A stretch of DNA of 64,000 nucleotides, from the IMG/VR virus record IMGVR_UViG_3300029374_000001, positions 196,161-260,160 of that record; one strand, written 5' to 3'. Origin of the DNA: a virus. The notes beneath the pieces were generated by a model. The model ran no database searches and was not told the DNA's origin. It worked only from the letters and a program-made list of their open reading frames with translations. Position 1 is the first letter of the stretch, and each line of letters starts with the position of its first letter. Of this stretch, positions 1-64,000 are shown piece by piece. A program made the position numbers and the translations under genes.

Positions 1-327
1 ATAGACAACCATAGCATCATAGTTAGTTTTAACTGGTCTGCCTTTATTGTCTGTGTATAAGAATGGCATATATAGTTTTTCCATTAGTGGTACATGAATG
101 GTGTCTAAAGCTTTAGTAATCTGATCCATCTTTGGTTCGATTTCAAATGTTCTCATTTGAAACTTCAATGGAAATTCTTGCTTAAAATACTCATAGAATT
201 GATCATTGGTCATGCCTTTGAATTTATTCATATACCAGGTTTTATTCTGTTCTGTGGGGTCTAAAATATCCATTACTTTATAGATTAAGAGTTCTACTTC
301 TTTACGTTGTTTGGATGTAATTGCCAT
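1..327 (-). CDS. Hypothetical protein. It is truncated by the window edge, with the N-terminal 109 aa present: MAITSKQRKEVELLIYKVMDILDP...
   Basis: An ATG at 327 on the minus strand is preceded by the SD GAGAGGTG. The frame stays open to the window start. This ORF is not in the ORF track because it is truncated. Confidence 0.5.
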   Translation of the reverse strand, partial: MAITSKQRKEVELLIYKVMDILDPTEQNKTWYMNKFKGMTNDQFYEYFKQEFPLKFQMRTFEIEPKMDQITKALDTIHVPLMEKLYMPFLYTDNKGRPVKTNYDAMVVY

Positions 328-508
328 ATTAGCACCTCTCAAGCCTTATATAACTATTATGAGTATGTTTTTATTCTAGATTTAGGTATGGAAAATATTG
401 AAAAATACAAAAAATAATACATATAATTAAAGAGAAAGCTCACAGGAGGCAAGCTTTCTCTTGGACATATAGCCGTAAGAGCCTTATCACAAGACTCTAA
501 AAGAATCA

Positions 509-682
509 TTACGATTCTAAGATGTAATCTTGTGTTTTCACAAGATTGTTGAGAAATGCTATTTTCATTTTGTAATAGCATTCTTTGTTCTGATCTGTTA
601 TCGGGATTGACTCCAGATCAGATAGTGCTTTTCTAAGAGTACTGATATACTCTTTAGCACTAATTGAATTATGCTTATTCAT
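509..682 (-). CDS. Small 57-aa protein (MNKHNSISAKEYISTLRKALSDLESIPITDQNKECYYKMKIAFLNNLVKTQDYILES). It is a paralogue of the small protein at 45591..45770.
   Basis: The SD GGAGGACTTGGATT lies upstream of the ATG at 682 and the stop TAA is at 509-511. The upstream promoter, 5'UTR and RBS are nearly identical to the copy at 45.8 kb. The two proteins align (HNSISA, KAL.DLE, NKE.Y, FL.NLVK.QD.I). The gene is missing from the ORF track because it is under 60 aa. Confidence 0.55.
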   Translation of the reverse strand: MNKHNSISAKEYISTLRKALSDLESIPITDQNKECYYKMKIAFLNNLVKTQDYILES

Positions 683-751
683 AATCCAAGTCCTCCTTTT
701 TATAGGGATAAGAGAATATAGTTCCAGCTATATTCTCTTTCATCTCTATAG

Positions 752-780
752 TATATAAATAAAAAGAACTTAGATTACAA
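752..780 (-). promoter_or_regulatory. Conserved sigma70-like promoter TTGTAA-N17-TATATA, copy a of 4.
   Basis: On the minus strand it reads TTGTAATCTAAGTTCTTTTTATTTATATA. The same 29-nt architecture with a T-rich spacer TCTAnnTTCTTTTTnnT occurs at 1241..1269, 5084..5112 and 45843..45871. Each copy lies between a palindromic terminator and an SD plus ATG. Confidence 0.55.
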
Positions 781-789
781 AAAATAAAC

Positions 790-810
790 ACTGGCTCATA
801 TGAGCCAGTG
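790..810. terminator. Perfect palindromic hairpin cactggctcATATGagccagtg followed by a T-run on the minus strand (bidirectional intrinsic terminator).
   Basis: It has 8-bp arms around a CATATG centre. On the minus strand it is followed by TTTATTTTTTGT. It sits between the 818..1171 gene and promoter copy a. Confidence 0.55.
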
Positions 811-817
811 TTCCAAT

Positions 818-1171
818 TTAACCATTCGCGTCTGTAGCATAATGTGCTATATAGACTCTATTCTTAGTAGAAGATCCTCCGACAAATCCGCGTACAGCAT
901 CTTTGATGATCTTCTCAACTTTGGCTTTTGTATCTTTACAATACTTGCCAACAGATTTATACGTCGTGTTGAGAATAACAGGATCATTCCATTCATCGAC
1001 TGGTATCGTCATGATTTTAATAGATACTCTTGATGGTTTCTCTTCATTGTAGCAGACTGAGGCCTGATATCTACCAATGAATTCGTCGTCGATGATCAGA
1101 TTGAATCTGTACATGTACTGAGTCAATCCGTTTGGGAAAACCGTCTCTGTGAATGGTCTCAAAATAATCAT
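818..1171 (-). CDS. Hypothetical protein, 117 aa.
   Basis: It is a long ORF with the SD AAAGGAGGACTATAATG and is driven by promoter copy b. Confidence 0.55.
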   Translation of the reverse strand: MIILRPFTETVFPNGLTQYMYRFNLIIDDEFIGRYQASVCYNEEKPSRVSIKIMTIPVDEWNDPVILNTTYKSVGKYCKDTKAKVEKIIKDAVRGFVGGSSTKNRVYIAHYATDANG

Positions 1172-1240
1172 TATAGTCCTCCTTTTGACTAAAACAATTT
1201 AAGAAGTATTTGTACATTATACTTCTTTCCATCTATATAA

Positions 1241-1269
1241 TATATAATCAAAAAAGAAATAGATTACAA
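1241..1269 (-). promoter_or_regulatory. Conserved promoter TTGTAA-N17-TATATA, copy b.
   Basis: On the minus strand it reads TTGTAATCTATTTCTTTTTTGATTATATA. It is immediately downstream of the hairpin at 1270..1286 and upstream of the 818..1171 gene. Confidence 0.55.
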
Positions 1270-1286
1270 AGAGCCATTATGGCTCT
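1270..1286. terminator. Palindromic hairpin agagccaTTATtggctct.
   Basis: It has a 7-bp stem and lies downstream of the DHH gene stop (1304). Confidence 0.4.
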
Positions 1287-1303
1287 TTGTAATTTTAAAT
1301 GAA

Positions 1304-2359
1304 TTATTGAATATACTTAAACAGTTCATCTATACTGCTCATAGAGAATCCTGCGGCATGAGGATGTCCTCCTCCACCCAGTTTTTCGCATAATTCATTT
1401 ACTTCTACTCTATTTTCAGCACTATACATGCTGACTTTTATATTTCCATACATATCCGGTCTATTGATCAGCATACAGAAATCGTACTTATTCAGATCGT
1501 CTCCAAATGCAATGGAATTGCCAAAACCGAACATATAGCACACACGATAGATATGACCATCAATATGGAAAAGGCCTTTTCTATGAAAAGCTGCAAATTT
1601 GACTTTGTATTTTTGTTGTTGTAATTCATATAGTTCTTCTCCGACTTGTAAAGCTTCTTGCAAAAAATCCCTATTATATAATAGTTTATCCATAATATTA
1701 GAATTTACAAATAAACTGCTAGATTCCCAGCAATAGGTATTCAAATAATCACAATTACGATAGTCGTTGATCTTACGATCCCAACGATCGTATTGGTCCA
1801 CTAGGTCAATGGTCTTGGGATTGACCACATCAGAAATCTTTTTATTCTTATTCTTATAGTGGACATCTTTAAATAGATTATAGATATTCATAGCTCCACA
1901 ACCCTTAACGTCAATATAAAATGCCAAATCGCCACGTTTCATAATATCTTCATCACTGTCTATGAGATCTTTAAGAATCCCAATAGACGTCATATGATGA
2001 TCGATAATCAGTATATTGCTGACTCTATGCAAAATATTCTTAATCTGGGATTCTGATAATGAAAGGTCAACGATGAATACTTCAGATCCTAACGGAATCT
2101 TATCAACCAAATCATATCCAGCTTGATAATTATATTCCACATAATGAATATCGATTTTTGGAGAATCAAATGTTTTCAATAATTCTCTAATCATTAGAGC
2201 AGAGAATATACCATCCATATCATTATGATGAACTATGGTTATATTGACGGATGAACATTCTTCTGATTGAATGTTGTCTACGATAGAATGTATGATTGTT
2301 GGTGTTTGCTTAGACGCAATTAATTCTTTCTCTTTATATTCTACCAATTCTTCATTCAT
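1304..2359 (-). CDS. DHH/DHHA1-family phosphoesterase, resembling the NrnA-like nanoRNase/pAp phosphatase or a cyclic-dinucleotide phosphodiesterase.
   Basis: It has the motifs IVHHNDMDGxxS (DHH motifs I/II), IIDHH (motif III) and GGGGHPHAAG (the DHHA1 GGGH motif). The likely true start is MNEELVEY at 2359, with the SD AAGGAGA six nt upstream; this is the internal Met 7 of the track ORF. Confidence 0.8.
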   Translation of the reverse strand: MNEELVEYKEKELIASKQTPTIIHSIVDNIQSEECSSVNITIVHHNDMDGIFSALMIRELLKTFDSPKIDIHYVEYNYQAGYDLVDKIPLGSEVFIVDLSLSESQIKNILHRVSNILIIDHHMTSIGILKDLIDSDEDIMKRGDLAFYIDVKGCGAMNIYNLFKDVHYKNKNKKISDVVNPKTIDLVDQYDRWDRKINDYRNCDYLNTYCWESSSLFVNSNIMDKLLYNRDFLQEALQVGEELYELQQQKYKVKFAAFHRKGLFHIDGHIYRVCYMFGFGNSIAFGDDLNKYDFCMLINRPDMYGNIKVSMYSAENRVEVNELCEKLGGGGHPHAAGFSMSSIDELFKYIQ

Positions 2360-2756
2360 CTTTATTCTCCTTATCACTCAGCTGTCTTTTCAATATACAA
2401 TCCAATGTCGAATAATGAAAATCAAAAAATGATAAAATCACAATCATACCTGCATTATTGAAAATAATAGATGCACTATCGGGTGTTAGTTGCCTAATAA
2501 ATCCTTCTTCGAACATCATTTTCATAGTTATATTCGCAGTATCTATCAAATATAAACATTTATCTACAAATTCTTCATATGTCAATGTCTTATTGATATT
2601 GGTAGGAAAAGTTTCTGATTCGATTATATTCAGATTTTTATAATATGTATATATATCTTTAATAGTAAATATTTCGTTATTTAAGTCAATGGAATCAGAG
2701 TTATACAATCCTTTAATCACTTTGAGTAAATATTCAGTATTATTATTTTCGCTCAT
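2352..2756 (-). CDS. Hypothetical protein, 134 aa, starting MSENNNTEY.
   Basis: The start at 2756 has the SD GGAGAGGA and follows the terminator hairpin at 2785..2808. The longer track ORF (to 2957) runs through that terminator, so the internal start is preferred. Confidence 0.5.
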   Translation of the reverse strand: MSENNNTEYLLKVIKGLYNSDSIDLNNEIFTIKDIYTYYKNLNIIESETFPTNINKTLTYEEFVDKCLYLIDTANITMKMMFEEGFIRQLTPDSASIIFNNAGMIVILSFFDFHYSTLDCILKRQLSDKENKDE

Positions 2757-2784
2757 ATTGTTATCCTCTCCAATATAAAAATAA

Positions 2785-2808
2785 AACAGGAGAGTTTGGT
2801 CTCCTGTT
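2785..2808. terminator. Hairpin aacaggagagtttggtctcctgtt followed by a T-run on the minus strand.
   Basis: It has a 9-bp stem and, on the minus strand, TTTTATTTTTAT after it. It is downstream of the 2815..3264 gene. Confidence 0.55.
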
Positions 2809-2814
2809 TTACAA

Positions 2815-3264
2815 TTACTTATACTTGTCTTCATACTTTTGTTCTGGATTAATATCGTGCATAAGCTCAGCAATGAATACTGCCAATATACTATTAGCTC
2901 CCAGCCGAGTAAAGATTGTAGATGTAACGGGGTTGCCAGTCTTTTTAGCATACCCATTATTGGTCATCTGTTCAAGCATCTTCTTATTCTTTTTGAGATA
3001 ATCTGTGAACAACTTCTGAAACTTTTCAAATGTGGATAGTTTCTCACCCAGTGTAGCATTCAATTCGGCACTCTGCTCTTTTACATCCCACTGATTGTAT
3101 ATGTTTCTGATAGTGAAAACATCATTATTCAGATTAACAATATATACTGGTTCATCACTATGAAGAACGTTTGCATGATGATTGCAACAACTGCCGCAAT
3201 GGCAGTTTCCTTCAATCTTATTGGTATGTAAGATTGTTCTTTGTCTTTTAATATATGGTCTCAT
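2815..3264 (-). CDS. Hypothetical protein with a Cys/His cluster (NCHCGSCCNHHANVLH), probably zinc-binding; 149 aa.
   Basis: It is an ORF with a CxCxxCCxHH cluster near the N-terminus. Confidence 0.5.
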   Translation of the reverse strand: MRPYIKRQRTILHTNKIEGNCHCGSCCNHHANVLHSDEPVYIVNLNNDVFTIRNIYNQWDVKEQSAELNATLGEKLSTFEKFQKLFTDYLKKNKKMLEQMTNNGYAKKTGNPVTSTIFTRLGANSILAVFIAELMHDINPEQKYEDKYK

Positions 3265-3941
3265 GTTCTATCACCTACTGCATCTTTCCATGGAGTATCA
3301 AAAAATCCATTAAATTCTTTATCATCCAAATCTCTAAATTCATAATACATTTTAACAGCAATATGATGAATACGTGAAGTTTCATCATTTAACGTAGAAT
3401 ATATATTCTGCTGCATAATGAACTTCAGCATATGGTAAATTGTATATAAGGTATTCACCATAATTGTACGATCTACCGTCTCATCAGTTAAAGAATACTT
3501 ATCCTCAACAATATCTTTCAATACAGATTCAAAGGATGGAGTTTCCTTAGATGTAAAGATTGTTCTCAGAGAAGCCAATGCTTTTTCTAGAATAGGATTA
3601 TCATCCAGATAGTGCCCATTCAAATACCATTCTGGAACAATATTAGCTAAGTATGCCTTAGAATATGCTGTATGCCAAATATAACGAGATAGCCGTTTAT
3701 TTGATACAGCAACAGAGTTTGATTGTATAACATTGATAACAAACTTCTCTTCTGTGTTTAATACAGGTCTATCCTTAACATTGTCTCTGATCATATATTC
3801 CAATATAGAAAATAGATAGGTCGGAGTAATAATACGCTCGATAAACTTATCCATATTTCCTTTTTGACAATACACAACACCATCTCTATTCGTTACAATC
3901 TCTTTTAATTCTCTCATCTTCTCTTCATTGAAGTCAATCAT
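3261..3941 (-). CDS. Hypothetical protein, 226 aa.
   Basis: It is an ORF whose start overlaps the upstream ParB-like gene by 4 nt, so the two are translationally coupled. Confidence 0.5.
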   Translation of the reverse strand: MIDFNEEKMRELKEIVTNRDGVVYCQKGNMDKFIERIITPTYLFSILEYMIRDNVKDRPVLNTEEKFVINVIQSNSVAVSNKRLSRYIWHTAYSKAYLANIVPEWYLNGHYLDDNPILEKALASLRTIFTSKETPSFESVLKDIVEDKYSLTDETVDRTIMVNTLYTIYHMLKFIMQQNIYSTLNDETSRIHHIAVKMYYEFRDLDDKEFNGFFDTPWKDAVGDRT

Positions 3942-4915
3942 TCTTCTGCTTCCTCCTTGGACTTAAATAATGTGGAATTCTTCACTTCTGCTAAAAGTAA
4001 AGAGAAATTGATCTTATTACGAAGTCCTTTGTTATATAGATTTCCAATAGACTCTACACATGTCTCAATATTAACGAATGGCATCATAAAGCTATGCTTT
4101 TCATTCAATACTTTATAGAGACGATCCTTATCGATATTTGGTACATGCATCAGAATCCAAATGATCCCAGAGAAAAATGCGGTCTTAGTTCCTTTACCAT
4201 TTATACCTCTATCATATTCGGACGATCTGGTCATATGCAAATAAGTATGAGTTTCTTCCAGAATATTCTTAGCATAGTTGTACTGTTCTTCAGAAACTGT
4301 ACAAGAGCCAGACTTAATACTACCCGTGGCACCATATCTGCTTTTATGATACAATCCCAATACTTGATAAATATTCTTAGCACCAAGATCCCAATATGTA
4401 TCAAAGAGCTTCTTAATACGAATATAATTTTCATCTCCAAGCTCTGCATATGATGCAATATAATCGTATGGTTTCCAATTAGACGTAATGACATTCATAG
4501 CAATGCAATCATCTACATCTAATCCTGGCTGAATAATATACTCTACCGGAAGATGAAGAGCTCGTAATGCTTGTAATCTACCCTGACCATCAATAACTTC
4601 CATGTTTTCATTAACAATCAGAGGGTTAGTAATATATCCATGCTGTACAATAGAACGAGTAATCTTTAATACGCGTTCCGACAATACAGCACGATTTCCA
4701 ACCAATACTTTGAAAATATTGTAATCTCTGGTGACATAAATCTTCTTTTCAGATTCTGTCATGGTCTTAACAATTTCTTTAGCCTTTTTAATACGTTTGG
4801 ACATATCGGCCATAGGTTTCTTCGGAATCTTATTTTGAGCTCTTAGTCCAATCAATACAGACTCCTTGATGTTTACATCTTCACTAAAACTTTCATTAAC
4901 TAATTCTTTTTCCAT
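3938..4915 (-). CDS. ParB/Srx-superfamily (DGQHR-like) domain protein, 325 aa.
   Basis: It has the motif NPLIVNENMEVIDGQGRLQALRAL, which matches the ParB N-terminal/DGQHR nuclease-like core. The SD is AAAGGAG. Confidence 0.55.
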   Translation of the reverse strand: MEKELVNESFSEDVNIKESVLIGLRAQNKIPKKPMADMSKRIKKAKEIVKTMTESEKKIYVTRDYNIFKVLVGNRAVLSERVLKITRSIVQHGYITNPLIVNENMEVIDGQGRLQALRALHLPVEYIIQPGLDVDDCIAMNVITSNWKPYDYIASYAELGDENYIRIKKLFDTYWDLGAKNIYQVLGLYHKSRYGATGSIKSGSCTVSEEQYNYAKNILEETHTYLHMTRSSEYDRGINGKGTKTAFFSGIIWILMHVPNIDKDRLYKVLNEKHSFMMPFVNIETCVESIGNLYNKGLRNKINFSLLLAEVKNSTLFKSKEEAEE

Positions 4916-4968
4916 TTTACATACTCCTTTGTTTTACTATGCATATTTGGAAATTTGAATATATAATA

Positions 4969-4987
4969 ACCTGGGTATATCCCAGGT
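4969..4987 (-). promoter_or_regulatory. Attenuator-like hairpin (acctgggTATATcccaggt) followed by a U-tract. It lies between a 10-codon uORF and the ParB-like gene.
   Basis: It has a 7-bp stem and, on the minus strand, a U-rich run after it. Its position is promoter copy c, then the uORF at 5006..5038, then this hairpin, then the gene RBS. Confidence 0.4.
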
Positions 4988-5005
4988 AAATAGGGATAAT
5001 CTTAA

Positions 5006-5038
5006 CTATCCGCTTTCATGATATTCCATTACATTCAT
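5006..5038 (-). CDS. Upstream micro-ORF MNVMEYHESG (10 aa), a candidate leader peptide.
   Basis: A strong SD (AAAGGAGGAAGTATT) precedes its ATG. It is located between promoter copy c and the attenuator-like hairpin. Confidence 0.3.
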   Translation of the reverse strand: MNVMEYHESG

Positions 5039-5083
5039 AATACTTCCTCCTTTTGAAAATATAATAACTTCTCAGATATATAA

Positions 5084-5112
5084 TATATAACTAAAAAAGA
5101 AATAGATCACAA
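5084..5112 (-). promoter_or_regulatory. Conserved promoter TTGTGA-N17-TATATA, copy c.
   Basis: On the minus strand it reads TTGTGATCTATTTCTTTTTTAGTTATATA. It is preceded by the hairpin at 5121..5144. Confidence 0.55.
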
Positions 5113-5120
5113 AAGATTCA

Positions 5121-5144
5121 GAGATGGTCTATATAGACCATCTC
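5121..5144. terminator. Palindromic hairpin gagatggtctATATagaccatctc.
   Basis: It has 10-bp arms and lies downstream of the topoisomerase gene stop (5153). Confidence 0.55.
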
Positions 5145-5152
5145 CTTTACTT

Positions 5153-7510
5153 TTATTCAATATCTTTTAATAATTCAGATTTGTCCGAATCAATTCTCCT
5201 GATTTCTTCGATTTCCTTGATGATATCGTTGGTTGTATATCGAATCAAAGTTCTATTGAATTCAGGATGTAGAGCGGATATTCCCAATTCAGGAGCATCC
5301 ATTTCACCCAACCCTTTAAAGCGTTGTAAACCTTTTGGTGTATATCTGTTGAATTCCTCCATCAGTTTATACAGACTTACTTTAACATCATTCAGAATAT
5401 ATCCATTAGGATCAGAATGCATAATGAATCGAGCAATTCGTTCATTACAGTCATTCAACATATTCTGATTGAATACGGCTGTTTGTACTTTATCGTTAGC
5501 TAGGCCATCTACTACTAAGATATGGTTCTCTTCTCTGACCTGTAAATACTTATACTGCTTCTTCAATTCTTTCTTGATAGAAGATATAGGTAATTGGTTC
5601 AGAATTAGACTATATAAGAATTCTAATAGGTTTGGCTCTATCGCATAGTTCTGAGACAGTACGTTCATATTGAAGAGATAATCGATATTATCATTCAATA
5701 GTTGTACAACCTTAGAAGTTGGTAAAACAGATCCTGTAGAACTCTTAATTACATTATGCTTAGCAAACTTAGTGTATACATAACGGATAAAGTCAGAACG
5801 ATCTGTAAAGAATTCTTTAGCTTCTCCATTAGGTCCTTTGATAGCAAACAATGGTGGTACTGCTGCATAAACTCTACCAGCTTCCACCAATGGTCTATAA
5901 TATACCAAGAACATTTTCAACAACAATGTTCTGATATGAAGCCCATCTACGTCAGCATCTCCGAGGAATATGATCTTATCAAATTTACATTTGGATACAT
6001 CACAACGTCTGCCTTCTCCACAATCTAGAAGAGTATATATTGCTTTACATTCTTCGTTATTAAAGAATTCCTTCTTAGAACGAGTCATTGCATTCGATAC
6101 TTTTCCTCGGAGTGGCATAATGCCCTGCTTTGTAGGATCACATGCTTCTCGGCATGGAGACATAGCTGAGTCACCTTCGACCAGAATAAGCTCTAAATTC
6201 TTCTTACCAGATGGCTTCTGATACTTGGATGGTAATCCAGTAAATACAGATACAGCTGTCTTAGTTAATTGGATCTTTTCGCTATTAGTTTTCATACGTA
6301 GATTGCCAACGTCTTTGAAATATTTACATAGACGTTGTAGATCATTTGCATTCGAACGACTCCATTCATCCAATCCTCTATCTACGAGGTCTTTAATAAA
6401 TGGTTTAATATCTTCATTCGATAATAATTCTTTTGCCTGACCAGCAAAGATCGGTTCCAGATGCATAACGGATACAACCGCTTTTAATCCGGCTCTGATA
6501 TCGCTGTTGATTGTCGTTATCTTAGATTTATTCCCAAGATAAATCTTGTTCATATAATTTCTAAAATAATTTGATAATGCATCGACAAAAGCTTGCGCAT
6601 GAGTACTACCTGCACTAATGGTAGGACACATATTGGCAAATGAATATACCGTGTCTTGTTCATCAAGACCGTTGGCATCATACGTGAAACTAATATCAGC
6701 CCTCATGGTTCCATTATCATCACTTAGATGAATTGGATTCATGACAGGCTTGAATTGACTATTCATAAGATAGGTATCAATCCCATACTCATTCACTCTA
6801 CGGATATTGATTTCTTTCCCATCTTTCTTCACTCCTTTGAAGTTAATAATAGCTCCAATTTTGAGTAAAGGCAGAATAATATCGATTAGACCCAATACTT
6901 CTTCACAAGTAACAGTAATCTTTCCCATGATTCTTTCTAATGGGGTGAAAGATACTTTGGTTCCTTGGAAGTTCTCCTTATTGGGATAAGGAGTTCCAGA
7001 TTTGTTTTCCGCAATTCCTTCATGGAAACTCATAGATAATCCCATAGGTTTTCCTGTAGAACTATATTGCTTACAAATTCTGGATAATACTATAAAATCT
7101 TCAGACAATGCATTGGTTACTTTAGCACCTACCCCATGTCTGCCCGAAGAATAATTTCCTGCTGTTTTTACATAGTTAGACGAAGTATGTTCTTCTGCAT
7201 AGATACGATGCATATCTTTAAACGGAATTCCTCGCCCATTATCTGTTACTACGAACTGATGATTATCTTCATAGAACTCTACCCATACTTCTGTACAAGG
7301 AGAGTCTATCTTTTGAAGTTCATCGGTTGCATTCTGTAATAATTCCCGACAGCAATTGATAAAACCTTTATTTCCAATACTGCCGATATACATACCAGGA
7401 GCTTGCTGAACTGCTTTAGCAAACTCTTTGATTGTTTTAATACTTTTAGAATATTCTTGAATGTTCTTCTTAAAGTCTGTCAATTCAATACTCCTTTCTC
7501 TCATTAACAA
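5153..7510 (-). CDS. Type IIA DNA topoisomerase ATPase/TOPRIM subunit (GyrB/ParE-like, comparable to T4 gp39), 785 aa.
   Basis: GHKL ATPase boxes are present: ELLQNATDE (N box), DNGRGIP (G1) and GRHGVGAKVTNALS (G2). The TOPRIM motif LILVEGDSA is also present. Confidence 0.9.
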   Translation of the reverse strand: MLMRERSIELTDFKKNIQEYSKSIKTIKEFAKAVQQAPGMYIGSIGNKGFINCCRELLQNATDELQKIDSPCTEVWVEFYEDNHQFVVTDNGRGIPFKDMHRIYAEEHTSSNYVKTAGNYSSGRHGVGAKVTNALSEDFIVLSRICKQYSSTGKPMGLSMSFHEGIAENKSGTPYPNKENFQGTKVSFTPLERIMGKITVTCEEVLGLIDIILPLLKIGAIINFKGVKKDGKEINIRRVNEYGIDTYLMNSQFKPVMNPIHLSDDNGTMRADISFTYDANGLDEQDTVYSFANMCPTISAGSTHAQAFVDALSNYFRNYMNKIYLGNKSKITTINSDIRAGLKAVVSVMHLEPIFAGQAKELLSNEDIKPFIKDLVDRGLDEWSRSNANDLQRLCKYFKDVGNLRMKTNSEKIQLTKTAVSVFTGLPSKYQKPSGKKNLELILVEGDSAMSPCREACDPTKQGIMPLRGKVSNAMTRSKKEFFNNEECKAIYTLLDCGEGRRCDVSKCKFDKIIFLGDADVDGLHIRTLLLKMFLVYYRPLVEAGRVYAAVPPLFAIKGPNGEAKEFFTDRSDFIRYVYTKFAKHNVIKSSTGSVLPTSKVVQLLNDNIDYLFNMNVLSQNYAIEPNLLEFLYSLILNQLPISSIKKELKKQYKYLQVREENHILVVDGLANDKVQTAVFNQNMLNDCNERIARFIMHSDPNGYILNDVKVSLYKLMEEFNRYTPKGLQRFKGLGEMDAPELGISALHPEFNRTLIRYTTNDIIKEIEEIRRIDSDKSELLKDIE

Positions 7511-7544
7511 TTTCTTATTAACAAGTTTCTAGTATCGTAGACTT

Positions 7545-7976
7545 TTAGTTAGCATGTTTTAATCGTTCTTTGATTTCTTCCTCAGACATATTTTCTCCCA
7601 GATCATTATCGAACATAGAAGCAAAATCATTTTTGTGTTCTCGAACTTCTTTAAGTTTTGCTTCCATATCTTCCATAAAATCTGCTGGCAATGGTTGACC
7701 ATCGGGCGTAGCGTCAATACCAGCTACGACAGTCTTAGTCGCCCTATGCACAATATCAAATCCTCCTATACGTCCACATAGATCTTTATGCATAATCAGA
7801 AGCATACTTGGATTTTTTATTGATGCATTGGCAATATCATCAGGTATAAATACATTGACAAATTCTGCTATCATTTTAATTAGAGTTTCTTTATCGGCAC
7901 AAGTCGCTATATCTAGATGAACAATTTCACCATTATCATCACAGATATCATCTTTCTTTGACTTATCGTCATCCAT
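7545..7976 (-). CDS. Hypothetical acidic protein, 143 aa.
   Basis: ORF only. Confidence 0.5.
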   Translation of the reverse strand: MDDDKSKKDDICDDNGEIVHLDIATCADKETLIKMIAEFVNVFIPDDIANASIKNPSMLLIMHKDLCGRIGGFDIVHRATKTVVAGIDATPDGQPLPADFMEDMEAKLKEVREHKNDFASMFDNDLGENMSEEEIKERLKHAN

Positions 7977-8097
7977 ATCGTTTACTCCTTTTTAAAAATT
8001 AATGAATCAAAGTCAAGGAAGAGCAGATTAGACTGCTCTTCCCATTCTTCGATTTGTGTATTTATAGTTGTGTATATTTAGAGGAAATTAATTAGAC

Positions 8098-9006
8098 TTA
8101 TCCGACGTAAGTCTTGGTTTCTCCATTTTCAGGAGTTGCAACTGTTACATTCTGTGTTGCAGTTGCAGGCTTCGGAACAGCTACAGCAGTATTTTCTACT
8201 ACCTGACCACCAATGGGATTGGAAGCACCAGAGAATTGCTGTGCCTGATCTGCTCTATACTGCGGCATACCGGCCGGAGCATACTGAGGAGCAGGTGCCG
8301 GCTGCTGCGGATACTGCATCGGCGGCATAGGCTGCTGCTGAGGCATCTGGTTATACATCGGAGCCTGTGGCTGCATCTGCGGTGCAGGATACTGAGGTGC
8401 CATAGGAGCCGGATACTGCTGAGGCATCATCGGCTGCTGGAATCCTGCCGGATTAGCCATATAGGGATTCATACCGTTGCCGGAGAATACCTGGCTATAC
8501 ATACCGATGGTATTAAATCCATCATATCCACCCTGCATGTTCGGCTGAGCCTGCTGTGGTGCATAAGACTTAGCATAATCAGATGCAACTTTCCACATCT
8601 GAGGAATCTGACTCAGAACATAGAATGCCGGATAAATTCTCTTACCAGCTTCCGGATCGATACCACCATAATAGAACTTAATAGATTCTACGATGTCTTT
8701 CAGATCACTTATAGTCTGACTGATATCTGTTCCAGGTTCAACTGGTTTAAAACGTTCACCACAAATAGTACATTCATACACACCGTCTCCGATATGACGA
8801 ATTGTACCACGTCCATTGTCGTGGTGAACACACTTTGTCTTTAAGTTGTCAATAGGAGACATTGCTGTAAAGAACTCCTGTTTCTGCGGCGCTTTTTGCC
8901 GCAACAGTGCAATCTCTTCTGGGTTCAAAAGCTGATTGGTAGCGGGCGGTGTTGGAGCCTGCTGCGGATAAAATCCATACCCAGTCTGACCATAAAAATT
9001 CTCCAT
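8098..9006 (-). CDS. Low-complexity protein rich in Pro, Gln and Met, with an N-terminal Cys/His zinc-ribbon-like motif; 302 aa.
   Basis: It has CVHHDNGRGTIRHIGDGVYECTICGERF, followed by a C-terminal region PQQYPAPMAPQYPAPQMQPQAPMYNQMPQQQPMPPMQYPQQPAPAPQY. The DNA in that region is locally GC-rich with CTGCTG-type repeats. Confidence 0.55.
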   Translation of the reverse strand: MENFYGQTGYGFYPQQAPTPPATNQLLNPEEIALLRQKAPQKQEFFTAMSPIDNLKTKCVHHDNGRGTIRHIGDGVYECTICGERFKPVEPGTDISQTISDLKDIVESIKFYYGGIDPEAGKRIYPAFYVLSQIPQMWKVASDYAKSYAPQQAQPNMQGGYDGFNTIGMYSQVFSGNGMNPYMANPAGFQQPMMPQQYPAPMAPQYPAPQMQPQAPMYNQMPQQQPMPPMQYPQQPAPAPQYAPAGMPQYRADQAQQFSGASNPIGGQVVENTAVAVPKPATATQNVTVATPENGETKTYVG

Positions 9007-9108
9007 GTTTGTTTCCTCCTTAAAATAATTTTTAATCTCTCCATGGAAATATTAAAAGAGGCATAGAGCCTCATAGTAATATTATATAATTATAACAGTT
9101 TTTAAAAC

Positions 9109-9606
9109 TTACTTGTACGGGTTATCTATCGGTTTACCATTTAAACCTTTATCGTACAGGTCCATGTCTGTAGCCGGACAAGTCTGGCTAACGTATTTAT
9201 CAAAGATCTTTTTCTTTAATGCATTATTTAATCCTACCTGAGTAGCATCCACTCTGGCTTTAGCACCAGAATTTTGAATAGCATCAAACGAAGATTTCAG
9301 CGCATCTTTAGACAATAAGATCTTCATCTCCTGTATTTCTCCATAATCAAATGCAGACAATACAGCAGGTACAGATACATGATCTCGACCAATCATAGCC
9401 GGTGTCATGTTGCGAAGCTGGTTGTAATGATAATAGAAGCATACTTCTTTAGCATCATCCCAAAACAGTTCACATTTACTGTCATCAATCCAGGCATCAT
9501 TATCGAGTTTCAATACCATAGTAGGTACATGTTCTACCCCATCAGATGTCTTGATCTTGATCTGTTCAAACACGTTACGAATAGCAATAACATACTGTTT
9601 ATCCAT
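9109..9606 (-). CDS. Hypothetical protein, 165 aa.
   Basis: ORF only. Confidence 0.5.
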   Translation of the reverse strand: MDKQYVIAIRNVFEQIKIKTSDGVEHVPTMVLKLDNDAWIDDSKCELFWDDAKEVCFYYHYNQLRNMTPAMIGRDHVSVPAVLSAFDYGEIQEMKILLSKDALKSSFDAIQNSGAKARVDATQVGLNNALKKKIFDKYVSQTCPATDMDLYDKGLNGKPIDNPYK

Positions 9607-9688
9607 AGAATCTCACCTCTAATCACAAATAACAAACAAATACCCAACTAGAATGCAAATTCTAATTACATATTTGTTGTATTTGTAA

Positions 9689-10159
9689 TTAAATTGTATT
9701 CTTGTATGAGTACTTCAACGCGTTGGGTAATACTGTAATGTTATTGAGATCACCAGTTTTATTTAATGCGTAAATGCGCTCATAAATGATTCTATATGCA
9801 TGATAACTTTCATTGGCTTCTGCTCTAACCCTAAGTGAATTCTCATCGCCAGGATAAGTGGTACAATAAAGATTTAAAGCAGATAAGATAGTAGACTTTC
9901 TTACATATTCTTCATCTACAACTTCAATTAGCCAGAAATTGAATTGTGGTGTAAAATATCGTCCATACTTATTGATATTTACATTCCCATAGGCAATATC
10001 TTTAATTAACCTATGCATATCTCTTTTTAATCTGGCAATAGCCGCTGGCTCTGTGATATACTGTAAGAAGTTTTCGCCATACCTCTGAATATATCCTTCG
10101 AAGAACTTAGATGCTTTCTGTTGTTTCTTAGGTCTTTTGAATGATTTGGAATTATACAT
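9689..10159 (-). CDS. Hypothetical protein, 156 aa.
   Basis: ORF only. Confidence 0.5.
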   Translation of the reverse strand: MYNSKSFKRPKKQQKASKFFEGYIQRYGENFLQYITEPAAIARLKRDMHRLIKDIAYGNVNINKYGRYFTPQFNFWLIEVVDEEYVRKSTILSALNLYCTTYPGDENSLRVRAEANESYHAYRIIYERIYALNKTGDLNNITVLPNALKYSYKNTI

Positions 10160-10165
10160 TGAATA

Positions 10166-10675
10166 TCATTCTCCTTTCTTAATCATATATGTATATATAG
10201 CTTTGACTAACGATGCTGCTTGTTCATTGTATTTGGGCAATAAATATGGATCATTCTGAAATTGATCGAAATTCTTTACCCAATATTTAATCAAACGTAA
10301 TTCGAATTGAACTCGGTCTTTTGGTGGATCAAATATGGCTGTCAAATACATAAATTGCCATATTGGAGATCCCTCTTGACTTACTCGTATACATCTAGAT
10401 ACACTTTCTTCGAAAACTTTATCATTGTCTTTAGGTTTCCATTCTATTTTTCCATGATCTTTATCATAGTCTGTTAATCGATATACATGATTTTTAATTT
10501 CAATAGTAATCAAATACGCATAGATCGCATATATTCTTTTACCTTTGTTTTGTTTCGTTTTAACCTTAGGAGTATTGATCATCAATTCTTCTAAGGTTCC
10601 TGTATCTTCTGTGGAAAATGAATCTATCATAGAATCATATACAGCTCGTAGAAGAACTTGAGGTTGACTACTCAT
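10166..10675 (-). CDS. Hypothetical protein, 169 aa.
   Basis: ORF only. Confidence 0.5.
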   Translation of the reverse strand: MSSQPQVLLRAVYDSMIDSFSTEDTGTLEELMINTPKVKTKQNKGKRIYAIYAYLITIEIKNHVYRLTDYDKDHGKIEWKPKDNDKVFEESVSRCIRVSQEGSPIWQFMYLTAIFDPPKDRVQFELRLIKYWVKNFDQFQNDPYLLPKYNEQAASLVKAIYTYMIKKGE

Positions 10676-10686
10676 CGTTATTCTCC

Positions 10687-11139
10687 TTAAATATTATGAG
10701 CCATATCTTTATCGTAGAATGTATCTAAATCGTCATCCGTATATAAATGATGCTTTTCACAATACTCATTATATGCAGGATCTTCAGATATTAGATCAAT
10801 CAGATCTTCATAGTTTCCTACATTAGGAAGTACAAAGTCTTCTGGCTTGGTTTCAAATACATACCTCATGAAGGAATAGAAACTAATTCCATTCTGAGGC
10901 GTAACTTTTTCGCTAATAATGGTCGACTTAAACCAATCAATCGTACCATATTCTTCATAGAATACATAGATTCTATCTAATGCAGCTGCTCGTCCATCAA
11001 CAATATCAAAGATTTGAATAGGTTCCCCCTTAGTCTCTTCTGTATAAACAAGCAGCAAATAACGTAATTCTTTTTCTTCTTGTTCCTGGTCTTCAACTGT
11101 CATTGCATTAACCAGGTTCTTTCTAAATATCATACTCAT
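10687..11139 (-). CDS. Hypothetical protein, about 150 aa, starting MSMIFRKNL.
   Basis: The internal Met at 11139 has the SD AAAGGAGGA eight nt upstream. The track ORF start at 11235 would read through the terminator hairpin at 11170..11195, so the internal start is preferred. Confidence 0.45.
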   Translation of the reverse strand: MSMIFRKNLVNAMTVEDQEQEEKELRYLLLVYTEETKGEPIQIFDIVDGRAAALDRIYVFYEEYGTIDWFKSTIISEKVTPQNGISFYSFMRYVFETKPEDFVLPNVGNYEDLIDLISEDPAYNEYCEKHHLYTDDDLDTFYDKDMAHNI

Positions 11140-11169
11140 AAAAAATATCCTCCTTTTGAAATAAAAATA

Positions 11170-11195
11170 TTCATGAGGTAACAATACCTCATGAA
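11170..11195. terminator. Hairpin ttcatgaggtaACAAtacctcatgaa.
   Basis: It has 11-bp arms and lies downstream of the helicase gene stop (11229). Confidence 0.5.
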
Positions 11196-11228
11196 TATAA
11201 TATATCATTTCAACTAAATTTATAGAAA

Positions 11229-12428
11229 TTACCAATACTGTTTTCTGCTTCTAAGTACAAATGTACAATGTTTAGCAAATCGAGTGATACCTGTATAGTC
11301 TAAATGTTTCATAATATCGCCTCCCAGCCATTCTGAGATGTATATTCCATCATTATACTGGGAACCCTGTGATAAATGCGTTGTGATACAATAGGCAAGC
11401 TCAAACCGCTCTCCTCTCGTATATTTAGAGTTGCGTAAAACGTCTTTTTTCTCTTTGGATGCATTGAAGTATTCAAAAGAACATTTTAGATCTATAAAGG
11501 TTCTATTAAAAGCAAATGGTTTAAAATTAATTTTAAACCATGACCGATCTTTGGATATAGAAGCTACTGTAGGATAATTAACCACTGTACCGGTTAATCC
11601 ATTTGCTAAACTGATTCCGTCTAAATCATATCTCCAATTGTTTTTTCTACATATGACTTTCTCTCCATGTTCTGGAATTTTTCGTTTAGGATCTATTCCT
11701 CTTAATTGTCTCATTTTTGTATTGTATTTATCTCTGGTAACATTCTTACCACAGAGTATCATATCTGCATTCATCAGCATATCGTCTGTTAAGTCTTCTT
11801 GCTCTATGATATCTACGTTATCATATGTACCAGGATATAATTCTTCTCCATTTAGAATCTTATGAGCAATCTGCACAATACCAGAATCTTTATCTTGTCT
11901 CATAATCTGAGTCAATTTAAAGATATCCTTTTCTATTAAGAATGCAGGATTATCTCCAACTGGTGGTAGTTGGTTAAGATCTCCACAACAAAGAATCTTT
12001 ACACCTTTATCCAATAGCTTTTGTTTTAAGCTCATAGGAACAAAGCTGGCTTCGTCGATACAGATTAACTTTACATCTGGTGGTAATTGTTTATCTACAA
12101 AGATAAGTTTTGTTTTATATCTATTCAGATAAGCGTCATATTGTTCAGTGTCTCTAACAAATACAGGCTTAAATATCCATGAATGAATGGTTCTTGAATT
12201 GGTTAATCCCTTAGAACGCAATACCAAAGCAGCCGTACCAGTGTAGCACATAGGAGCTACTTCCCATTCATGCAATCCCAGTCGTCTGATTACTTCTGAC
12301 ATAACAACGGTTTTACCGCAACCCGCTTCTCCGGTATAGCTGGAGATGGGTTCTTTAGAATTCCAGAACCAATCAATAATACGATTGACCAGTTCTTCTT
12401 GTTGCTCGGTTAAGACGACATCATTCAT
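11229..12428 (-). CDS. SF1B DNA helicase, Dda/RecD-like, about 399 aa.
   Basis: It has the Walker A motif GEAGCGKT, the Walker B motif ICIDEASFV and the motif CCGDLNQLPPVG, which matches helicase motif III (GDxxQLPPV). The probable start MNDVV is at 12428, overlapping the upstream gene's stop by 8 nt. Confidence 0.8.
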   Translation of the reverse strand: MNDVVLTEQQEELVNRIIDWFWNSKEPISSYTGEAGCGKTVVMSEVIRRLGLHEWEVAPMCYTGTAALVLRSKGLTNSRTIHSWIFKPVFVRDTEQYDAYLNRYKTKLIFVDKQLPPDVKLICIDEASFVPMSLKQKLLDKGVKILCCGDLNQLPPVGDNPAFLIEKDIFKLTQIMRQDKDSGIVQIAHKILNGEELYPGTYDNVDIIEQEDLTDDMLMNADMILCGKNVTRDKYNTKMRQLRGIDPKRKIPEHGEKVICRKNNWRYDLDGISLANGLTGTVVNYPTVASISKDRSWFKINFKPFAFNRTFIDLKCSFEYFNASKEKKDVLRNSKYTRGERFELAYCITTHLSQGSQYNDGIYISEWLGGDIMKHLDYTGITRFAKHCTFVLRSRKQYW

Positions 12429-13017
12429 CTTCTTTCTTCTTTCTGGGAACTTTAGGTCTCTTACTGAAATCAAACTTATCATAAGATTCCATATCCATTC
12501 GTCTTAGTTGATCATATTCAATAATCAAACCGTCATCCAACATCAGAATCAAATCCATATATTTCAGACAGTCTCTATTATAAATATGACCATCTAATTC
12601 TGGCTTATTGAAATAAGCAATGAATGCATATCCCGGATCATTCATCTTTCTATTGCTAATGCCCATAGATAAGACTTCATTATTCGTATCTATTCCTAAT
12701 TGGTGAACCATAAACCATCCTAAGCATTGCTGCATAAGAGCCATATTATTATATGGGTCAAACAACTTAGTATCTTCTGCACGTGTTTCTGCTAAATCAC
12801 AATATGGCTTCTTAAATGGCACATATTTAAATCCATCGAATACAAAAGCCAATGGTTTCTGAGATTGGTAGTCTATAATATCTGGACAATATAAATATCC
12901 CGTTTGTTCGTCGATCTCTAGCCCTATTCGTTGGAATACAAAGTTAGAGAATTTCATTGCATTTTCTAATTTCACTTTTTCATAATACTCTTTGTTTAGT
13001 TCGTCGCGTACTGACAT
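12421..13017 (-). CDS. Hypothetical protein, 198 aa.
   Basis: It is an ORF translationally coupled to the helicase gene. Confidence 0.5.
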   Translation of the reverse strand: MSVRDELNKEYYEKVKLENAMKFSNFVFQRIGLEIDEQTGYLYCPDIIDYQSQKPLAFVFDGFKYVPFKKPYCDLAETRAEDTKLFDPYNNMALMQQCLGWFMVHQLGIDTNNEVLSMGISNRKMNDPGYAFIAYFNKPELDGHIYNRDCLKYMDLILMLDDGLIIEYDQLRRMDMESYDKFDFSKRPKVPRKKKEDE

Positions 13018-13105
13018 ACTAATCTCTCCTTAGTTTAACAATACTATAATTGAACTTACTATAGATATAATATATATTTTCTTAACGATTTGGGGGTAAA
13101 TACAT

Positions 13106-13453
13106 ATGGACGACTCCAGTGGAGTATCTACAACTGCCATAGCCATATTGTTGGATACTTGTAATAAATATGAATGTGGTAAATTCCCATTCAGACTTAG
13201 TTCATTGGTTGGACTGAAAGATAATACAACGACAATTGCTCATGCCAGCTTATCTAAGAAAAATTTATTGAATAAAAATAAAGGCAGCATACCGATTGGA
13301 AATGTAAATACGGCATCAACCATTATGCTGGAAATACCTACAGACGTAGCCAGAAAATATCCGGTCAAATTTATTCCCCCTGGAACAAGATTTATCGTTA
13401 CATTTAATAGTGGTGATATTACTAAACCAGTTATTGTAGGAGGTGAATTCTAA
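13106..13453 (+). CDS. Hypothetical protein, 115 aa.
   Basis: It is a plus-strand ORF inside a minus-strand block, and its stop overlaps the next gene's start. Confidence 0.45.
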   Translation: MDDSSGVSTTAIAILLDTCNKYECGKFPFRLSSLVGLKDNTTTIAHASLSKKNLLNKNKGSIPIGNVNTASTIMLEIPTDVARKYPVKFIPPGTRFIVTFNSGDITKPVIVGGEF

Positions 13454-13920
13454 TGCCATTGGTCCCAAGTGCTTCTGGAGTAATTACAGATGGGCAATCT
13501 AATCCTATCTACTCTCATACATTGGATGAATTTATTATGGCTGGTAAGAACGCTAACAATAGAATTCCATCCTTTGATAAACTCAGCTATCAGATGACAC
13601 AAGCCAATATCAAGTACATCGTAAAGAATGTGCTCGATGATTACTTAGTAGAATTGAAACGACTGTGTATCTATATCAAATTATCAAAAGAAGAGCTCAA
13701 AAAGTATAATTACAATCCCAAACGTCTTTGTGCAGATATATATGGGAATACAGAAATGTATTATTTGATTTTATTATTGAACGGTATATGCGATGTCAAA
13801 GAATTTCATGATATGAACCCGATTCGAATGCTGCCTATTGGGGTACTAAATGATGCATTGTCTGCCATTCAGATTAATGAATTGCCCAGTATTAACAGAT
13901 ATAATTCTATTCACACATAA
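13453..13920 (+). CDS. Hypothetical protein, 155 aa.
   Basis: It has the SD GGAGGTGAATTCTAATG and is followed by the bidirectional terminator at 13936..13959. Confidence 0.5.
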   Translation: MPLVPSASGVITDGQSNPIYSHTLDEFIMAGKNANNRIPSFDKLSYQMTQANIKYIVKNVLDDYLVELKRLCIYIKLSKEELKKYNYNPKRLCADIYGNTEMYYLILLLNGICDVKEFHDMNPIRMLPIGVLNDALSAIQINELPSINRYNSIHT

Positions 13921-13935
13921 AAAATAAAAAAGAAT

Positions 13936-13959
13936 ACGTGAGTCGATATCGACTCACGT
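13936..13959. terminator. Perfect palindrome acgtgagtcgATATcgactcacgt, a bidirectional terminator between convergent genes.
   Basis: It has 10-bp arms and lies between a plus-strand gene ending at 13920 and a minus-strand gene ending at 13954. Confidence 0.55.
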
Positions 13960-15756
13960 AGTACTTATTGTGACATATTTGCTTAGGTCATCTAATTGTA
14001 ATACTACACCATAAGATGATAAGAACTTTCTTAGATTTTCTACTCGAACTTCTTCTGGAGTAGATTCTTCATCGAATAGTGTAACCGCATCTACCAATTT
14101 ACCAGCACTCTTTAATCCAGTTGCATAATTACCACCACTGAATCCAATATCTGCTAAAGACTTCTCTTTGATCTTCTGTGTTGCTTCATCTTTAGAGATA
14201 TAGGTAACTGCTGAATTAGTAAACGTTGATGTATGTGGATTAGAAGTCAATGACCGAACTCCTAATGTAGGTTTATTATAATCTTCTTGTAATTTGATCG
14301 GGCATTCTATTGAATAAGGTTGATAGAATGTATTGAATGTCGTATTTCCACCATATCTTCTCTTAACTGCTTTGAACCCCAAATATTTAATTTTCTTCTC
14401 TTGATCCATCCAGAATGGTACTAAGAATATTGAATAATCTAAGTTTTCATTAATCAGTCCAGACTCACCAATATAATAACTGTCAATGCTGGACATAACC
14501 TTATCATATTCTCCCGTATCTCTCTTAGGAATAATATCCTTAGACCCTTCTCTATTCAATTGTGATGCAGTAATGAATGAGAGTTGATAATCAATTGCAA
14601 TTGCTCTAAATTCATTACTGATAACCCCTAATTTTAATCTTTCGTCATCTTCTCTAATTGAGGGCATAATACGTTTCATATAGTCTTGAATGACTGCAAT
14701 TGTTTCATATCCCTCATCGGCAAATTGATCGATCTTATCTCTGATATACTGTGTAGTAACAGAATATACAGACTTATATATATATACAAACTTAATTCCA
14801 TCTGGATCATTGAAAATGGAATTGTTCCACATATCTAAGATCTGTTCTGCTGTATATCGTTGATCTCTAATATCAATATTATACCCAGCCATATTTAACA
14901 ACAATTGCATATCTTCTTGCAATCTGTTTTCCATACTGAAGTATAACAATAAAGGTTTCTTAGTTTTATCTCTACAGATATAACCTTTATTATGCTTTAA
15001 GATATTGATAGCGATTTCTTTAAGAGTTGTCGATTTACCTTCCCCAGGTAATGCGAAGAAACAATATTCTCGAGATTGTTCAAAGCCTCCTCTCAATAAT
15101 TCATTCAGCATAGTAATGCCCGTTTTTAATACATGAGAGGGTTCTCGGATTTCTTTGATACATTCTAATAGCTTAATATTTCGAACTTCATCATTCAATC
15201 CGATTTCGTTTTCTTCTTCGACTACTTTATGCTGAATTAAAGCCTTATGCGTTTCTGAGATTTCATCTCTTAATGCGTCAATATTTTGATCCATATTTTG
15301 TGTATTGGAAATCATAATATTGATGGCTAAGTCTTTCATTTTCTCAGCATGGTCGAATATATATAAATTATCCGCATACTTAGGGATAACTGTACTTTCA
15401 ATATAATTAACGTCGTTGCTATTCAATTCTCTGAAAGAATTGAAATCAATATCGGGATACTTATTTCCAGAAGCTCCCAATACTTCTTCTAAAACTAATT
15501 GTTTATTATTGATTCTGTGGTTAATCTTAGTATTAACGATATCTCTGCAAAGCAATAATCTTTCTTTGCTTGCAGGATCCGATTCATATTCTGTTTCATC
15601 TATATTCTCTACAATATTTCGTAGAGCAACTAAAGCGGATGGTCTAATATGTTCATTTTCACTCAACGCATAAGTACAAAACCCATCTAACGTTGATAAG
15701 GATAATTTCAGAACTGTTTTACCATCCTTTTTGAATAGTTTCTTTTTCTCCTTCAA
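13954..15756 (-). CDS. DnaB-family replicative DNA helicase, 600 aa.
   Basis: It has the H1 motif FFALPGEGKST, the H1a motif LYFSMEN, H2 (VIQDYMKRI), H3 (ITASQLNREG) and H4 (IGESGLINENLDYSIFL), in the order found in DnaB and T7 gp4. Confidence 0.8.
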   Translation of the reverse strand: MKEKKKLFKKDGKTVLKLSLSTLDGFCTYALSENEHIRPSALVALRNIVENIDETEYESDPASKERLLLCRDIVNTKINHRINNKQLVLEEVLGASGNKYPDIDFNSFRELNSNDVNYIESTVIPKYADNLYIFDHAEKMKDLAINIMISNTQNMDQNIDALRDEISETHKALIQHKVVEEENEIGLNDEVRNIKLLECIKEIREPSHVLKTGITMLNELLRGGFEQSREYCFFALPGEGKSTTLKEIAINILKHNKGYICRDKTKKPLLLYFSMENRLQEDMQLLLNMAGYNIDIRDQRYTAEQILDMWNNSIFNDPDGIKFVYIYKSVYSVTTQYIRDKIDQFADEGYETIAVIQDYMKRIMPSIREDDERLKLGVISNEFRAIAIDYQLSFITASQLNREGSKDIIPKRDTGEYDKVMSSIDSYYIGESGLINENLDYSIFLVPFWMDQEKKIKYLGFKAVKRRYGGNTTFNTFYQPYSIECPIKLQEDYNKPTLGVRSLTSNPHTSTFTNSAVTYISKDEATQKIKEKSLADIGFSGGNYATGLKSAGKLVDAVTLFDEESTPEEVRVENLRKFLSSYGVVLQLDDLSKYVTISTT

Positions 15757-15795
15757 AGATAATCATCCTCTCCCAAATGTTAATTTGGTGTTGTA

Positions 15796-16926
15796 CTATA
15801 AATCATTTAGAATATCTACCAAATCTTTAGGAGTAATAAAGACTGTATTCATACATTGATTAATATACCGAGTGAGTTTTACTTCAGGAGATATATTTGG
15901 ATCAAAGATGTAATTATATTCTTCATACTTCTCTTTGGCTTCTTCCATGGATTTGACTACAGTTTCATCTTTCGCTTTATTTAGAATGGATACATTCTTA
16001 TTATTGCGATAGAATGTCTGTAGCGCATTGATAGTATCTGGATTGTTTTGAGTGATTTCTAAACGAATGAATTTAATTTGTTCATTTCGTACTCTATCCT
16101 CAATATAATCGATAATCTTCTTAGGATCTTTATGAATCATATCATCTAAATTCATAGTGATATATTTATCAGATATAATAGGCTCAAAGTCTAATGCATA
16201 TCGATGAGTCGTTATATCTTGTAACAGAATATAAAATCCTTTTTCACCCTCATCTCCAAATGTCCACCGATAAGGTGAACCACAATAATAGAAATGAGAA
16301 TCAAAACAAGCTGCTTGATGTACATGACCTGATATAATAGGACCCAAACAATATTGGAAATCTTCCATACAAAATACTGGTTCTCTTTGAGAATCTAAAT
16401 CTGGAGAATTCTTTCCAAAGATAGCTCCTACATAAGTTCCATGCATATAACAAGCATCATATAATCCAGAATTCCTTAAGAATCCATTATAGAATTCTTT
16501 TCCTTTACCATATAATTCTGGAATACATAGAATCTTCTTTCCTTTGACATATTCAAACTTCACATTTTCTATGATACGAATATCGGTATTAGATGATCTT
16601 TCTGCTAAAGGATAAAACAGTTTGATCTGATCCGCATCATGAGAATATGTCCCAGCAATAATCATCAGAGTAGCATGTTTCTCTTCACATACTCTGATTA
16701 AGTCAGTAATAAAATAACAAGCTACAGATACAGCATCCGAGTTTGCCATAAATTTATGATGAAATATATCTCCGTTGACAGAAACTATATCCAGAATAGG
16801 CATAGCTTCTAGTTTAGATATATACTGCTCTTTTAAAATTTTGTATTGATATTTTGGATCTAATGCTCCAAAATGTAGATCGGCTATATGAGCCTCAATA
16901 AACATTCCATTTGGATTTAAACTCAT
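15796..16926 (-). CDS. Calcineurin-like phosphoesterase, an SbcD/Mre11-family nuclease, 376 aa.
   Basis: It has the motifs IADLHFG, NGDIFH, IIAGTYSHD and ISGHVHQ. Confidence 0.8.
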   Translation of the reverse strand: MSLNPNGMFIEAHIADLHFGALDPKYQYKILKEQYISKLEAMPILDIVSVNGDIFHHKFMANSDAVSVACYFITDLIRVCEEKHATLMIIAGTYSHDADQIKLFYPLAERSSNTDIRIIENVKFEYVKGKKILCIPELYGKGKEFYNGFLRNSGLYDACYMHGTYVGAIFGKNSPDLDSQREPVFCMEDFQYCLGPIISGHVHQAACFDSHFYYCGSPYRWTFGDEGEKGFYILLQDITTHRYALDFEPIISDKYITMNLDDMIHKDPKKIIDYIEDRVRNEQIKFIRLEITQNNPDTINALQTFYRNNKNVSILNKAKDETVVKSMEEAKEKYEEYNYIFDPNISPEVKLTRYINQCMNTVFITPKDLVDILNDL

Positions 16927-17025
16927 AGTTTTCCTCCCTAGATTTGGTTATGTTTTTGTTTATTAATGATTGTATTTCTAATATATAATATATCCTTGTA
17001 AATCTTTTAACTTAGTAAATAATAT

Positions 17026-17049
17026 CCACTGGAGATTACTCTCCAGTGG
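17026..17049. terminator. Hairpin ccactggagATTACTctccagtgg that overlaps the last codons of the 17036..17629 gene.
   Basis: It has a 9-bp stem. Confidence 0.4.
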
Positions 17050-17629
17050 AATTCTTATTGGGTTTCTTAAACATCACTTGGTCAATTATTTCTGTATATA
17101 CATACCACACATGATCTATGATTTCCTCTTTAAGCAATTCGATAATATCTTTTTTATACTTCATCAAAACAGATGGAGTATCTACTCGCATATACGTATC
17201 GGTACCCTCTCCAAATGAGCATACCAAATTGGTTAAGCAAGGAGATGTATTGATATTCAAATCGATACGAATACACATATGATTATCTCTGGAGCTCAAT
17301 TGACATATGATGACAGTATTGTTATCTACCAAAGCATCTTTTTTAATAGTATAAATAAACTGGTTGGGTCTATTAGGATCATCATAAAACTTAGATATAC
17401 CGGTTAATTGATTGACCGGTATCCGATGTGCATTATCCATAAACATAATGAATTCGTAGATAAGCTCTTCTATAGAATCTATATGGAATATAATATCTAA
17501 TAATTTCTGTCTCATTAACCAATAGAGGATTGGTCTAAGTATATAATAAAAAGGTTTGCTCCATATATGTGTGATCATATAGTTTAGAGGGTATGTACAT
17601 TTAACATATAAATCCATAAATGCCGTCAT
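17036..17629 (-). CDS. Hypothetical protein, 197 aa.
   Basis: It is an ORF with a 4-nt overlap with the upstream gene. Confidence 0.5.
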   Translation of the reverse strand: MTAFMDLYVKCTYPLNYMITHIWSKPFYYILRPILYWLMRQKLLDIIFHIDSIEELIYEFIMFMDNAHRIPVNQLTGISKFYDDPNRPNQFIYTIKKDALVDNNTVIICQLSSRDNHMCIRIDLNINTSPCLTNLVCSFGEGTDTYMRVDTPSVLMKYKKDIIELLKEEIIDHVWYVYTEIIDQVMFKKPNKNSTGE

Positions 17630-18423
17630 ACAATATCATCCCCATTACACATCGTTTTATATTCGTATTCTGAAGTAGACAATCTAAAATAAGAGTTCAA
17701 TAATGAGAAGAATGTATCGGAAGCGTGTTGCATAAATTGAGCTCCATTAGGCGTATGCAGATCAATGTAATTGGATTCATAAGACCCATCAGTTTTAGAT
17801 AGTCTTAAGATCATACAACTATCAATATCATATCCATAATTCAAATTGATCAGATATCGATAAGCTGCTAATTGATAGAAATATTCTGGTTTGATTGCAT
17901 TGGATGTTTTAAAATCCACCAGCATCTTTTCTCCATTGATATCCAAGAGAAGATCATAGGTTCCACCATACCATGGGCATGCCATTTTTTGTTCTTCTCC
18001 AATAACTTTGACCGTATACATTTCTTTTAATGAATCCCACCAAGAATGGAAGGCAGCAATACAACTTTCAGATTCTTTGAGTTCTGTAATATCCTTAATA
18101 TCATTTTGGATATAGTTCTCTATATAATTATGGGTTTCTGTTCCTATAGCGGCAGCAGCATTAAGAGCTTTATGATAACCAATATGCTTAAATCCTAAGC
18201 TATTGGCCCATGATGCAATTCCTGGTCTACCAATTGTTTTGTCTAATATAGAAGTTACTCTCGGCACGTTGACTCCATTGTATGTATATCTATCTGGTGC
18301 TTTTATTCCCTTAATATCTTTTAACGTAGGATAATCTTTAGAAATGAGATCTAATAATTGATCGGTTGTTTTGGTGTCCATAATAATCCTCCTTAAAACT
18401 CTTATGATAATGTATTTATACAA
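17626..18423 (-). CDS. PD-(D/E)xK nuclease, of the RecB-family/lambda-exonuclease/Cas4-like fold; 265 aa.
   Basis: It has the motifs IGEEQ, GTYDLLLD, VDFKTS and YQLAAYRYL (the QxxxY motif). Confidence 0.65.
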   Translation of the reverse strand: MYKYIIIRVLRRIIMDTKTTDQLLDLISKDYPTLKDIKGIKAPDRYTYNGVNVPRVTSILDKTIGRPGIASWANSLGFKHIGYHKALNAAAAIGTETHNYIENYIQNDIKDITELKESESCIAAFHSWWDSLKEMYTVKVIGEEQKMACPWYGGTYDLLLDINGEKMLVDFKTSNAIKPEYFYQLAAYRYLINLNYGYDIDSCMILRLSKTDGSYESNYIDLHTPNGAQFMQHASDTFFSLLNSYFRLSTSEYEYKTMCNGDDIV

Positions 18424-18510
18424 ATAGATTGCTAATTAATCTGGAAAACATACTAATAACTATTGAGTTTGTACAGAAACTAACTTAAATAAGAAAGGAA
18501 GACTGAAATT

Positions 18511-19458
18511 ATGTCAGACGTAAAATCTACAGCATCCCCAATTACCAGTTGCTTTATATACAACAAGATGGCTGGATATACTAAGATTATGACTGATGCG
18601 ATTATGCATGCAGAGAGAATCAATAAAAATACAGAAGCATTTGTAGAAGATGTAGCCTTAGAAGTTAAGAGAGCCAATGTTCCTACAAACACTCTTAAGA
18701 TTTTGAATTCTAAGAATACTCATTTGATTTGGCCTAAAGATTCACTTCCCAGACCAATCAAAGTATTTGCAGCTAAAGATCTGAAAGGCAATAAAAAGAT
18801 CAACGTATTTATTGATTGCACCAATGTTATTAAAACTGGTGCTAATGGAAGATATAAAGTTAATACGAATGTATTACTGGCTTATATTTATTCTGCAAAA
18901 CTGAATATGATGTATTATGGTATTCCTGGCGTATTCTCTAAGAGATCTGCAGATACTACATTATATACAAGAGCTTATGCAAAACTCTTTACACATATTA
19001 TAGACTATATCGGAAATATCTCTGTTATTCCAGATAATAGAGAAAAGATGATGTATATGGCTTCTAAGTTCTTCTTAAATTCTATATTAGCTATTTCCGA
19101 TGAAGATAAGATTGAATCCATTGCAGTTAAAGCTGCTGGGATTACTCAGTCTCAAGCCAATATATTTAGCATCCGTACAGAAGGATTAGATTTTGATTCT
19201 TTACCTGGATTTGTAGATACAGTTAAAGAAGTATTTAAACTGGATAAGCTGACTATTGGTTTAGTTCTGGAAAAATGGATGTTCTTATATGGAGCTGGAT
19301 CTATTTTGGGAATCGAATTCTTGCCATCATTCCTGACAATGGTTACAGATGCATATTGCGGAGTTTATCTCAATAACCAGAAAACAATTGAGAAGATTCT
19401 GAATAAAGACTTAGTAGAAATGGGCAAGATTCTAATCTACGAAAATACTAATATTTAA
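18511..19458 (+). CDS. Hypothetical protein, the first gene of the plus-strand late/structural block; 315 aa.
   Basis: It is an ORF with the SD AAGAAAGGAAG, downstream of a divergent promoter region at 18424..18510. Confidence 0.5.
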   Translation: MSDVKSTASPITSCFIYNKMAGYTKIMTDAIMHAERINKNTEAFVEDVALEVKRANVPTNTLKILNSKNTHLIWPKDSLPRPIKVFAAKDLKGNKKINVFIDCTNVIKTGANGRYKVNTNVLLAYIYSAKLNMMYYGIPGVFSKRSADTTLYTRAYAKLFTHIIDYIGNISVIPDNREKMMYMASKFFLNSILAISDEDKIESIAVKAAGITQSQANIFSIRTEGLDFDSLPGFVDTVKEVFKLDKLTIGLVLEKWMFLYGAGSILGIEFLPSFLTMVTDAYCGVYLNNQKTIEKILNKDLVEMGKILIYENTNI

Positions 19459-19524
19459 TTTGATCATAAATAATTGGGTGAAGGTTAATGCCTTCATCCA
19501 TTATTTTTAAGAAGGTGAGAATTA

Positions 19525-22500
19525 ATGGATTATGACGTTCTGATTAATTTACGATTCAGAAAGAATGAAGGATCAACAGATTTAGCAAAAACAACATGGA
19601 ATTCCATGGTCATTCATAAAAACGTGCGAACAGAATCTATCGATTATTCTGCGGCCGGAAGATTTACTGGGGAATGTGCATATTTTGATGGGGAAATTTC
19701 TCAGTTAAAGAAAATGAATGGTGGAAAGTTTACCATTAATGGAACCACAGATATGACGATATCGGTATGGTTTAATAGTGATCCGACAGAATCCAATCTG
19801 AATCAATATTTTATCAATGGGAATAGTCTGAATAAGACAGATAACAATTCCTTCTATATGAAGTATGATGACGTTCATCATACATTAAAATTAGTATTGG
19901 TAGATAGAGCGCATAGAAAAATAGAATCGAATGATATTTCCGCTTTATATAAGAAGAATGAATGGAATCATATTGCCGCTATCAGAAGTAATGGACAGAC
20001 AGGATTGTATCTGAATGGGCAGTTAGTATCTACATTAAATGGAGCTTCTGCTATCTATGAGTTTACTTCTTCTGTATGTATGGTTGGTAAAGGATATGAT
20101 GAAGATCATTTGATCTTTGGAACAATGAAGGGATATCTGGATGATTTAGTTGTTATGAGACATGCTCTGACAATTAATGCAGATAGTACAATTGATGTTC
20201 CTACCGACTATTTGATGAATATTATTGATCCTGCTTTAACCGAAGAATCTCCAGAAAACATATGGACAGAAGATGAACGAGAATATTCCAGATATGATGA
20301 TATTGTAAATACTATCGAATGGAAACGATTCAATACTAAAAGAGCCATTTATTATAGACAACATGGATTGATTCCTTATCGCTTAAATGAAGTTTATGAA
20401 CCAATTGATACCAATATTCCCGACTGGATTAGACCTGTTATACATGGAGCCTATTCTGTACTGGATAAGGTCTCTTATAATTCTGGAGATCTATATGCCA
20501 GCAATAAGAATAAGAATGATTCTATTCCAGGAACCAATAAAGATTGGACACAGATCGATTGGGCTTCTAACAATCACCCGACGTGGTCTCTAAGAAAAGC
20601 AATGTACAAATATATGCAGAAATGTATATATAAGAAGAGAGTTTATCAATCTCAGATTAACTATAACAAGGATGTACCTTGCTATTGGTTAAAAGTAGAT
20701 GAAACTGAAGTGGATGTTCCTGAAGATACTCCAAAATGGACTGACTACGATGTCTATAAAGAAAATGATTTGGTCAGATATAATGATATTGCTTATCAAT
20801 CTACTATAGCTAATAATATTAATCATACTCCTGGAGATATCTCTAAATGGAAAGAAGTTGGAGGAAGTCTGAGTTCTTTAGAAGACTGGTCTGAACCCAA
20901 TCCATTTATGAAAGGTGATATTGTTAAACAAGATGGTGTACTATACTATTCTAACGTAGATGATAATATATTTGAACCTAAGACTCATATCGTACAATGG
21001 ACTCCATTCTTAGCCTGGAAGATGTGTACTTATACTAATACATATCAAAAGGGAGATAAAGTAGATTATAATGGACAGACTTTTGTTTGTACTCAAAACG
21101 AATCTCATTTAGCCCCTGACGAATATAGAAGCAGATTCTTCTATAAATCTTTGGTTAATAATAATAAAGCCATTCCTGGAGCATCTTCTTCTTGGAAGAG
21201 AATCTATGAGTCCGATTTAACCGTAGATCAGATACAGAGAGCTTCTGAACATAAGAAAGGTGTTTCTTATAATAAAAATACATTGGTTAAAGTGACTGAT
21301 GGAGATTGGTATCTGACAACCAATGCAGATATATATGCTAAAGACGGGGTCTTTGTTGTTAATAGAGACTATAATGCAATTGGTATTAGACTCTATAGTG
21401 CAGTAGATAATTTCTTCTTAAGCAATAATATCAATAGACAGAAGTTCAATATGAATTATCTGACAGCATATAAGACCAAATGGATTGGTGGATATATGCT
21501 GATGATCAATGGAAAATTTATTCCGTGGGAAGATATTAATGTTGTACGATCTGATCGATATGTAACTTTGTTTGTATCTAAGCTGCCTAGACAAACTCAG
21601 ATAAAAAAAGTAGATTTAATTCATATTCCATTTAGAGTAACATATTCTGATCATGGATTTATTCCTGAGAAGGGTATTAAGTTATTTGGGTTTGAGAAAA
21701 ATAAATCTTGTGGGAATGATTATATTATATCCACGACTAATACCAATGTAAGATGCTTGGAATATTCTGGAACTAGATTTGATAATTTGTATTTAGATAC
21801 AAATCTAACTCATAAGATTACCAAAGCCAATATCTATGTATTCAAAGAAGATGGAACTCTAATTGATCAGGATAAATATACCATATCTGCCGCCAATATA
21901 TTCAATATGACAACAGATGGTAAAACGAAATATAGAGTCATCGTTATTTGGTATATCAATGAAAATCAGTCTGAAGATAATTTGTCTTTGATTCCAAATA
22001 TGGAAGATGTCAGAAAATATGTTATCTATCCAGATACAGATCAAGATAAAGCTCCTATCAGTTTACAATATTTAAAGACTGAATTTGATTTTGGTCATGT
22101 ACATCAGAAAACCTTTGATGATAATATCGATACTTCTATGGGATATATCTTTGGATATAATAAGAACAAATACGATGAGGTTTATGAACACGTTAGACCA
22201 GTTAATATGGAAGAATACTCAGAAGAAACTATGAATTGTTTAAAGAGAACAATCAAAATTCTTTTGACAGAAAATGATCTAGACGTATTACTACATTCCT
22301 ATGTAATGGTCAATGATTATACGTTGGTAGAATTGACTGAGCAGAATAAAAATAAGTTTTTGAATAAAACGATCTTTATGAAGCTTAGAAAAGAAATTCC
22401 TATTCGTATTACTTCATCAAATGTAAATAAACTGATTGGTAGTACAATTAAAGATGATACGTCTAAGTATGCTGTACAACTAACCAACGTTAATAAAGAT

Positions 22501-24855
22501 AAATATATTGGCAAAGATGTTATTCTGAAAGGAATGAGCGTATTTAAGAATAATACATTCGTTACTGATCATATTATCATGAGTAGAGATATTTATGATA
22601 AGATGGATTATAAGAATAATACGCATGTCATTCTCTTTAAACGTGGTATGCTTCCTAAATGGTATAATACTATTAAATATACCAATGATCAGTTTTATTT
22701 CAAAGATTTACCTAGATCTGGTGATAATAAAGTTACTTTTGTTCATACAGAAAATCAGACTATTTTTGCAGAGTGTAATGGTATGGTATACGATAGTAGA
22801 ACGAATCCTGGCGGATTTATGACGGAAGATGGATCTGAAATTAAAGTATGGGTTGTAGCTGATCCTGGATATTTTGCTGGCGAACCAAATATGACAGATG
22901 GTATTATTTATGAAAATACAAGTCTGTCTGCTACAGATGCTATTCCAATGATTAGAACAGTTAGAATTATTCCATCTGCCCATCAGACAATTCGTGTAAC
23001 GATAGTAGGTAATGATATGAAGCCTGGTTCGGTTAGTCCTGGAACAGAATATATATGTAAAGATACAGAAGTATCGTTTACTGTTCCATATGCTACAAAG
23101 ATTAAAGCATCCATTAGTGCGGATACTGGATATGATGTAGGTAAATTGAACTTAACCGAAGTAACTGTTAAAGCAGATACTACGATTAGAGCATCGGTAG
23201 CAAATCTTCATATATACAATATCGTATTACGCAATCTGGATCCTGTCAATCAGGATTTCAAAGCAGTATGCAATGGTAAAACATATACCACTACATTTAC
23301 TGGAACATATAGTCAGACATATACGTTATCTGCCACATCTAAGAAAAAAGGATATTCTCCTGGACGTATCACAGATCCTGGAAATGGAGTTATTACAAAA
23401 GATACTGTATGTACGGTCGGAGCAGTTATTCTTAAGGAATATACCATAAAGATTTTGCCCACTGATAATCAACTCTTAGAAGTTATTTATAAAGGCAAGA
23501 CGTATTATGAACGAGACTCTTTCCATGTAAATTATGGAGATACGTATAATGTCTCTGTAACTTCGGATAATGGATATAATGCAGGTAAACCTAAAGCATC
23601 CGATAATGGTTTAGGAAGTATTCATGTACAGAATGACAATGAAAAGCAACGTCAAATCTTAACAGCTACTGGTACTGTAGGAGATAACGGAGAAATTGTT
23701 ATTAGTGCAGAACCCGCTGTAAGAAAGATGTATACAATCAATATTCAACAGTCCGATCATCAGACGATTGAAGTTGTCTATAATGGACAGCCACATACCA
23801 ATACATTTGAAGTTCCATATGGAGCTGAAATTACTACAAGAATTGTCAATGTAGAAACTGGTTATAATGCTGGTAAAGTTAATATTGATAAGACAACTGT
23901 TACATCTAATATTACAATTATGGCTACACCGGCCGTACTTAACTGGTATACAGTTCATATCATTCAATCAGCACATCAGACTGTATTTGTAGAATCTGAT
24001 GGTGCGGATCATACTTCAGATTATGGTATACGTGCTGGAACACAATGGTATGCTCGAGTTATTCCAGAACAGGGATATCTCTCGCCTGGCTTAAATGGTC
24101 CATCTTCTGGAGTTATATCTTCAGATATAACAGTTTCTGCACAAGAGGCTCAGATTGCTCCAAACAATAAGACTTTCCATATGCTCAAAGCTCGATATGA
24201 TCGTGGAGCTGGATATTGTAGTTTCTATACTGACGATAGATTAGAATATGGCGGAAGTATGATGGATGAAGTTGGATGGGTCGAACCTAATAGAATTTTG
24301 GAAAGTAATGGTTATAAAGTTTGTATAGAAGCATTTTATAGTAGAATGTACAACGGCTGGCGTCCGCCGAATGAATATAATTTATACCCGCAAGAATATA
24401 AAAAAACTGGAAAGCATAAATATACTGGAGGCTGGTGGGTATATCGAACATATTTCAATATATCTAATGAAGACGGTGGTAAAGATGCATACCGAGTACA
24501 AAAAGTTAAAATTCATGCAGTTACTCCATTATCATCTTATAATCATACAGATTTTAGCGATATTGTTATGGATAAATACTATGTGGATAAATTTAATAGA
24601 GAATGTGATCCGCTATATGATGAAGATAGAGTATATCATCGATTAGATCCTGCTTATCTTCGTACAGAGCGCGGCGGATATTGGGGCAAAATTTTCTATT
24701 ATGATACGATTATTAAATTTGCTGGTTGGCCAGATCCATCGTCAAGAGATCCTTCAAAATATAGAGAAAATGGATTTAACTTATGGGGAATCGAGGGCAT
24801 GAATCGCGATACCCTAATAGATACTCAATTTACATTTGAATTATTTGGTATTTAG
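19525..24855 (+). CDS. Giant tail fibre/adhesin, 1776 aa. It has an N-terminal LamG/concanavalin-like lectin domain, three CBM5/12-like W-repeats and C-terminal Ig-like repeats.
   Basis: The LamG pattern is TISVWFNSD ... NEWNHIAAIRSNGQTGLYLNGQLV ... GYLDDLVVM. Three repeats of W..Y..GD.V.YN...Y lie between aa 390 and 560. Five or more roughly 75-aa repeats begin YT(I/V)x(I/V)xQSxHQT(I/V)xV and contain GYxAG. Confidence 0.75.
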   Translation: MDYDVLINLRFRKNEGSTDLAKTTWNSMVIHKNVRTESIDYSAAGRFTGECAYFDGEISQLKKMNGGKFTINGTTDMTISVWFNSDPTESNLNQYFINGNSLNKTDNNSFYMKYDDVHHTLKLVLVDRAHRKIESNDISALYKKNEWNHIAAIRSNGQTGLYLNGQLVSTLNGASAIYEFTSSVCMVGKGYDEDHLIFGTMKGYLDDLVVMRHALTINADSTIDVPTDYLMNIIDPALTEESPENIWTEDEREYSRYDDIVNTIEWKRFNTKRAIYYRQHGLIPYRLNEVYEPIDTNIPDWIRPVIHGAYSVLDKVSYNSGDLYASNKNKNDSIPGTNKDWTQIDWASNNHPTWSLRKAMYKYMQKCIYKKRVYQSQINYNKDVPCYWLKVDETEVDVPEDTPKWTDYDVYKENDLVRYNDIAYQSTIANNINHTPGDISKWKEVGGSLSSLEDWSEPNPFMKGDIVKQDGVLYYSNVDDNIFEPKTHIVQWTPFLAWKMCTYTNTYQKGDKVDYNGQTFVCTQNESHLAPDEYRSRFFYKSLVNNNKAIPGASSSWKRIYESDLTVDQIQRASEHKKGVSYNKNTLVKVTDGDWYLTTNADIYAKDGVFVVNRDYNAIGIRLYSAVDNFFLSNNINRQKFNMNYLTAYKTKWIGGYMLMINGKFIPWEDINVVRSDRYVTLFVSKLPRQTQIKKVDLIHIPFRVTYSDHGFIPEKGIKLFGFEKNKSCGNDYIISTTNTNVRCLEYSGTRFDNLYLDTNLTHKITKANIYVFKEDGTLIDQDKYTISAANIFNMTTDGKTKYRVIVIWYINENQSEDNLSLIPNMEDVRKYVIYPDTDQDKAPISLQYLKTEFDFGHVHQKTFDDNIDTSMGYIFGYNKNKYDEVYEHVRPVNMEEYSEETMNCLKRTIKILLTENDLDVLLHSYVMVNDYTLVELTEQNKNKFLNKTIFMKLRKEIPIRITSSNVNKLIGSTIKDDTSKYAVQLTNVNKDKYIGKDVILKGMSVFKNNTFVTDHIIMSRDIYDKMDYKNNTHVILFKRGMLPKWYNTIKYTNDQFYFKDLPRSGDNKVTFVHTENQTIFAECNGMVYDSRTNPGGFMTEDGSEIKVWVVADPGYFAGEPNMTDGIIYENTSLSATDAIPMIRTVRIIPSAHQTIRVTIVGNDMKPGSVSPGTEYICKDTEVSFTVPYATKIKASISADTGYDVGKLNLTEVTVKADTTIRASVANLHIYNIVLRNLDPVNQDFKAVCNGKTYTTTFTGTYSQTYTLSATSKKKGYSPGRITDPGNGVITKDTVCTVGAVILKEYTIKILPTDNQLLEVIYKGKTYYERDSFHVNYGDTYNVSVTSDNGYNAGKPKASDNGLGSIHVQNDNEKQRQILTATGTVGDNGEIVISAEPAVRKMYTINIQQSDHQTIEVVYNGQPHTNTFEVPYGAEITTRIVNVETGYNAGKVNIDKTTVTSNITIMATPAVLNWYTVHIIQSAHQTVFVESDGADHTSDYGIRAGTQWYARVIPEQGYLSPGLNGPSSGVISSDITVSAQEAQIAPNNKTFHMLKARYDRGAGYCSFYTDDRLEYGGSMMDEVGWVEPNRILESNGYKVCIEAFYSRMYNGWRPPNEYNLYPQEYKKTGKHKYTGGWWVYRTYFNISNEDGGKDAYRVQKVKIHAVTPLSSYNHTDFSDIVMDKYYVDKFNRECDPLYDEDRVYHRLDPAYLRTERGGYWGKIFYYDTIIKFAGWPDPSSRDPSKYRENGFNLWGIEGMNRDTLIDTQFTFELFGI

Positions 24856-24870
24856 GAGGTAGAAATATAA

Positions 24871-27800
24871 ATGTCAGATAAAACTTACAATTACTCTACC
24901 ACTAATATCAAGGGGTATGAGGTTTGTTATTTCAGAAATATCTGCAACGAAATTATTCCTTATCCTGTAGATGGGTTAGATTATCTGCCTATAGATAATG
25001 GATACTATTACATTGCACAAGAAGATATTATTCTTTATACTACGGTTAAGGGCGAATATAATCTTTGCCCTATACCGTATACTATAGATGCTATTAATAA
25101 TAAAATCATTCCTAAGAATCCTAAATATAAGAAGCATAAATTGTATTATGGATCTCGTAATCAGTTTATCTATAAACGAATTCCTATTATGACAAAGACG
25201 ATGTCTTTACCATTACCCTATGCTTTCCGTTCTGGATACAATCCAAACAATTATTTCATATTCTTAAATGGAAGACTATTAAACTCTGTATTCTATAAGA
25301 TTATGATTCCTTCTTTAGATAATAATTTGATTGATCAGAAGGCTATCTATTTTACATCTGAATTAACCCCTCAGGATACATTAGATGTCTTCTATATTTC
25401 GAATAACTCATTTAATCGTATGAATGGTTCTGGTGACCTAGTTGTCAAACCATTCAAGATTAAAGCTACAGAACCTATACAAAGAAAGTTCTTAATTCCT
25501 GCTCCATATAAAGAATATCCTGTTCATGATTATAATTCATTTATAGTTATTGCTCATGGAATTAGAATGTCTACTGATAAATATCATATCGTTAACGAAG
25601 ATGATAAGTATTATATTGAATTCCCTGATGCGGATGATTATCTGATTTATGATGATGATTTGGTATTCTTGTTTCCGTATTATAGAGCAGATTGGGAAAC
25701 AACAGACGCTTTGTCTAAATCTAATACGTTAAACTTCATTACAACGTATAAGAAGATGCCTATCGATACAGTAGAAATGACATTTGATGTTACTTCATTA
25801 GGAGATATTGTCAGCAATAATTCGGTCTATGTATTTACAGGCACAAAGTTATTAAACTCTAATGAGTATACGTTTACTGCTCCTAATAAAATTCATTTTC
25901 GTCATGTAGTTCCTGCGAATACAGAAGTTGCATTGGTTATAGAAACAGATAGAGATAAGATTGAAGATAATAATGCATTTGTTAATTATGTCAATCTCCC
26001 AGTAGTGACTGATGGACAATGGGCATTGCAATTACCATTCTCTGATAATCCGAAGTCATATATCTTCTTTAGAAAAGGAGAATTGATTCCTCAGTCTCAT
26101 TACTCTATCGTAAATAATCAATTCATTTTAGGAAGAAACTATAACAACTTACATGCTGGAGAAACTATAACTGCTATTTATACTACAGACGGTTCTGATA
26201 ACTTCAATAATGTAAACTTCCATTCTTATGAATTGGTAGCTAAAGAAGACGATCAGATTCAAATCCCCAATGAAGTAAGTTTGAGATATTCTACTTCTAA
26301 TATTTTTGTCTTTATTAATAATGGATTTGTATCTCCTGCTCATTATAGTATAGCTGGGAATACCCTGAAGTTTAAAGAGAAGAATATCTTAACTAAGAAT
26401 GATGATATCAATATCTTCTTATTATATAAGACGATTAATTCTCTCAGAGTACCCTATAAAGTTTCTGATAAAGATCGTATACAGTTTGTAGAGCGTCATC
26501 AAGTAGCAGAAGAGGACAATCAAAAGACATTTGAAATTCCTTATCCCGATAAAGAATTGACTGGATATTCAGATGCTCCATATATGATCTTCTTAAGAGG
26601 ATTATTTGTTCCGGAATCTCAATATACCCAGACAGAAAATAAAGATACGGATAAAAAATACATTACCTTTATAGATGATCTGGATAGTATTAAACAAGGA
26701 GATCAGATTGATTTTGTATTCTGTTATACTCCAGGATATACAACGATCACTAAGAAGGAATACAATACTGAATTAACCTATGAAGAAACTTCTTCTATTA
26801 AACTTCCCTATGTATATATAGAACCGATCAATTTATCCGAACGAGTTATGCTATTCTATGGTGGATCTTATATAGATGCTTCCAGATATACAATAGATAG
26901 AAATACTCGTATCGTAAAATTCAAAGACTTACCTTATGAAAAAGATAAGAAAAGAACTATAACGGCCGTATTCTTCTATACTGGAAATACCAATATAGGT
27001 ACTGTAGGGTATATTCCTCAGTCTGGTTATATTTATTTTGATGACCATCAGATTGATCGTAATCTAAATAAAGAAATGCTAATGATCTTTGTTAATGGTT
27101 TATTGGTTCCTAAATCCAATGTATTTGATATATCTAATTCTGTTAAGAAAGTAACCAGAAATCTAAAGACAAGATATGATCTGAATATCATTAATTGTTC
27201 TCCATTGGTTACAGAATTTAAGAAGCTGTATGATCCTAAGAATAATGCGTTGCATTATACGGTAAAAGTCGTACAGACTCCTAATCAGAAAATTACTATA
27301 TCCAGCACATTATCTGGTAAGAAATATCATACTTCTTTCGTAGCACAAGAAAAAGATAGTCTATATATGACTATAGAAGCAGATACAGGATATAAACCTG
27401 GTAAAACTATGATTAATGGAACTCCGGGATATTATTATAGTAATTTAAATAAAGATTTGGTTGTTACGGCCACACCAGCTACATCAGTACAAATGTATAC
27501 GGTAACTGTAGAACAGACTCCAAATCAGATTATTTCTGTTACATGTAATGGAAATGTATATGTAGATTCATTTAAAGCGCCTGCTGGATCTAAATTTACT
27601 GTTAAAGTAAGTGGATCCAGAGATGGATATATTCCTGGTAATCCGAATATAAAATCTGGAACGGTCAATGGTAATATAACCATCAAAGCCAATCCGGCTA
27701 CAGTTAAGACCTTTACAATAAAGATCTTAGATCTGAATTTGGATAAACAGAGAGTATATTTATCTATTACAGATCCCGGAGGCCACACCAACGAATTTAA

Positions 27801-28497
27801 TGCTCCATGTACCGTAGAGGGCGTTAAATATGGATCTCAGTTTAAATTTACGGCTGATGTTACTGATTCTACCTATCAAGTATGTAAATATATTGGTCCA
27901 TTCATGATCAATAAGATTTATCATGCAGATTATAGATATCCATTAGATAACTTAGTTGCAGAGCCAGCCAAGAAGAGTATCAAACGACATATTAAACTCT
28001 ATCCAGCAGTTAATGAAACATTATTTATGAATACTTGGTCTCAGTATGATGATACTAATAAGATTAGACACGAAGCCAAAGCTGATACAGATGTGTTGGA
28101 ATTTGATGTATCGGATGGAGATTGCTATGAATTAGGATCTGTGGCGGATTACGGTTACGTTGCCGGTAATATAACCTGTTCTACTGGAGAATTAACTGGT
28201 ATTGTAGAGTCTGATATTACAGCAGCTATAGAAGAGGCAGTAACGTTTGTTCCTATGATGATTGTTACCAGAGATACACATACATCCAGCCAATATGTTA
28301 TCCAAGTATCATTTGGAGACGGATATCAAGATGTGAATGAAGGTATTTATAGTATACGTCCAGGAACAACTTATATTTGTCGAGCTATTTTACATAATGA
28401 AGTCGTATTTACTAAGAATGGTATTATGCCAGATTATAACGTAATAGCAACAATTAAACCGGATGGCACAATTACAGTAGAGAAAGGAGTTGAATAA
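24871..28497 (+). CDS. Large tail fibre-like structural protein, 1208 aa, sharing the Ig-like repeat domain.
   Basis: It has the SD AGGAGGTAGAAATATAAATG. Its repeats include YTVKVVQTPNQKITIS, YTVTVEQTPNQIISVT ... GYIPGNP and FTIKILDL. Confidence 0.65.
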   Translation: MSDKTYNYSTTNIKGYEVCYFRNICNEIIPYPVDGLDYLPIDNGYYYIAQEDIILYTTVKGEYNLCPIPYTIDAINNKIIPKNPKYKKHKLYYGSRNQFIYKRIPIMTKTMSLPLPYAFRSGYNPNNYFIFLNGRLLNSVFYKIMIPSLDNNLIDQKAIYFTSELTPQDTLDVFYISNNSFNRMNGSGDLVVKPFKIKATEPIQRKFLIPAPYKEYPVHDYNSFIVIAHGIRMSTDKYHIVNEDDKYYIEFPDADDYLIYDDDLVFLFPYYRADWETTDALSKSNTLNFITTYKKMPIDTVEMTFDVTSLGDIVSNNSVYVFTGTKLLNSNEYTFTAPNKIHFRHVVPANTEVALVIETDRDKIEDNNAFVNYVNLPVVTDGQWALQLPFSDNPKSYIFFRKGELIPQSHYSIVNNQFILGRNYNNLHAGETITAIYTTDGSDNFNNVNFHSYELVAKEDDQIQIPNEVSLRYSTSNIFVFINNGFVSPAHYSIAGNTLKFKEKNILTKNDDINIFLLYKTINSLRVPYKVSDKDRIQFVERHQVAEEDNQKTFEIPYPDKELTGYSDAPYMIFLRGLFVPESQYTQTENKDTDKKYITFIDDLDSIKQGDQIDFVFCYTPGYTTITKKEYNTELTYEETSSIKLPYVYIEPINLSERVMLFYGGSYIDASRYTIDRNTRIVKFKDLPYEKDKKRTITAVFFYTGNTNIGTVGYIPQSGYIYFDDHQIDRNLNKEMLMIFVNGLLVPKSNVFDISNSVKKVTRNLKTRYDLNIINCSPLVTEFKKLYDPKNNALHYTVKVVQTPNQKITISSTLSGKKYHTSFVAQEKDSLYMTIEADTGYKPGKTMINGTPGYYYSNLNKDLVVTATPATSVQMYTVTVEQTPNQIISVTCNGNVYVDSFKAPAGSKFTVKVSGSRDGYIPGNPNIKSGTVNGNITIKANPATVKTFTIKILDLNLDKQRVYLSITDPGGHTNEFNAPCTVEGVKYGSQFKFTADVTDSTYQVCKYIGPFMINKIYHADYRYPLDNLVAEPAKKSIKRHIKLYPAVNETLFMNTWSQYDDTNKIRHEAKADTDVLEFDVSDGDCYELGSVADYGYVAGNITCSTGELTGIVESDITAAIEEAVTFVPMMIVTRDTHTSSQYVIQVSFGDGYQDVNEGIYSIRPGTTYICRAILHNEVVFTKNGIMPDYNVIATIKPDGTITVEKGVE

Positions 28498-28499
28498 GA

Positions 28500-30269
28500 G
28501 TGGGTAAGAAGTATACAAAATATGACAATATCTATGATGATAATGAAAGAATCTATAATGATGGAGAAATCTATACAGTAGATAAAGAACATAATAAATC
28601 CGATGATCCCAAATATAAAAAATTTACTATCACTATTGTTCAACCTAACGACGCTGTAATAGAAGTAGTTACTAAAGGAAAGGAGACGGTAGTTCATACA
28701 ACTACCTTCTCTGCTCCTTATGATACACGATATACAGTTCGGTTTAAAGATAATAAGAATCCTTCTGGTTTATATCTGAATTGTACAAATAATGGTAAGC
28801 TAGCCAGAGATATTACTATCAAAGCATTCACTCCAGAAGACAAAGATAAACAAGTCTTAATGACTATAATGCAAACCGATAACCAAACTATTGTTGCTTA
28901 TGGTATCACTAAGAATGCGGAAGGTAAATGGGTATATTCTGGAGAAAATTATACAGAATCATTCTTTGCTTATATTGGAAGCAAATGGAGATTTGCTGTT
29001 ATTCCTAATAAAGATATAGGAGATTATTATCTCAATATCATTCAATCTGATCATCAGACAATTACAGTCAGAGCAATGACCGGATATCATGATTATAGAG
29101 CTGGGGTATTGGTTTCTTATCCTCATGATGATAAACATGCTCCCTATACAGAAAATGATAATGATAAATATGAATATACAGCAACCTTCCAAAATTGTAG
29201 AATATTTTCTACATTAGCATTTGATAATGAAGACTTAGGAACGATTAATCATCGGTTAGAAATTAGACACGTTCCCTATCTGAATATAACGGTAACTGAT
29301 ATGTATGGACGAATCTATACTAAGAGTTGTTATATGAGGGAAGGAATGACATATACCGCTAAGGTTACATCTGCTGATCGTCATTATATCTATTCCAAAG
29401 TAATTATCAATGGCGTTGTACAATCCAGCAATGAAGCCACCGATGTATTGAATACAGATACAATCATTACGGCTTTACCAGCAGTTCCTGTATCTACGTA
29501 TGTAAAATTTACTCCTCAAGTGTTTGATACGTCAATTCAATCCAGATTAAATTATGATACCATACTTCATATGGCGATAGGAGATACTAAAGATTCATTA
29601 ACTCCTTTAGATATCTATAATTACAAAAAAGTTAAAATCAATGCTAATCCTGCTAAGTTTGGAGCGGACGATATCAAAACAGATGATCTGTATGTATCTA
29701 GGTTATCTGGTGATCATACAGGAGATACAGTTTATCCAATTAAGTTTTCTCCCACAAAAGAATATAGTACAGGAGAAACGTATGCTGTAGAACCTAGAAT
29801 TTATCATTGGTATGATAAAGAATATCACGCTGGATATATGTTGGAAATGCAGAATAAAATTTCCAATAGAGATATCAGAATCTATGGAACTGATGACACG
29901 GTTAAGTTAAGATTGATGACTTATAGCTTCGATGCAGATTCCGATATTAATGATGGTAAATTGGATATAACAGAAGATACTATTGGAAGATGGATGATTG
30001 CCTTTGATGATGTAACCAATAATGGCAATGATCCAACTGATCTTATTAATGAAATCATTATTTATTTTTATGATGATTTAGGTCATAGAATCATTGGTAA
30101 GATTGGTAACTTTAATTATTATTCGACGTTTGCGGTCTATAATGATGATAAAACAAATTGTCTGATATATACAAAGAAGACTCTGCATGGGCCTACAGAT
30201 TCAATGTATATTAATCTACTACAACACATTAATAAACCAATGATCGTTAGAATTGGACTTTATAAATGA
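28500..30269 (+). CDS. Structural (tail) protein with Ig-like repeats, 589 aa.
   Basis: It has a GTG start after AAAGGAG. Its repeats include FTITIVQPNDAVIEVV, LMTIMQTDNQTIVAYG and YLNIIQSDHQTITVRA. Confidence 0.6.
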   Translation: MGKKYTKYDNIYDDNERIYNDGEIYTVDKEHNKSDDPKYKKFTITIVQPNDAVIEVVTKGKETVVHTTTFSAPYDTRYTVRFKDNKNPSGLYLNCTNNGKLARDITIKAFTPEDKDKQVLMTIMQTDNQTIVAYGITKNAEGKWVYSGENYTESFFAYIGSKWRFAVIPNKDIGDYYLNIIQSDHQTITVRAMTGYHDYRAGVLVSYPHDDKHAPYTENDNDKYEYTATFQNCRIFSTLAFDNEDLGTINHRLEIRHVPYLNITVTDMYGRIYTKSCYMREGMTYTAKVTSADRHYIYSKVIINGVVQSSNEATDVLNTDTIITALPAVPVSTYVKFTPQVFDTSIQSRLNYDTILHMAIGDTKDSLTPLDIYNYKKVKINANPAKFGADDIKTDDLYVSRLSGDHTGDTVYPIKFSPTKEYSTGETYAVEPRIYHWYDKEYHAGYMLEMQNKISNRDIRIYGTDDTVKLRLMTYSFDADSDINDGKLDITEDTIGRWMIAFDDVTNNGNDPTDLINEIIIYFYDDLGHRIIGKIGNFNYYSTFAVYNDDKTNCLIYTKKTLHGPTDSMYINLLQHINKPMIVRIGLYK

Positions 30270-30282
30270 GGTGACGTAATCG

Positions 30283-32349
30283 ATGGCAAATGATAACTTA
30301 TATTATGATAATGGCAATAAACTGGATCAATTATTGACTGAGAGTAATCTGAAAGACCATAATAATGATTCAGACGCACATAAATCTTTATTTGCCCAAT
30401 ATACAAAGAATAATCCGGTAGGCATTCATGGAGCTATGCATAAATTAGGTGTTAACTTTAAGCCTACGGATGAATCTACATTGGGCTTTGCTAAGTTGGG
30501 TAATTTCTGTTGCACATATACAACTCATAACTGTTTTACCAATCAGCCGTCTCAGTTTGGACAATTGCTTAGTTATCCGACAGACGTAGATCCTGCTAAG
30601 AGTAATGATATCCGAGTAACCCAGATATGGTTTGATGGATATAATGGAGATGTCTTTACACGTACTGGAACTAAGAATAATCCAATTAAAGATTTAGTGT
30701 TCAGTAGATTCTATCTAGTTACAGATGAATTCAATCGATCTGGTACAGAATTTCCAATGGCTGGATTGATTCCTGGTATGTTGTATTATAGAACTGACGA
30801 ACAGAAGCTGTATATATTACAGAAGATGCCGGCCGTATGGAAAGAAGTCATTGATACATCTTTGACCTCTGGTGTAGCATCTTCTTTATCTCATGCTTGG
30901 TGGAAATTAGATAATACCAATGACGATAAGTCTGTTTATAGATTTAAGAAGAATGAAGATTTAAATACATATACAACTCCTGGTTGTTATGCATCCATTG
31001 GTTCTGCATATTCTGCTACTTTGAAACATTGCCCCTATACAGCTGGTAACTTTAGATTGGTCGTACAGGAAAATGTTAAAGGTTGGGGTATGCAATTCTT
31101 ATATGCCGGCAACCAGAATGAATTATACACCAGAGGATTTTCTAAATCTCCAGATGGTACTACATATGTATTTACCAACTGGGATAAACAGATGAAATAC
31201 TCTGATACAATTTCTCATGCTGTTATAGCAGATGCTGATAAATATGGTAAGCAGATTGATAAAACATATGTAAAGCTAATTGGTGGTGTAATGGAAGGTG
31301 CATTGGATGTCAGAGATCGTTTAGGATTATATGATTCCGAAATGACCTTTGGTAATCCTCCGGCAGTAAGTACTTTCAATAATTTATTCTTCTATGATAG
31401 AAATATGAATCCGATGGAAGTTATATCTTCTCGATACGACCCAGATGGTTCTCATTATATATGCTTTGGGTCGTATAAGTCTAAAGACGATAATACATTG
31501 AATTTACTCTCTCTTGGTTGGAGTGCCTCTGGTACTCCCCAAGCATTGCTGAAATCTGATATAATATTTAATGGCAATATTAATTGTGATAGAGATATTA
31601 CGGCTCAGACATTCCATGGAACGATTGATAAAGCGGAAAAGATTGAAACAACAGCCCCTGTAAATTCTGCCGTTGATTTAATTAGAGCGGGAATGGCTGG
31701 TACTGATGCATTCAGAATTAGAATTGGTGATTCTGGTAGTGATACTGGATGGGCAGAAATAGCTACATCAGATGATGGTAATGAGCCAATTTACGTTCGC
31801 CAATATACAAAAGCGACCGCAGCTCCCAATGGATCATTCTCTACTGTAAAACGCTCTGCCACACTCTTGGATGCTAATGGGGATACTGTATTCCCTGGTG
31901 TACTGACTGCACAGAAATGCGTCAATGCTATCTATAATGACTATGCAGAATTCTTTGAAAGAGGAGAAGATACAGAAGCAGGAGATATTATTGCGTTAGA
32001 TTTAACTTCTGATGAAGAAAAATATATTAAGGCAACTAAAGATTCTTCTGTTGTAGTTGGTGTACACTCTGATGAGTTTGCTTATGTTATTGGTGGTATG
32101 ACTCCAGATGATACAAGAGATATTGTATCCTTTAATATGGAGAAGTATATTCCAGTTGCATTAATGGGTCGTGTTCATGTTAAAGTTGCCGGAGAAGTTC
32201 ATAAGGGAGATAAGATCATTCCTTCCGATTTGGCTGGTGTCGGCAAAATCGCAAAGCCAGGCGATGATATAACCCATTATGTAGGAATTTGCTTAGAAGA
32301 TAACAAAGATACAGAAATTAGAAAAGTTAGAATGCTTGTTAGGAGATAA
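30283..32349 (+). CDS. Tail/virion structural protein, 688 aa.
   Basis: It is an ORF with the SD GAGGTGA and sits within the structural operon. Confidence 0.5.
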   Translation: MANDNLYYDNGNKLDQLLTESNLKDHNNDSDAHKSLFAQYTKNNPVGIHGAMHKLGVNFKPTDESTLGFAKLGNFCCTYTTHNCFTNQPSQFGQLLSYPTDVDPAKSNDIRVTQIWFDGYNGDVFTRTGTKNNPIKDLVFSRFYLVTDEFNRSGTEFPMAGLIPGMLYYRTDEQKLYILQKMPAVWKEVIDTSLTSGVASSLSHAWWKLDNTNDDKSVYRFKKNEDLNTYTTPGCYASIGSAYSATLKHCPYTAGNFRLVVQENVKGWGMQFLYAGNQNELYTRGFSKSPDGTTYVFTNWDKQMKYSDTISHAVIADADKYGKQIDKTYVKLIGGVMEGALDVRDRLGLYDSEMTFGNPPAVSTFNNLFFYDRNMNPMEVISSRYDPDGSHYICFGSYKSKDDNTLNLLSLGWSASGTPQALLKSDIIFNGNINCDRDITAQTFHGTIDKAEKIETTAPVNSAVDLIRAGMAGTDAFRIRIGDSGSDTGWAEIATSDDGNEPIYVRQYTKATAAPNGSFSTVKRSATLLDANGDTVFPGVLTAQKCVNAIYNDYAEFFERGEDTEAGDIIALDLTSDEEKYIKATKDSSVVVGVHSDEFAYVIGGMTPDDTRDIVSFNMEKYIPVALMGRVHVKVAGEVHKGDKIIPSDLAGVGKIAKPGDDITHYVGICLEDNKDTEIRKVRMLVRR

Positions 32350-32354
32350 TATAA

Positions 32355-33467
32355 ATGGGTAAGTTTTTAAAAAGACAAACCAAAACCATTTTTATTATGC
32401 TTGGGAATGGATGTAACTTATCCTGTATATATTGCTTACAGCATCCACTGGTTCATAAGCCACTGTCTAATAAGATCAATCCAGATATTTATGAGTTTAT
32501 CAAAGAATGTAACGAAGAGAACGGGAAAGATCATCCCGTTCATCTTCAATTCTTTGGTGGAGAACCATTGGTATATTATCCTAATATAGAAGAAATCGTA
32601 GAAGCGACTAAAGATATAGGATGTACATATTCTGTTATTACTAATGGGAAATTGATGAACGATCATATGGTTGAATTTTTTAATAAGAATAACTTTTGGG
32701 TAACTATCTCTTGGGATGGGCCTAATGTTATGAAAACCAGAGGATTTGATGCATTTGATTCGTCCTCCCCATTAAGACGTAGACTATTGCGTTTAGACCA
32801 TCTATCTATTTCTGCGGTTATGTCATCTAAAGCATATCCAAAAGAAATTTTAGAAGGTATGCAAGAGATCTCCAACCAATATTATAAACTCAAAGGATAT
32901 CAAGTAGGAATCAATATTGATCAGATCTTTGATACAGGAATAACAAACAAAGAAATTCTGGATGTAGACTATCAAAGAGTCAGAGATGAAATAGAAGAGA
33001 TGGGAAAAGAATTCTTATTAGATACAATCAACTCCAAATATTCCAGAGAATCCTATACAAAGACAATGTTTATTCAAGATCTCTATAACCATATCAATCA
33101 ATTCTACGGTAAACAAAATGGTGTATGGAATAAATATTACTGCAATTGTGGTAATGGATATGCTATATTGAATATGGATTTAGAAGGAAATCTGTATACT
33201 TGTCATAATACTTCTACTAAGGTTGGGACAATATATACTCCCTATTTCCAATATCTGAATGAGGTGTTGAAAACAGATTATACAGACCATATGAGATCTA
33301 CTTGTAAAGATTGTGTTGCTTTGGCATTCTGTAATGGTGGATGTAAGTTAGTTTCTGAGCAAGCCAGAGAAGAAACATATTGCAAATTAAAAAAAGCTGT
33401 ATTTGAGCCTATGTTGAATTTAATACAAGAATATGGGAAAATGGTAGGTGAGTCAAAAAATGCCTAA
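32355..33467 (+). CDS. Radical SAM enzyme with a C-terminal SPASM domain (a peptide/protein-modifying maturase), 370 aa.
   Basis: It has GNGCNLSCIYC (CxxxCxxC), FFGGEPL (the GGE motif) and ITNG. The SPASM cysteine cluster is CNCGNGYAILNMDLEGNLYTCHN ... CKDCVALAFCNGGC. Confidence 0.85.
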   Translation: MGKFLKRQTKTIFIMLGNGCNLSCIYCLQHPLVHKPLSNKINPDIYEFIKECNEENGKDHPVHLQFFGGEPLVYYPNIEEIVEATKDIGCTYSVITNGKLMNDHMVEFFNKNNFWVTISWDGPNVMKTRGFDAFDSSSPLRRRLLRLDHLSISAVMSSKAYPKEILEGMQEISNQYYKLKGYQVGINIDQIFDTGITNKEILDVDYQRVRDEIEEMGKEFLLDTINSKYSRESYTKTMFIQDLYNHINQFYGKQNGVWNKYYCNCGNGYAILNMDLEGNLYTCHNTSTKVGTIYTPYFQYLNEVLKTDYTDHMRSTCKDCVALAFCNGGCKLVSEQAREETYCKLKKAVFEPMLNLIQEYGKMVGESKNA

Positions 33468-33741
33468 AAATGGAAATATACCTCAAACAGTATTCTCTAA
33501 TGGAAATCAAGGAGATATTGTTAAGAAAGCATCTATACAGGAAATACGGAATGCATTAGATGCTTTGAACAATACATATGCTGCCAATGTAGATAATTGT
33601 GGAAATTGTACTTTTTGTCAAACCTGCCAGACTCAATCTTGTCAAGGATGCCAAGTGTGCCAATCTTGCCAGACAGTACATTGGATAGAGCAATGCCCAT
33701 CTAAAGATTGTAATTGTGTAGATGACGCTGGTTCGGGTTAA
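33460..33741 (+). CDS. Cys-rich CQxCQ-repeat peptide A, 93 aa, a candidate RiPP-like precursor or substrate peptide.
   Basis: The SD AGGTGAG precedes the ATG at 33460, and the start overlaps the radical SAM gene's stop by 8 nt. The core is CGNCTFCQTCQTQSCQGCQVCQSCQT...CPSKDCNC and the tail is DDAGSG. The leader helix IQEIRNALDAL is shared with peptide B. Confidence 0.6.
   Translation: MPKNGNIPQTVFSNGNQGDIVKKASIQEIRNALDALNNTYAANVDNCGNCTFCQTCQTQSCQGCQVCQSCQTVHWIEQCPSKDCNCVDDAGSG
33598..33676 (+). repeat. Tandem roughly 9-nt TGYCARNNN coding repeats within peptide A.
   Basis: The DNA reads tgtcaaacctgccagactcaatcttgtcaaggatgccaagtgtgccaatcttgccagaca. Confidence 0.6.
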
Positions 33742-33752
33742 GAGGTGATATT

Positions 33753-34109
33753 ATGGGATATACAGATCCAGATTTAACTGGTAAACCAATAAAACGACAG
33801 CATTTAGAAGAACTCAAAACGGCTATAACTACATTAAGTTCATCTAAAAAAGTTTCTGTACCGATTAATATCTCTTCTTCTGATAAAGTAACCTCTGCAA
33901 ATGTAAAAGCATTGCAGAATGCAATTCATAGTTTACAAACCAAGTTCTCCAATAATTGCTGTCAAGCCAATTGCTGTCAGACTTGCCAGGTTTGTCAAGG
34001 ATGTCAAACCTGCCAGGGTTGTCAGACATGTCAAAGTTGCCAAACCAATAAAGAATGTTATAATCCAAACTGCGATTGCAACTGTGGAGATGATGGAGGA
34101 GGAGGTTAA
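33753..34109 (+). CDS. Cys-rich CQxCQ-repeat peptide B, 118 aa, paralogous to peptide A.
   Basis: It has the SD AAGAGGTGATATTATG. The core is NNCCQANCCQTCQVCQGCQTCQGCQTCQSCQT...CYNPNCDCNCGDDGGGG and the leader motif is ANVKALQNAIHSLQ. Confidence 0.6.
   Translation: MGYTDPDLTGKPIKRQHLEELKTAITTLSSSKKVSVPINISSSDKVTSANVKALQNAIHSLQTKFSNNCCQANCCQTCQVCQGCQTCQGCQTCQSCQTNKECYNPNCDCNCGDDGGGG
33955..34045 (+). repeat. Tandem TGYCARNNN coding repeats within peptide B.
   Basis: The DNA reads tgctgtcagacttgccaggtttgtcaaggatgtcaaacctgccagggttgtcagacatgtcaaagttgccaaacc. Confidence 0.6.
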
Positions 34110-34489
34110 TGATGATTATTTCTGGACAAATTTTAACAATAGATGGACCGAAAGATCTGAAAGATGTTACCAAGTTGGATTGGGTTCTCTCGGGTACTAT
34201 TCCTACCAGAATTATAGATATACAGAAAACAACTGTTAAGACATATAAAACGTTCTCTACTGTTCCCACTCTATGGGTTGGTAAAGATACAAAAATGAAG
34301 ACCATACATGGGTTGATGAATATGAAAAATAAAGATGAAGCTGATTTAACCAGACCATATACAACAGATATTCATGTAGCGGCTTCTATTAAAAAATCTG
34401 ATGAAGAATTAACTGGGTATATCTTTAAATTAGCCAATGGAAGTCATACCATCGTTGTAGAGAACTGTGAGGTTGAATGCGATGCTTAA
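34109..34489 (+). CDS. Hypothetical protein, 126 aa, with the C-terminus ENCEVECDA. It is co-operonic with the radical SAM/peptide genes.
   Basis: It is an ORF whose start overlaps the peptide B stop (TAATG). Confidence 0.45.
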   Translation: MMIISGQILTIDGPKDLKDVTKLDWVLSGTIPTRIIDIQKTTVKTYKTFSTVPTLWVGKDTKMKTIHGLMNMKNKDEADLTRPYTTDIHVAASIKKSDEELTGYIFKLANGSHTIVVENCEVECDA

Positions 34490-35318
34490 GATATTATTTA
34501 ATAAAGATAGCACAGATACTCATTTGAAATATAATATGGATTTATTAGGAACCTTTCTTTCTCTACGCTGCGAAAATACGGATCCTGCTTATTTAGCTTC
34601 TGGTAGAGATGGAGTAGAAGTATTGGATTCTTATACTTCCTATGTATTTGTAAACAATCCAAATTCTATTGTAAAGAACTTTAGAGTTCCTACTAAGTCC
34701 GCTTATAAGTTTTTAAATATGAATCGTCTTGGCGTAGCTATTCGAATGGATTATTCTGATATGGCACAATTATTCTCTAATGGAGATACTATGTGCCAGA
34801 TAGATACCGGAATGATTTCCAGTACAGAGAAAGATATTATCATTAGATTCTTTGTAGGAACAAAAGCTAACTTTAATATCCAAACAGATATGGATGTAGA
34901 GTATGGTGAGTTCAGTTCTGCAGATTTGCCTTCCCAAAGTCATCCAAGAGCGACACTTTGGGATAGCTATTCTTTGAAAATAGACGATATTGAGTATAAG
35001 GCCGATAGGTATGGGAATGGTGTACAAGGAACGTTCCAAACGCCCATTTCTTATAAAAACGTACCGATTGAATTAACTATTCAAAAGTATAAAGGAAACT
35101 TCTCTGCAACTAAATTAACCAGAGATATAGATTGTGAAGATGTATTAATAGATTGCTCTTGTGGTGTATTGGATACTAAGAGAGTTTCTTTAAATAAAGG
35201 AATAGCTAAAGTCCATTTATATCCATTTGACTACTCTGGTAAAGTAAAAATTAAGTTGGGCAGAAAATGGTATGAAGTATGGAATGAATATAATTTAATC
35301 TTAGAGAAGAAGCCATGA
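34467..35318 (+). CDS. Hypothetical protein, 283 aa.
   Basis: It is an ORF with a 4-nt overlap with the downstream radical SAM gene. Confidence 0.5.
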   Translation: MRLNAMLKILFNKDSTDTHLKYNMDLLGTFLSLRCENTDPAYLASGRDGVEVLDSYTSYVFVNNPNSIVKNFRVPTKSAYKFLNMNRLGVAIRMDYSDMAQLFSNGDTMCQIDTGMISSTEKDIIIRFFVGTKANFNIQTDMDVEYGEFSSADLPSQSHPRATLWDSYSLKIDDIEYKADRYGNGVQGTFQTPISYKNVPIELTIQKYKGNFSATKLTRDIDCEDVLIDCSCGVLDTKRVSLNKGIAKVHLYPFDYSGKVKIKLGRKWYEVWNEYNLILEKKP

Positions 35319-36289
35319 AATCTATCAGCATATATTTAGGCAGTAAGTGTAACATGAATTGTTCTTATTGCCATAGAATAGAATCTGAAGAAGAAAACCA
35401 TATTTCAGATGAGCTCATTGCTCATCTGAAGTCTATGGGCAAAATTCATATTAGTTTTTTTGGTGGAGAACCTACTCTATATATGGATGATATCAAAAGA
35501 GTAGTAGAAGCTATGCCAGAAAATTCATATAGAATTACAACCAATGGAATTCTCTTTGATAAATATAGAGAATTCTTTTTAAAATATAATTTCAAAGTGG
35601 CATTTTCTTATGATGGAAATAATGCATTACGTTCTAAAGATATTTTAGATCATCCAATAGAATATCCATTTGTTAATATCTCTTGTACTCTCTTTCATGG
35701 AAATACAGATTTAGAATATATTATGCATCAATTTAATGAGAAAGAGAAAGTCATATCAGTCAGACTTTCTTTATATCCTCATATCATGCATATGACTTCA
35801 GAGTCTAATAAACCATATGCATTAACCAGAGAAGATTATACTTCTTTGATTGAACAAATCAAAACCTATGTATCCAAATATGTTATAGATTTTGAGAAAT
35901 ATGGTATTATGAATTATAGAATTAATGGACTATTCATATTGGTTAATTCTTTATTGAATAATAACTATGAATATGGTGAAACCTATTGTGTTCATCGTAA
36001 TATAAAGAAAATAGATACATCTGGAAAAATGTATACTTGTTTATATATGAGAGATGATCAACTATTTCCAGATACATGGCAACAAGATTTAGCCAATGTC
36101 ATTGATAAGACCTTTACAGATTGTAAAACATGTTCTTATTATAGATATTGTGGTTCTGCTTGTGTTAAATCTAAAGAACATGAGTTAGAATGTTATTTCT
36201 ATAAGAGACTCATTATTTGGGGATTACAATTTAGAAACCATCATAAAGAAGCTTTTCAAGAATTATCTAAGATCATTAGGAGGAAATAA
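35315..36289 (+). CDS. Second radical SAM enzyme with a SPASM domain, 324 aa.
   Basis: It has GSKCNMNCSYC, FFGGEPT and TTNG. The SPASM cluster is CVHRN...YTCLY ... CKTCSYYRYCGSAC. Confidence 0.85.
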   Translation: MKSISIYLGSKCNMNCSYCHRIESEEENHISDELIAHLKSMGKIHISFFGGEPTLYMDDIKRVVEAMPENSYRITTNGILFDKYREFFLKYNFKVAFSYDGNNALRSKDILDHPIEYPFVNISCTLFHGNTDLEYIMHQFNEKEKVISVRLSLYPHIMHMTSESNKPYALTREDYTSLIEQIKTYVSKYVIDFEKYGIMNYRINGLFILVNSLLNNNYEYGETYCVHRNIKKIDTSGKMYTCLYMRDDQLFPDTWQQDLANVIDKTFTDCKTCSYYRYCGSACVKSKEHELECYFYKRLIIWGLQFRNHHKEAFQELSKIIRRK

Positions 36290-36972
36290 TGCATTTATTT
36301 GTATTTGATGATGCTGTCAGAAAAACAGATCTGAAAGAGAATATCAAACTGAATATATATGATGATCATATTTTTCATTTCTTCCATAATGATCACAAGT
36401 TAATTATAGATACAGATTTATTAAGAGATGGATCCAGTACAATAGTTCTATATAGTCAAGCAACAGACAATACTTATGTATTATATGACTTTAGAGAATT
36501 ATTAGAGATTTTAGATATGACTCCAAAAGAAATGCTGACCAATCTCAATCAAAAAGGATTCATGCAAATTGATAAATGTAATAACAATACATTTATTAAA
36601 GTTTTCTTGCTTAGAGGAGAAACAGAGCTATCTAGCGATACTCATAACTTTGCTTCCTATAAGCATTATACCATAGATTATATTCATCCGTTGGATTGGA
36701 AATATAGCTGGACAATTCATGATGCAAAAGCTGTGTTGTCTGAAGACTATAAAAAAGTAACCATATCTTTCAATATGAAACGTTCTGATTTCTGGATAAA
36801 AGATTTATATATCTCTCATGCTGGTCAGACAGAAAAAATAAAAGAGGGATACAATGAAGTTACTTTTACTTATATAGAAACAGAAGATGTTTATTTTGGA
36901 AATCCTAATTGTCATTATAAAGGAAGATGTTTGAATCTGACCAGATTACTCTATGAAACCAACCTAAAGTGA
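36289..36972 (+). CDS. Hypothetical protein, 227 aa, the last gene of the radical SAM cluster.
   Basis: It is an ORF with the SD AGGAGGAAATAATG, and its start overlaps the radical SAM gene's stop. Confidence 0.5.
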   Translation: MHLFVFDDAVRKTDLKENIKLNIYDDHIFHFFHNDHKLIIDTDLLRDGSSTIVLYSQATDNTYVLYDFRELLEILDMTPKEMLTNLNQKGFMQIDKCNNNTFIKVFLLRGETELSSDTHNFASYKHYTIDYIHPLDWKYSWTIHDAKAVLSEDYKKVTISFNMKRSDFWIKDLYISHAGQTEKIKEGYNEVTFTYIETEDVYFGNPNCHYKGRCLNLTRLLYETNLK

Positions 36973-37045
36973 GATATTCCTATAAAGGAATATCTCTTTT
37001 ATTCCAGTCAACATTTCAGTAAATTCATGAATTTATATAGAGAGG

Positions 37046-38785
37046 GTGAATAACGTGCCAGATGATCCTATTCATACTACCGTCATACGAAAAGCCAGAT
37101 TTAGAACGGTTAAAGATGGTATCGAACAAATTATTCATTATGAAACAGATGTAGATAGTATAGTAGACTTAAAGAAAAAGTTAAATGGTATTATTACATC
37201 TCAAATAGATAAAGATGCAATTACACAGGCTATTATAGATGATATTAATAATGGTGGGCATTTAGACTTACATTTGGAGAGATATGCTTTATTAGATTCT
37301 CCTGTATTTATTAATCAACCCAAAGCTCCTACACCAGCAGTTACCGATAATAGCACCAGACTCGCTACAACAGCATTTGTTAAAACATATGTGCCAACAG
37401 CTATTGACGCTAAGCTGATCGATTATCAGACCAATATCGTTAACAATACAGCATTGACCGGTACACCTACGGCTCCCACTGCTGCGGTAGGAACATCAAC
37501 AACGCAGATTGCTACGACTGAATTTGTTCATAATCAGATTACATCCAATCTGAATGATTATGCCAAATTGAATTCTCCTGTATTTACAGGAACTCCTAAA
37601 GCTCCTACGGCTGCCGCTACATCTAATGATACAACAATTGCTACAACAGCATTTGTTAAACATGCATTGGATAACGCGCATATTTCATTGACTTTTGATA
37701 ATACGCCTATTGGTGGGTCTGTAAACCCCATCACTTCAGATGGTATTTTTAAAGCGATTAAAGCGGCTAAAGATTCTTTTGCCACTGTGGCCACTACAGG
37801 AAATTATAATGATTTAATCAATAAACCAGGAATAGCTACTTCTTCTACAGAAGGTTTTGTTAAGATCTATAATTCTACAGGAACCAATGTAGATGGTACA
37901 ATGACGCAATTGTCTATCTCCAATGCATTAGATCAAAAAATGGATAAGGCTACATTATCTACGGTAGCTACTACAGGTAAATTTACTGATCTGAATGATA
38001 TTCCAACAGCCACCGATACCATTAAAGGGATTACTAAATTATATAGTAATACAGGTACTCATAGTGATGGAGCTATATCTCAAGCCGCATTTACTGCTGC
38101 TATGGATAACTACTTAAAGTTATCTGGTGGTAAAATGACTGGTATTATAGACATGGATACCTATAATATCGAAATGCTTTCTAATAGCACTAATGGTATT
38201 AAATGGTATAAGATGGTTGGAGGAAATAAAACATATGATGGTCAATTGACTCCAAATAACTATACAGGTACAGCGGCTAAAGCTATAGCGGATAAAAATG
38301 GTAATGCAATTGATACATACTATGCTACAAAAGCAGAATTGTCTGTTATTCCTAAATTCCAAATTTTGATTGTCAATGCTCTTCCAACAACAGATATATC
38401 CAAAACAACCATCTACTTAGTAAAAGATCCTAGTGGTCATGAAGGAGATCTGTTTAAAGAATATATCTATACATCAGAAGATAAATGGGAATTAATTAGT
38501 TCTCCAAAAATTAATTTGGATGGGTATGTACTAAAAGCAGAATTAGACAGCAAATTATTATTAAAGGCTGATTTAAATTCTCCTATGTTTACTGGTACAC
38601 CATCTGCTCCTACAGCCAGTATAGATACATATACTGATCAGTTGGCCACCACCAAATGGGTAACTGATAAAATTGGTTCTCATAAAGTAACCCAGATTAC
38701 TGAACCAGGAGATGATTCTTTACAAGAATCTATTAAGATGCATCAATTATGGGTAGATATAACTGGAGATAGTGATATACCGTAA
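37046..38785 (+). CDS. Tail fibre protein with four classical phage tail-fibre repeats, 579 aa.
   Basis: The repeats are LNSPVFTGTPKAPTAAATSNDTTIATTAFV, TALTGTPTAPTAAVGTSTTQIATTEFV, LDSPVFINQPKAPTPAVTDNSTRLATTAFV and LNSPMFTGTPSAPTAS...LATTKWV. The likely start is the GTG at 37055. Confidence 0.8.
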   Translation: MNNVPDDPIHTTVIRKARFRTVKDGIEQIIHYETDVDSIVDLKKKLNGIITSQIDKDAITQAIIDDINNGGHLDLHLERYALLDSPVFINQPKAPTPAVTDNSTRLATTAFVKTYVPTAIDAKLIDYQTNIVNNTALTGTPTAPTAAVGTSTTQIATTEFVHNQITSNLNDYAKLNSPVFTGTPKAPTAAATSNDTTIATTAFVKHALDNAHISLTFDNTPIGGSVNPITSDGIFKAIKAAKDSFATVATTGNYNDLINKPGIATSSTEGFVKIYNSTGTNVDGTMTQLSISNALDQKMDKATLSTVATTGKFTDLNDIPTATDTIKGITKLYSNTGTHSDGAISQAAFTAAMDNYLKLSGGKMTGIIDMDTYNIEMLSNSTNGIKWYKMVGGNKTYDGQLTPNNYTGTAAKAIADKNGNAIDTYYATKAELSVIPKFQILIVNALPTTDISKTTIYLVKDPSGHEGDLFKEYIYTSEDKWELISSPKINLDGYVLKAELDSKLLLKADLNSPMFTGTPSAPTASIDTYTDQLATTKWVTDKIGSHKVTQITEPGDDSLQESIKMHQLWVDITGDSDIP

Positions 38786-38798
38786 TATATAGTAGTGT

Positions 38799-38825
38799 AA
38801 GAGAGGTCTTCTATAGACCTCTCTT
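38799..38825 (+). terminator. Intrinsic terminator hairpin aagagaggtcTTCTATagacctctctt followed by ATTTTTAT.
   Basis: It has a 10-bp stem and a T-run, and lies immediately after the tail-fibre gene's stop. Confidence 0.6.
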
Positions 38826-38856
38826 ATTTTTATAATTAGGAGGACTAACAATTGAA

Positions 38857-39468
38857 ATGGATAAATTTAAAGAATATATTAAGCTCAATGATCGTAGTCT
38901 GTGGTATCTTGTCCTCGGTATCGTTATCATATGCGGAATCATTGGATACTACATCTTCCACTACAACGACCATGGAACTGGTGAACAAATTAGAGATACA
39001 ATACAACAATCAAAGTCAGAAAATGCTAAAACTAAAGACGCAGTACGAAGAGCTACAGACTCAGTTCGATCTGCTTCAAAAACAGCTGGAGGCATCTCAG
39101 ATACAAATACGGAATTACAAAGACAACAACGTAAATCAGCAGAAACAATACAATCTGCTGCAGACCAATTACGAGATGCTCAAAGCACAGCTAAAGACCT
39201 CGAAAGAACTCTCTCAGAAGCAGAATCAACAACTGCAGAACTTGACAGGACTTTTGAACAGCTTAAAGTATTACAATCAGACGGAACAAAATCTATCGAC
39301 GCAGCAGAGTCAGCAAATCATTCAGCTTATGACACAGCTCATGGAATCCGAGAGAAACTTAATGGAAGCCAACAACAGTTTAGAGAATATGAAGAAGCTG
39401 ATCGAGAAATTAGAAACACAATTCAACGATTACGAGAAGTGGGTCAAGAGAACGGAACGCAGACATAA
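38857..39468 (+). CDS. Membrane-anchored (one N-terminal transmembrane helix) coiled-coil/low-complexity protein, 203 aa.
   Basis: It has the SD AGGAGGA and the transmembrane segment LWYLVLGIVIICGIIGYYIF. Its third codon positions are A/T-rich, matching the genome's codon bias. This frame is therefore preferred over the overlapping +2-frame ORF at 38852..39532. Confidence 0.5.
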   Translation: MDKFKEYIKLNDRSLWYLVLGIVIICGIIGYYIFHYNDHGTGEQIRDTIQQSKSENAKTKDAVRRATDSVRSASKTAGGISDTNTELQRQQRKSAETIQSAADQLRDAQSTAKDLERTLSEAESTTAELDRTFEQLKVLQSDGTKSIDAAESANHSAYDTAHGIREKLNGSQQQFREYEEADREIRNTIQRLREVGQENGTQT

Positions 39469-39533
39469 ATACCAAAAGATTCTTATTGGTATGATAGCTA
39501 CCGGGGCTGGTTATTCATTGGGGAATATGTAAT

Positions 39534-40025
39534 ATGGGTACAATTATAAAGACACACAAAAAAGAAATCAAGTTTACTGTTAAGGGGAATATGATTATTA
39601 AGCCAGTTATTAAACCAATCATTCCTGGGGTATTTAAATGGCCTATTATAGAAAAGAATGGTAAACAATATCTTTCTAAATCATTTACCTTTGTTGTTCC
39701 TAAAGGAATAGAATATTTGAAGATTATTGTTCCACAGTATAATGGAGAGCCATTGGCTAAGTTTAGAATGTTAAATGCTATTAATGGCAAAACTTGGTTA
39801 TATTGTACAGACAATGCCAGTTTGAGTTCTGTGGTTCATGTATCTCATTATACACCTACTACAGATGACACCAGAGTGCCATACAGTCTAGTATTAAATG
39901 ATGCTCATATAGAAACAGATCCTATGAAAGGACGTATAGAATTACGATATTCTAAAGAAATCAATATGCAATACATGAATGATAATGTAACTCATATTGT
40001 AGAAGATATAGTAATAAAAAATTAA
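39534..40025 (+). CDS. Hypothetical protein, 163 aa, the last gene of the plus-strand block.
   Basis: ORF only. Confidence 0.5.
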   Translation: MGTIIKTHKKEIKFTVKGNMIIKPVIKPIIPGVFKWPIIEKNGKQYLSKSFTFVVPKGIEYLKIIVPQYNGEPLAKFRMLNAINGKTWLYCTDNASLSSVVHVSHYTPTTDDTRVPYSLVLNDAHIETDPMKGRIELRYSKEINMQYMNDNVTHIVEDIVIKN

Positions 40026-40039
40026 AAAAAAATAAATGT

Positions 40040-40065
40040 ATCAGAGACTCATATGAGTCTCTGAT
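40040..40065. repeat. Palindromic hairpin atcagagactcATATGagtctctgat, copy 1 of 3 (a bidirectional terminator between convergent blocks).
   Basis: The same 26-nt palindrome is present at 40757..40782. A 1-nt variant is present at 45878..45903. Confidence 0.7.
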
Positions 40066-40107
40066 AACTTTCTATTTGTCATATAATCAGAATAAATAGG
40101 AATATTT

Positions 40108-40731
40108 CTATAATTCGGGGAGTAAATGTGAGCCAGCATATCCAATCTTCATCAACATATACTTTAATAAATCATCGTTAATAATATCAAGAATCGGATA
40201 ACTATTATAGTTGTCTTTATCTATTATATTTAGAGGTCTTATCTTTTTATCAGAAGATTTATCACGATTATCGTAATAGTAATGGAGTGTTATAATGATT
40301 GTTAGCTTCTGTACACAACTAATAAGTTTTTGTGTATATTCAATAATGCAATATTTTATTTCTTTTTTATTAATATCCCACACAGAATCCGACTCATCGG
40401 TATATAAATCATCTATGTATCCATCAATAGCTGGATAAACATCGAAAAGTGGAAAATTTCCTAATTTATACATAGTATTATACAATATAAAGATTATAAT
40501 ACTTTTATCCAAAGAATTCATATCCAATTTACATTTATGCACTAAGTACGAATAAGTATTTATAATGATACGGTTATCATTATCTATATCCGAATCATAT
40601 TGTGATGATTTATTGGTAATTAGAATACATAAAAGTATATGTGCTATATTCATCAGATATTTATCTTCATTATTTAATAATTCTGGACGTTTAAATAGAA
40701 ATGTATATTTCTCAATATTCATATTATCCAT
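40108..40731 (-). CDS. Hypothetical protein, 207 aa.
   Basis: It is an ORF flanked by identical hairpin repeats. Confidence 0.5.
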   Translation of the reverse strand: MDNMNIEKYTFLFKRPELLNNEDKYLMNIAHILLCILITNKSSQYDSDIDNDNRIIINTYSYLVHKCKLDMNSLDKSIIIFILYNTMYKLGNFPLFDVYPAIDGYIDDLYTDESDSVWDINKKEIKYCIIEYTQKLISCVQKLTIIITLHYYYDNRDKSSDKKIRPLNIIDKDNYNSYPILDIINDDLLKYMLMKIGYAGSHLLPEL

Positions 40732-40756
40732 CCTTTTGAAACATAATTAAAAATAT

Positions 40757-40782
40757 ATCAGAGACTCATATGAGTCTCTGAT
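40757..40782. repeat. Palindromic hairpin atcagagactcATATGagtctctgat, copy 2.
   Basis: It is an exact repeat of the hairpin at 40040..40065. Confidence 0.7.
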
Positions 40783-40817
40783 ATTATATGTAACTTATCT
40801 TTCAATCCATAGTTATA

Positions 40818-41141
40818 TTACCTTTTTACATATACTTCTTTATATTGCCTTCCGAATTGCATACATTCATCATAGGTGTCCATAAAGATATCAATAATAT
40901 GCGGTGCTCCAGAACGATCATTAACCACATATTCTATTCCATCGATAACCAGGATACTTCCTATAGCAAAATCGTTGGCGGCAACCCCGCCGACATATGG
41001 CCATTCGCCAGATGCTGTCGGATTGCCAGTATGAGTATAGGCAGTTACTTCCATAGTAACCCATTCTGCTTGTACATTTCCAGTACCTAAGAAAAACATA
41101 CCCATCATTGCTGCTAATGCTACTATTAATTTCTTAATCAT
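40818..41141 (-). CDS. Secreted 3D-domain protein (MltA/YuiC-like), a putative cell-wall lytic transglycosylase and endolysin-like factor; 107 aa.
   Basis: The signal peptide is MIKKLIVALAAMMGMFFLGTGNVQA. The 3D-domain pattern is VTAYTHTGNPTASG ... VAANDF ... IDGIEYVVNDRSG ... IDIFM ... FG. Confidence 0.7.
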   Translation of the reverse strand: MIKKLIVALAAMMGMFFLGTGNVQAEWVTMEVTAYTHTGNPTASGEWPYVGGVAANDFAIGSILVIDGIEYVVNDRSGAPHIIDIFMDTYDECMQFGRQYKEVYVKR

Positions 41142-41236
41142 TACATCATCTTCCTTTCATACTATATAATACAAAGTGTGAAATGCTGGGTTAGTGTATT
41201 GTCTAAGGTGGTAATATATATTATGACCACGTATTT

Positions 41237-41983
41237 TCATACGTCTGGGCTCGTATCGGATGATTTATTTTTCATATTTTTAATACGTAAGAGAGCCTCA
41301 CGATGCCTTTTACAACAGTTACATTTTGGAGTTGCGTCAATTCCATATATATCTACATTACAGTTATTCCTAGCTTCACAGTATGTTACTTTATCATATA
41401 AATCATTCTTCTGAAGATATAAGATGATGTCTTCTTTAGAAGTATTTTCTAACGGAAATTCTATATCAGTATCTTTTATTCCATATATCTTAAAAATATT
41501 AGAATAGATATCTAATAGCTCTTTTCTGTATCGTATTGCATCATCACCATCGATATATCCCATGAATATCTGTATTTTGCTAGGTGGTATTATGAGCAGT
41601 GTACTGGCTATAGATAATATCCACATTACTGGTAAAACAAAATAACTACCATAAGTGAGCTCTTGATCGGTATATGTCTCATCTAGTTCGCTATTCAACT
41701 TAATAAAATATATACGGAATCCTTTATTTTTGTATATATCCATAATATCCGAAATGCTATCACACTCTCGAGTAAGCGTATTAGGTTGTCTAAAGGATGC
41801 CATATGATGATATACTAAAAATATTTCGCATTCATCTTTAAGATGATTCTTTTCGATCTCTTTACAAAGAATATCAAGGATGGTTGTGCTATCACAACCA
41901 CCCGAGAAAGATATAACAAACGATCGTTTTCCTTGCTTCAATGTATTAGCAATTCTTTTTTGACCTAAAAACACAGTAGACAT
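41237..41983 (-). CDS. PP-loop ATP pyrophosphatase, QueC-like (7-cyano-7-deazaguanine synthase family), 248 aa.
   Basis: FVISFSGGCDSTTILD matches the SGGxDSTT PP-loop motif as it appears in QueC. A C-terminal Cys cluster CEARNNC...KCNCCKRHR is present. The region MWILSIASTLL ... GYIDGDDAIRYR resembles the QueC core. Confidence 0.55.
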   Translation of the reverse strand: MSTVFLGQKRIANTLKQGKRSFVISFSGGCDSTTILDILCKEIEKNHLKDECEIFLVYHHMASFRQPNTLTRECDSISDIMDIYKNKGFRIYFIKLNSELDETYTDQELTYGSYFVLPVMWILSIASTLLIIPPSKIQIFMGYIDGDDAIRYRKELLDIYSNIFKIYGIKDTDIEFPLENTSKEDIILYLQKNDLYDKVTYCEARNNCNVDIYGIDATPKCNCCKRHREALLRIKNMKNKSSDTSPDV

Positions 41984-41985
41984 TT

Positions 41986-42849
41986 TTACTCCTTAGTTTC
42001 AAAATCGTTATTTTCTGCCTGTATTGCATCGCTAAGAAATTTGCGATCTATAGCATCGTTATAATCAGTATGATAGCTAATCAATATACTCATTAAATAT
42101 CTGAGTTTCTCTTTATATTTATAAGAGAGCGGGCTAACAGAAATGATACGTGATGCGTCTAGATCACAATAATCATTAATTGTCTCTTTATTGATAAATA
42201 GAACCGTAAATACTAAAGATAAATATTTCATTCTATCTATAATATCTTCACTATTATGAATAATATCATTAATAATGCGATCTTTATCTACATCATTAGC
42301 TGCAATATTATATTCAAATATAACTGCAGATATCGCATTTTGTGTTACTGGATAATACGGCATCCACGGACAATTAATCATATCAAGAACCTTCATAATT
42401 ATTGCATTTAATATTCCACGATCTTCATTTGTTAAAGTTATCTCGCAGAGTTCTTTAAAGTATATATCTTTAATAGTATAATATATTTTATTATACTTGC
42501 TATATTCATTATCGATACGTTCTTCATAATTTTCAAGAATAAAACAATTGATAATATATGCCACATTTAATAACATCTTTTCTTTTATCGATCTATATTT
42601 TTCATTATCAAAGACGGTATGATAGAGTTTGACTGTGTTATCATTATCGTTTTTGATATCTGTAATATTTTGATCATTATTAATCGGTTCATCTTCTTTA
42701 GAATCTGCTGTAAAGCTATTAGTCATTTCGTTCACCAAATCATCATAAATCGCTTTGTCGGCTGCTTTTGGATCCATTCCTTTTGTAAGAGCATCTGCAA
42801 CCATGTGTATAAATTCGCTGTTTAGTTTCTTTCTTTCTACTGGATCCAT
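41986..42849 (-). CDS. Member 1 of a tandem three-gene paralogous family, 287 aa, function unknown.
   Basis: It shares a block with 42851..43864: KLYHTVFDNEKYRSIKEKMLLNVAYIINCFILE against KLYKTVFDRAETEEIKQNMLLNVAYIIDCCILE. Confidence 0.5.
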   Translation of the reverse strand: MDPVERKKLNSEFIHMVADALTKGMDPKAADKAIYDDLVNEMTNSFTADSKEDEPINNDQNITDIKNDNDNTVKLYHTVFDNEKYRSIKEKMLLNVAYIINCFILENYEERIDNEYSKYNKIYYTIKDIYFKELCEITLTNEDRGILNAIIMKVLDMINCPWMPYYPVTQNAISAVIFEYNIAANDVDKDRIINDIIHNSEDIIDRMKYLSLVFTVLFINKETINDYCDLDASRIISVSPLSYKYKEKLRYLMSILISYHTDYNDAIDRKFLSDAIQAENNDFETKE

Positions 42850-42850
42850 T

Positions 42851-43864
42851 TTATTTATCCTCCTTCATAATATTCTTTAACTGATTTATTAAAAATCCAA
42901 ATTTACATTCATAGTCAAATGAACATGGATTGATAGTGATAATACGTGTTGCCGGTATATCATAACCTTCATTGCTTAAAAATTCATTGATATAATTATC
43001 GGTTGTCAAAATATTATCATCATTATTACGAAGCTCTTTAAATACTGGTATAAATGATTTCATTTTATCCATAATATCTTTGATATTATTTAAAACAGAT
43101 TCTACAATATGATCTAAATATTCATCATCGTCATCAGGTATAATATCTGTCCAAAATTTTATCGCTGAAGGTAATGACCTAGTCCATTCTGGTATTGTAT
43201 TATTTATAAATAAACCGTCTATATTTAAATAGCGATTTGCTAATTTTTTATTTAAACTATTAAGAATAATAAGAATCATTTTAACAATAATTCTTCTATC
43301 ATCTCTGGATAACTCTATATGACAGATTTGATTAAAATAAACATCCAAAATATTATGATAAATTACATCAAATAAATCAAAATGGGTTGTATTGCAGCTT
43401 TCAAGAATACAACAGTCAATAATATATGCAACGTTTAACAACATATTTTGTTTAATTTCTTCTGTTTCAGCACGATCAAAGACCGTTTTGTATAATTTAT
43501 CAGCAGCCTTATTTATAACATTTTTATTATTTTCTACAGAATTTTCATATATTTCAGCTTTACCATTTTCACCAATTTTAATATTGAGATAAGGCACCAA
43601 ACTAATTTGGTCAACAATTTTGTTAAAAACGTAAATAAGATCATCCTTATTATGACACTTATCTATTACAGAATCAAATTCTTCTTTAAATAATTTTGTA
43701 CTATGTTCAGGATTCTTTTCAATTAAAATCTCACGAAGATTCTTAGTGAATTTATCCATAAAAAGATCAATTTCATTATCGGTAGTTCCTGGTATATTTT
43801 TCATTTGCGAAACCATTGAGTCGTATGTTTTGTTTGCTAATATTTTTATTTCTAGTTCAGTCAT
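42851..43864 (-). CDS. Member 2 of the tandem paralogous family, 337 aa.
   Basis: Its N-terminus MTELEIKILANKTYDSMVSQ is similar to the N-terminus of 43925..44323, MNKLEVEKIANKIYKTIMSR. Confidence 0.5.
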   Translation of the reverse strand: MTELEIKILANKTYDSMVSQMKNIPGTTDNEIDLFMDKFTKNLREILIEKNPEHSTKLFKEEFDSVIDKCHNKDDLIYVFNKIVDQISLVPYLNIKIGENGKAEIYENSVENNKNVINKAADKLYKTVFDRAETEEIKQNMLLNVAYIIDCCILESCNTTHFDLFDVIYHNILDVYFNQICHIELSRDDRRIIVKMILIILNSLNKKLANRYLNIDGLFINNTIPEWTRSLPSAIKFWTDIIPDDDDEYLDHIVESVLNNIKDIMDKMKSFIPVFKELRNNDDNILTTDNYINEFLSNEGYDIPATRIITINPCSFDYECKFGFLINQLKNIMKEDK

Positions 43865-43924
43865 ACATATCTTCTCCTTTTGTAAAATATAAACGAACTT
43901 CTTTATATCTTCTTGATTTATAAT

Positions 43925-44323
43925 TTATCTTTCTATCCTATCGCTCATCAAGTCTAGATATTTTTTCATTAATTTGTCTTTAACCGGATAGCATTGCCAA
44001 ACTTCTACTTCTCCATCATCATTTACTCGAATTTCAAGATCTGATATCTTATCTATTCTCTTTGCAATTTCATAGAAAGCATAGATAAGATCGTTTGGAT
44101 CGGTACATTTACTCATTACAGAGTCAAATGCAATTGTAAACTCTGTTATTTTACCAGCCTCATTGGGCTGATGATTACTTGATAATTTTAAAAGATATTC
44201 GGATACCTCGTTAATAAATGTATCAACCACTTCATCACTTATATTCGAATATTCATCTTTACAACGAGACATTATTGTTTTATAAATTTTATTTGCTATT
44301 TTTTCTACTTCTAATTTGTTCAT
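43925..44323 (-). CDS. Member 3 of the paralogous family (short form), 132 aa.
   Basis: Its N-terminus is similar to that of member 2. Confidence 0.5.
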   Translation of the reverse strand: MNKLEVEKIANKIYKTIMSRCKDEYSNISDEVVDTFINEVSEYLLKLSSNHQPNEAGKITEFTIAFDSVMSKCTDPNDLIYAFYEIAKRIDKISDLEIRVNDDGEVEVWQCYPVKDKLMKKYLDLMSDRIER

Positions 44324-44454
44324 TCTAATCTCTCCTTTTGTAAAATATAAATGAATTTCTCATATTTATAATATATAATCAAAAAAAAAATAAAAACTTA
44401 ATTTTATTATAATATCTATATAATAATCGTATTGTATTTTATAGGAGGAATCTT

Positions 44455-44763
44455 ATGAAGAAAATTTTTATTTCACAGTCGATGAAAGATAAGTCCCAGG
44501 AGCAAATTGTTAATGCCCGCAACGAGGCTGTAGCCGCCATTAGAGAAAAGTACAATGATGATGTGACAATATTAGATTCTTATAAACCAGAGTTTAAAGA
44601 TCTACCTCCTATTGCTTGTTTAGGAGAAAGTCTTAAGATTATGGCAGAAGCCGATGTAGTCGTATTCATTGGAGACTGGGCATCTGCTAGAGGATGTAAA
44701 ATTGAACACGAAGTAGCTGATAAATATGGTAAGACTATCGTAGATATGAATACGATAAAATAA
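44455..44763 (+). CDS. Nucleoside 2-deoxyribosyltransferase-like / DUF4406-like small protein, 102 aa.
   Basis: It has the pattern MKKIFISQSM ... ADVVVFIGDW ... ARG ... E ... A ... GK. It has the SD AGGAGGAATCTTATG and is a single plus-strand gene inside a minus-strand block. Confidence 0.4.
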   Translation: MKKIFISQSMKDKSQEQIVNARNEAVAAIREKYNDDVTILDSYKPEFKDLPPIACLGESLKIMAEADVVVFIGDWASARGCKIEHEVADKYGKTIVDMNTIK

Positions 44764-44806
44764 ATAAAAAATAATATCGGTGGACTATATAGTCCACCGA
44801 CAATTC

Positions 44807-45439
44807 TTATGTTTCTGTTAAAATATAGTACGTATACCATATATTGGCACATATGATAGAAATCATAAATGCTGTAGAAGCAATCATACTATTATAATCA
44901 CTGGCGGTATATAGACTAACCATCGTATATATCCAGTATATAATAGTAAATAGTGCGGTCACTACACCCACTCCAAATAGACACAATTTTGGTTTATTCC
45001 ATTGGATCATGGGTCTAATATGCGGCTGCTTCTTGGTTCCCGCTTTTGTATCTAAGAAATAGATTCTTCCAGTTTTGAAGTTCATTTTAGCTTCAAAGTC
45101 AATCGTATCTAATACTCTAATATTTGTAATTTTACGATCTGGAAGATCTAAACATGTATCAATCAATCGATATGCGTAGTCTATATCTTGAGCGTGCCGA
45201 TTAGCATCAGAATCGATATAGTCTGCATAAATGATCGTATCAATCAAATGCTCATCTTCTCCTTCTCCATACCAATATTGTTGATCCAATTCAAATGCGG
45301 TGAATCGGAATAATTGACCTATATTAATATTTGTATAGGCCTTTAGTGGGAATATGTACAATATTGAATCACTCAGATAAAATTCGCCATCAATCTTGTT
45401 GGTAATTCTGTCAACAATCTTATAGTTTTTAGCATCCAT
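44807..45439 (-). CDS. Membrane protein with a soluble N-terminal domain and two C-terminal transmembrane helices; 210 aa.
   Basis: The transmembrane segments are LCLFGVGVVTALFTIIYWIYTMV and MIASTAFMISIICANIWYTYYIL. Confidence 0.5.
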   Translation of the reverse strand: MDAKNYKIVDRITNKIDGEFYLSDSILYIFPLKAYTNINIGQLFRFTAFELDQQYWYGEGEDEHLIDTIIYADYIDSDANRHAQDIDYAYRLIDTCLDLPDRKITNIRVLDTIDFEAKMNFKTGRIYFLDTKAGTKKQPHIRPMIQWNKPKLCLFGVGVVTALFTIIYWIYTMVSLYTASDYNSMIASTAFMISIICANIWYTYYILTET

Positions 45440-45590
45440 TTTTTTAGTCCTCCTTTTGAACTATAAATAAAATTGATATATAAATAAGCCTCCGGAGATT
45501 TTAACAATGTATATAACTATTGTATAAAGGTCTCCGGAGGACGGATCTTTAAATTGCTGTAGGAGTCTTTATCAAGACTCCATATCTTAA

Positions 45591-45770
45591 TTAAGACTGA
45601 GATATAATGATATCTTGAATCTTAACAAGATTAGTAAGGAATGTTTCCTTTAGGGTGTGGTAGTATTCCTTATTCGCTTCATTAATCGGAAAGTTATTTT
45701 CCAGATCAAACAAAGCTTTCTTGTACATCTGTCGAGTATCTTCGGCAGATATAGAATTATGAATCTCCAT
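45591..45770 (-). CDS. Small 59-aa protein (MEIHNSISAEDTRQMYKKALFDLENNFPINEANKEYYHTLKETFLTNLVKIQDIIISQS), a paralogue of 509..682.
   Basis: It has the SD AAAGGAGGActtagaaattATG at the internal Met 17 of the track ORF. Its upstream region is nearly identical to that of the 509..682 gene. Confidence 0.55.
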   Translation of the reverse strand: MEIHNSISAEDTRQMYKKALFDLENNFPINEANKEYYHTLKETFLTNLVKIQDIIISQS

Positions 45771-45842
45771 AATTTCTAAGTCCTCCTTTTTATAGATTTG
45801 GAGAAGGTATAGATCCACCTATATCTTCTCTCATCTCTATAA

Positions 45843-45871
45843 TATATAAATAAAAAGAACTTAGATTACAA
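45843..45871 (-). promoter_or_regulatory. Conserved promoter TTGTAA-N17-TATATA, copy d.
   Basis: On the minus strand it reads TTGTAATCTAAGTTCTTTTTATTTATATA. Across about 60 nt it is identical to copy a apart from 1-2 mismatches. Confidence 0.55.
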
Positions 45872-45877
45872 AAAAGA

Positions 45878-45903
45878 ATCAGAGACTCTTATGAGTCTCT
45901 GAT
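45878..45903. repeat. Palindromic hairpin atcagagactcTTATgagtctctgat, copy 3 (1-nt variant).
   Basis: The arms are identical to those of the hairpins at 40040 and 40757. Confidence 0.65.
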
Positions 45904-46232
45904 ATATAATTATATACACTTAAACATTATAATAATCATAGCATTATCCGCTATGTATAAGATATCCCATCAGGGTTGAAGTCATACAGTTTTTGCTTCT
46001 ATTTGGTAACGCATCTTTCTTATACCGTACAGGACTTTATCCAAAATCATATCTTGCTGATGGCACGATCTTATATACTTGTCTGTAGATGCATATACAG
46101 ATGAGTCTTAATTAGAGAAGGATGATAACTCTATATACACTCTTCCACTTATACTATTATTGGCTCTGTTATATACAAATTTGAGAGTTATAGATTTGGC
46201 TATTATCTTTCTCTTACTTAAGCAAAAGAATT

Positions 46233-46258
46233 CCCATAGACTCATATGAGTCTATGGG
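46233..46258. terminator. Palindromic hairpin cccatagactcATATGagtctatggg.
   Basis: It has 10-bp arms and a CATATG centre. It lies in the 450-nt noncoding region downstream of the vWA gene. Confidence 0.45.
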
Positions 46259-46357
46259 ATATATTGTCATACAAGGTGTTCTCAGAGAGTGCAACTATTA
46301 TAAAACTCTCTGAGAACTATCGTTATGGGGTTCCGCGCCCTACTATAATGTTAGAAC

Positions 46358-47941
46358 TTACTTGTTCTGTTCAGTAAACATAAGATCAATCTGTGGATAC
46401 ATTGGATCTAAGATCTTAATTAATGCTTTATATGGATCTAGTTCTTCTGTTAATATCATTTCTACAATTGTTTTAGAAAAGCCAGATACAAGCACCAAAC
46501 CATTGGAATTACGTGTCATTGGGATGGTACCAGTACGAGAATTGACGTTCCAGAAGATAAGCCGTGGTATAGTATAGCCATGTGCTTTATAACGCTCAGA
46601 AATCATATCAAACAATGCTTGATCTGTAGAACCATCCATAGCCATATCAAATTCCATATCTGATATAATAATCAGATTCTTTGGAAGATCTTCTTGAGAT
46701 AGATTATTATTAATTGCAGTATTCAATACTAAATTAAATACAGATTCAATATCCGTATTGGAGCAATCATCATAGTGAGCCAGAGCAATCAGTTTATCAT
46801 ATAAAGTATGATACATATTCAGATCTACAATATACGGTCTCATGCTAAATGAAATAAACTTATTCTTAAACGCTTTGGATTTAATATGCTCTGCGCAATA
46901 CAATGTAATAGAATCTGCTACATTTTGTGCGGTCAATGAATCATTAATAGCGCATCTCATACTACCAGATCCATCTCGAATAACCAATGTGTCTTCTAAT
47001 AAAGATCCAGGAGGAGTCTGATGCTTCCAAAGTTCTTCTAATGTATCATCTTTTTCAGCAAATCCGCCATTCCAGTATTTACGTACAATATCATACAAGA
47101 AGAGACTATTGGCATTGATCTTGGCTTTACCTTGTTTTAAATCTTCTAAATATTGTCTTCTTCTATTTTCATCATGACGTAAGAAAGCACCATTGTATAT
47201 CAAATTAGCTTTAGATGGTACATGTTCATAATTGATATTGTACCATTGGTTATCAGACATTTTAACTTCCAATACATCGAGATACTTTCTTAATTGAGAC
47301 AAGAGTTTTCTATATTGTTTATCTGTATACTTACAGAAGCTTGGTAAAGCTTTCTTCAATTCTCTTGCTCTTTTACGAGTATACACAGAAGATGTATTCA
47401 TAGAAGGAATCCATTTAGCCAACAAACTAATTGGTTTATTTTCCTTCATATTTTTAATATCTATTTTTAACTGTGAATTAATGGTTAATTTGCATAAAGT
47501 TTTGACTTTACTATTGGATGTGGTAAAATAAAGATCAATTATATCATCCCACCTACCAATATCTTGAATAATCATAGATAAGAGTATATTCATGGTTGCA
47601 TCCGGATCTATATCGGACAGATGTGCTAATAAACAACGGAAAGCATCTCTTTCTCCTAGTCCATGTTTGATATCTCTTAAATATAATAACCATTTGATCG
47701 TTCTAATTTTATCTTCATGATAAGATAAATCAAATTGTATACACATTGATTTGAGCGTATTATAATCGATTTGATCATTATTGTAATTTTTAATTTGCTT
47801 TCTAAATTCAGAGAATGCCCTTCTCAACATAGGTACAGAGAAATTTAAATCAACTAATGCATGACCAGTACTTTCATAACCAATAGCACCATTCTCTGTT
47901 TTTGTGAGCACATTGGCTCTCATCATGTTCATAAAATCCAT
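46358..47941 (-). CDS. Protein containing a vWA domain with a MIDAS motif and a TROVE/DUF2828-like N-terminal region (Ro60-like?); 527 aa.
   Basis: The MIDAS motif is VIRDGSGSMRC (DxSxS). The N-terminus TENGAIGYESTGHALVDLNF resembles the TROVE/DUF2828 family. Confidence 0.45.
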   Translation of the reverse strand: MDFMNMMRANVLTKTENGAIGYESTGHALVDLNFSVPMLRRAFSEFRKQIKNYNNDQIDYNTLKSMCIQFDLSYHEDKIRTIKWLLYLRDIKHGLGERDAFRCLLAHLSDIDPDATMNILLSMIIQDIGRWDDIIDLYFTTSNSKVKTLCKLTINSQLKIDIKNMKENKPISLLAKWIPSMNTSSVYTRKRARELKKALPSFCKYTDKQYRKLLSQLRKYLDVLEVKMSDNQWYNINYEHVPSKANLIYNGAFLRHDENRRRQYLEDLKQGKAKINANSLFLYDIVRKYWNGGFAEKDDTLEELWKHQTPPGSLLEDTLVIRDGSGSMRCAINDSLTAQNVADSITLYCAEHIKSKAFKNKFISFSMRPYIVDLNMYHTLYDKLIALAHYDDCSNTDIESVFNLVLNTAINNNLSQEDLPKNLIIISDMEFDMAMDGSTDQALFDMISERYKAHGYTIPRLIFWNVNSRTGTIPMTRNSNGLVLVSGFSKTIVEMILTEELDPYKALIKILDPMYPQIDLMFTEQNK

Positions 47942-47995
47942 TTTTATTACCTCCTAAGTGTCTCTACACACCTAATAAAAAATAAAAATATATGA

Positions 47996-48232
47996 TTATT
48001 GTATAATACGAGATCTATGTAAAAATTGGAAGAAATGTTCTACATCTAATCTGGATGCGATATTGTATATTTTAGAATTTACAAGCTGTTTACTTTTATC
48101 TGAACTGATATAGTAAACACCGATACATATATTATACTTATTTTTATAAATCCAATAGGATGTATTGTCTACATCAAAATGATATGTTTTTCCATCTACC
48201 AATCCATTGAGTATATCTTCTTTAGTCATCAT
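47996..48232 (-). CDS. Hypothetical protein, 78 aa.
   Basis: ORF only. Confidence 0.45.
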   Translation of the reverse strand: MMTKEDILNGLVDGKTYHFDVDNTSYWIYKNKYNICIGVYYISSDKSKQLVNSKIYNIASRLDVEHFFQFLHRSRIIQ

Positions 48233-48624
48233 ATCACACCCATATAGAATAAAGAATCATCTAAACCAATAATGGTTTAGATCGAATTATACAATAAAAA
48301 ATAAAATAAAATCATAGAACTCATTCCTAAGATCCAAATTTATTACAAGACCCTATCTAGGTCTTAGGAATTGTTGAGTTCTTGACTCAGCTATCAGACT
48401 CCTAAAGATTGCGCTATCTTAAGGGAAATAGACGCTGAAACGCTTCAAGGCGTATGTTCGTTTTGTAAGTTTTGGTTTGCTGTGTGGGCCTTTTTAAGAG
48501 ACCGTACCTCTACAGTACGGCGTGTGTAGAGAAACTAGACGCATCTATATCCAATTTATAGTGAGTAAAATTGCTGTAAGCGCCTACGAACTTCTCTATC
48601 ATCAATATACTGTTATAGAATTAA

Positions 48625-49689
48625 TTAAATATTACAAACAATCTCATCAATTCTGTCTTTAGATACTCCAAAATCCTTTTCACCTTTATAATTGTTTCTA
48701 TGAATATAGATAGGAATATTTAAGACCAATAGTTTCTGAATATAATGAGACAATTCTTCATTGCTTACATCTTTGTCCGGATAATAATGAATTTCTATAT
48801 TTTCCAATCCATAAGATTCTATTAACGTTCGAACTACGTTAAAGTACCCTTTGCCATTAGAAGCAATATAAATATTATTTTGTCTATTCTGATTTCTTAA
48901 ATGATAAAAGATCGATAATATATCAAAGCATCCTTCTGCTACATGAACTTTAATTGGATCTTTAGACAATACATCAATCTGTGTAGGAATACAATAATTG
49001 CGAATATGCTTCAGATTCTTATTAAACAATTCATAATTATAATATCGAGACTTAATATATGACTTAGACTCTTCTGTATTTCTCATAATTAAATAAGAGT
49101 TGTCCAGAGATAGAAAGCCTACAAAATATGTATGAATATCTTCTACAATTCCTGGTAAAGCAGTAGAGGATAGTTGATTCATTTGTAATAATTCTTTTAA
49201 ATTGAATACAATCTTATTCTTCTGTGCTTCTTCTATAGACATAGACAAACCTAAACGTTGGTTGATATAATCTAATTTCTTTTTGGCTAATTCTATATCT
49301 AATATCTGATAATTATAGTTGACAGATCTGGATATCTTATGATAGCCTATTCTCATCTTAGAGAAATTTACTTTTCCGGTAATAGATTCTGCAATAATCT
49401 GTAAGTCTTCTATATCTTTCTGTGTAATCTTTTGGTCTGGGATAATAGTCCGAATAATATCTGGAGTAAATAATCCTTTAGCCTCACATTTAAAGCAATG
49501 ATATAATGGGGCTTCTGTTTCTGAGCCTAACTTAATATAGAAATGAGCTTTATGAGAGGCACTGCTGTCTCCACAGAATGGACAACGTATAATAGCTTCT
49601 CCATTTCTAATAGTCATCTCATCTTTAAAATGTCTTTCTAATAATGACTGCAATACATAGGTTGCTTGGTCTTTCATATCTCTGTTCAC
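48625..49689 (-). CDS. DNA primase, DnaG-like, with a zinc-binding domain and a TOPRIM domain; 354 aa.
   Basis: The zinc finger CPFCGDSSASHKAHFYIKLGSETEAPLYHCFKCEAKG matches the DnaG Zn-finger pattern CPFH...YHCFGCG. The TOPRIM motif VAEGCFDILS is present. Confidence 0.85.
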   Translation of the reverse strand: MNRDMKDQATYVLQSLLERHFKDEMTIRNGEAIIRCPFCGDSSASHKAHFYIKLGSETEAPLYHCFKCEAKGLFTPDIIRTIIPDQKITQKDIEDLQIIAESITGKVNFSKMRIGYHKISRSVNYNYQILDIELAKKKLDYINQRLGLSMSIEEAQKNKIVFNLKELLQMNQLSSTALPGIVEDIHTYFVGFLSLDNSYLIMRNTEESKSYIKSRYYNYELFNKNLKHIRNYCIPTQIDVLSKDPIKVHVAEGCFDILSIFYHLRNQNRQNNIYIASNGKGYFNVVRTLIESYGLENIEIHYYPDKDVSNEELSHYIQKLLVLNIPIYIHRNNYKGEKDFGVSKDRIDEIVCNI

Positions 49690-49739
49690 CTCCTAACTAT
49701 AAAAAATATATGGTAGAGCGATATCGCTCTACCATATTG

Positions 49740-51365
49740 TCAGATCATCATTACATATTGAAGAACTTCTTCACATAGTTTTTCTGGTAATGGTTGTATC
49801 GGAATTACCTGTCCGTGTTCTTCTCTGTTTCTATAATTGATATAAGTAAACTTAGAAGATAATATCTTAGAGATTAAAGCAAATATTCCTTCATCTTGAA
49901 TCTTCTTATTACCATATTTAGCAACAACTTTTGGATAAGATTCAGATATCCCAATACGCTGGGTAATCTTTCGATTGACATTCTTTCTACTAACCAATCG
50001 TTCGACTTTTCCAGCAATAATATAAGGAAGCAACGATTGACCATTGCTGAGCAGCATCTTCTTAACTGCCAGCATACAAATAACATAATCTCTATTAGAA
50101 ATCATTCTAGCTGCTTGAATATCTTTGAATTCTTTAAAGAATGGATACATCACCAAGTTAAATTGAAACTGGTTCTTAATTGGCTTTCCTTCTTTAGATA
50201 ATTCATGCATATAGAATACAATCTCTCCTTCATCAAAAGGACCATACTTTCGTTTAATCGTTTCCATTGTATGTCTGCAATTGACGTTGGATTGTATAAC
50301 CATAGATTCATCAATCTTAGCAATATGTGCTTCAAACTTATCCGCTTCACTATTGTTATCTTCATCTCTTTCTGAAGATGATACGGATGCCATCTGGAAT
50401 TCATAAGGTGCATCAACAACCTTATATTTAACTTCTCTTCCTATAGCATCATAGTTAAAACAAACAATGTTTTTATTGAATGTATATTTTGGGAAAACTT
50501 GGATAATCAAATCTTCTATCGTATTCATAGAATGAGAGGTTGGATTACGACCTCTGATATCCTGCATATCCCATAATACTTTATTGCTATTGACAGACTT
50601 CTGTACGTTTGTCATTGTGGTCTCGTACAATTTAGCAATAATGTCTATATTATAAACTCTCTTGATTTCCTGCATGATATAATCATAGCAAGTCAGCAAG
50701 ATATTTTTGATTTCGATATTATCATACCGTTTAGACCATACGAAATGCATAATCAATGGAATAATACAATTTTGAATAAATGAGATTTCCATTAAGATCT
50801 CAGCATGTTCATCTGTATATTCCAAACAAGGATTCTTAGTATTGGAATAAGATAAATGAACCATATAGTTATCTTTTACCAATTTACGAATATTGGCATG
50901 TAGTGTTGGATTGGCATGTTCATCATAAGAGATAATAAACCGAATCAGATCATTAATAAAATTCTGTTCGGTGTATGTATCTTCCATATAATCGATGAAG
51001 TACTTAATCTGTCCATAGATACCCACTAATTCATGGTTCGTATCATAGAATTTTTCAAAATAATTTAAATATTGTGTACAATGATTTCTAAACCCTACGA
51101 CCACTTTACCATTCTTAATTTGTGTTTTAGAGTTGTATCCTCTTTTAGCACTCATCATAAAAAATGACATTAATGATCCAGGTTCATTTCCATAAGCAAT
51201 CGCACATTCGTTACATTGAATGGCATTACCAATAATTTTAAATATCTCCTCCTCTTCAGATTGAGGCATCCAATCATCAATTGGGATTATGCCTCTTTTT
51301 ATGACTTCCTCAACAAATTCGTTTTCGTTCGGCATCAATTTTCCTCCTTTTGAAAATAGATACAC
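49740..51365 (-). CDS. Hypothetical protein, 541 aa.
   Basis: It is a long ORF with no recognisable catalytic motifs. Confidence 0.5.
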   Translation of the reverse strand: MYLFSKGGKLMPNENEFVEEVIKRGIIPIDDWMPQSEEEEIFKIIGNAIQCNECAIAYGNEPGSLMSFFMMSAKRGYNSKTQIKNGKVVVGFRNHCTQYLNYFEKFYDTNHELVGIYGQIKYFIDYMEDTYTEQNFINDLIRFIISYDEHANPTLHANIRKLVKDNYMVHLSYSNTKNPCLEYTDEHAEILMEISFIQNCIIPLIMHFVWSKRYDNIEIKNILLTCYDYIMQEIKRVYNIDIIAKLYETTMTNVQKSVNSNKVLWDMQDIRGRNPTSHSMNTIEDLIIQVFPKYTFNKNIVCFNYDAIGREVKYKVVDAPYEFQMASVSSSERDEDNNSEADKFEAHIAKIDESMVIQSNVNCRHTMETIKRKYGPFDEGEIVFYMHELSKEGKPIKNQFQFNLVMYPFFKEFKDIQAARMISNRDYVICMLAVKKMLLSNGQSLLPYIIAGKVERLVSRKNVNRKITQRIGISESYPKVVAKYGNKKIQDEGIFALISKILSSKFTYINYRNREEHGQVIPIQPLPEKLCEEVLQYVMMI

Positions 51366-51397
51366 TTAACTCTCGTCTATATAATATACATTTAAAT

Positions 51398-52201
51398 TTA
51401 TTTTTTGCGTCCAATGCGTTTTATAACAGAGGCGGTTCTGACAGATTTAATAGCAGATTTGATTCTTCCAACTTTAGATGCTTTAGCCGCTGTCTTAACG
51501 ATCTTTACATTATCAGAAGCATACCCTGTTAAATCTTTAACAATCGCTTTGTCTTGCCTCTCCTGCTCTTTGATCTTCTTTTGGATCTCTTTAACTCGTT
51601 TGATATCCCCCAATTTGGTTTCAGAGTCCGCAATCATTTTCAAGACATTGGCTTTGTTTAGTGGTTTAGCAGTCTTCCAAGCTTCTTCAGCAAAAAACAA
51701 TCTTCTCAGTTTCATGAAGTAATAAGCAAAGTACAAAGACTTCACATATCCCGTTTGCATTCTAGGATTACGTATAACTGGTTTATCTGTTAATGCTTTT
51801 CTGTTCATTTTCTTTTCTAACCAATCTATGGTTAGTCCAGAATGCTTAAATGTATATGCATAGGTAAAAATAAAAGCTGGATCGTTGGAGAAGAATCTGA
51901 CGTTGTACATATTCAGATTGGATAACATAACATCTGGCTTATCTGTACTGAATTCTATAACGACGTCATAATAAATTCCTTTTGTATTTTCAGAAGGAAC
52001 CATCAGATGAGCATAGTATCGATTAGATTCTCTCGTATCTTTATATAAATAATATGCCATCTCTCCTGCTTCTCTAACCATGACGGTATCGAAGCGTCTT
52101 TTATAATCTGCTTTGATTAACTTCATTTGCGCATTGGTAGATACGCCTTTGATAATTCCCGGGTTGTCTATATAGTTAGAATATGTTGTCTTAATAATCA
52201 T
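51398..52201 (-). CDS. Hypothetical protein with a strongly basic C-terminal tail; 267 aa.
   Basis: The C-terminus is KTAAKASKVGRIKSAIKSVRTASVIKRIGRKK. Confidence 0.5.
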   Translation of the reverse strand: MIIKTTYSNYIDNPGIIKGVSTNAQMKLIKADYKRRFDTVMVREAGEMAYYLYKDTRESNRYYAHLMVPSENTKGIYYDVVIEFSTDKPDVMLSNLNMYNVRFFSNDPAFIFTYAYTFKHSGLTIDWLEKKMNRKALTDKPVIRNPRMQTGYVKSLYFAYYFMKLRRLFFAEEAWKTAKPLNKANVLKMIADSETKLGDIKRVKEIQKKIKEQERQDKAIVKDLTGYASDNVKIVKTAAKASKVGRIKSAIKSVRTASVIKRIGRKK

Positions 52202-52301
52202 AAAAGAATCTCCTATAAAGAAAGAAGGAGGTCTAAGGCTAATAAAAGCCTTAGACCAACATATATGATTATTAGTAAGTTATGTATAAAATCAAAAATG
52301 A

Positions 52302-54122
52302 TTAGTTATCAAAATCATATGTATTAAATGCCGGATCTGGCAAGAGATACTGGTTGGTCTTAAACATCAGTCCAATAATAGTAACAATAGCATCCAGAAT
52401 AACAATATCGGATTGAATAGAAGATAATACTTTTCTATCATATTCTCCTGTTCTTAAATTCAATGGGCAGTTATATTTCAAAGAATCATTAACGATTTCA
52501 TTGAGTCTTGATTCAGATACTGTATTATCCTTGTTGTAAATCAATTGGAACAGGGACTTATAGGCATCCAGTATTAAGCGAATAGCGTCTTTTGTAAGGT
52601 CTTCCGCATAGGGGTACTGACTATAGTCAATAGCGTGCTCTTTACCCATAATTTCCACCATTAACTGGCAGCATGCTTTCAACGCTTCGAAGTTTGCTCC
52701 ATAGCCTACACCATATTCTGCAGCAGATCTACAATTCAATACAGCATCTTCTACCAAGTCTTTCTTAGCATCTCTATCTGTATAAGAAATACCACCAATC
52801 AAGTAGTCAACCATATTACATTCTAATGTCTGAATACGTCTCTTCAGTTTATAGATTTCGGTAACGTCTTTTTTAGTTTCTTCATATTTCTGTAATTCAG
52901 ACTTTAATGATTTAACCAAGTTTTCATACATAGAAGACTTAGATCCATCTTTGTTATACATCATAGCTGGATTGATAATCTTTGTCATCTTAGCATCGGA
53001 GATAACCTGTTCGGCACTACCAGCAAAAGAGTGTACATTCTTCGGAGTAGCAGCAATACCCTTTTCAATATCAATCTTTTGAATATTGGGGTCGATATAT
53101 TTCTTAATTGTCTTAGCTCCAGACAATTTAGCCAAATCATACAGATAATCTAACCGAGTAATATTAGTAACCATAAGCAGTTTAGGTCTCTGTTCCGGCG
53201 GATAGTTTCCAATAGTCTGCAATACCTGGTCTAATTCGGAACGTACATCTTCACTATACTTAGGAGCTAATATAACAGTAGGAACTTCTCCAGGCATACT
53301 AAGAGCGTCTTTCTTACCATCTCTCATTGCTTCATTGCGTGTAGCCAATGGCATAATGATATTTTCTGTAACAATTGTTCCCAGCAGAGCCATCATTTCT
53401 GGCGTATCAATAGGATCTTCAAAGATATAAATCTTAGGATCTCTAATTACACAAGTAGAGTCTTTTGCATTGTTAATAAAGTTTGCATTGAAGTATCCTA
53501 CATCAAAAGTAAATCCATCATAAGATTTCAGAATATTATCTGTGGTATTGGAAATGCCTACATCGATATAGACAGAGTTACCATAGTCTTCATAGATCTT
53601 CTTAATATTCTGGGCAATCTCTTCATCACCATCTGTAGATGTATAAGCAATATTATAGATGTCTTCTAAGGTAACTTTACGTCCATCTTTTTCTATGATT
53701 TCATAGATTCTTTCCGCAACGTTTTCTACTTTCTTCAGAATTTCTTTTTCAGAAACATTGTATTCTTTACAATAATTATTCAATTTATGGAACAGTTTAT
53801 AAGACAGAATAACAGAAGAGGTAGTACCATCTCCTACCGTCTTTACCGTATTTCTGGTTACATTTCTCAGATCATCCACAATAGACATTTCGATGGGTTT
53901 ATTAAACTTAACGGCCCCTAAGATCTTATGCCCATCTTTGGTATAATCTGTACGTCCACTATCTTTCTTATCTACTACAGATCTCATTTCTGTGGTAGAG
54001 CCATCCGGTCCATAAGAGTTCTGTAATACATTAGCAATTGTTGCTAATGTCTCATCTTGCACTTCTCTCAAAATGCTCTTGGAAACCACATTGTTTATTG
54101 CCTTTGCTCTAATTGTGCCCAT
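52302..54122 (-). CDS. GroEL-family (Cpn60) chaperonin homologue, 606 aa.
   Basis: It aligns with GroEL signature blocks. YGPDGSTTE / TKDGHKIL / VGDGTTSSVIL matches LGPKGRNVV / TKDGVSVA / AGDGTTTATVLA. GFTFDVGYFNANFIN matches GMQFDRGYLSPYFIN. LIGG...AEYGVGYGANFEAL matches LAGG...VEEGVVAGGGVAL. Confidence 0.8.
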   Translation of the reverse strand: MGTIRAKAINNVVSKSILREVQDETLATIANVLQNSYGPDGSTTEMRSVVDKKDSGRTDYTKDGHKILGAVKFNKPIEMSIVDDLRNVTRNTVKTVGDGTTSSVILSYKLFHKLNNYCKEYNVSEKEILKKVENVAERIYEIIEKDGRKVTLEDIYNIAYTSTDGDEEIAQNIKKIYEDYGNSVYIDVGISNTTDNILKSYDGFTFDVGYFNANFINNAKDSTCVIRDPKIYIFEDPIDTPEMMALLGTIVTENIIMPLATRNEAMRDGKKDALSMPGEVPTVILAPKYSEDVRSELDQVLQTIGNYPPEQRPKLLMVTNITRLDYLYDLAKLSGAKTIKKYIDPNIQKIDIEKGIAATPKNVHSFAGSAEQVISDAKMTKIINPAMMYNKDGSKSSMYENLVKSLKSELQKYEETKKDVTEIYKLKRRIQTLECNMVDYLIGGISYTDRDAKKDLVEDAVLNCRSAAEYGVGYGANFEALKACCQLMVEIMGKEHAIDYSQYPYAEDLTKDAIRLILDAYKSLFQLIYNKDNTVSESRLNEIVNDSLKYNCPLNLRTGEYDRKVLSSIQSDIVILDAIVTIIGLMFKTNQYLLPDPAFNTYDFDN

Positions 54123-54814
54123 AATAAATCCTCCACTTTTGGTACTGATAAATCCACATATGGATCAATCAGCTTAATAATATTTGTTTCTGCATACAAT
54201 AATACTTCAGGACAAACTTCATATGCCGTATCTGTCTTTTTCATATTATACATTGTATTCAGACTATAAATATGTTTTTTATCTACATGCTGATATGTAG
54301 GAATATCCTGTAGATATTTAATATATAAGCCATCATACATACTCATATCTGTTTCATTCAATCTGGTACGATACTTATTATGACTTAATTTATTGATCTT
54401 GCTAACTTCTTTCTCATTCTTACAGTTGATTGTAATATTGACCAATCCATGACTATCATATGCAGATTGAACAAAAACAGCAATATCTGTAGGTCGTACC
54501 ATATCATAAATTTCTTGTCCATAACTGTTCATCAAATCTTGATAGATTTCATCATAAGAGTTTTTATATTGATCTTTGATAATAATAGACAATGGGTTTC
54601 TTTCTGATCTGAATAATAGCAAGTTTTTTAAACCAGATATGGTTTCTGCTGCTGCAATCTCTGGCCTAATTAATTGATCTTCCTTTAAATGAGTCAAGAC
54701 AAACCCAACAATAGCTAAATCTAAATCCATCAATACTTCAAACTCCATAAGACCGGATGTATTATTTATGCCTATTCCAGTATCTATTGGTTTGAATTGT
54801 GCTGTATTTTCCAT
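54095..54814 (-). CDS. Hypothetical protein, 239 aa.
   Basis: It is an ORF whose 3' end overlaps the chaperonin gene's start by 28 nt. Confidence 0.45.
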   Translation of the reverse strand: MENTAQFKPIDTGIGINNTSGLMEFEVLMDLDLAIVGFVLTHLKEDQLIRPEIAAAETISGLKNLLLFRSERNPLSIIIKDQYKNSYDEIYQDLMNSYGQEIYDMVRPTDIAVFVQSAYDSHGLVNITINCKNEKEVSKINKLSHNKYRTRLNETDMSMYDGLYIKYLQDIPTYQHVDKKHIYSLNTMYNMKKTDTAYEVCPEVLLYAETNIIKLIDPYVDLSVPKVEDLLWAQLEQRQ

Positions 54815-54864
54815 ATATACCTCAAAAAAAAAAGAAGAGACGCGAATCTCTTCTTTATCTTCTA

Positions 54865-55707
54865 TTAAAAATCATTGAATGCATTTTTAATATCTTCTGA
54901 CGGTTCATTATCCGTAGGATTATCTTCTTCATCAAATAAGTTCTGCATATATTGATCTTGTGTTGTAGCAGGATTTGCTTTCTTATTAATCTTCTTCCAG
55001 GCTGGTTCTGCTCCTACACGAGTAATGATATTATCGATCCCATTTCTAATTCTTTGAGATTCTTTATTTGTCGCATCCATGTAAGAGTATGCCATCGCAT
55101 TGGTCATAGATAATACAAACTGATCCAATTGATCAATAATCATATCTAATTCAATATCCTGGAAAGCATGTGTATTCTGCTGATAATTTATAACTCCGTC
55201 TGTAATTCCTACCTGAGAAATCATAGGATAATAATCCGTATTCAACTGATAAGCAGCTTCTGCTTCTACAGAATTTTCTTTATTGAATCGAATGATTCGT
55301 AATGCAGAATGATATTTTTCTTTATTGAACGATTTGCCATTATTTATTGTAATCAATGATTTCCCACAAATAACACCAAGCCCATCATTAGATTCTGGAT
55401 TCTCCTTATATCTTTTTAGAATATCAGAGAACATCTTTGCCTTATGAGGATTGAAATAGATCGCTGTGCTGCTCTTAATATCCCAATCATATTTCCCAAC
55501 AGAAATATTTGTTCTGGGAACAATATAGAACTTTAACATTCCATTCCACATAGCCGTCATTAATGCGGATTGCGTAATTGCATCAGGATCTGTATTATAA
55601 AATTTTAACCCACCTAATGTGGGTCGATATTCTTGTGATTGTTTTTGATAAGATGAGTATTTTTTGGTTTCTAAGCTATTGAATGATTTAGCTTGATTTA
55701 AAGGCAT
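54865..55707 (-). CDS. Hypothetical protein, 280 aa.
   Basis: ORF only. Confidence 0.5.
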   Translation of the reverse strand: MPLNQAKSFNSLETKKYSSYQKQSQEYRPTLGGLKFYNTDPDAITQSALMTAMWNGMLKFYIVPRTNISVGKYDWDIKSSTAIYFNPHKAKMFSDILKRYKENPESNDGLGVICGKSLITINNGKSFNKEKYHSALRIIRFNKENSVEAEAAYQLNTDYYPMISQVGITDGVINYQQNTHAFQDIELDMIIDQLDQFVLSMTNAMAYSYMDATNKESQRIRNGIDNIITRVGAEPAWKKINKKANPATTQDQYMQNLFDEEDNPTDNEPSEDIKNAFNDF

Positions 55708-55845
55708 TTTGGTTTCCTCCTCTTACTTTAACTGTTAGAGTACATATCATAATCAACAATAGAAGCCCCAATACCTGTAATAGGTATTGGGAGCTATCTA
55801 TCACCATCATATCATTAATATATTATATAACCAAAATAATTTAAA

Positions 55846-56244
55846 TCATTTCTTACCTATATCATCCTGATCACTATAGGGTTTTGCTTGAATAATAATA
55901 TTATTCCGTTTCATGTAAGACTTCATAATACTATCATTCTCTGAAATCTTTTTGTTCAACATCTTTTCTCCATTAATACAGAGACCTAAGATGAATGTAA
56001 CAAATGAAATGGCAGGCTCTCCAATGATTGTAGCACCAAGTTTAATAAACTTGTCTATATCAGGATGGTTATGTACTATCGCTTGAATCATTAAAAATGT
56101 AAACGCAGCAATAAACGGGAGAATTGCCATCACAATATAGATGGCCACCACCATTTTAATTGGATTCTTAAATGTAAGAATCGTAGCTCCAAGAGTATCA
56201 GTATACCTGGATAAACTTCTTAAGATAGAAGTGTACTTATCCAT
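55846..56244 (-). CDS. Small membrane protein with 2-3 transmembrane helices; 132 aa.
   Basis: The transmembrane segments are MVVAIYIVMAILPFIAAFTFLMI and IIGEPAISFVTFILGLCI. Confidence 0.5.
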   Translation of the reverse strand: MDKYTSILRSLSRYTDTLGATILTFKNPIKMVVAIYIVMAILPFIAAFTFLMIQAIVHNHPDIDKFIKLGATIIGEPAISFVTFILGLCINGEKMLNKKISENDSIMKSYMKRNNIIIQAKPYSDQDDIGKK

Positions 56245-56246
56245 GT

Positions 56247-57410
56247 TTAATCATCTCCATAATTAATAAGAAGAGTTCTTGGAGATTTTAACTTCTGAGA
56301 AGAAATAGTATATCTCAGTTTATCGTACTTTTGGTAGAGATCTTGTAATTGCTTTACAGTCTGTACACTCAATCCATCTTCCGTGGTGATATAATCATCA
56401 ATCACAGACATTCTAGAATTGATCTTATGCAAAAGCATAATAGCCAAAGCACGATCATCATCCATATTGTTCACTTCAAACTGAATGGTATAATAATCAT
56501 CAAAGTAAGCCTTAACGCCATTAGCTTTAAAACGCTCTAATGCATTACTGCTGGCTTTCTTGTTCTTATCAAAGAACCGCATAATCGATGCGGATGCTTC
56601 AGTAATCAGTGAATGGTCATCGATTCGTTTCAATCTACGGATAATCTTATCCATCTCTAACTGTTCGTATCGAGAACCACTGATATCAATCCCTTTCTGG
56701 AGGGTATGAATAGCCTGAATACGATACTTCAAAATATTCTTATACAATCTAAGTACCCATTTAATAATAATAGACTTAGAGTCTACCATTGTACCATAGG
56801 TATTCGACTGTCCTTCCAGTTTCGTAATAGCTGATTTTAAGAAACTAGTTAAATCATATGCTTCATCAAGCTGGAATGGAATCATATACTCATTATGGAA
56901 AATAGATACTGAACGTCTGGCAGCTTCTTTAATACCAAATCCCAATAATTCTATATAACTGATATAATCAGACAATCTTATTGTGGTATTAGAATATGTC
57001 AGATAAGAATTGATCAAGTATCTTGCATTACGAATAGGTGTTTCATTGGTAACCAATACACCTACTTCATGAATCAGCAAAGATACAATCTCATCCGTAT
57101 CCAATTCATGAATGGGAGAATACAATTTGGAATCCAGTTCAACTTTATAAGATTTAATTCTATATTCATCATCAGAAGTCATAATCTCAGTGACCTGCTG
57201 TGCAGACAGCACTGGCATAACAATAATTCCGAAAAACTGTTTGTCCGTATTCAATGTATACGTTACATCACTACATACAGCATCGGGAAACAATTTATTC
57301 AACGTCTCTTTGATAGCGTTTAATACGGTTGTATCTCCCGGTCTCATTTTCAGATTAATGATATCGCCATTCAGATCACCAATATATCCAAAGATTTGAT
57401 CTTTATTCAA
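56247..57410 (-). CDS. Hypothetical protein, 387 aa.
   Basis: It is an ORF immediately downstream of the capsid-like gene. Confidence 0.5.
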   Translation of the reverse strand: MNKDQIFGYIGDLNGDIINLKMRPGDTTVLNAIKETLNKLFPDAVCSDVTYTLNTDKQFFGIIVMPVLSAQQVTEIMTSDDEYRIKSYKVELDSKLYSPIHELDTDEIVSLLIHEVGVLVTNETPIRNARYLINSYLTYSNTTIRLSDYISYIELLGFGIKEAARRSVSIFHNEYMIPFQLDEAYDLTSFLKSAITKLEGQSNTYGTMVDSKSIIIKWVLRLYKNILKYRIQAIHTLQKGIDISGSRYEQLEMDKIIRRLKRIDDHSLITEASASIMRFFDKNKKASSNALERFKANGVKAYFDDYYTIQFEVNNMDDDRALAIMLLHKINSRMSVIDDYITTEDGLSVQTVKQLQDLYQKYDKLRYTISSQKLKSPRTLLINYGDD

Positions 57411-57505
57411 GATTAAGTTGTCCTCCTTTCATCAGAAATATAAAAAGCCAGGGGTAGCCATATAGACTACCCCTAGCCAATTAAATCTGTAATATGATTC
57501 AGCTA

Positions 57506-59557
57506 TTAGGGAATGTTGTTCAGTTTAGCCGGAATCTTGATATGACCCTTAGTCGGGCTGCCATCTGCGGCATCAATTACGCCGTTAACTTCAGAGCTGT
57601 ACTGTTCAGTATTAGCTGTGTTGTCGTTCATAGCGTTGATTCCGATGTAATCATTGTCGCTTGCCATAGCTACGTTCTCCCTGAGGCCAGACGGATTCAG
57701 GATACGAATACGGCCCTGTACAGGCTGATACTGCAGGAACAACCAACGTTCGAAGCAGGTCATAGCCGGGGTCTCGTACTGTACCGTATCACGAATTTCG
57801 CTGGAAATATACATCTGATAATCAATAACCTTGTAGGTAATACGCATGCTATTTCTAGGAATGAGCAGTACAATCAGGTTATTGTTATTTCTCATCTTCT
57901 GAGAGGAGATGAAGTTGTAAACACGATGTTCGCTTGTTACAACAGTCCGTTTGAAATCAAGTTCAACCGGTCCGATGTTGGACGGTGTCTGATAAGTGTA
58001 GGACTGCGGCGAAATACGACGGATGAGGTCCGGACGTCCGAATACTGCAACTGTCATATTTTCATCATTGAGAACCTGGAGCATACGGGTTACGTACTGA
58101 TCAAGGTTATCCATGAACATAACTTTACGCCATTCAACCGGGTTGTTGTTGTAGTTGAGAGGCGGAGCGAAGTCGAAAGCACCAGAAACTTTAGCTACAT
58201 CAGGCATTGTGAGGAAGCTATCGTTCAGGTTCTGGAGAATGGAGTCATCCTTCCAGTGGAGCAGGCCAAGTCTCATCATGGACATAAGCTTTGTTACCTG
58301 GTTTACGTCGTAGAGAGCCTGGATATCTTTAACTTCTTCCGGAGATACTGTGCAGGTGATGTGCGGAGCTTCCGGAATTTCGTAGAAGTTAGTCATTGCA
58401 GACCATTTGAATTTAACGGTCGGGAACTGAGCTGTAGATACGTCAACAACTGCATGAATAATAACGCCTTCTACAAAGCCAGCATTACCTGTAACAATAA
58501 CCGCACCAGTATCAGCATTGATAGCCGGAGCACTCATGAGCATAATCTTGTTGCCCTGAGAAGCGTTACCCATCAGGTTAATGGTAACTTTTACAGAAGT
58601 AGTAGCAGTAGCCGGTACAGAGAGAGCAATTCTCTTGTTGAGAACGCGATCCATAGCACCATAGCCAGGGTTGAACATACCGTCAACGTCGAATACCAGT
58701 TTCTTACCAGCACCAACATCAGCAGTTTCAGCTACTTTGAATTTACGATTTGCATCATCATAAATCAGGTCGCCTTCAGCAGCATAACCTGTAACAATGA
58801 TTCTCTTAACCATGGTCTTCATGGAGAGAGTTGTGTTTCTGAGGATACGATCCGGAACCTGATCAGCAGTGAATGCGTCATGAACGAGGTTTCCGTTCAG
58901 AGCGTCACCACGAGCACCGTTACCACCGAGGGAAGCAGCAGAACCGATAATTTCTTTCGGAGCTACATCGCCAGCCAGTGCACCTGCAGCAGTAGCAGCA
59001 ACAAAGAAATCAACAGACGGAATAGAAGCATCGACTGCCGGTTTAATCTTGTTCTGTTCTGCAAAGATGTCGAATTCGTTACCATCAACATCTACCATGG
59101 TACGAGTTTCCATGGTCAGTGTGAACTTCGGAGAACGTGCAACGTCTTTCGGCATAACCTGATCAAATACAGCGTTCATCAGGATGTTTTTATGCATCGG
59201 GAGAGCCATACCGATTACAGGGTTATAAGCACCGAGTGTAGTGGATTCCTGCTGGATCTGTGCTACGTCGTTTTCGAACAATGCTTCCATGTTGTCAACA
59301 TGTTCAGCTACAGCATCAGCGCTCTGGAATCTCGGATCATTCTGATCGAAGGAGTCTTCTACGAAGGACTTCTTCATTTCGTTTTTAGCAAGATCGCTTG
59401 TGAAGAATTCGCCAGGATTTCTGAAGATATCATAGCCAGCTTCCTGATGAACACCTCTTGCAACGTCAAGGAACTGTTCTGCAACAGCATGCATCGGATC
59501 GGATGCATATCCGCGGAGATCGAGTTTCTTGTTATCAATTGAGCTAAGAATAGCCAT
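57506..59557 (-). CDS. Putative major virion structural protein (a major capsid or tail sheath candidate), 683 aa.
   Basis: It has a strong SD, AAAGGAGGAAAG. Its GC content is markedly higher and its codons are predominantly of RNY/NNC type, the pattern expected for the most highly expressed gene. It follows the putative portal and scaffold-like genes in the operon. Confidence 0.55.
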   Translation of the reverse strand: MAILSSIDNKKLDLRGYASDPMHAVAEQFLDVARGVHQEAGYDIFRNPGEFFTSDLAKNEMKKSFVEDSFDQNDPRFQSADAVAEHVDNMEALFENDVAQIQQESTTLGAYNPVIGMALPMHKNILMNAVFDQVMPKDVARSPKFTLTMETRTMVDVDGNEFDIFAEQNKIKPAVDASIPSVDFFVAATAAGALAGDVAPKEIIGSAASLGGNGARGDALNGNLVHDAFTADQVPDRILRNTTLSMKTMVKRIIVTGYAAEGDLIYDDANRKFKVAETADVGAGKKLVFDVDGMFNPGYGAMDRVLNKRIALSVPATATTSVKVTINLMGNASQGNKIMLMSAPAINADTGAVIVTGNAGFVEGVIIHAVVDVSTAQFPTVKFKWSAMTNFYEIPEAPHITCTVSPEEVKDIQALYDVNQVTKLMSMMRLGLLHWKDDSILQNLNDSFLTMPDVAKVSGAFDFAPPLNYNNNPVEWRKVMFMDNLDQYVTRMLQVLNDENMTVAVFGRPDLIRRISPQSYTYQTPSNIGPVELDFKRTVVTSEHRVYNFISSQKMRNNNNLIVLLIPRNSMRITYKVIDYQMYISSEIRDTVQYETPAMTCFERWLFLQYQPVQGRIRILNPSGLRENVAMASDNDYIGINAMNDNTANTEQYSSEVNGVIDAADGSPTKGHIKIPAKLNNIP

Positions 59558-60055
59558 TATTAACTTTCCTCCTTTAATCTAAACCTGATTGAGATCTCTA
59601 ACCAGGTTTTTATAAAGTTTTATTCGTTAGTTTCACACACATTTCTTATTATCTTTTTATTAAACAATCTGATATTTCTTTAGACTTTCGTTAAAAGAAT
59701 CAGAACGAATCTTTTAACCCTCTTAAGATCGAAAAGAGAATTTGTGATTCCATTCCTCTGCTTTTAATATAGACCTGTATACTTCCTATTATTGTTTGAT
59801 TGTAGAAGTATACACAGGTATGTTCCAATATATTACTAAGATCTTTCCTCTTCTATATAGTATAGATATAATACCCATTGTTTCACCAGCAAGCTGGTTT
59901 CATCCCCGAAACAAGTGTACCACATCTGATATCCATATATCAGATTCATTTCTTAATAAATAATTAGAAGGCCTTTATTAAATCATCAGATTATTGGTTA
60001 CTTTTACGACCTTACATTACTGTTCTGATTATTAGATTAGGAAACGTCAAAAATG

Positions 60056-60083
60056 TACACATACTCCATATGGAGTATGTGTA
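60056..60083. terminator. Perfect palindrome tacacatactccATATGgagtatgtgta.
   Basis: It has 12-bp arms around CATATG and lies downstream of the acidic-protein gene's stop (60097). Confidence 0.5.
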
Positions 60084-60096
60084 TTTATGGCAAATA

Positions 60097-61323
60097 TCAG
60101 TCTTTTGATTTAACTTTAGAAGGAAGTTTTTCAATAATATGAACCAGCATACCATAATGAGCAATAAATCTCTGTAATAATACCTGGTTTTCTACTAACG
60201 TTCTGGTATCGAAAGAATCAGATACAGCATCAACAATCATTTCTTTTAATTCATTCAGAGAATTGGTAACAAAATTAACCGAAGCAATATTATCTGTATT
60301 CTTATTAACAACAACCAGTCTATCACCCAGATCAACAATATCATTATGTAAATCTATGAAAGACTGTTTGATATTATTAGCACGAATACGTAACTGTTCT
60401 TCGGTTAAATTGGAGAACGCGCTCTGTTGTAATTCTTGCAATTCAGGATCTCCACCCGATGCAGCTGGTTGAGTGGTGTCTGTTGTAGCATCTGCAGTTT
60501 GATCTCCCTCAGCAGATTCTCCATCATCTGTCATATCAGAGAAATCGCCAGAATCATCTGTTCCATCTTCTGGAGTATCCCCAGCACCAGCAGGATTGTC
60601 TGTTGGATCTTGATCAGCATCTCCCATATCAGAAAATTCTCCAGGATCATCTCCACTGGCATCTGGATCTGGAGCAGGCTGTTCTTCTGAAGTTGGCCCA
60701 GTATTATCTGCCGGCTCTGTAGTTTGTGGCTCATCTGTTGCAGCTGGTTGATTTTCAACAGGGTCTTCTGCTGGCTTATCATCTTCTGTATCAGATAAGT
60801 CTGTAAAATTCTTATCTCCGTTTTCTATAGCATCTGATTCTGCATCTTTATCTGCTTGGTCTGTAAAAGAAGTATCGTTATCGTCTTCTGCGTCTGTGAT
60901 ATCAGAGAAGTTTTCGGGCTCTTCATTATCCGTATCTTCTTTTTTCTTTTTCTTATCATCGTCGTCATCTTCCAGCATATTGGTGAAGTCATCATCATCT
61001 GCTTCTAAGATAACTCTGGAATTATCATAATACTCTTCATTCATTGTATACATAAAGTCAGCATCTTCATTGGCTGCTTTATATACGGCAGAATCTTCTG
61101 ATACTTTTACATCATATTTTTTAGCAGCTTTTAAGATTCTCTTAGCCAATGCATGTTTCTTATCTGCATCACAATATCTGAAATACGCCATAGCAGATTT
61201 TACATGAGCTGCATCGGTTAATGGATATTTTCTTTCTTCTGGTAATCCAAACTGAGAATCATCTATTGTCTTACGTTCTTTGGAGGTTAACGTATCTTCA
61301 TTATAGTTCATAAGATCCTCCAT
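60097..61323 (-). CDS. Highly acidic protein with a long disordered D/E-rich core and four F(S/T)DxTD repeats; a scaffolding-like protein candidate, 408 aa.
   Basis: The repeats are FSDITDAEDD, FTDLSDTEDD, FSDMGDADQD and FSDMTDDGES. The terminal regions look structured. It lies between the putative portal gene and the capsid-like gene. Confidence 0.45.
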   Translation of the reverse strand: MEDLMNYNEDTLTSKERKTIDDSQFGLPEERKYPLTDAAHVKSAMAYFRYCDADKKHALAKRILKAAKKYDVKVSEDSAVYKAANEDADFMYTMNEEYYDNSRVILEADDDDFTNMLEDDDDDKKKKKEDTDNEEPENFSDITDAEDDNDTSFTDQADKDAESDAIENGDKNFTDLSDTEDDKPAEDPVENQPAATDEPQTTEPADNTGPTSEEQPAPDPDASGDDPGEFSDMGDADQDPTDNPAGAGDTPEDGTDDSGDFSDMTDDGESAEGDQTADATTDTTQPAASGGDPELQELQQSAFSNLTEEQLRIRANNIKQSFIDLHNDIVDLGDRLVVVNKNTDNIASVNFVTNSLNELKEMIVDAVSDSFDTRTLVENQVLLQRFIAHYGMLVHIIEKLPSKVKSKD

Positions 61324-63650
61324 TATTCGTCTTTTAATGCATATTTGGAAACGGTGCCTTCTGCGTCAGTCTTCATAACAACAGAACCATCCCATTTATC
61401 AATATTCTTCAAAGCAATCTGTGTATACCGAGTTGCTAACTTCTTCTTTAACAATCTCAGATTGCGTTCTTCTTTGGTACGACCATTATCAGAAGCATGA
61501 TTAATTCTTTTATCAATCATTTCCAACTCTACTTCCAATTCATCAACGATAGCCTGGCGTTCTTTCTTTTCAGCATTCTTAGCTTTAACAAACTTCATGA
61601 CTAAAGCTACAATACCTAAATAGATAGAAACAAAATAAGACAATGCTCCTACTGCCAATACGGTCTTAAAGCATTTGGATAAAGCAGGAAGCATCTTTCC
61701 ATTGACAATTCTCATACGAGCATCATCGCGTTCATCTTTATCATCCCATGTTTCTATAGAATGAGCAATACGATCCATTGTAGTAAAAGCAGCTTTCTGT
61801 TTATCATTCAATGTGTCAAAGACTTTCTTAGCTCTATCTAATGCTAACGTTACATAAGAACTAATTTTCATTTCCTGAACGATATCCTGAGCAGTTGTAT
61901 TAATACATTCTGCTTCTCGAATTGCTCTGGCCATAGACAATTGATTTTCGTCTAAGTATTTCTTAATATCGTTGATGTCATTGATATTGAAATCTTCTAC
62001 GGTATGCATATCTGTAATATTAATATCTTTATAAGGAGTAATATTAGAGGAGCCACCTACCAACATAGATTTCATTTCTTCTTGGTTCTTATCAGAAATA
62101 GCAGTCTGTGCTGCTTTGATAGTAGATAACTTAGTTATATAATCTGGATTGATATGATCATCTTTAAATAAATTGGTGGAGATATATTTATATGCTCCAT
62201 CAAGAGCATTGACAAATTCCGCTTCATTGATGACGTTCGGATAATCGATAACAAACTTTGTAATTGTATCAATAATACTATTGGGGCATTCCGCTAAGAT
62301 TTCAGGATTCCCAAATGTCTGAGAGAAAGCTTCCTGATCGATCGTCATAGCATCGAATACAGCTACAGATTCTGTAAACTTCTTCAATACATCTTTTTCA
62401 TATTCAGATAATCCATGAAATCCTAATCCATCATCTTCTTTATCATCTGTCATAGGAGTAGCATGTGTCTTGATATGATATTCATCAATGTCTTCTCTGA
62501 TATCTTCAACGACTTTAGTGATATCTTTAATAGCATCTAAAGCTCTTTCAGATATTTCATTATCATCAGACTGTACATCATTCTTCAGAGAATACTGGAA
62601 TTCCATCAAATAATCAATATATGATTTAGAGATAGCCAATATATCATCGAATCTGTTGGAATACAATACGCCTTTGGAAAATTCTTTGATAGCATCTTTA
62701 CAAGATGTCTTATCTTCAAAATTTTTATACTTATCTGTAAAGATATAATACAGATAAACTAGATTCAAAGCATCCACGATATCGCATGTCATCTTTACAT
62801 GAGATCCTAATGCTCTCATCATATCTTTGAAATGAGTGTTGATCTTACCAGATTTCTGATAATCTGCAATAATATTGACATATTTATTTGCACCAATATT
62901 AAGAGTAGCATCCTGTTCGCATAACGATTTAGCATATTTGTATAATTCACTTTTTCCTAAGATACGAATATTCAAATAGGCAGATGCTTCTAATTTACCA
63001 ATGGCTGCAATAATCACTTTATGAATAATATCTTTCGGTATACTTTCTCCAGAATATACGGCAAAGATATAAGAGAAGACCGTCAGAATGATACGTTTCT
63101 TATTTGTAATATTATCTATAAATTTACTATCAAACCGATTAAATAAATAAACCAATTCTTCTATCATCAAATTGATTTTCTCAGGAAGAGTAATAGTATA
63201 GGTATCCAGTTTTTGGCATACTTCATACATAAGAATGAAATTAAAGTTAGACCTAGCTATTCTACATGTATCGTCATCCATAGAACGAATACGCATATGC
63301 TTAAATCGTTTCTGAATAATTTCATCATTGGTGGATACTCTCTTATTATCCGCATATAAAGAAGCTGTATTCCTAAGATCATCGATAAGTTTATTATCGG
63401 TTATAATATCCGATATAACGCTCATAATATCAGAAACAGAGACCTTATCATTGATTCTACTTTCAATGATTTCTCTTAACAAACACAATGGATAAGATCT
63501 ATAATCTTTATCTATAGCAAAATACTCTGTATTGAAAATTTCTATGAGTTTTTTGAAACATTCCCTTTTGTCTTTTCCCAGAGATTTCCAATCTCTAAGA
63601 GTATCAACAAGTTTTGTTGATGTCGGTTCCATTGGCAGTACTCCTTCCAA
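61323..63650 (-). CDS. Large head-module protein, a putative portal; 775 aa.
   Basis: It is a large ORF immediately upstream of the scaffold-like and capsid-like genes. No Walker A motif is present, so it is not a terminase. There is no direct motif evidence for a portal. Confidence 0.3.
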   Translation of the reverse strand: MEGVLPMEPTSTKLVDTLRDWKSLGKDKRECFKKLIEIFNTEYFAIDKDYRSYPLCLLREIIESRINDKVSVSDIMSVISDIITDNKLIDDLRNTASLYADNKRVSTNDEIIQKRFKHMRIRSMDDDTCRIARSNFNFILMYEVCQKLDTYTITLPEKINLMIEELVYLFNRFDSKFIDNITNKKRIILTVFSYIFAVYSGESIPKDIIHKVIIAAIGKLEASAYLNIRILGKSELYKYAKSLCEQDATLNIGANKYVNIIADYQKSGKINTHFKDMMRALGSHVKMTCDIVDALNLVYLYYIFTDKYKNFEDKTSCKDAIKEFSKGVLYSNRFDDILAISKSYIDYLMEFQYSLKNDVQSDDNEISERALDAIKDITKVVEDIREDIDEYHIKTHATPMTDDKEDDGLGFHGLSEYEKDVLKKFTESVAVFDAMTIDQEAFSQTFGNPEILAECPNSIIDTITKFVIDYPNVINEAEFVNALDGAYKYISTNLFKDDHINPDYITKLSTIKAAQTAISDKNQEEMKSMLVGGSSNITPYKDINITDMHTVEDFNINDINDIKKYLDENQLSMARAIREAECINTTAQDIVQEMKISSYVTLALDRAKKVFDTLNDKQKAAFTTMDRIAHSIETWDDKDERDDARMRIVNGKMLPALSKCFKTVLAVGALSYFVSIYLGIVALVMKFVKAKNAEKKERQAIVDELEVELEMIDKRINHASDNGRTKEERNLRLLKKKLATRYTQIALKNIDKWDGSVVMKTDAEGTVSKYALKDE

Positions 63651-63713
63651 GTAAATAAATTTGATTAGATTTACCGTTACTATAAAGTTCGCTGGCTAAA
63701 TACACAAAAAAAT

Positions 63714-63739
63714 AAACAGACGGAACAAACCGTCTGTTT
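63714..63739. terminator. Hairpin aaacagacggAACAAAccgtctgttt.
   Basis: It has 10-bp arms and lies between the partial gene at 63734.. and the 61323..63650 gene. Confidence 0.5.
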
Positions 63740-64000
63740 ATTTCTAGCCTAAAAGCTTAGAACCGATAATACGTTGATGGGATGGACGACCAATATGTTC
63801 ATTCAGTTCTGCAAATAAGAGAGCTCTGAAGAATCCATTATGAATATAATAATTAGAATTTTTATCTATATATTCCAATACCCACGGATATTCTCCAGAA
63901 GCAATCAGATATTGACAAAGAGCATTGATAAGTCTATCTTCTCCTCCAGAATTATATCTGGCTGTAAATTTACGACCACCAATAACTTGAGCTTTGTGTT
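63734..64000 (-). CDS. Hypothetical protein, truncated at the window edge with only its C-terminal 88 aa present (...IGRPSHQRIIGSKLLG).
   Basis: The minus-strand frame is open from the window end to the TAG stop at 63734-63736. Confidence 0.4.

Follow-up and report, generated by a model that had tools for sequence, protein, structure and literature searches.

A radical-SAM/SPASM gene cassette in phage tail-fibre operons and its possible role in crosslinking small Cys/Gln-rich fibre-like proteins

A conserved module, found in a jumbo phage and in prophages of Negativicutes, places genes for two small Cys/Gln-rich proteins, pepA and pepB, beside radical-SAM/SPASM enzyme genes within a tail-fibre operon. 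In the jumbo phage we analysed a stretch of 64,000 nucleotides (hereafter the window; positions 196,161 to 260,160 of IMG/VR record IMGVR_UViG_3300029374_000001), whose cassette features are collected in Table 1. Both pepA and pepB are genuine coding genes, and they belong to an uncharacterised family of at least 168 representative clusters without a Pfam, NCBIfam or PHROG model. We propose, with a probability of about one half, that their products are small fibre-like virion proteins that are crosslinked by the radical-SAM enzymes, probably via thioethers, rather than precursors of secreted peptides.

Table 1. Features of the cassette and of the adjoining tail fibre, in window coordinates
Feature	Position	Strand	Description
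Tail fibre	30283..32349	+	ORF, 688 aa
Peptidase_G2-type domain	31870..32349	+	Intramolecular-chaperone/autocleavage domain, C-terminal ~160 aa of the tail fibre
rSAM1	32355..33467	+	Radical-SAM/SPASM enzyme, 370 aa; Pfam Radical_SAM E=6.8e-12
pepA	33460..33741	+	A-type Cys/Gln-rich small protein, 93 aa; one helical motif; CQ core 33598..33675; tail DCNCVDDAGSG
pepB	33753..34109	+	B-type Cys/Gln-rich small protein, 118 aa; two helical motifs; tail NCDCNCGDDGGGG
Hint-like protein	34109..34489	+	Small protein, 126 aa, without catalytic Cys1; start overlaps the pepB stop (TAATG)
p283	34482..35318	+	Conserved all-beta protein with Ig-like/beta-sandwich domains, 278 aa from the conserved MLKIL start
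rSAM2	35315..36289	+	Radical-SAM/SPASM enzyme, 324 aa, distant rSAM1 paralogue; Pfam Radical_SAM E=3.4e-10
p227	36289..36972	+	Conserved two-domain beta-sandwich protein
Terminator-like hairpin	36971..36996	+	Closes the cassette; 11-bp stem then T-run, directly 3' of p227

pepA and pepB are genuine, paralogous genes

Both ORFs are present where a preliminary description of this DNA had placed them, with matching sequences, and the ATG start of pepA is backed by the conserved N-terminus of its homologues. The paralogy claimed for the pair is borne out by BLASTP (E=4e-8), and alignments confirm that the N[IV]xxLQxAIxxL motif, the Cys-Gln core and the CxCNC-acidic-Gly tail are common to both. Across all six translated frames of the window the background is 0.77 CQ per 1000 residues versus 9 in 40 residues at pepA/pepB, and no CQ clusters were found outside the two genes. 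Comparison with a relative of 81-84% identity yields dN/dS values of 0.13 for pepA and 0.07 for pepB, similar to those of the neighbouring genes, with synonymous change saturated inside the cores.

The repeats do generate long spurious ORFs in other frames, which could suggest that the locus is non-coding or slippage-prone simple DNA and the pepA and pepB ORFs are artefacts. We assign this reading a negligible likelihood and regard it as already refuted by homologue alignment, dN/dS and open-frame comparison: the values of 0.07-0.13 and the saturated synonymous change in the cores are joined by 66 homologue clusters reaching down to 30% identity, in which Cys and Gln columns are invariant, and by DNA units that are merely 66% identical. 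As the preliminary description had supposed, the long ORFs on the antisense strand and in alternative frames are by-products, because the sense frame is the only one that stays open in every relative. A promoter-like site inside pepB (34037..34064) is attributable to chance, as 49 such sites were found versus 51 expected.

The conserved unit of the core is a Cys-Gln dipeptide

The core of pepB comprises an NNCCQANCCQ stretch followed by eight CQx units (33957..34046). The strict CQx triplet register previously proposed for the cores is not conserved across the family; what is conserved is the CQ dipeptide, with Cys-Cys spacings of 3 in 48% and 5 in 14% of cases. The residue following Cys is Q, N, D or E for 77% of all Cys (Q alone for 63%), and Q-to-E swaps at this position are tolerated in homologues. 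Cys makes up 28% of core and tail together and recurs at regular CxxC and CxC distances. A collagen-like triple-helical repeat was considered and rejected, since Gly does not occupy every third residue and the unit is Cys-Gln-x with a period alternating between 3 and 5.

At the DNA level the 9-nt tandem repeat described earlier is weak: Tandem Repeats Finder (TRF) reports only periods of 27 and 18 nt in pepB (71-80% matches) and no tandem repeat in pepA, and the eight 9-nt units of pepB have a mean identity of 66% with mixed codon usage (TGT/TGC and CAA/CAG). The number of units stays at eight CQx in relatives of 66-100% identity, which gives no indication that slippage is ongoing; the expansion and contraction once envisaged for these repeats is not evident. 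Variation in repeat number, for which a check on homologues had been suggested, is lacking among close relatives and appears across the wider family, where members have 5-16 CQ.

Family members carry fibre-type fusions

Homologues of pepB fall into 66 clusters, with 168 representatives at E<=1e-3, and A-type homologues include P0040-43, P0052 and P0057. In the helical motif, whose fuller form is N[IV]xxLQxAIxxLExxFS, A57 and L61 are invariant, and the motif is kept even in homologues fused to discoidin-like domains. It forms a recognition-like segment directly 5' of the variable core, a feature of RiPP precursors that the family displays. The extreme N-termini are conserved as well (MAYTD... 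and MxKNGxI...). The junctions FS-NNCC and NVDNCG contain no Gly-Gly-type cleavage site.

Several relatives are extended at the C-terminus, either by Peptidase_S74, found in homologues P0278 and L105 1489..2169 (Pfam E=2.7e-14; 53.6 bits, cutoff 22), or by a Hint domain with Cys1, which among A-type homologues occurs in L101, L104, L105, P0328, P0342, P0347 and P0359. One Hint-fused homologue lies at L101 8001..8858. Other members have N-terminal discoidin-like domains, which match F5/8 type C weakly, and a fibre-like protein of 350 aa that adjoins three radical-SAM genes ends in the same NDCNCSNCACNCSDNDEE tail. The pepA and pepB of the window carry neither an S74 nor a Hint fusion. Scans of the two with Pfam and NCBIfam, including named Cys-rich precursor families such as SCIFF, returned no match, and their sole PHROG match is a weak one to phrog_36260 'tail fiber protein' (E=0.0045).

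The cassette is part of the tail-fibre operon

The conserved module order is a fibre C-terminal Peptidase_G2 chaperone domain, rSAM1, pepA, pepB, the Hint-like gene, p283, rSAM2 and p227. Cassette and tail-fibre genes form one overlapping operon, and the stretch from the fibre gene to p227 contains no terminator-like site. In prophages the TMP-Dit-Tal-fibre genes flank the cassette on one side and those for holin and endolysin on the other, and an L032-type variant has further enzymes and a transporter 3' of pepB. All identified hosts are strictly anaerobic Negativicutes. Prophages with the cassette include those of Megasphaera sueciensis TMW 2.2488 (NZ_CP116939, locus L091), Acidaminococcus massiliensis/fermentans (L090, L097) and Phascolarctobacterium faecium.

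The C-terminal domain is the sole part of the tail fibre that recurs (44-54% identity) in the gene preceding rSAM1 in prophage and viral loci. Its Pfam Peptidase_G2 match in the window is weak (E=2.8e-5; 24.1 bits, cutoff 25), and a stand-alone L032 homologue scores above the cutoff at 26.3 bits. In locus counts that include many near-identical prophages, and that consequently overstate the number of independent observations, the Peptidase_G2-type domain lies upstream of the cassette in 69 of 71 loci, rSAM1 lies upstream of the peptide pair in all 71 loci with enough flank, and rSAM2 co-occurs with p283 and p227 in 63 of 68.

The Hint-like protein encoded immediately after pepB begins MMIISGQILTIDG and has no Cys1. 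Its N-terminal part aligns to the Hint domain of an Achromobacter phage fibre, and its homologue L003 matches Pfam Hint_2 with E=5.9e-6 (27.2 bits, just under the cutoff of 28.4). Relatives carry pepA and pepB fused to a genuine Hint domain that includes Cys1; the Hint profile matches inteins at 1e-8 and also hits PI-SceI and a BIL domain, and the same Hint type terminates phage proteins with collagen-like, poly-Gly or NCNCDCNCSC stretches. In the cultured Achromobacter phages JWF and 2-1 the fibre ends in NCNCDCNCSC plus Hint, and a radical-SAM gene lies two genes downstream. For p283 and p227, which have no conserved Cys, confident predicted models show beta-sandwiches of a generic fold, and this predicted fold led us to reject RRE, protease and enzyme roles for them.

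The window's Hint-like protein, p283 and p227 drew no match in Pfam, NCBIfam and PHROG scans, which also detected no peptidase, ABC-transporter or immunity gene among the cassette genes. A search of 50,697 GenBank phages (INPHARED) with the cassette (megablast) and with pepB and p283 (tblastn) likewise gave no match, so that no isolated phage there carries the cassette; the GenBank phage search returned distant radical-SAM homologues only. We did not find this system described in the literature on phages and radical-SAM enzymes (fibre, thioether, RiPP), and the papers found on Hint domains and tail fibres concerned terminase inteins.

rSAM1, the universal partner of pepA and pepB

Both enzymes score above the Pfam Radical_SAM cutoff, and the SPASM domain of rSAM1 reaches 37.2 bits with NCBIfam TIGR04085 (cutoff 27). 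The CX3CX2C motif of the SAM cluster (C20/C24/C27 in rSAM1, C12/C16/C19 in rSAM2) is invariant in 44 and 40 homologues, respectively. The SPASM motif has seven Cys (C..G....C / CX2CX5CX3C / C) that serve two auxiliary clusters. The seven SPASM Cys of rSAM1 (residues 265, 283, 317, 320, 326, 330 and 343) are likewise invariant in its 44 homologues, and seven C-terminal Cys of rSAM2 (residues 225, 242, 270, 273, 279, 283 and 293) are conserved in its 40. The best NCBIfam matches of rSAM1 are PapB, the nif11 maturase and QhpD, although each score falls well short of the respective cutoff; SCIFF maturase and CcpM are also among the best matches of the cassette enzymes. The best PDB match of rSAM1 is CteB (5wgg). 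The closest enzyme matches are the thioether-forming maturases PapB, QhpD and CteB. Against the PapB-family equivalog NF047865, rSAM1 and rSAM2 score 96.5 and 65.6 bits and fall short of the 340-bit cutoff, and rSAM1 scores 86.8 bits with the QhpD model (cutoff 453). Judged by these scores, the PapB resemblance is at superfamily level only.

An RRE-like region in the radical-SAM enzymes, which had been named as a possible binding site for the shared helical segment, is present in neither: both proteins begin directly with the radical-SAM core, and alignments begin at residues 76-95 of RRE-containing models and, for rSAM1, at CteB residue 95. A separate PqqD-like RRE protein was not found in the cassette either, its other proteins being beta-sandwich or Hint-like. 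The sequences of rSAM1 and rSAM2 are those of complete SPASM radical-SAM enzymes that lack an RRE.

The tight linkage of the peptide pair to two radical-SAM/SPASM enzymes is upheld by the position of rSAM1 in all 71 loci. An assignment of one enzyme to each peptide is not supported: the single-enzyme systems L032, L101, L104 and L105 keep both A and B with an rSAM1 orthologue as the sole radical-SAM enzyme, and rSAM2, missing from these reduced systems, co-varies with p283 and p227. Gene content suggests that rSAM1 is the universal partner of the pair and rSAM2 an accessory part of the module. Taken as a whole, the observation in the preliminary description stands for the ORFs, their paralogy and their coding status and is weakened for the 9-nt repeat; its interpretation retains the conserved Cys-rich paralogues and their radical-SAM linkage, and finds no support for a conserved register, the one-enzyme-per-peptide scheme, an RRE or slippage.

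A model for crosslinked fibre-like proteins and its alternatives

We favour the fibre-like reading because the cassette shares an operon with tail-fibre genes without an internal terminator, because the module is co-inherited with the fibre Peptidase_G2 domain (69 of 71 loci), because relatives carry S74, Hint and discoidin-like domains as fusions and a fibre-like 350-aa protein shares the NDCNCSNCACNCSDNDEE tail, and because p283 and p227 are modelled as beta-sandwiches, not as enzymes, RREs or proteases, and a protease, exporter, immunity gene and RRE are all missing from the cassette. Crosslinking by the radical-SAM enzymes is suggested because rSAM1 is linked to the pair in 71 of 71 loci, both enzymes keep CX3CX2C and the seven SPASM Cys and the best matches are thioether formers, because 77% of the Cys precede Q, N, D or E as candidate acceptors, and because the identified hosts are all strict anaerobes.

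For the crosslink chemistry, virion incorporation, oligomeric state and function of pepA and pepB, we infer the following scheme. Each protein would consist of an N-terminal helical module, a rod or knot of Cys-Gln units and a CxCxC-acidic tail. Inside the strictly anaerobic Negativicutes host, rSAM1, with a contribution from rSAM2 in the full cassette, would turn the many Cys into covalent, redox-insensitive crosslinks, either within or between chains. These would most likely be thioethers to carbons in the side chains of neighbouring Gln, Asn, Asp or Glu residues, the chemistry of QhpD, PapB and CteB. On the fibre bearing the co-inherited Peptidase_G2 domain, the crosslinked proteins would then be assembled along with p283, p227 and the Hint-like protein; in relatives, the fused C-terminal Hint or S74 domain would fill the role of the Hint-like protein and excise itself after assembly. 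More tentatively, phages of strict anaerobes might staple parts of their tail fibres through radical-SAM/SPASM ladders of Cys-to-Gln/Asn/Asp thioethers, with pepA and pepB forming a crosslinked hetero-oligomeric mini-fibre that is matured by Hint or S74 domains in relatives.

Several observations count against the fibre-like reading. The peptides of the window carry no S74 or Hint fusion and the separate Hint-like protein has no Cys1, and the small size of the products (93 and 118 aa), the two peptides with two radical-SAM genes and the matches to RiPP maturases (PapB, nif11 maturase, QhpD, SCIFF maturase and CcpM by NCBIfam, CteB in the PDB) are classic RiPP hallmarks, as is the Cys-rich core of hypervariable length directly after a conserved helical segment. 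These hallmarks would fit the main rival, a phage-encoded two-component RiPP, which we consider somewhat unlikely. In this view the helical N-termini of the precursors pepA and pepB would serve as leaders, both radical-SAM enzymes would introduce several thioethers of the ranthipeptide or sactipeptide type, and the products, freed by phage lysis, would act as a bacteriocin, signal or anti-competitor factor. The close linkage of two SPASM genes and the pairing of two peptides with two enzymes recall thuricin CD (PMC8326336), the enzymes and transporter that follow pepB in the L032-type variant would also be in keeping with a RiPP, and release by lysis would presumably make an exporter unnecessary. 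Nevertheless, the cassette has no protease, exporter, immunity gene or RRE, whether in cis or PqqD-like; family-specific NCBIfam scores all lie far below their cutoffs and no known precursor family matches the peptides; and the S74, Hint and discoidin-like fusions, unknown in RiPP precursors, are typical of fibres and adhesins. Furthermore, the cassette always lies within the tail module, co-inherited with the fibre chaperone domain and the two beta-sandwich proteins, and the conserved extreme N-termini also speak against a RiPP. The leader-plus-core view of the preliminary description is retained in the conserved segment before a variable core and challenged by the absence of a protease and exporter, the tail-fibre operon and the fibre-type fusions.

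Metal binding offers another way to account for so many Cys. The HxH repeats of T4 gp37 bind iron, and the CQ and CxC repeats could similarly hold a string of metal ions or Fe-S centres along a trimeric fibre, or act in a metallothionein-like manner, in which case the radical-SAM enzymes would act on something else, for example the fibre or a small molecule. The 28% Cys of core and tail with its regular CxxC/CxC spacing, the fibre context and the relatives with fibre-type fusions agree with such a role, and an anaerobic host would presumably favour stable thiolate-metal centres. We nonetheless judge it improbable, as it accounts neither for an rSAM1 orthologue linked to A and B in 71 of 71 loci, even in systems with nothing else in common, nor for the near-obligatory choice of Q, N, D or E as the residue that follows a Cys; moreover, p283 and p227 have no conserved Cys, so that the cassette offers no other obvious Cys substrate.

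Comparison with known systems

To our knowledge, Gln has never been reported as a thioether acceptor. In ranthipeptide systems (freyrasin PapA/PapB, SCIFF CteA/CteB, NxxcA/NxxcB) a Cys-rich substrate likewise adjoins a radical-SAM/SPASM enzyme, and the possible acceptors beside each Cys in the cassette, Gln, Asn, Asp and Glu, resemble the known ranthipeptide acceptors Asp, Asn and Thr (PMC8326336). Unlike ranthipeptides, however, the cassette scores far below family cutoffs (96.5 versus 340 bits), has no RRE, protease or exporter, encodes pepA/pepB-type substrates of 93-146 aa with 10-22 Cys, and is phage-borne within a tail-fibre operon, with homologues fused to Hint or S74 domains.

QhpD, the third-best NCBIfam match of rSAM1, offers a precedent for a SPASM radical-SAM enzyme without RiPP logic: it forms several Cys-Asp and Cys-Glu thioethers in the small Cys-containing QhpC, the quinohemoprotein amine dehydrogenase gamma subunit, which remains part of a larger protein assembly (PMC8326336). 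The cassette differs in its match (86.8 versus 453 bits), in having no dehydrogenase context and in a substrate that is repetitive (CQ units), paired as A and B and placed in a viral structural module. The sactibiotic thuricin CD also combines two peptides with two radical-SAM enzymes (PMC8326336), and Trn-alpha/Trn-beta and TrnC/TrnD resemble the cassette in uniting two paralogous Cys-containing peptides and two radical-SAM genes in one operon; in the reduced systems, by contrast, rSAM1 alone accompanies both peptides, and the cassette has no ABC transporters, much larger and far Cys-richer peptides, and a tail-module location.

Self-cleaving fibres (Peptidase_S74 in endosialidases and the T5 fibre, Peptidase_G2 in phi29 gp12) share with the family a C-terminal Peptidase_S74 in some members, a Peptidase_G2 domain co-inherited on the neighbouring fibre, and an architecture in which an N-terminal module is followed by a repetitive rod and then by an autoprocessing module at the C-terminus. 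Unlike these fibres, pepA and pepB of the window are merely 93 and 118 aa long and have no fused chaperone domain, and Cys-Gln repeats, not a beta-helix or a collagen-like sequence, make up their rod; in the fibre literature, we found no dedicated radical-SAM enzyme for any fibre. As for Hint and bacterial intein-like domains, Cys1 of the relatives' Hint domain comes directly after the CxC tail, and the window encodes its Hint-like protein right after pepB. That protein is nevertheless a separate, shorter gene product (126 aa) without Cys1, and self-cleavage in cis is therefore impossible; it may perhaps act as a chaperone in trans. The HK97 capsid 'chainmail' is formed by autocatalytic Lys-Asn isopeptide crosslinks, and the covalent crosslinking proposed here would similarly stabilise a component of the phage particle, although with dedicated radical enzymes and Cys-rich tail proteins.

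Implications

So far, radical-SAM thioether chemistry has been associated with secreted peptides (sactipeptides and ranthipeptides) and with one enzyme subunit, QhpC. The cassette hard-wires this enzyme class into phage tail-fibre modules, beside proteins whose relatives bear fibre maturation domains. If it encodes a RiPP, it would represent a widespread natural product of human-gut Negativicutes, made of two peptides and carried by phages. If, on the other hand, the fibre-like reading is true, virion assembly would include an enzymatic covalent-crosslinking step, Gln would be a new acceptor residue in the first Cys-Gln thioether, and radical-SAM genes long noted in phage structural regions, for example in Achromobacter JWF-like phages, would be accounted for. 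Should fibres indeed be stapled in this way, this would be the first RiPP-type radical chemistry that builds a virus particle, with thioether ladders serving as a redox-proof substitute for disulfides.

Coding status and layout of pepA and pepB

The two small Cys/Gln-rich proteins pepA and pepB have exactly the sequences and coordinates of the preliminary description and are indeed paralogues (BLASTP E=4e-8). A search of 5.8 billion proteins retrieved 66 clusters of pepB homologues (99-146 aa, 30-96% identity), whose alignment shows no variation in the Cys and Gln columns or at A57 and L61 within the N-terminal motif. Relative to the related locus L019 (81-84% identical), dN/dS is 0.13 for pepA, 0.07 for pepB and 0.05-0.13 for neighbouring genes, and synonymous change within the pepA/pepB cores is saturated. 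Because only the sense frame is stop-free in six relatives, the overlapping reading frames at 33865..34305 (minus) and 33919..34239 (plus) are by-products, as had been suspected; six-frame translation reveals no CQ clusters elsewhere in the window.

Both genes lie within a same-strand series of large fibre genes (about 24.9 to 38.8 kb) in this phage DNA of 33% GC, as part of a tightly packed, overlapping cassette inside which no terminator-like site was found. The Gly-tail codons of pepB (GGAGGAGGAGGT, window 34095..34111) also provide the Hint-like gene with a strong Shine-Dalgarno sequence; the ATG of that gene overlaps the stop codon of pepB (TAATG), and translational coupling may therefore partly shape the tail. 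Just past a terminator at 38797..38827, two ORFs of >200 aa (38852..39532 and 38857..39468, both plus) overlap almost completely in different frames, and one of them has Gln/Asn-rich, coiled-coil-like sequence.

Features of the pepA/pepB cassette in window coordinates
Feature	Position	Strand	Remark
Fibre, 688 aa	30283..32349	+	
rSAM1	32355..33467	+	
pepA, 93 aa	33460..33741	+	purine-rich ribosome-binding site few bases 5' of start
pepB, 118 aa	33753..34109	+	purine-rich ribosome-binding site few bases 5' of start
126-aa ORF (Hint-like)	34109..34489	+	
p283	34482..35318	+	
rSAM2	35315..36289	+	
p227	36289..36972	+	
Terminator-like hairpin	36971..36996	+	directly 3' of p227

A Cys-Gln repeat maintained in the protein

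The cores had been described as in-register CQx triplets encoded by slippage-prone 9-nt DNA repeats; comparison supports neither feature. Of the Cys-Cys spacings across the family, 48% are 3, 14% are 5, and 11% each are 1 and 2, so that a fixed triplet register is not conserved. The residue after Cys is Gln in 63% and Q, N, D or E in 77% of all Cys, with Glu replacing Gln in some members; T, G, S or K occupies the x of CQxC, and each member carries 5 to 16 CQ. Judged from this mixed spacing and the frequent Gln, the conserved unit is the Cys-Gln dipeptide. At the DNA level, TRF detects weak 27- and 18-nt periods only in pepB and no repeat in pepA, while pepB's eight 9-nt units are 66% identical, mix synonymous codons and number exactly eight in relatives of 66-100% identity. 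The repetition is thus kept up at the protein level, with no active slippage evident.

A tail module of Negativicutes phages

Module counts were taken over 75 loci, many closely related. The radical-SAM/SPASM enzyme gene rSAM1 lies upstream at all 71 loci with enough flank, homologues of both pepA (A-type) and pepB (B-type) are present at 70 of 75, and the second such enzyme, rSAM2, follows downstream with the accessory beta-sandwich proteins p283 and p227 at 63 of 68. The gene 5' of rSAM1 encodes 477-867 aa, of which the last ~160 residues match the window fibre (44-54% identity) at 69/71 loci and form a Peptidase_G2 autocleaving chaperone domain, whose stand-alone version at L032 scores above the Pfam cutoff. 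Homologue look-ups place the same cassette in prophage-like regions, after tape-measure, Dit, Tal and a fibre gene and 5' of holin and amidase genes. Relatives of the window phage also carry it. The 51 IMG/VR loci include 216- and 261-kb contigs with 97-99% identical pepB, and the window therefore derives from a jumbo phage. A scan of species-representative genomes identified Acidaminococcus, Megasphaera, Dialister, Succiniclasticum and Selenomonadaceae as hosts, and p283 and p227 homologues include Phascolarctobacterium; all are Negativicutes.

A reduced variant (L032 8319..11466; also L025, L058) comprises the stand-alone Peptidase_G2-like protein, rSAM1, pepA and pepB. Three genes lie directly 3' of its pepB: one is an ORF of 310 aa whose N-terminus is PP-loop-like, another encodes a PLP enzyme of Cys/Met metabolism (Pfam 1e-38), and the remaining one a symporter of the sodium:dicarboxylate family (6e-63). 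Together they may provide an auxiliary cysteine supply for proteins that are 28% Cys.

Among the accessory proteins, p283 (113 homologue clusters) is modelled confidently (pLDDT 91.6), and Foldseek finds full-length analogues in uncharacterised phage proteins only; p227 has 46 clusters and a model pLDDT of 93.9, and neither protein has a conserved Cys. The product of the 126-aa ORF is similar to Hint domains over their N-terminal part but has no nucleophilic Cys1. In one family member, P0288 (173 aa), an A-type CQ core and tail follow 118 residues from the N-terminus of a p283 homologue, likely through deletion or misassembly.

Two radical-SAM enzymes with different gene linkage

Both enzymes have CX3CX2C and seven conserved C-terminal Cys in a SPASM pattern. 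The best families for rSAM1 are PapB, nif11 maturase, QhpD, anSME and SCIFF maturase, all far under curated cutoffs. Its closest solved structure, CteB, aligns from residue 95, past the RRE (PMC8326336), so that rSAM1 and rSAM2 both lack this element. One enzyme per peptide had been proposed; evidence against this comes from single-rSAM systems beside an A/B pair (L032, L101, L103, L104, L105), in which the enzyme is always a full-length rSAM1 orthologue (30-54% identity), and from rSAM2 co-travelling with p283 and p227.

Fusions and Cys-tailed fibres

Searching 1.84 billion representatives with a profile yielded 168 family members at E<=1e-3, typically 70-170 aa, several of them fusions that change the interpretation of the family. 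In nine (P0232, P0245, P0264, P0283, P0328, P0342, P0347, P0354, P0359), a Hint domain starting with Cys directly follows the CxC tail; P0278 ends in a Peptidase_S74 chaperone domain (Pfam E=2.7e-14), and P0250, P0270, P0314, P0333 and P0345 begin with discoidin-like domains of 170-200 aa (F5/8 type C match weak). The Hint profile matches inteins (PI-SceI, 1e-8), a bacterial intein-like domain and, at 29% identity, the fibre C-terminus of Achromobacter phage 2-1, where Hint is preceded by NCNCDCNCSC. Collagen-like or poly-Gly stretches precede the same Hint type at the end of other phage proteins. S74 and Peptidase_G2 are established devices by which fibre-type virion proteins mature, and these Hint-ended phage proteins suggest that C-terminal Hint modules are too.

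On metagenome contigs, L101 has the order fibre, rSAM1, pepA::Hint, pepB::Hint, lysis genes, and L105 carries pepB::S74, pepA::Hint and an rSAM1 orthologue. L103 (649..5342) also encodes a fibre-like 350-aa protein ending 'NVNDCNCSNCACNCSDNDEE', then three rSAM genes; in L106 (1443..5147), a phage fibre-like protein whose Cys-rich end holds four NYCTCNC copies likewise precedes three radical-SAM genes. These two loci suggest a wider, undescribed association of Cys-tailed fibres with such enzymes. P0363 (530 aa), which by eye we take to be cobyrinic-acid a,c-diamide synthase-like, has a C-terminal 'GCQGCQSCQGCQ...' tail; its weak match to the family profile (E=2.4e-4) is probably compositional, and so identified it shows that CQ repeats also occur outside phages.

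Nature of the pepA/pepB products

Gene linkage makes pepA and pepB the most likely substrates of the radical-SAM enzymes. We favour, with a probability of about 0.5, enzymatically crosslinked, small fibre-like components of the virion or its assembly, because the cassette sits in a tail module, is inherited together with two beta-sandwich proteins and the chaperone domain of a fibre, lacks protease, exporter and RRE, and belongs to a family with fibre-type fusions. Precursors of a secreted RiPP, in line with the precursor-like peptides of the preliminary description, are a less probable but viable reading, in keeping with the small products, the conserved segment ahead of a variable Cys core and the RiPP maturases closest to the enzymes. 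That pepA and pepB bind metal, with an unrelated radical-SAM function, is improbable, since it would explain neither the strict enzyme linkage nor the Cys-Gln rule.

For crosslinked virion components, the enzyme class would predict thioethers that link Cys to the side chain of a neighbouring Gln, Asn, Asp or Glu, resembling the Cys-Asp and Cys-Glu thioethers that QhpD forms in a protein subunit (PMC8326336). Such redox-insensitive crosslinks would be fitting for particles of strict anaerobes.

Pairings of a SPASM radical-SAM enzyme with a Cys-rich substrate are a kind of system already known. Pfam, NCBIfam and PHROG hold no family covering pepA/pepB, p283 or p227, no cassette was found in cultured INPHARED phages, and full-text literature searches found no published description of it. 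Radical-SAM-stapled tail-fibre proteins would be categorically new, a prospect to which we give somewhat less than even odds. Cultured Achromobacter phages 2-1 (L001 3682..7188) and JWF, like L068 and L071, encode a 481-aa fibre-like protein ending in NCNCDCNCSC plus Hint and, two genes 3' of it and just before the lysis genes, a 452-aa radical-SAM protein; these phages thus offer an experimentally tractable relative of the Cys-tailed-fibre/rSAM theme.
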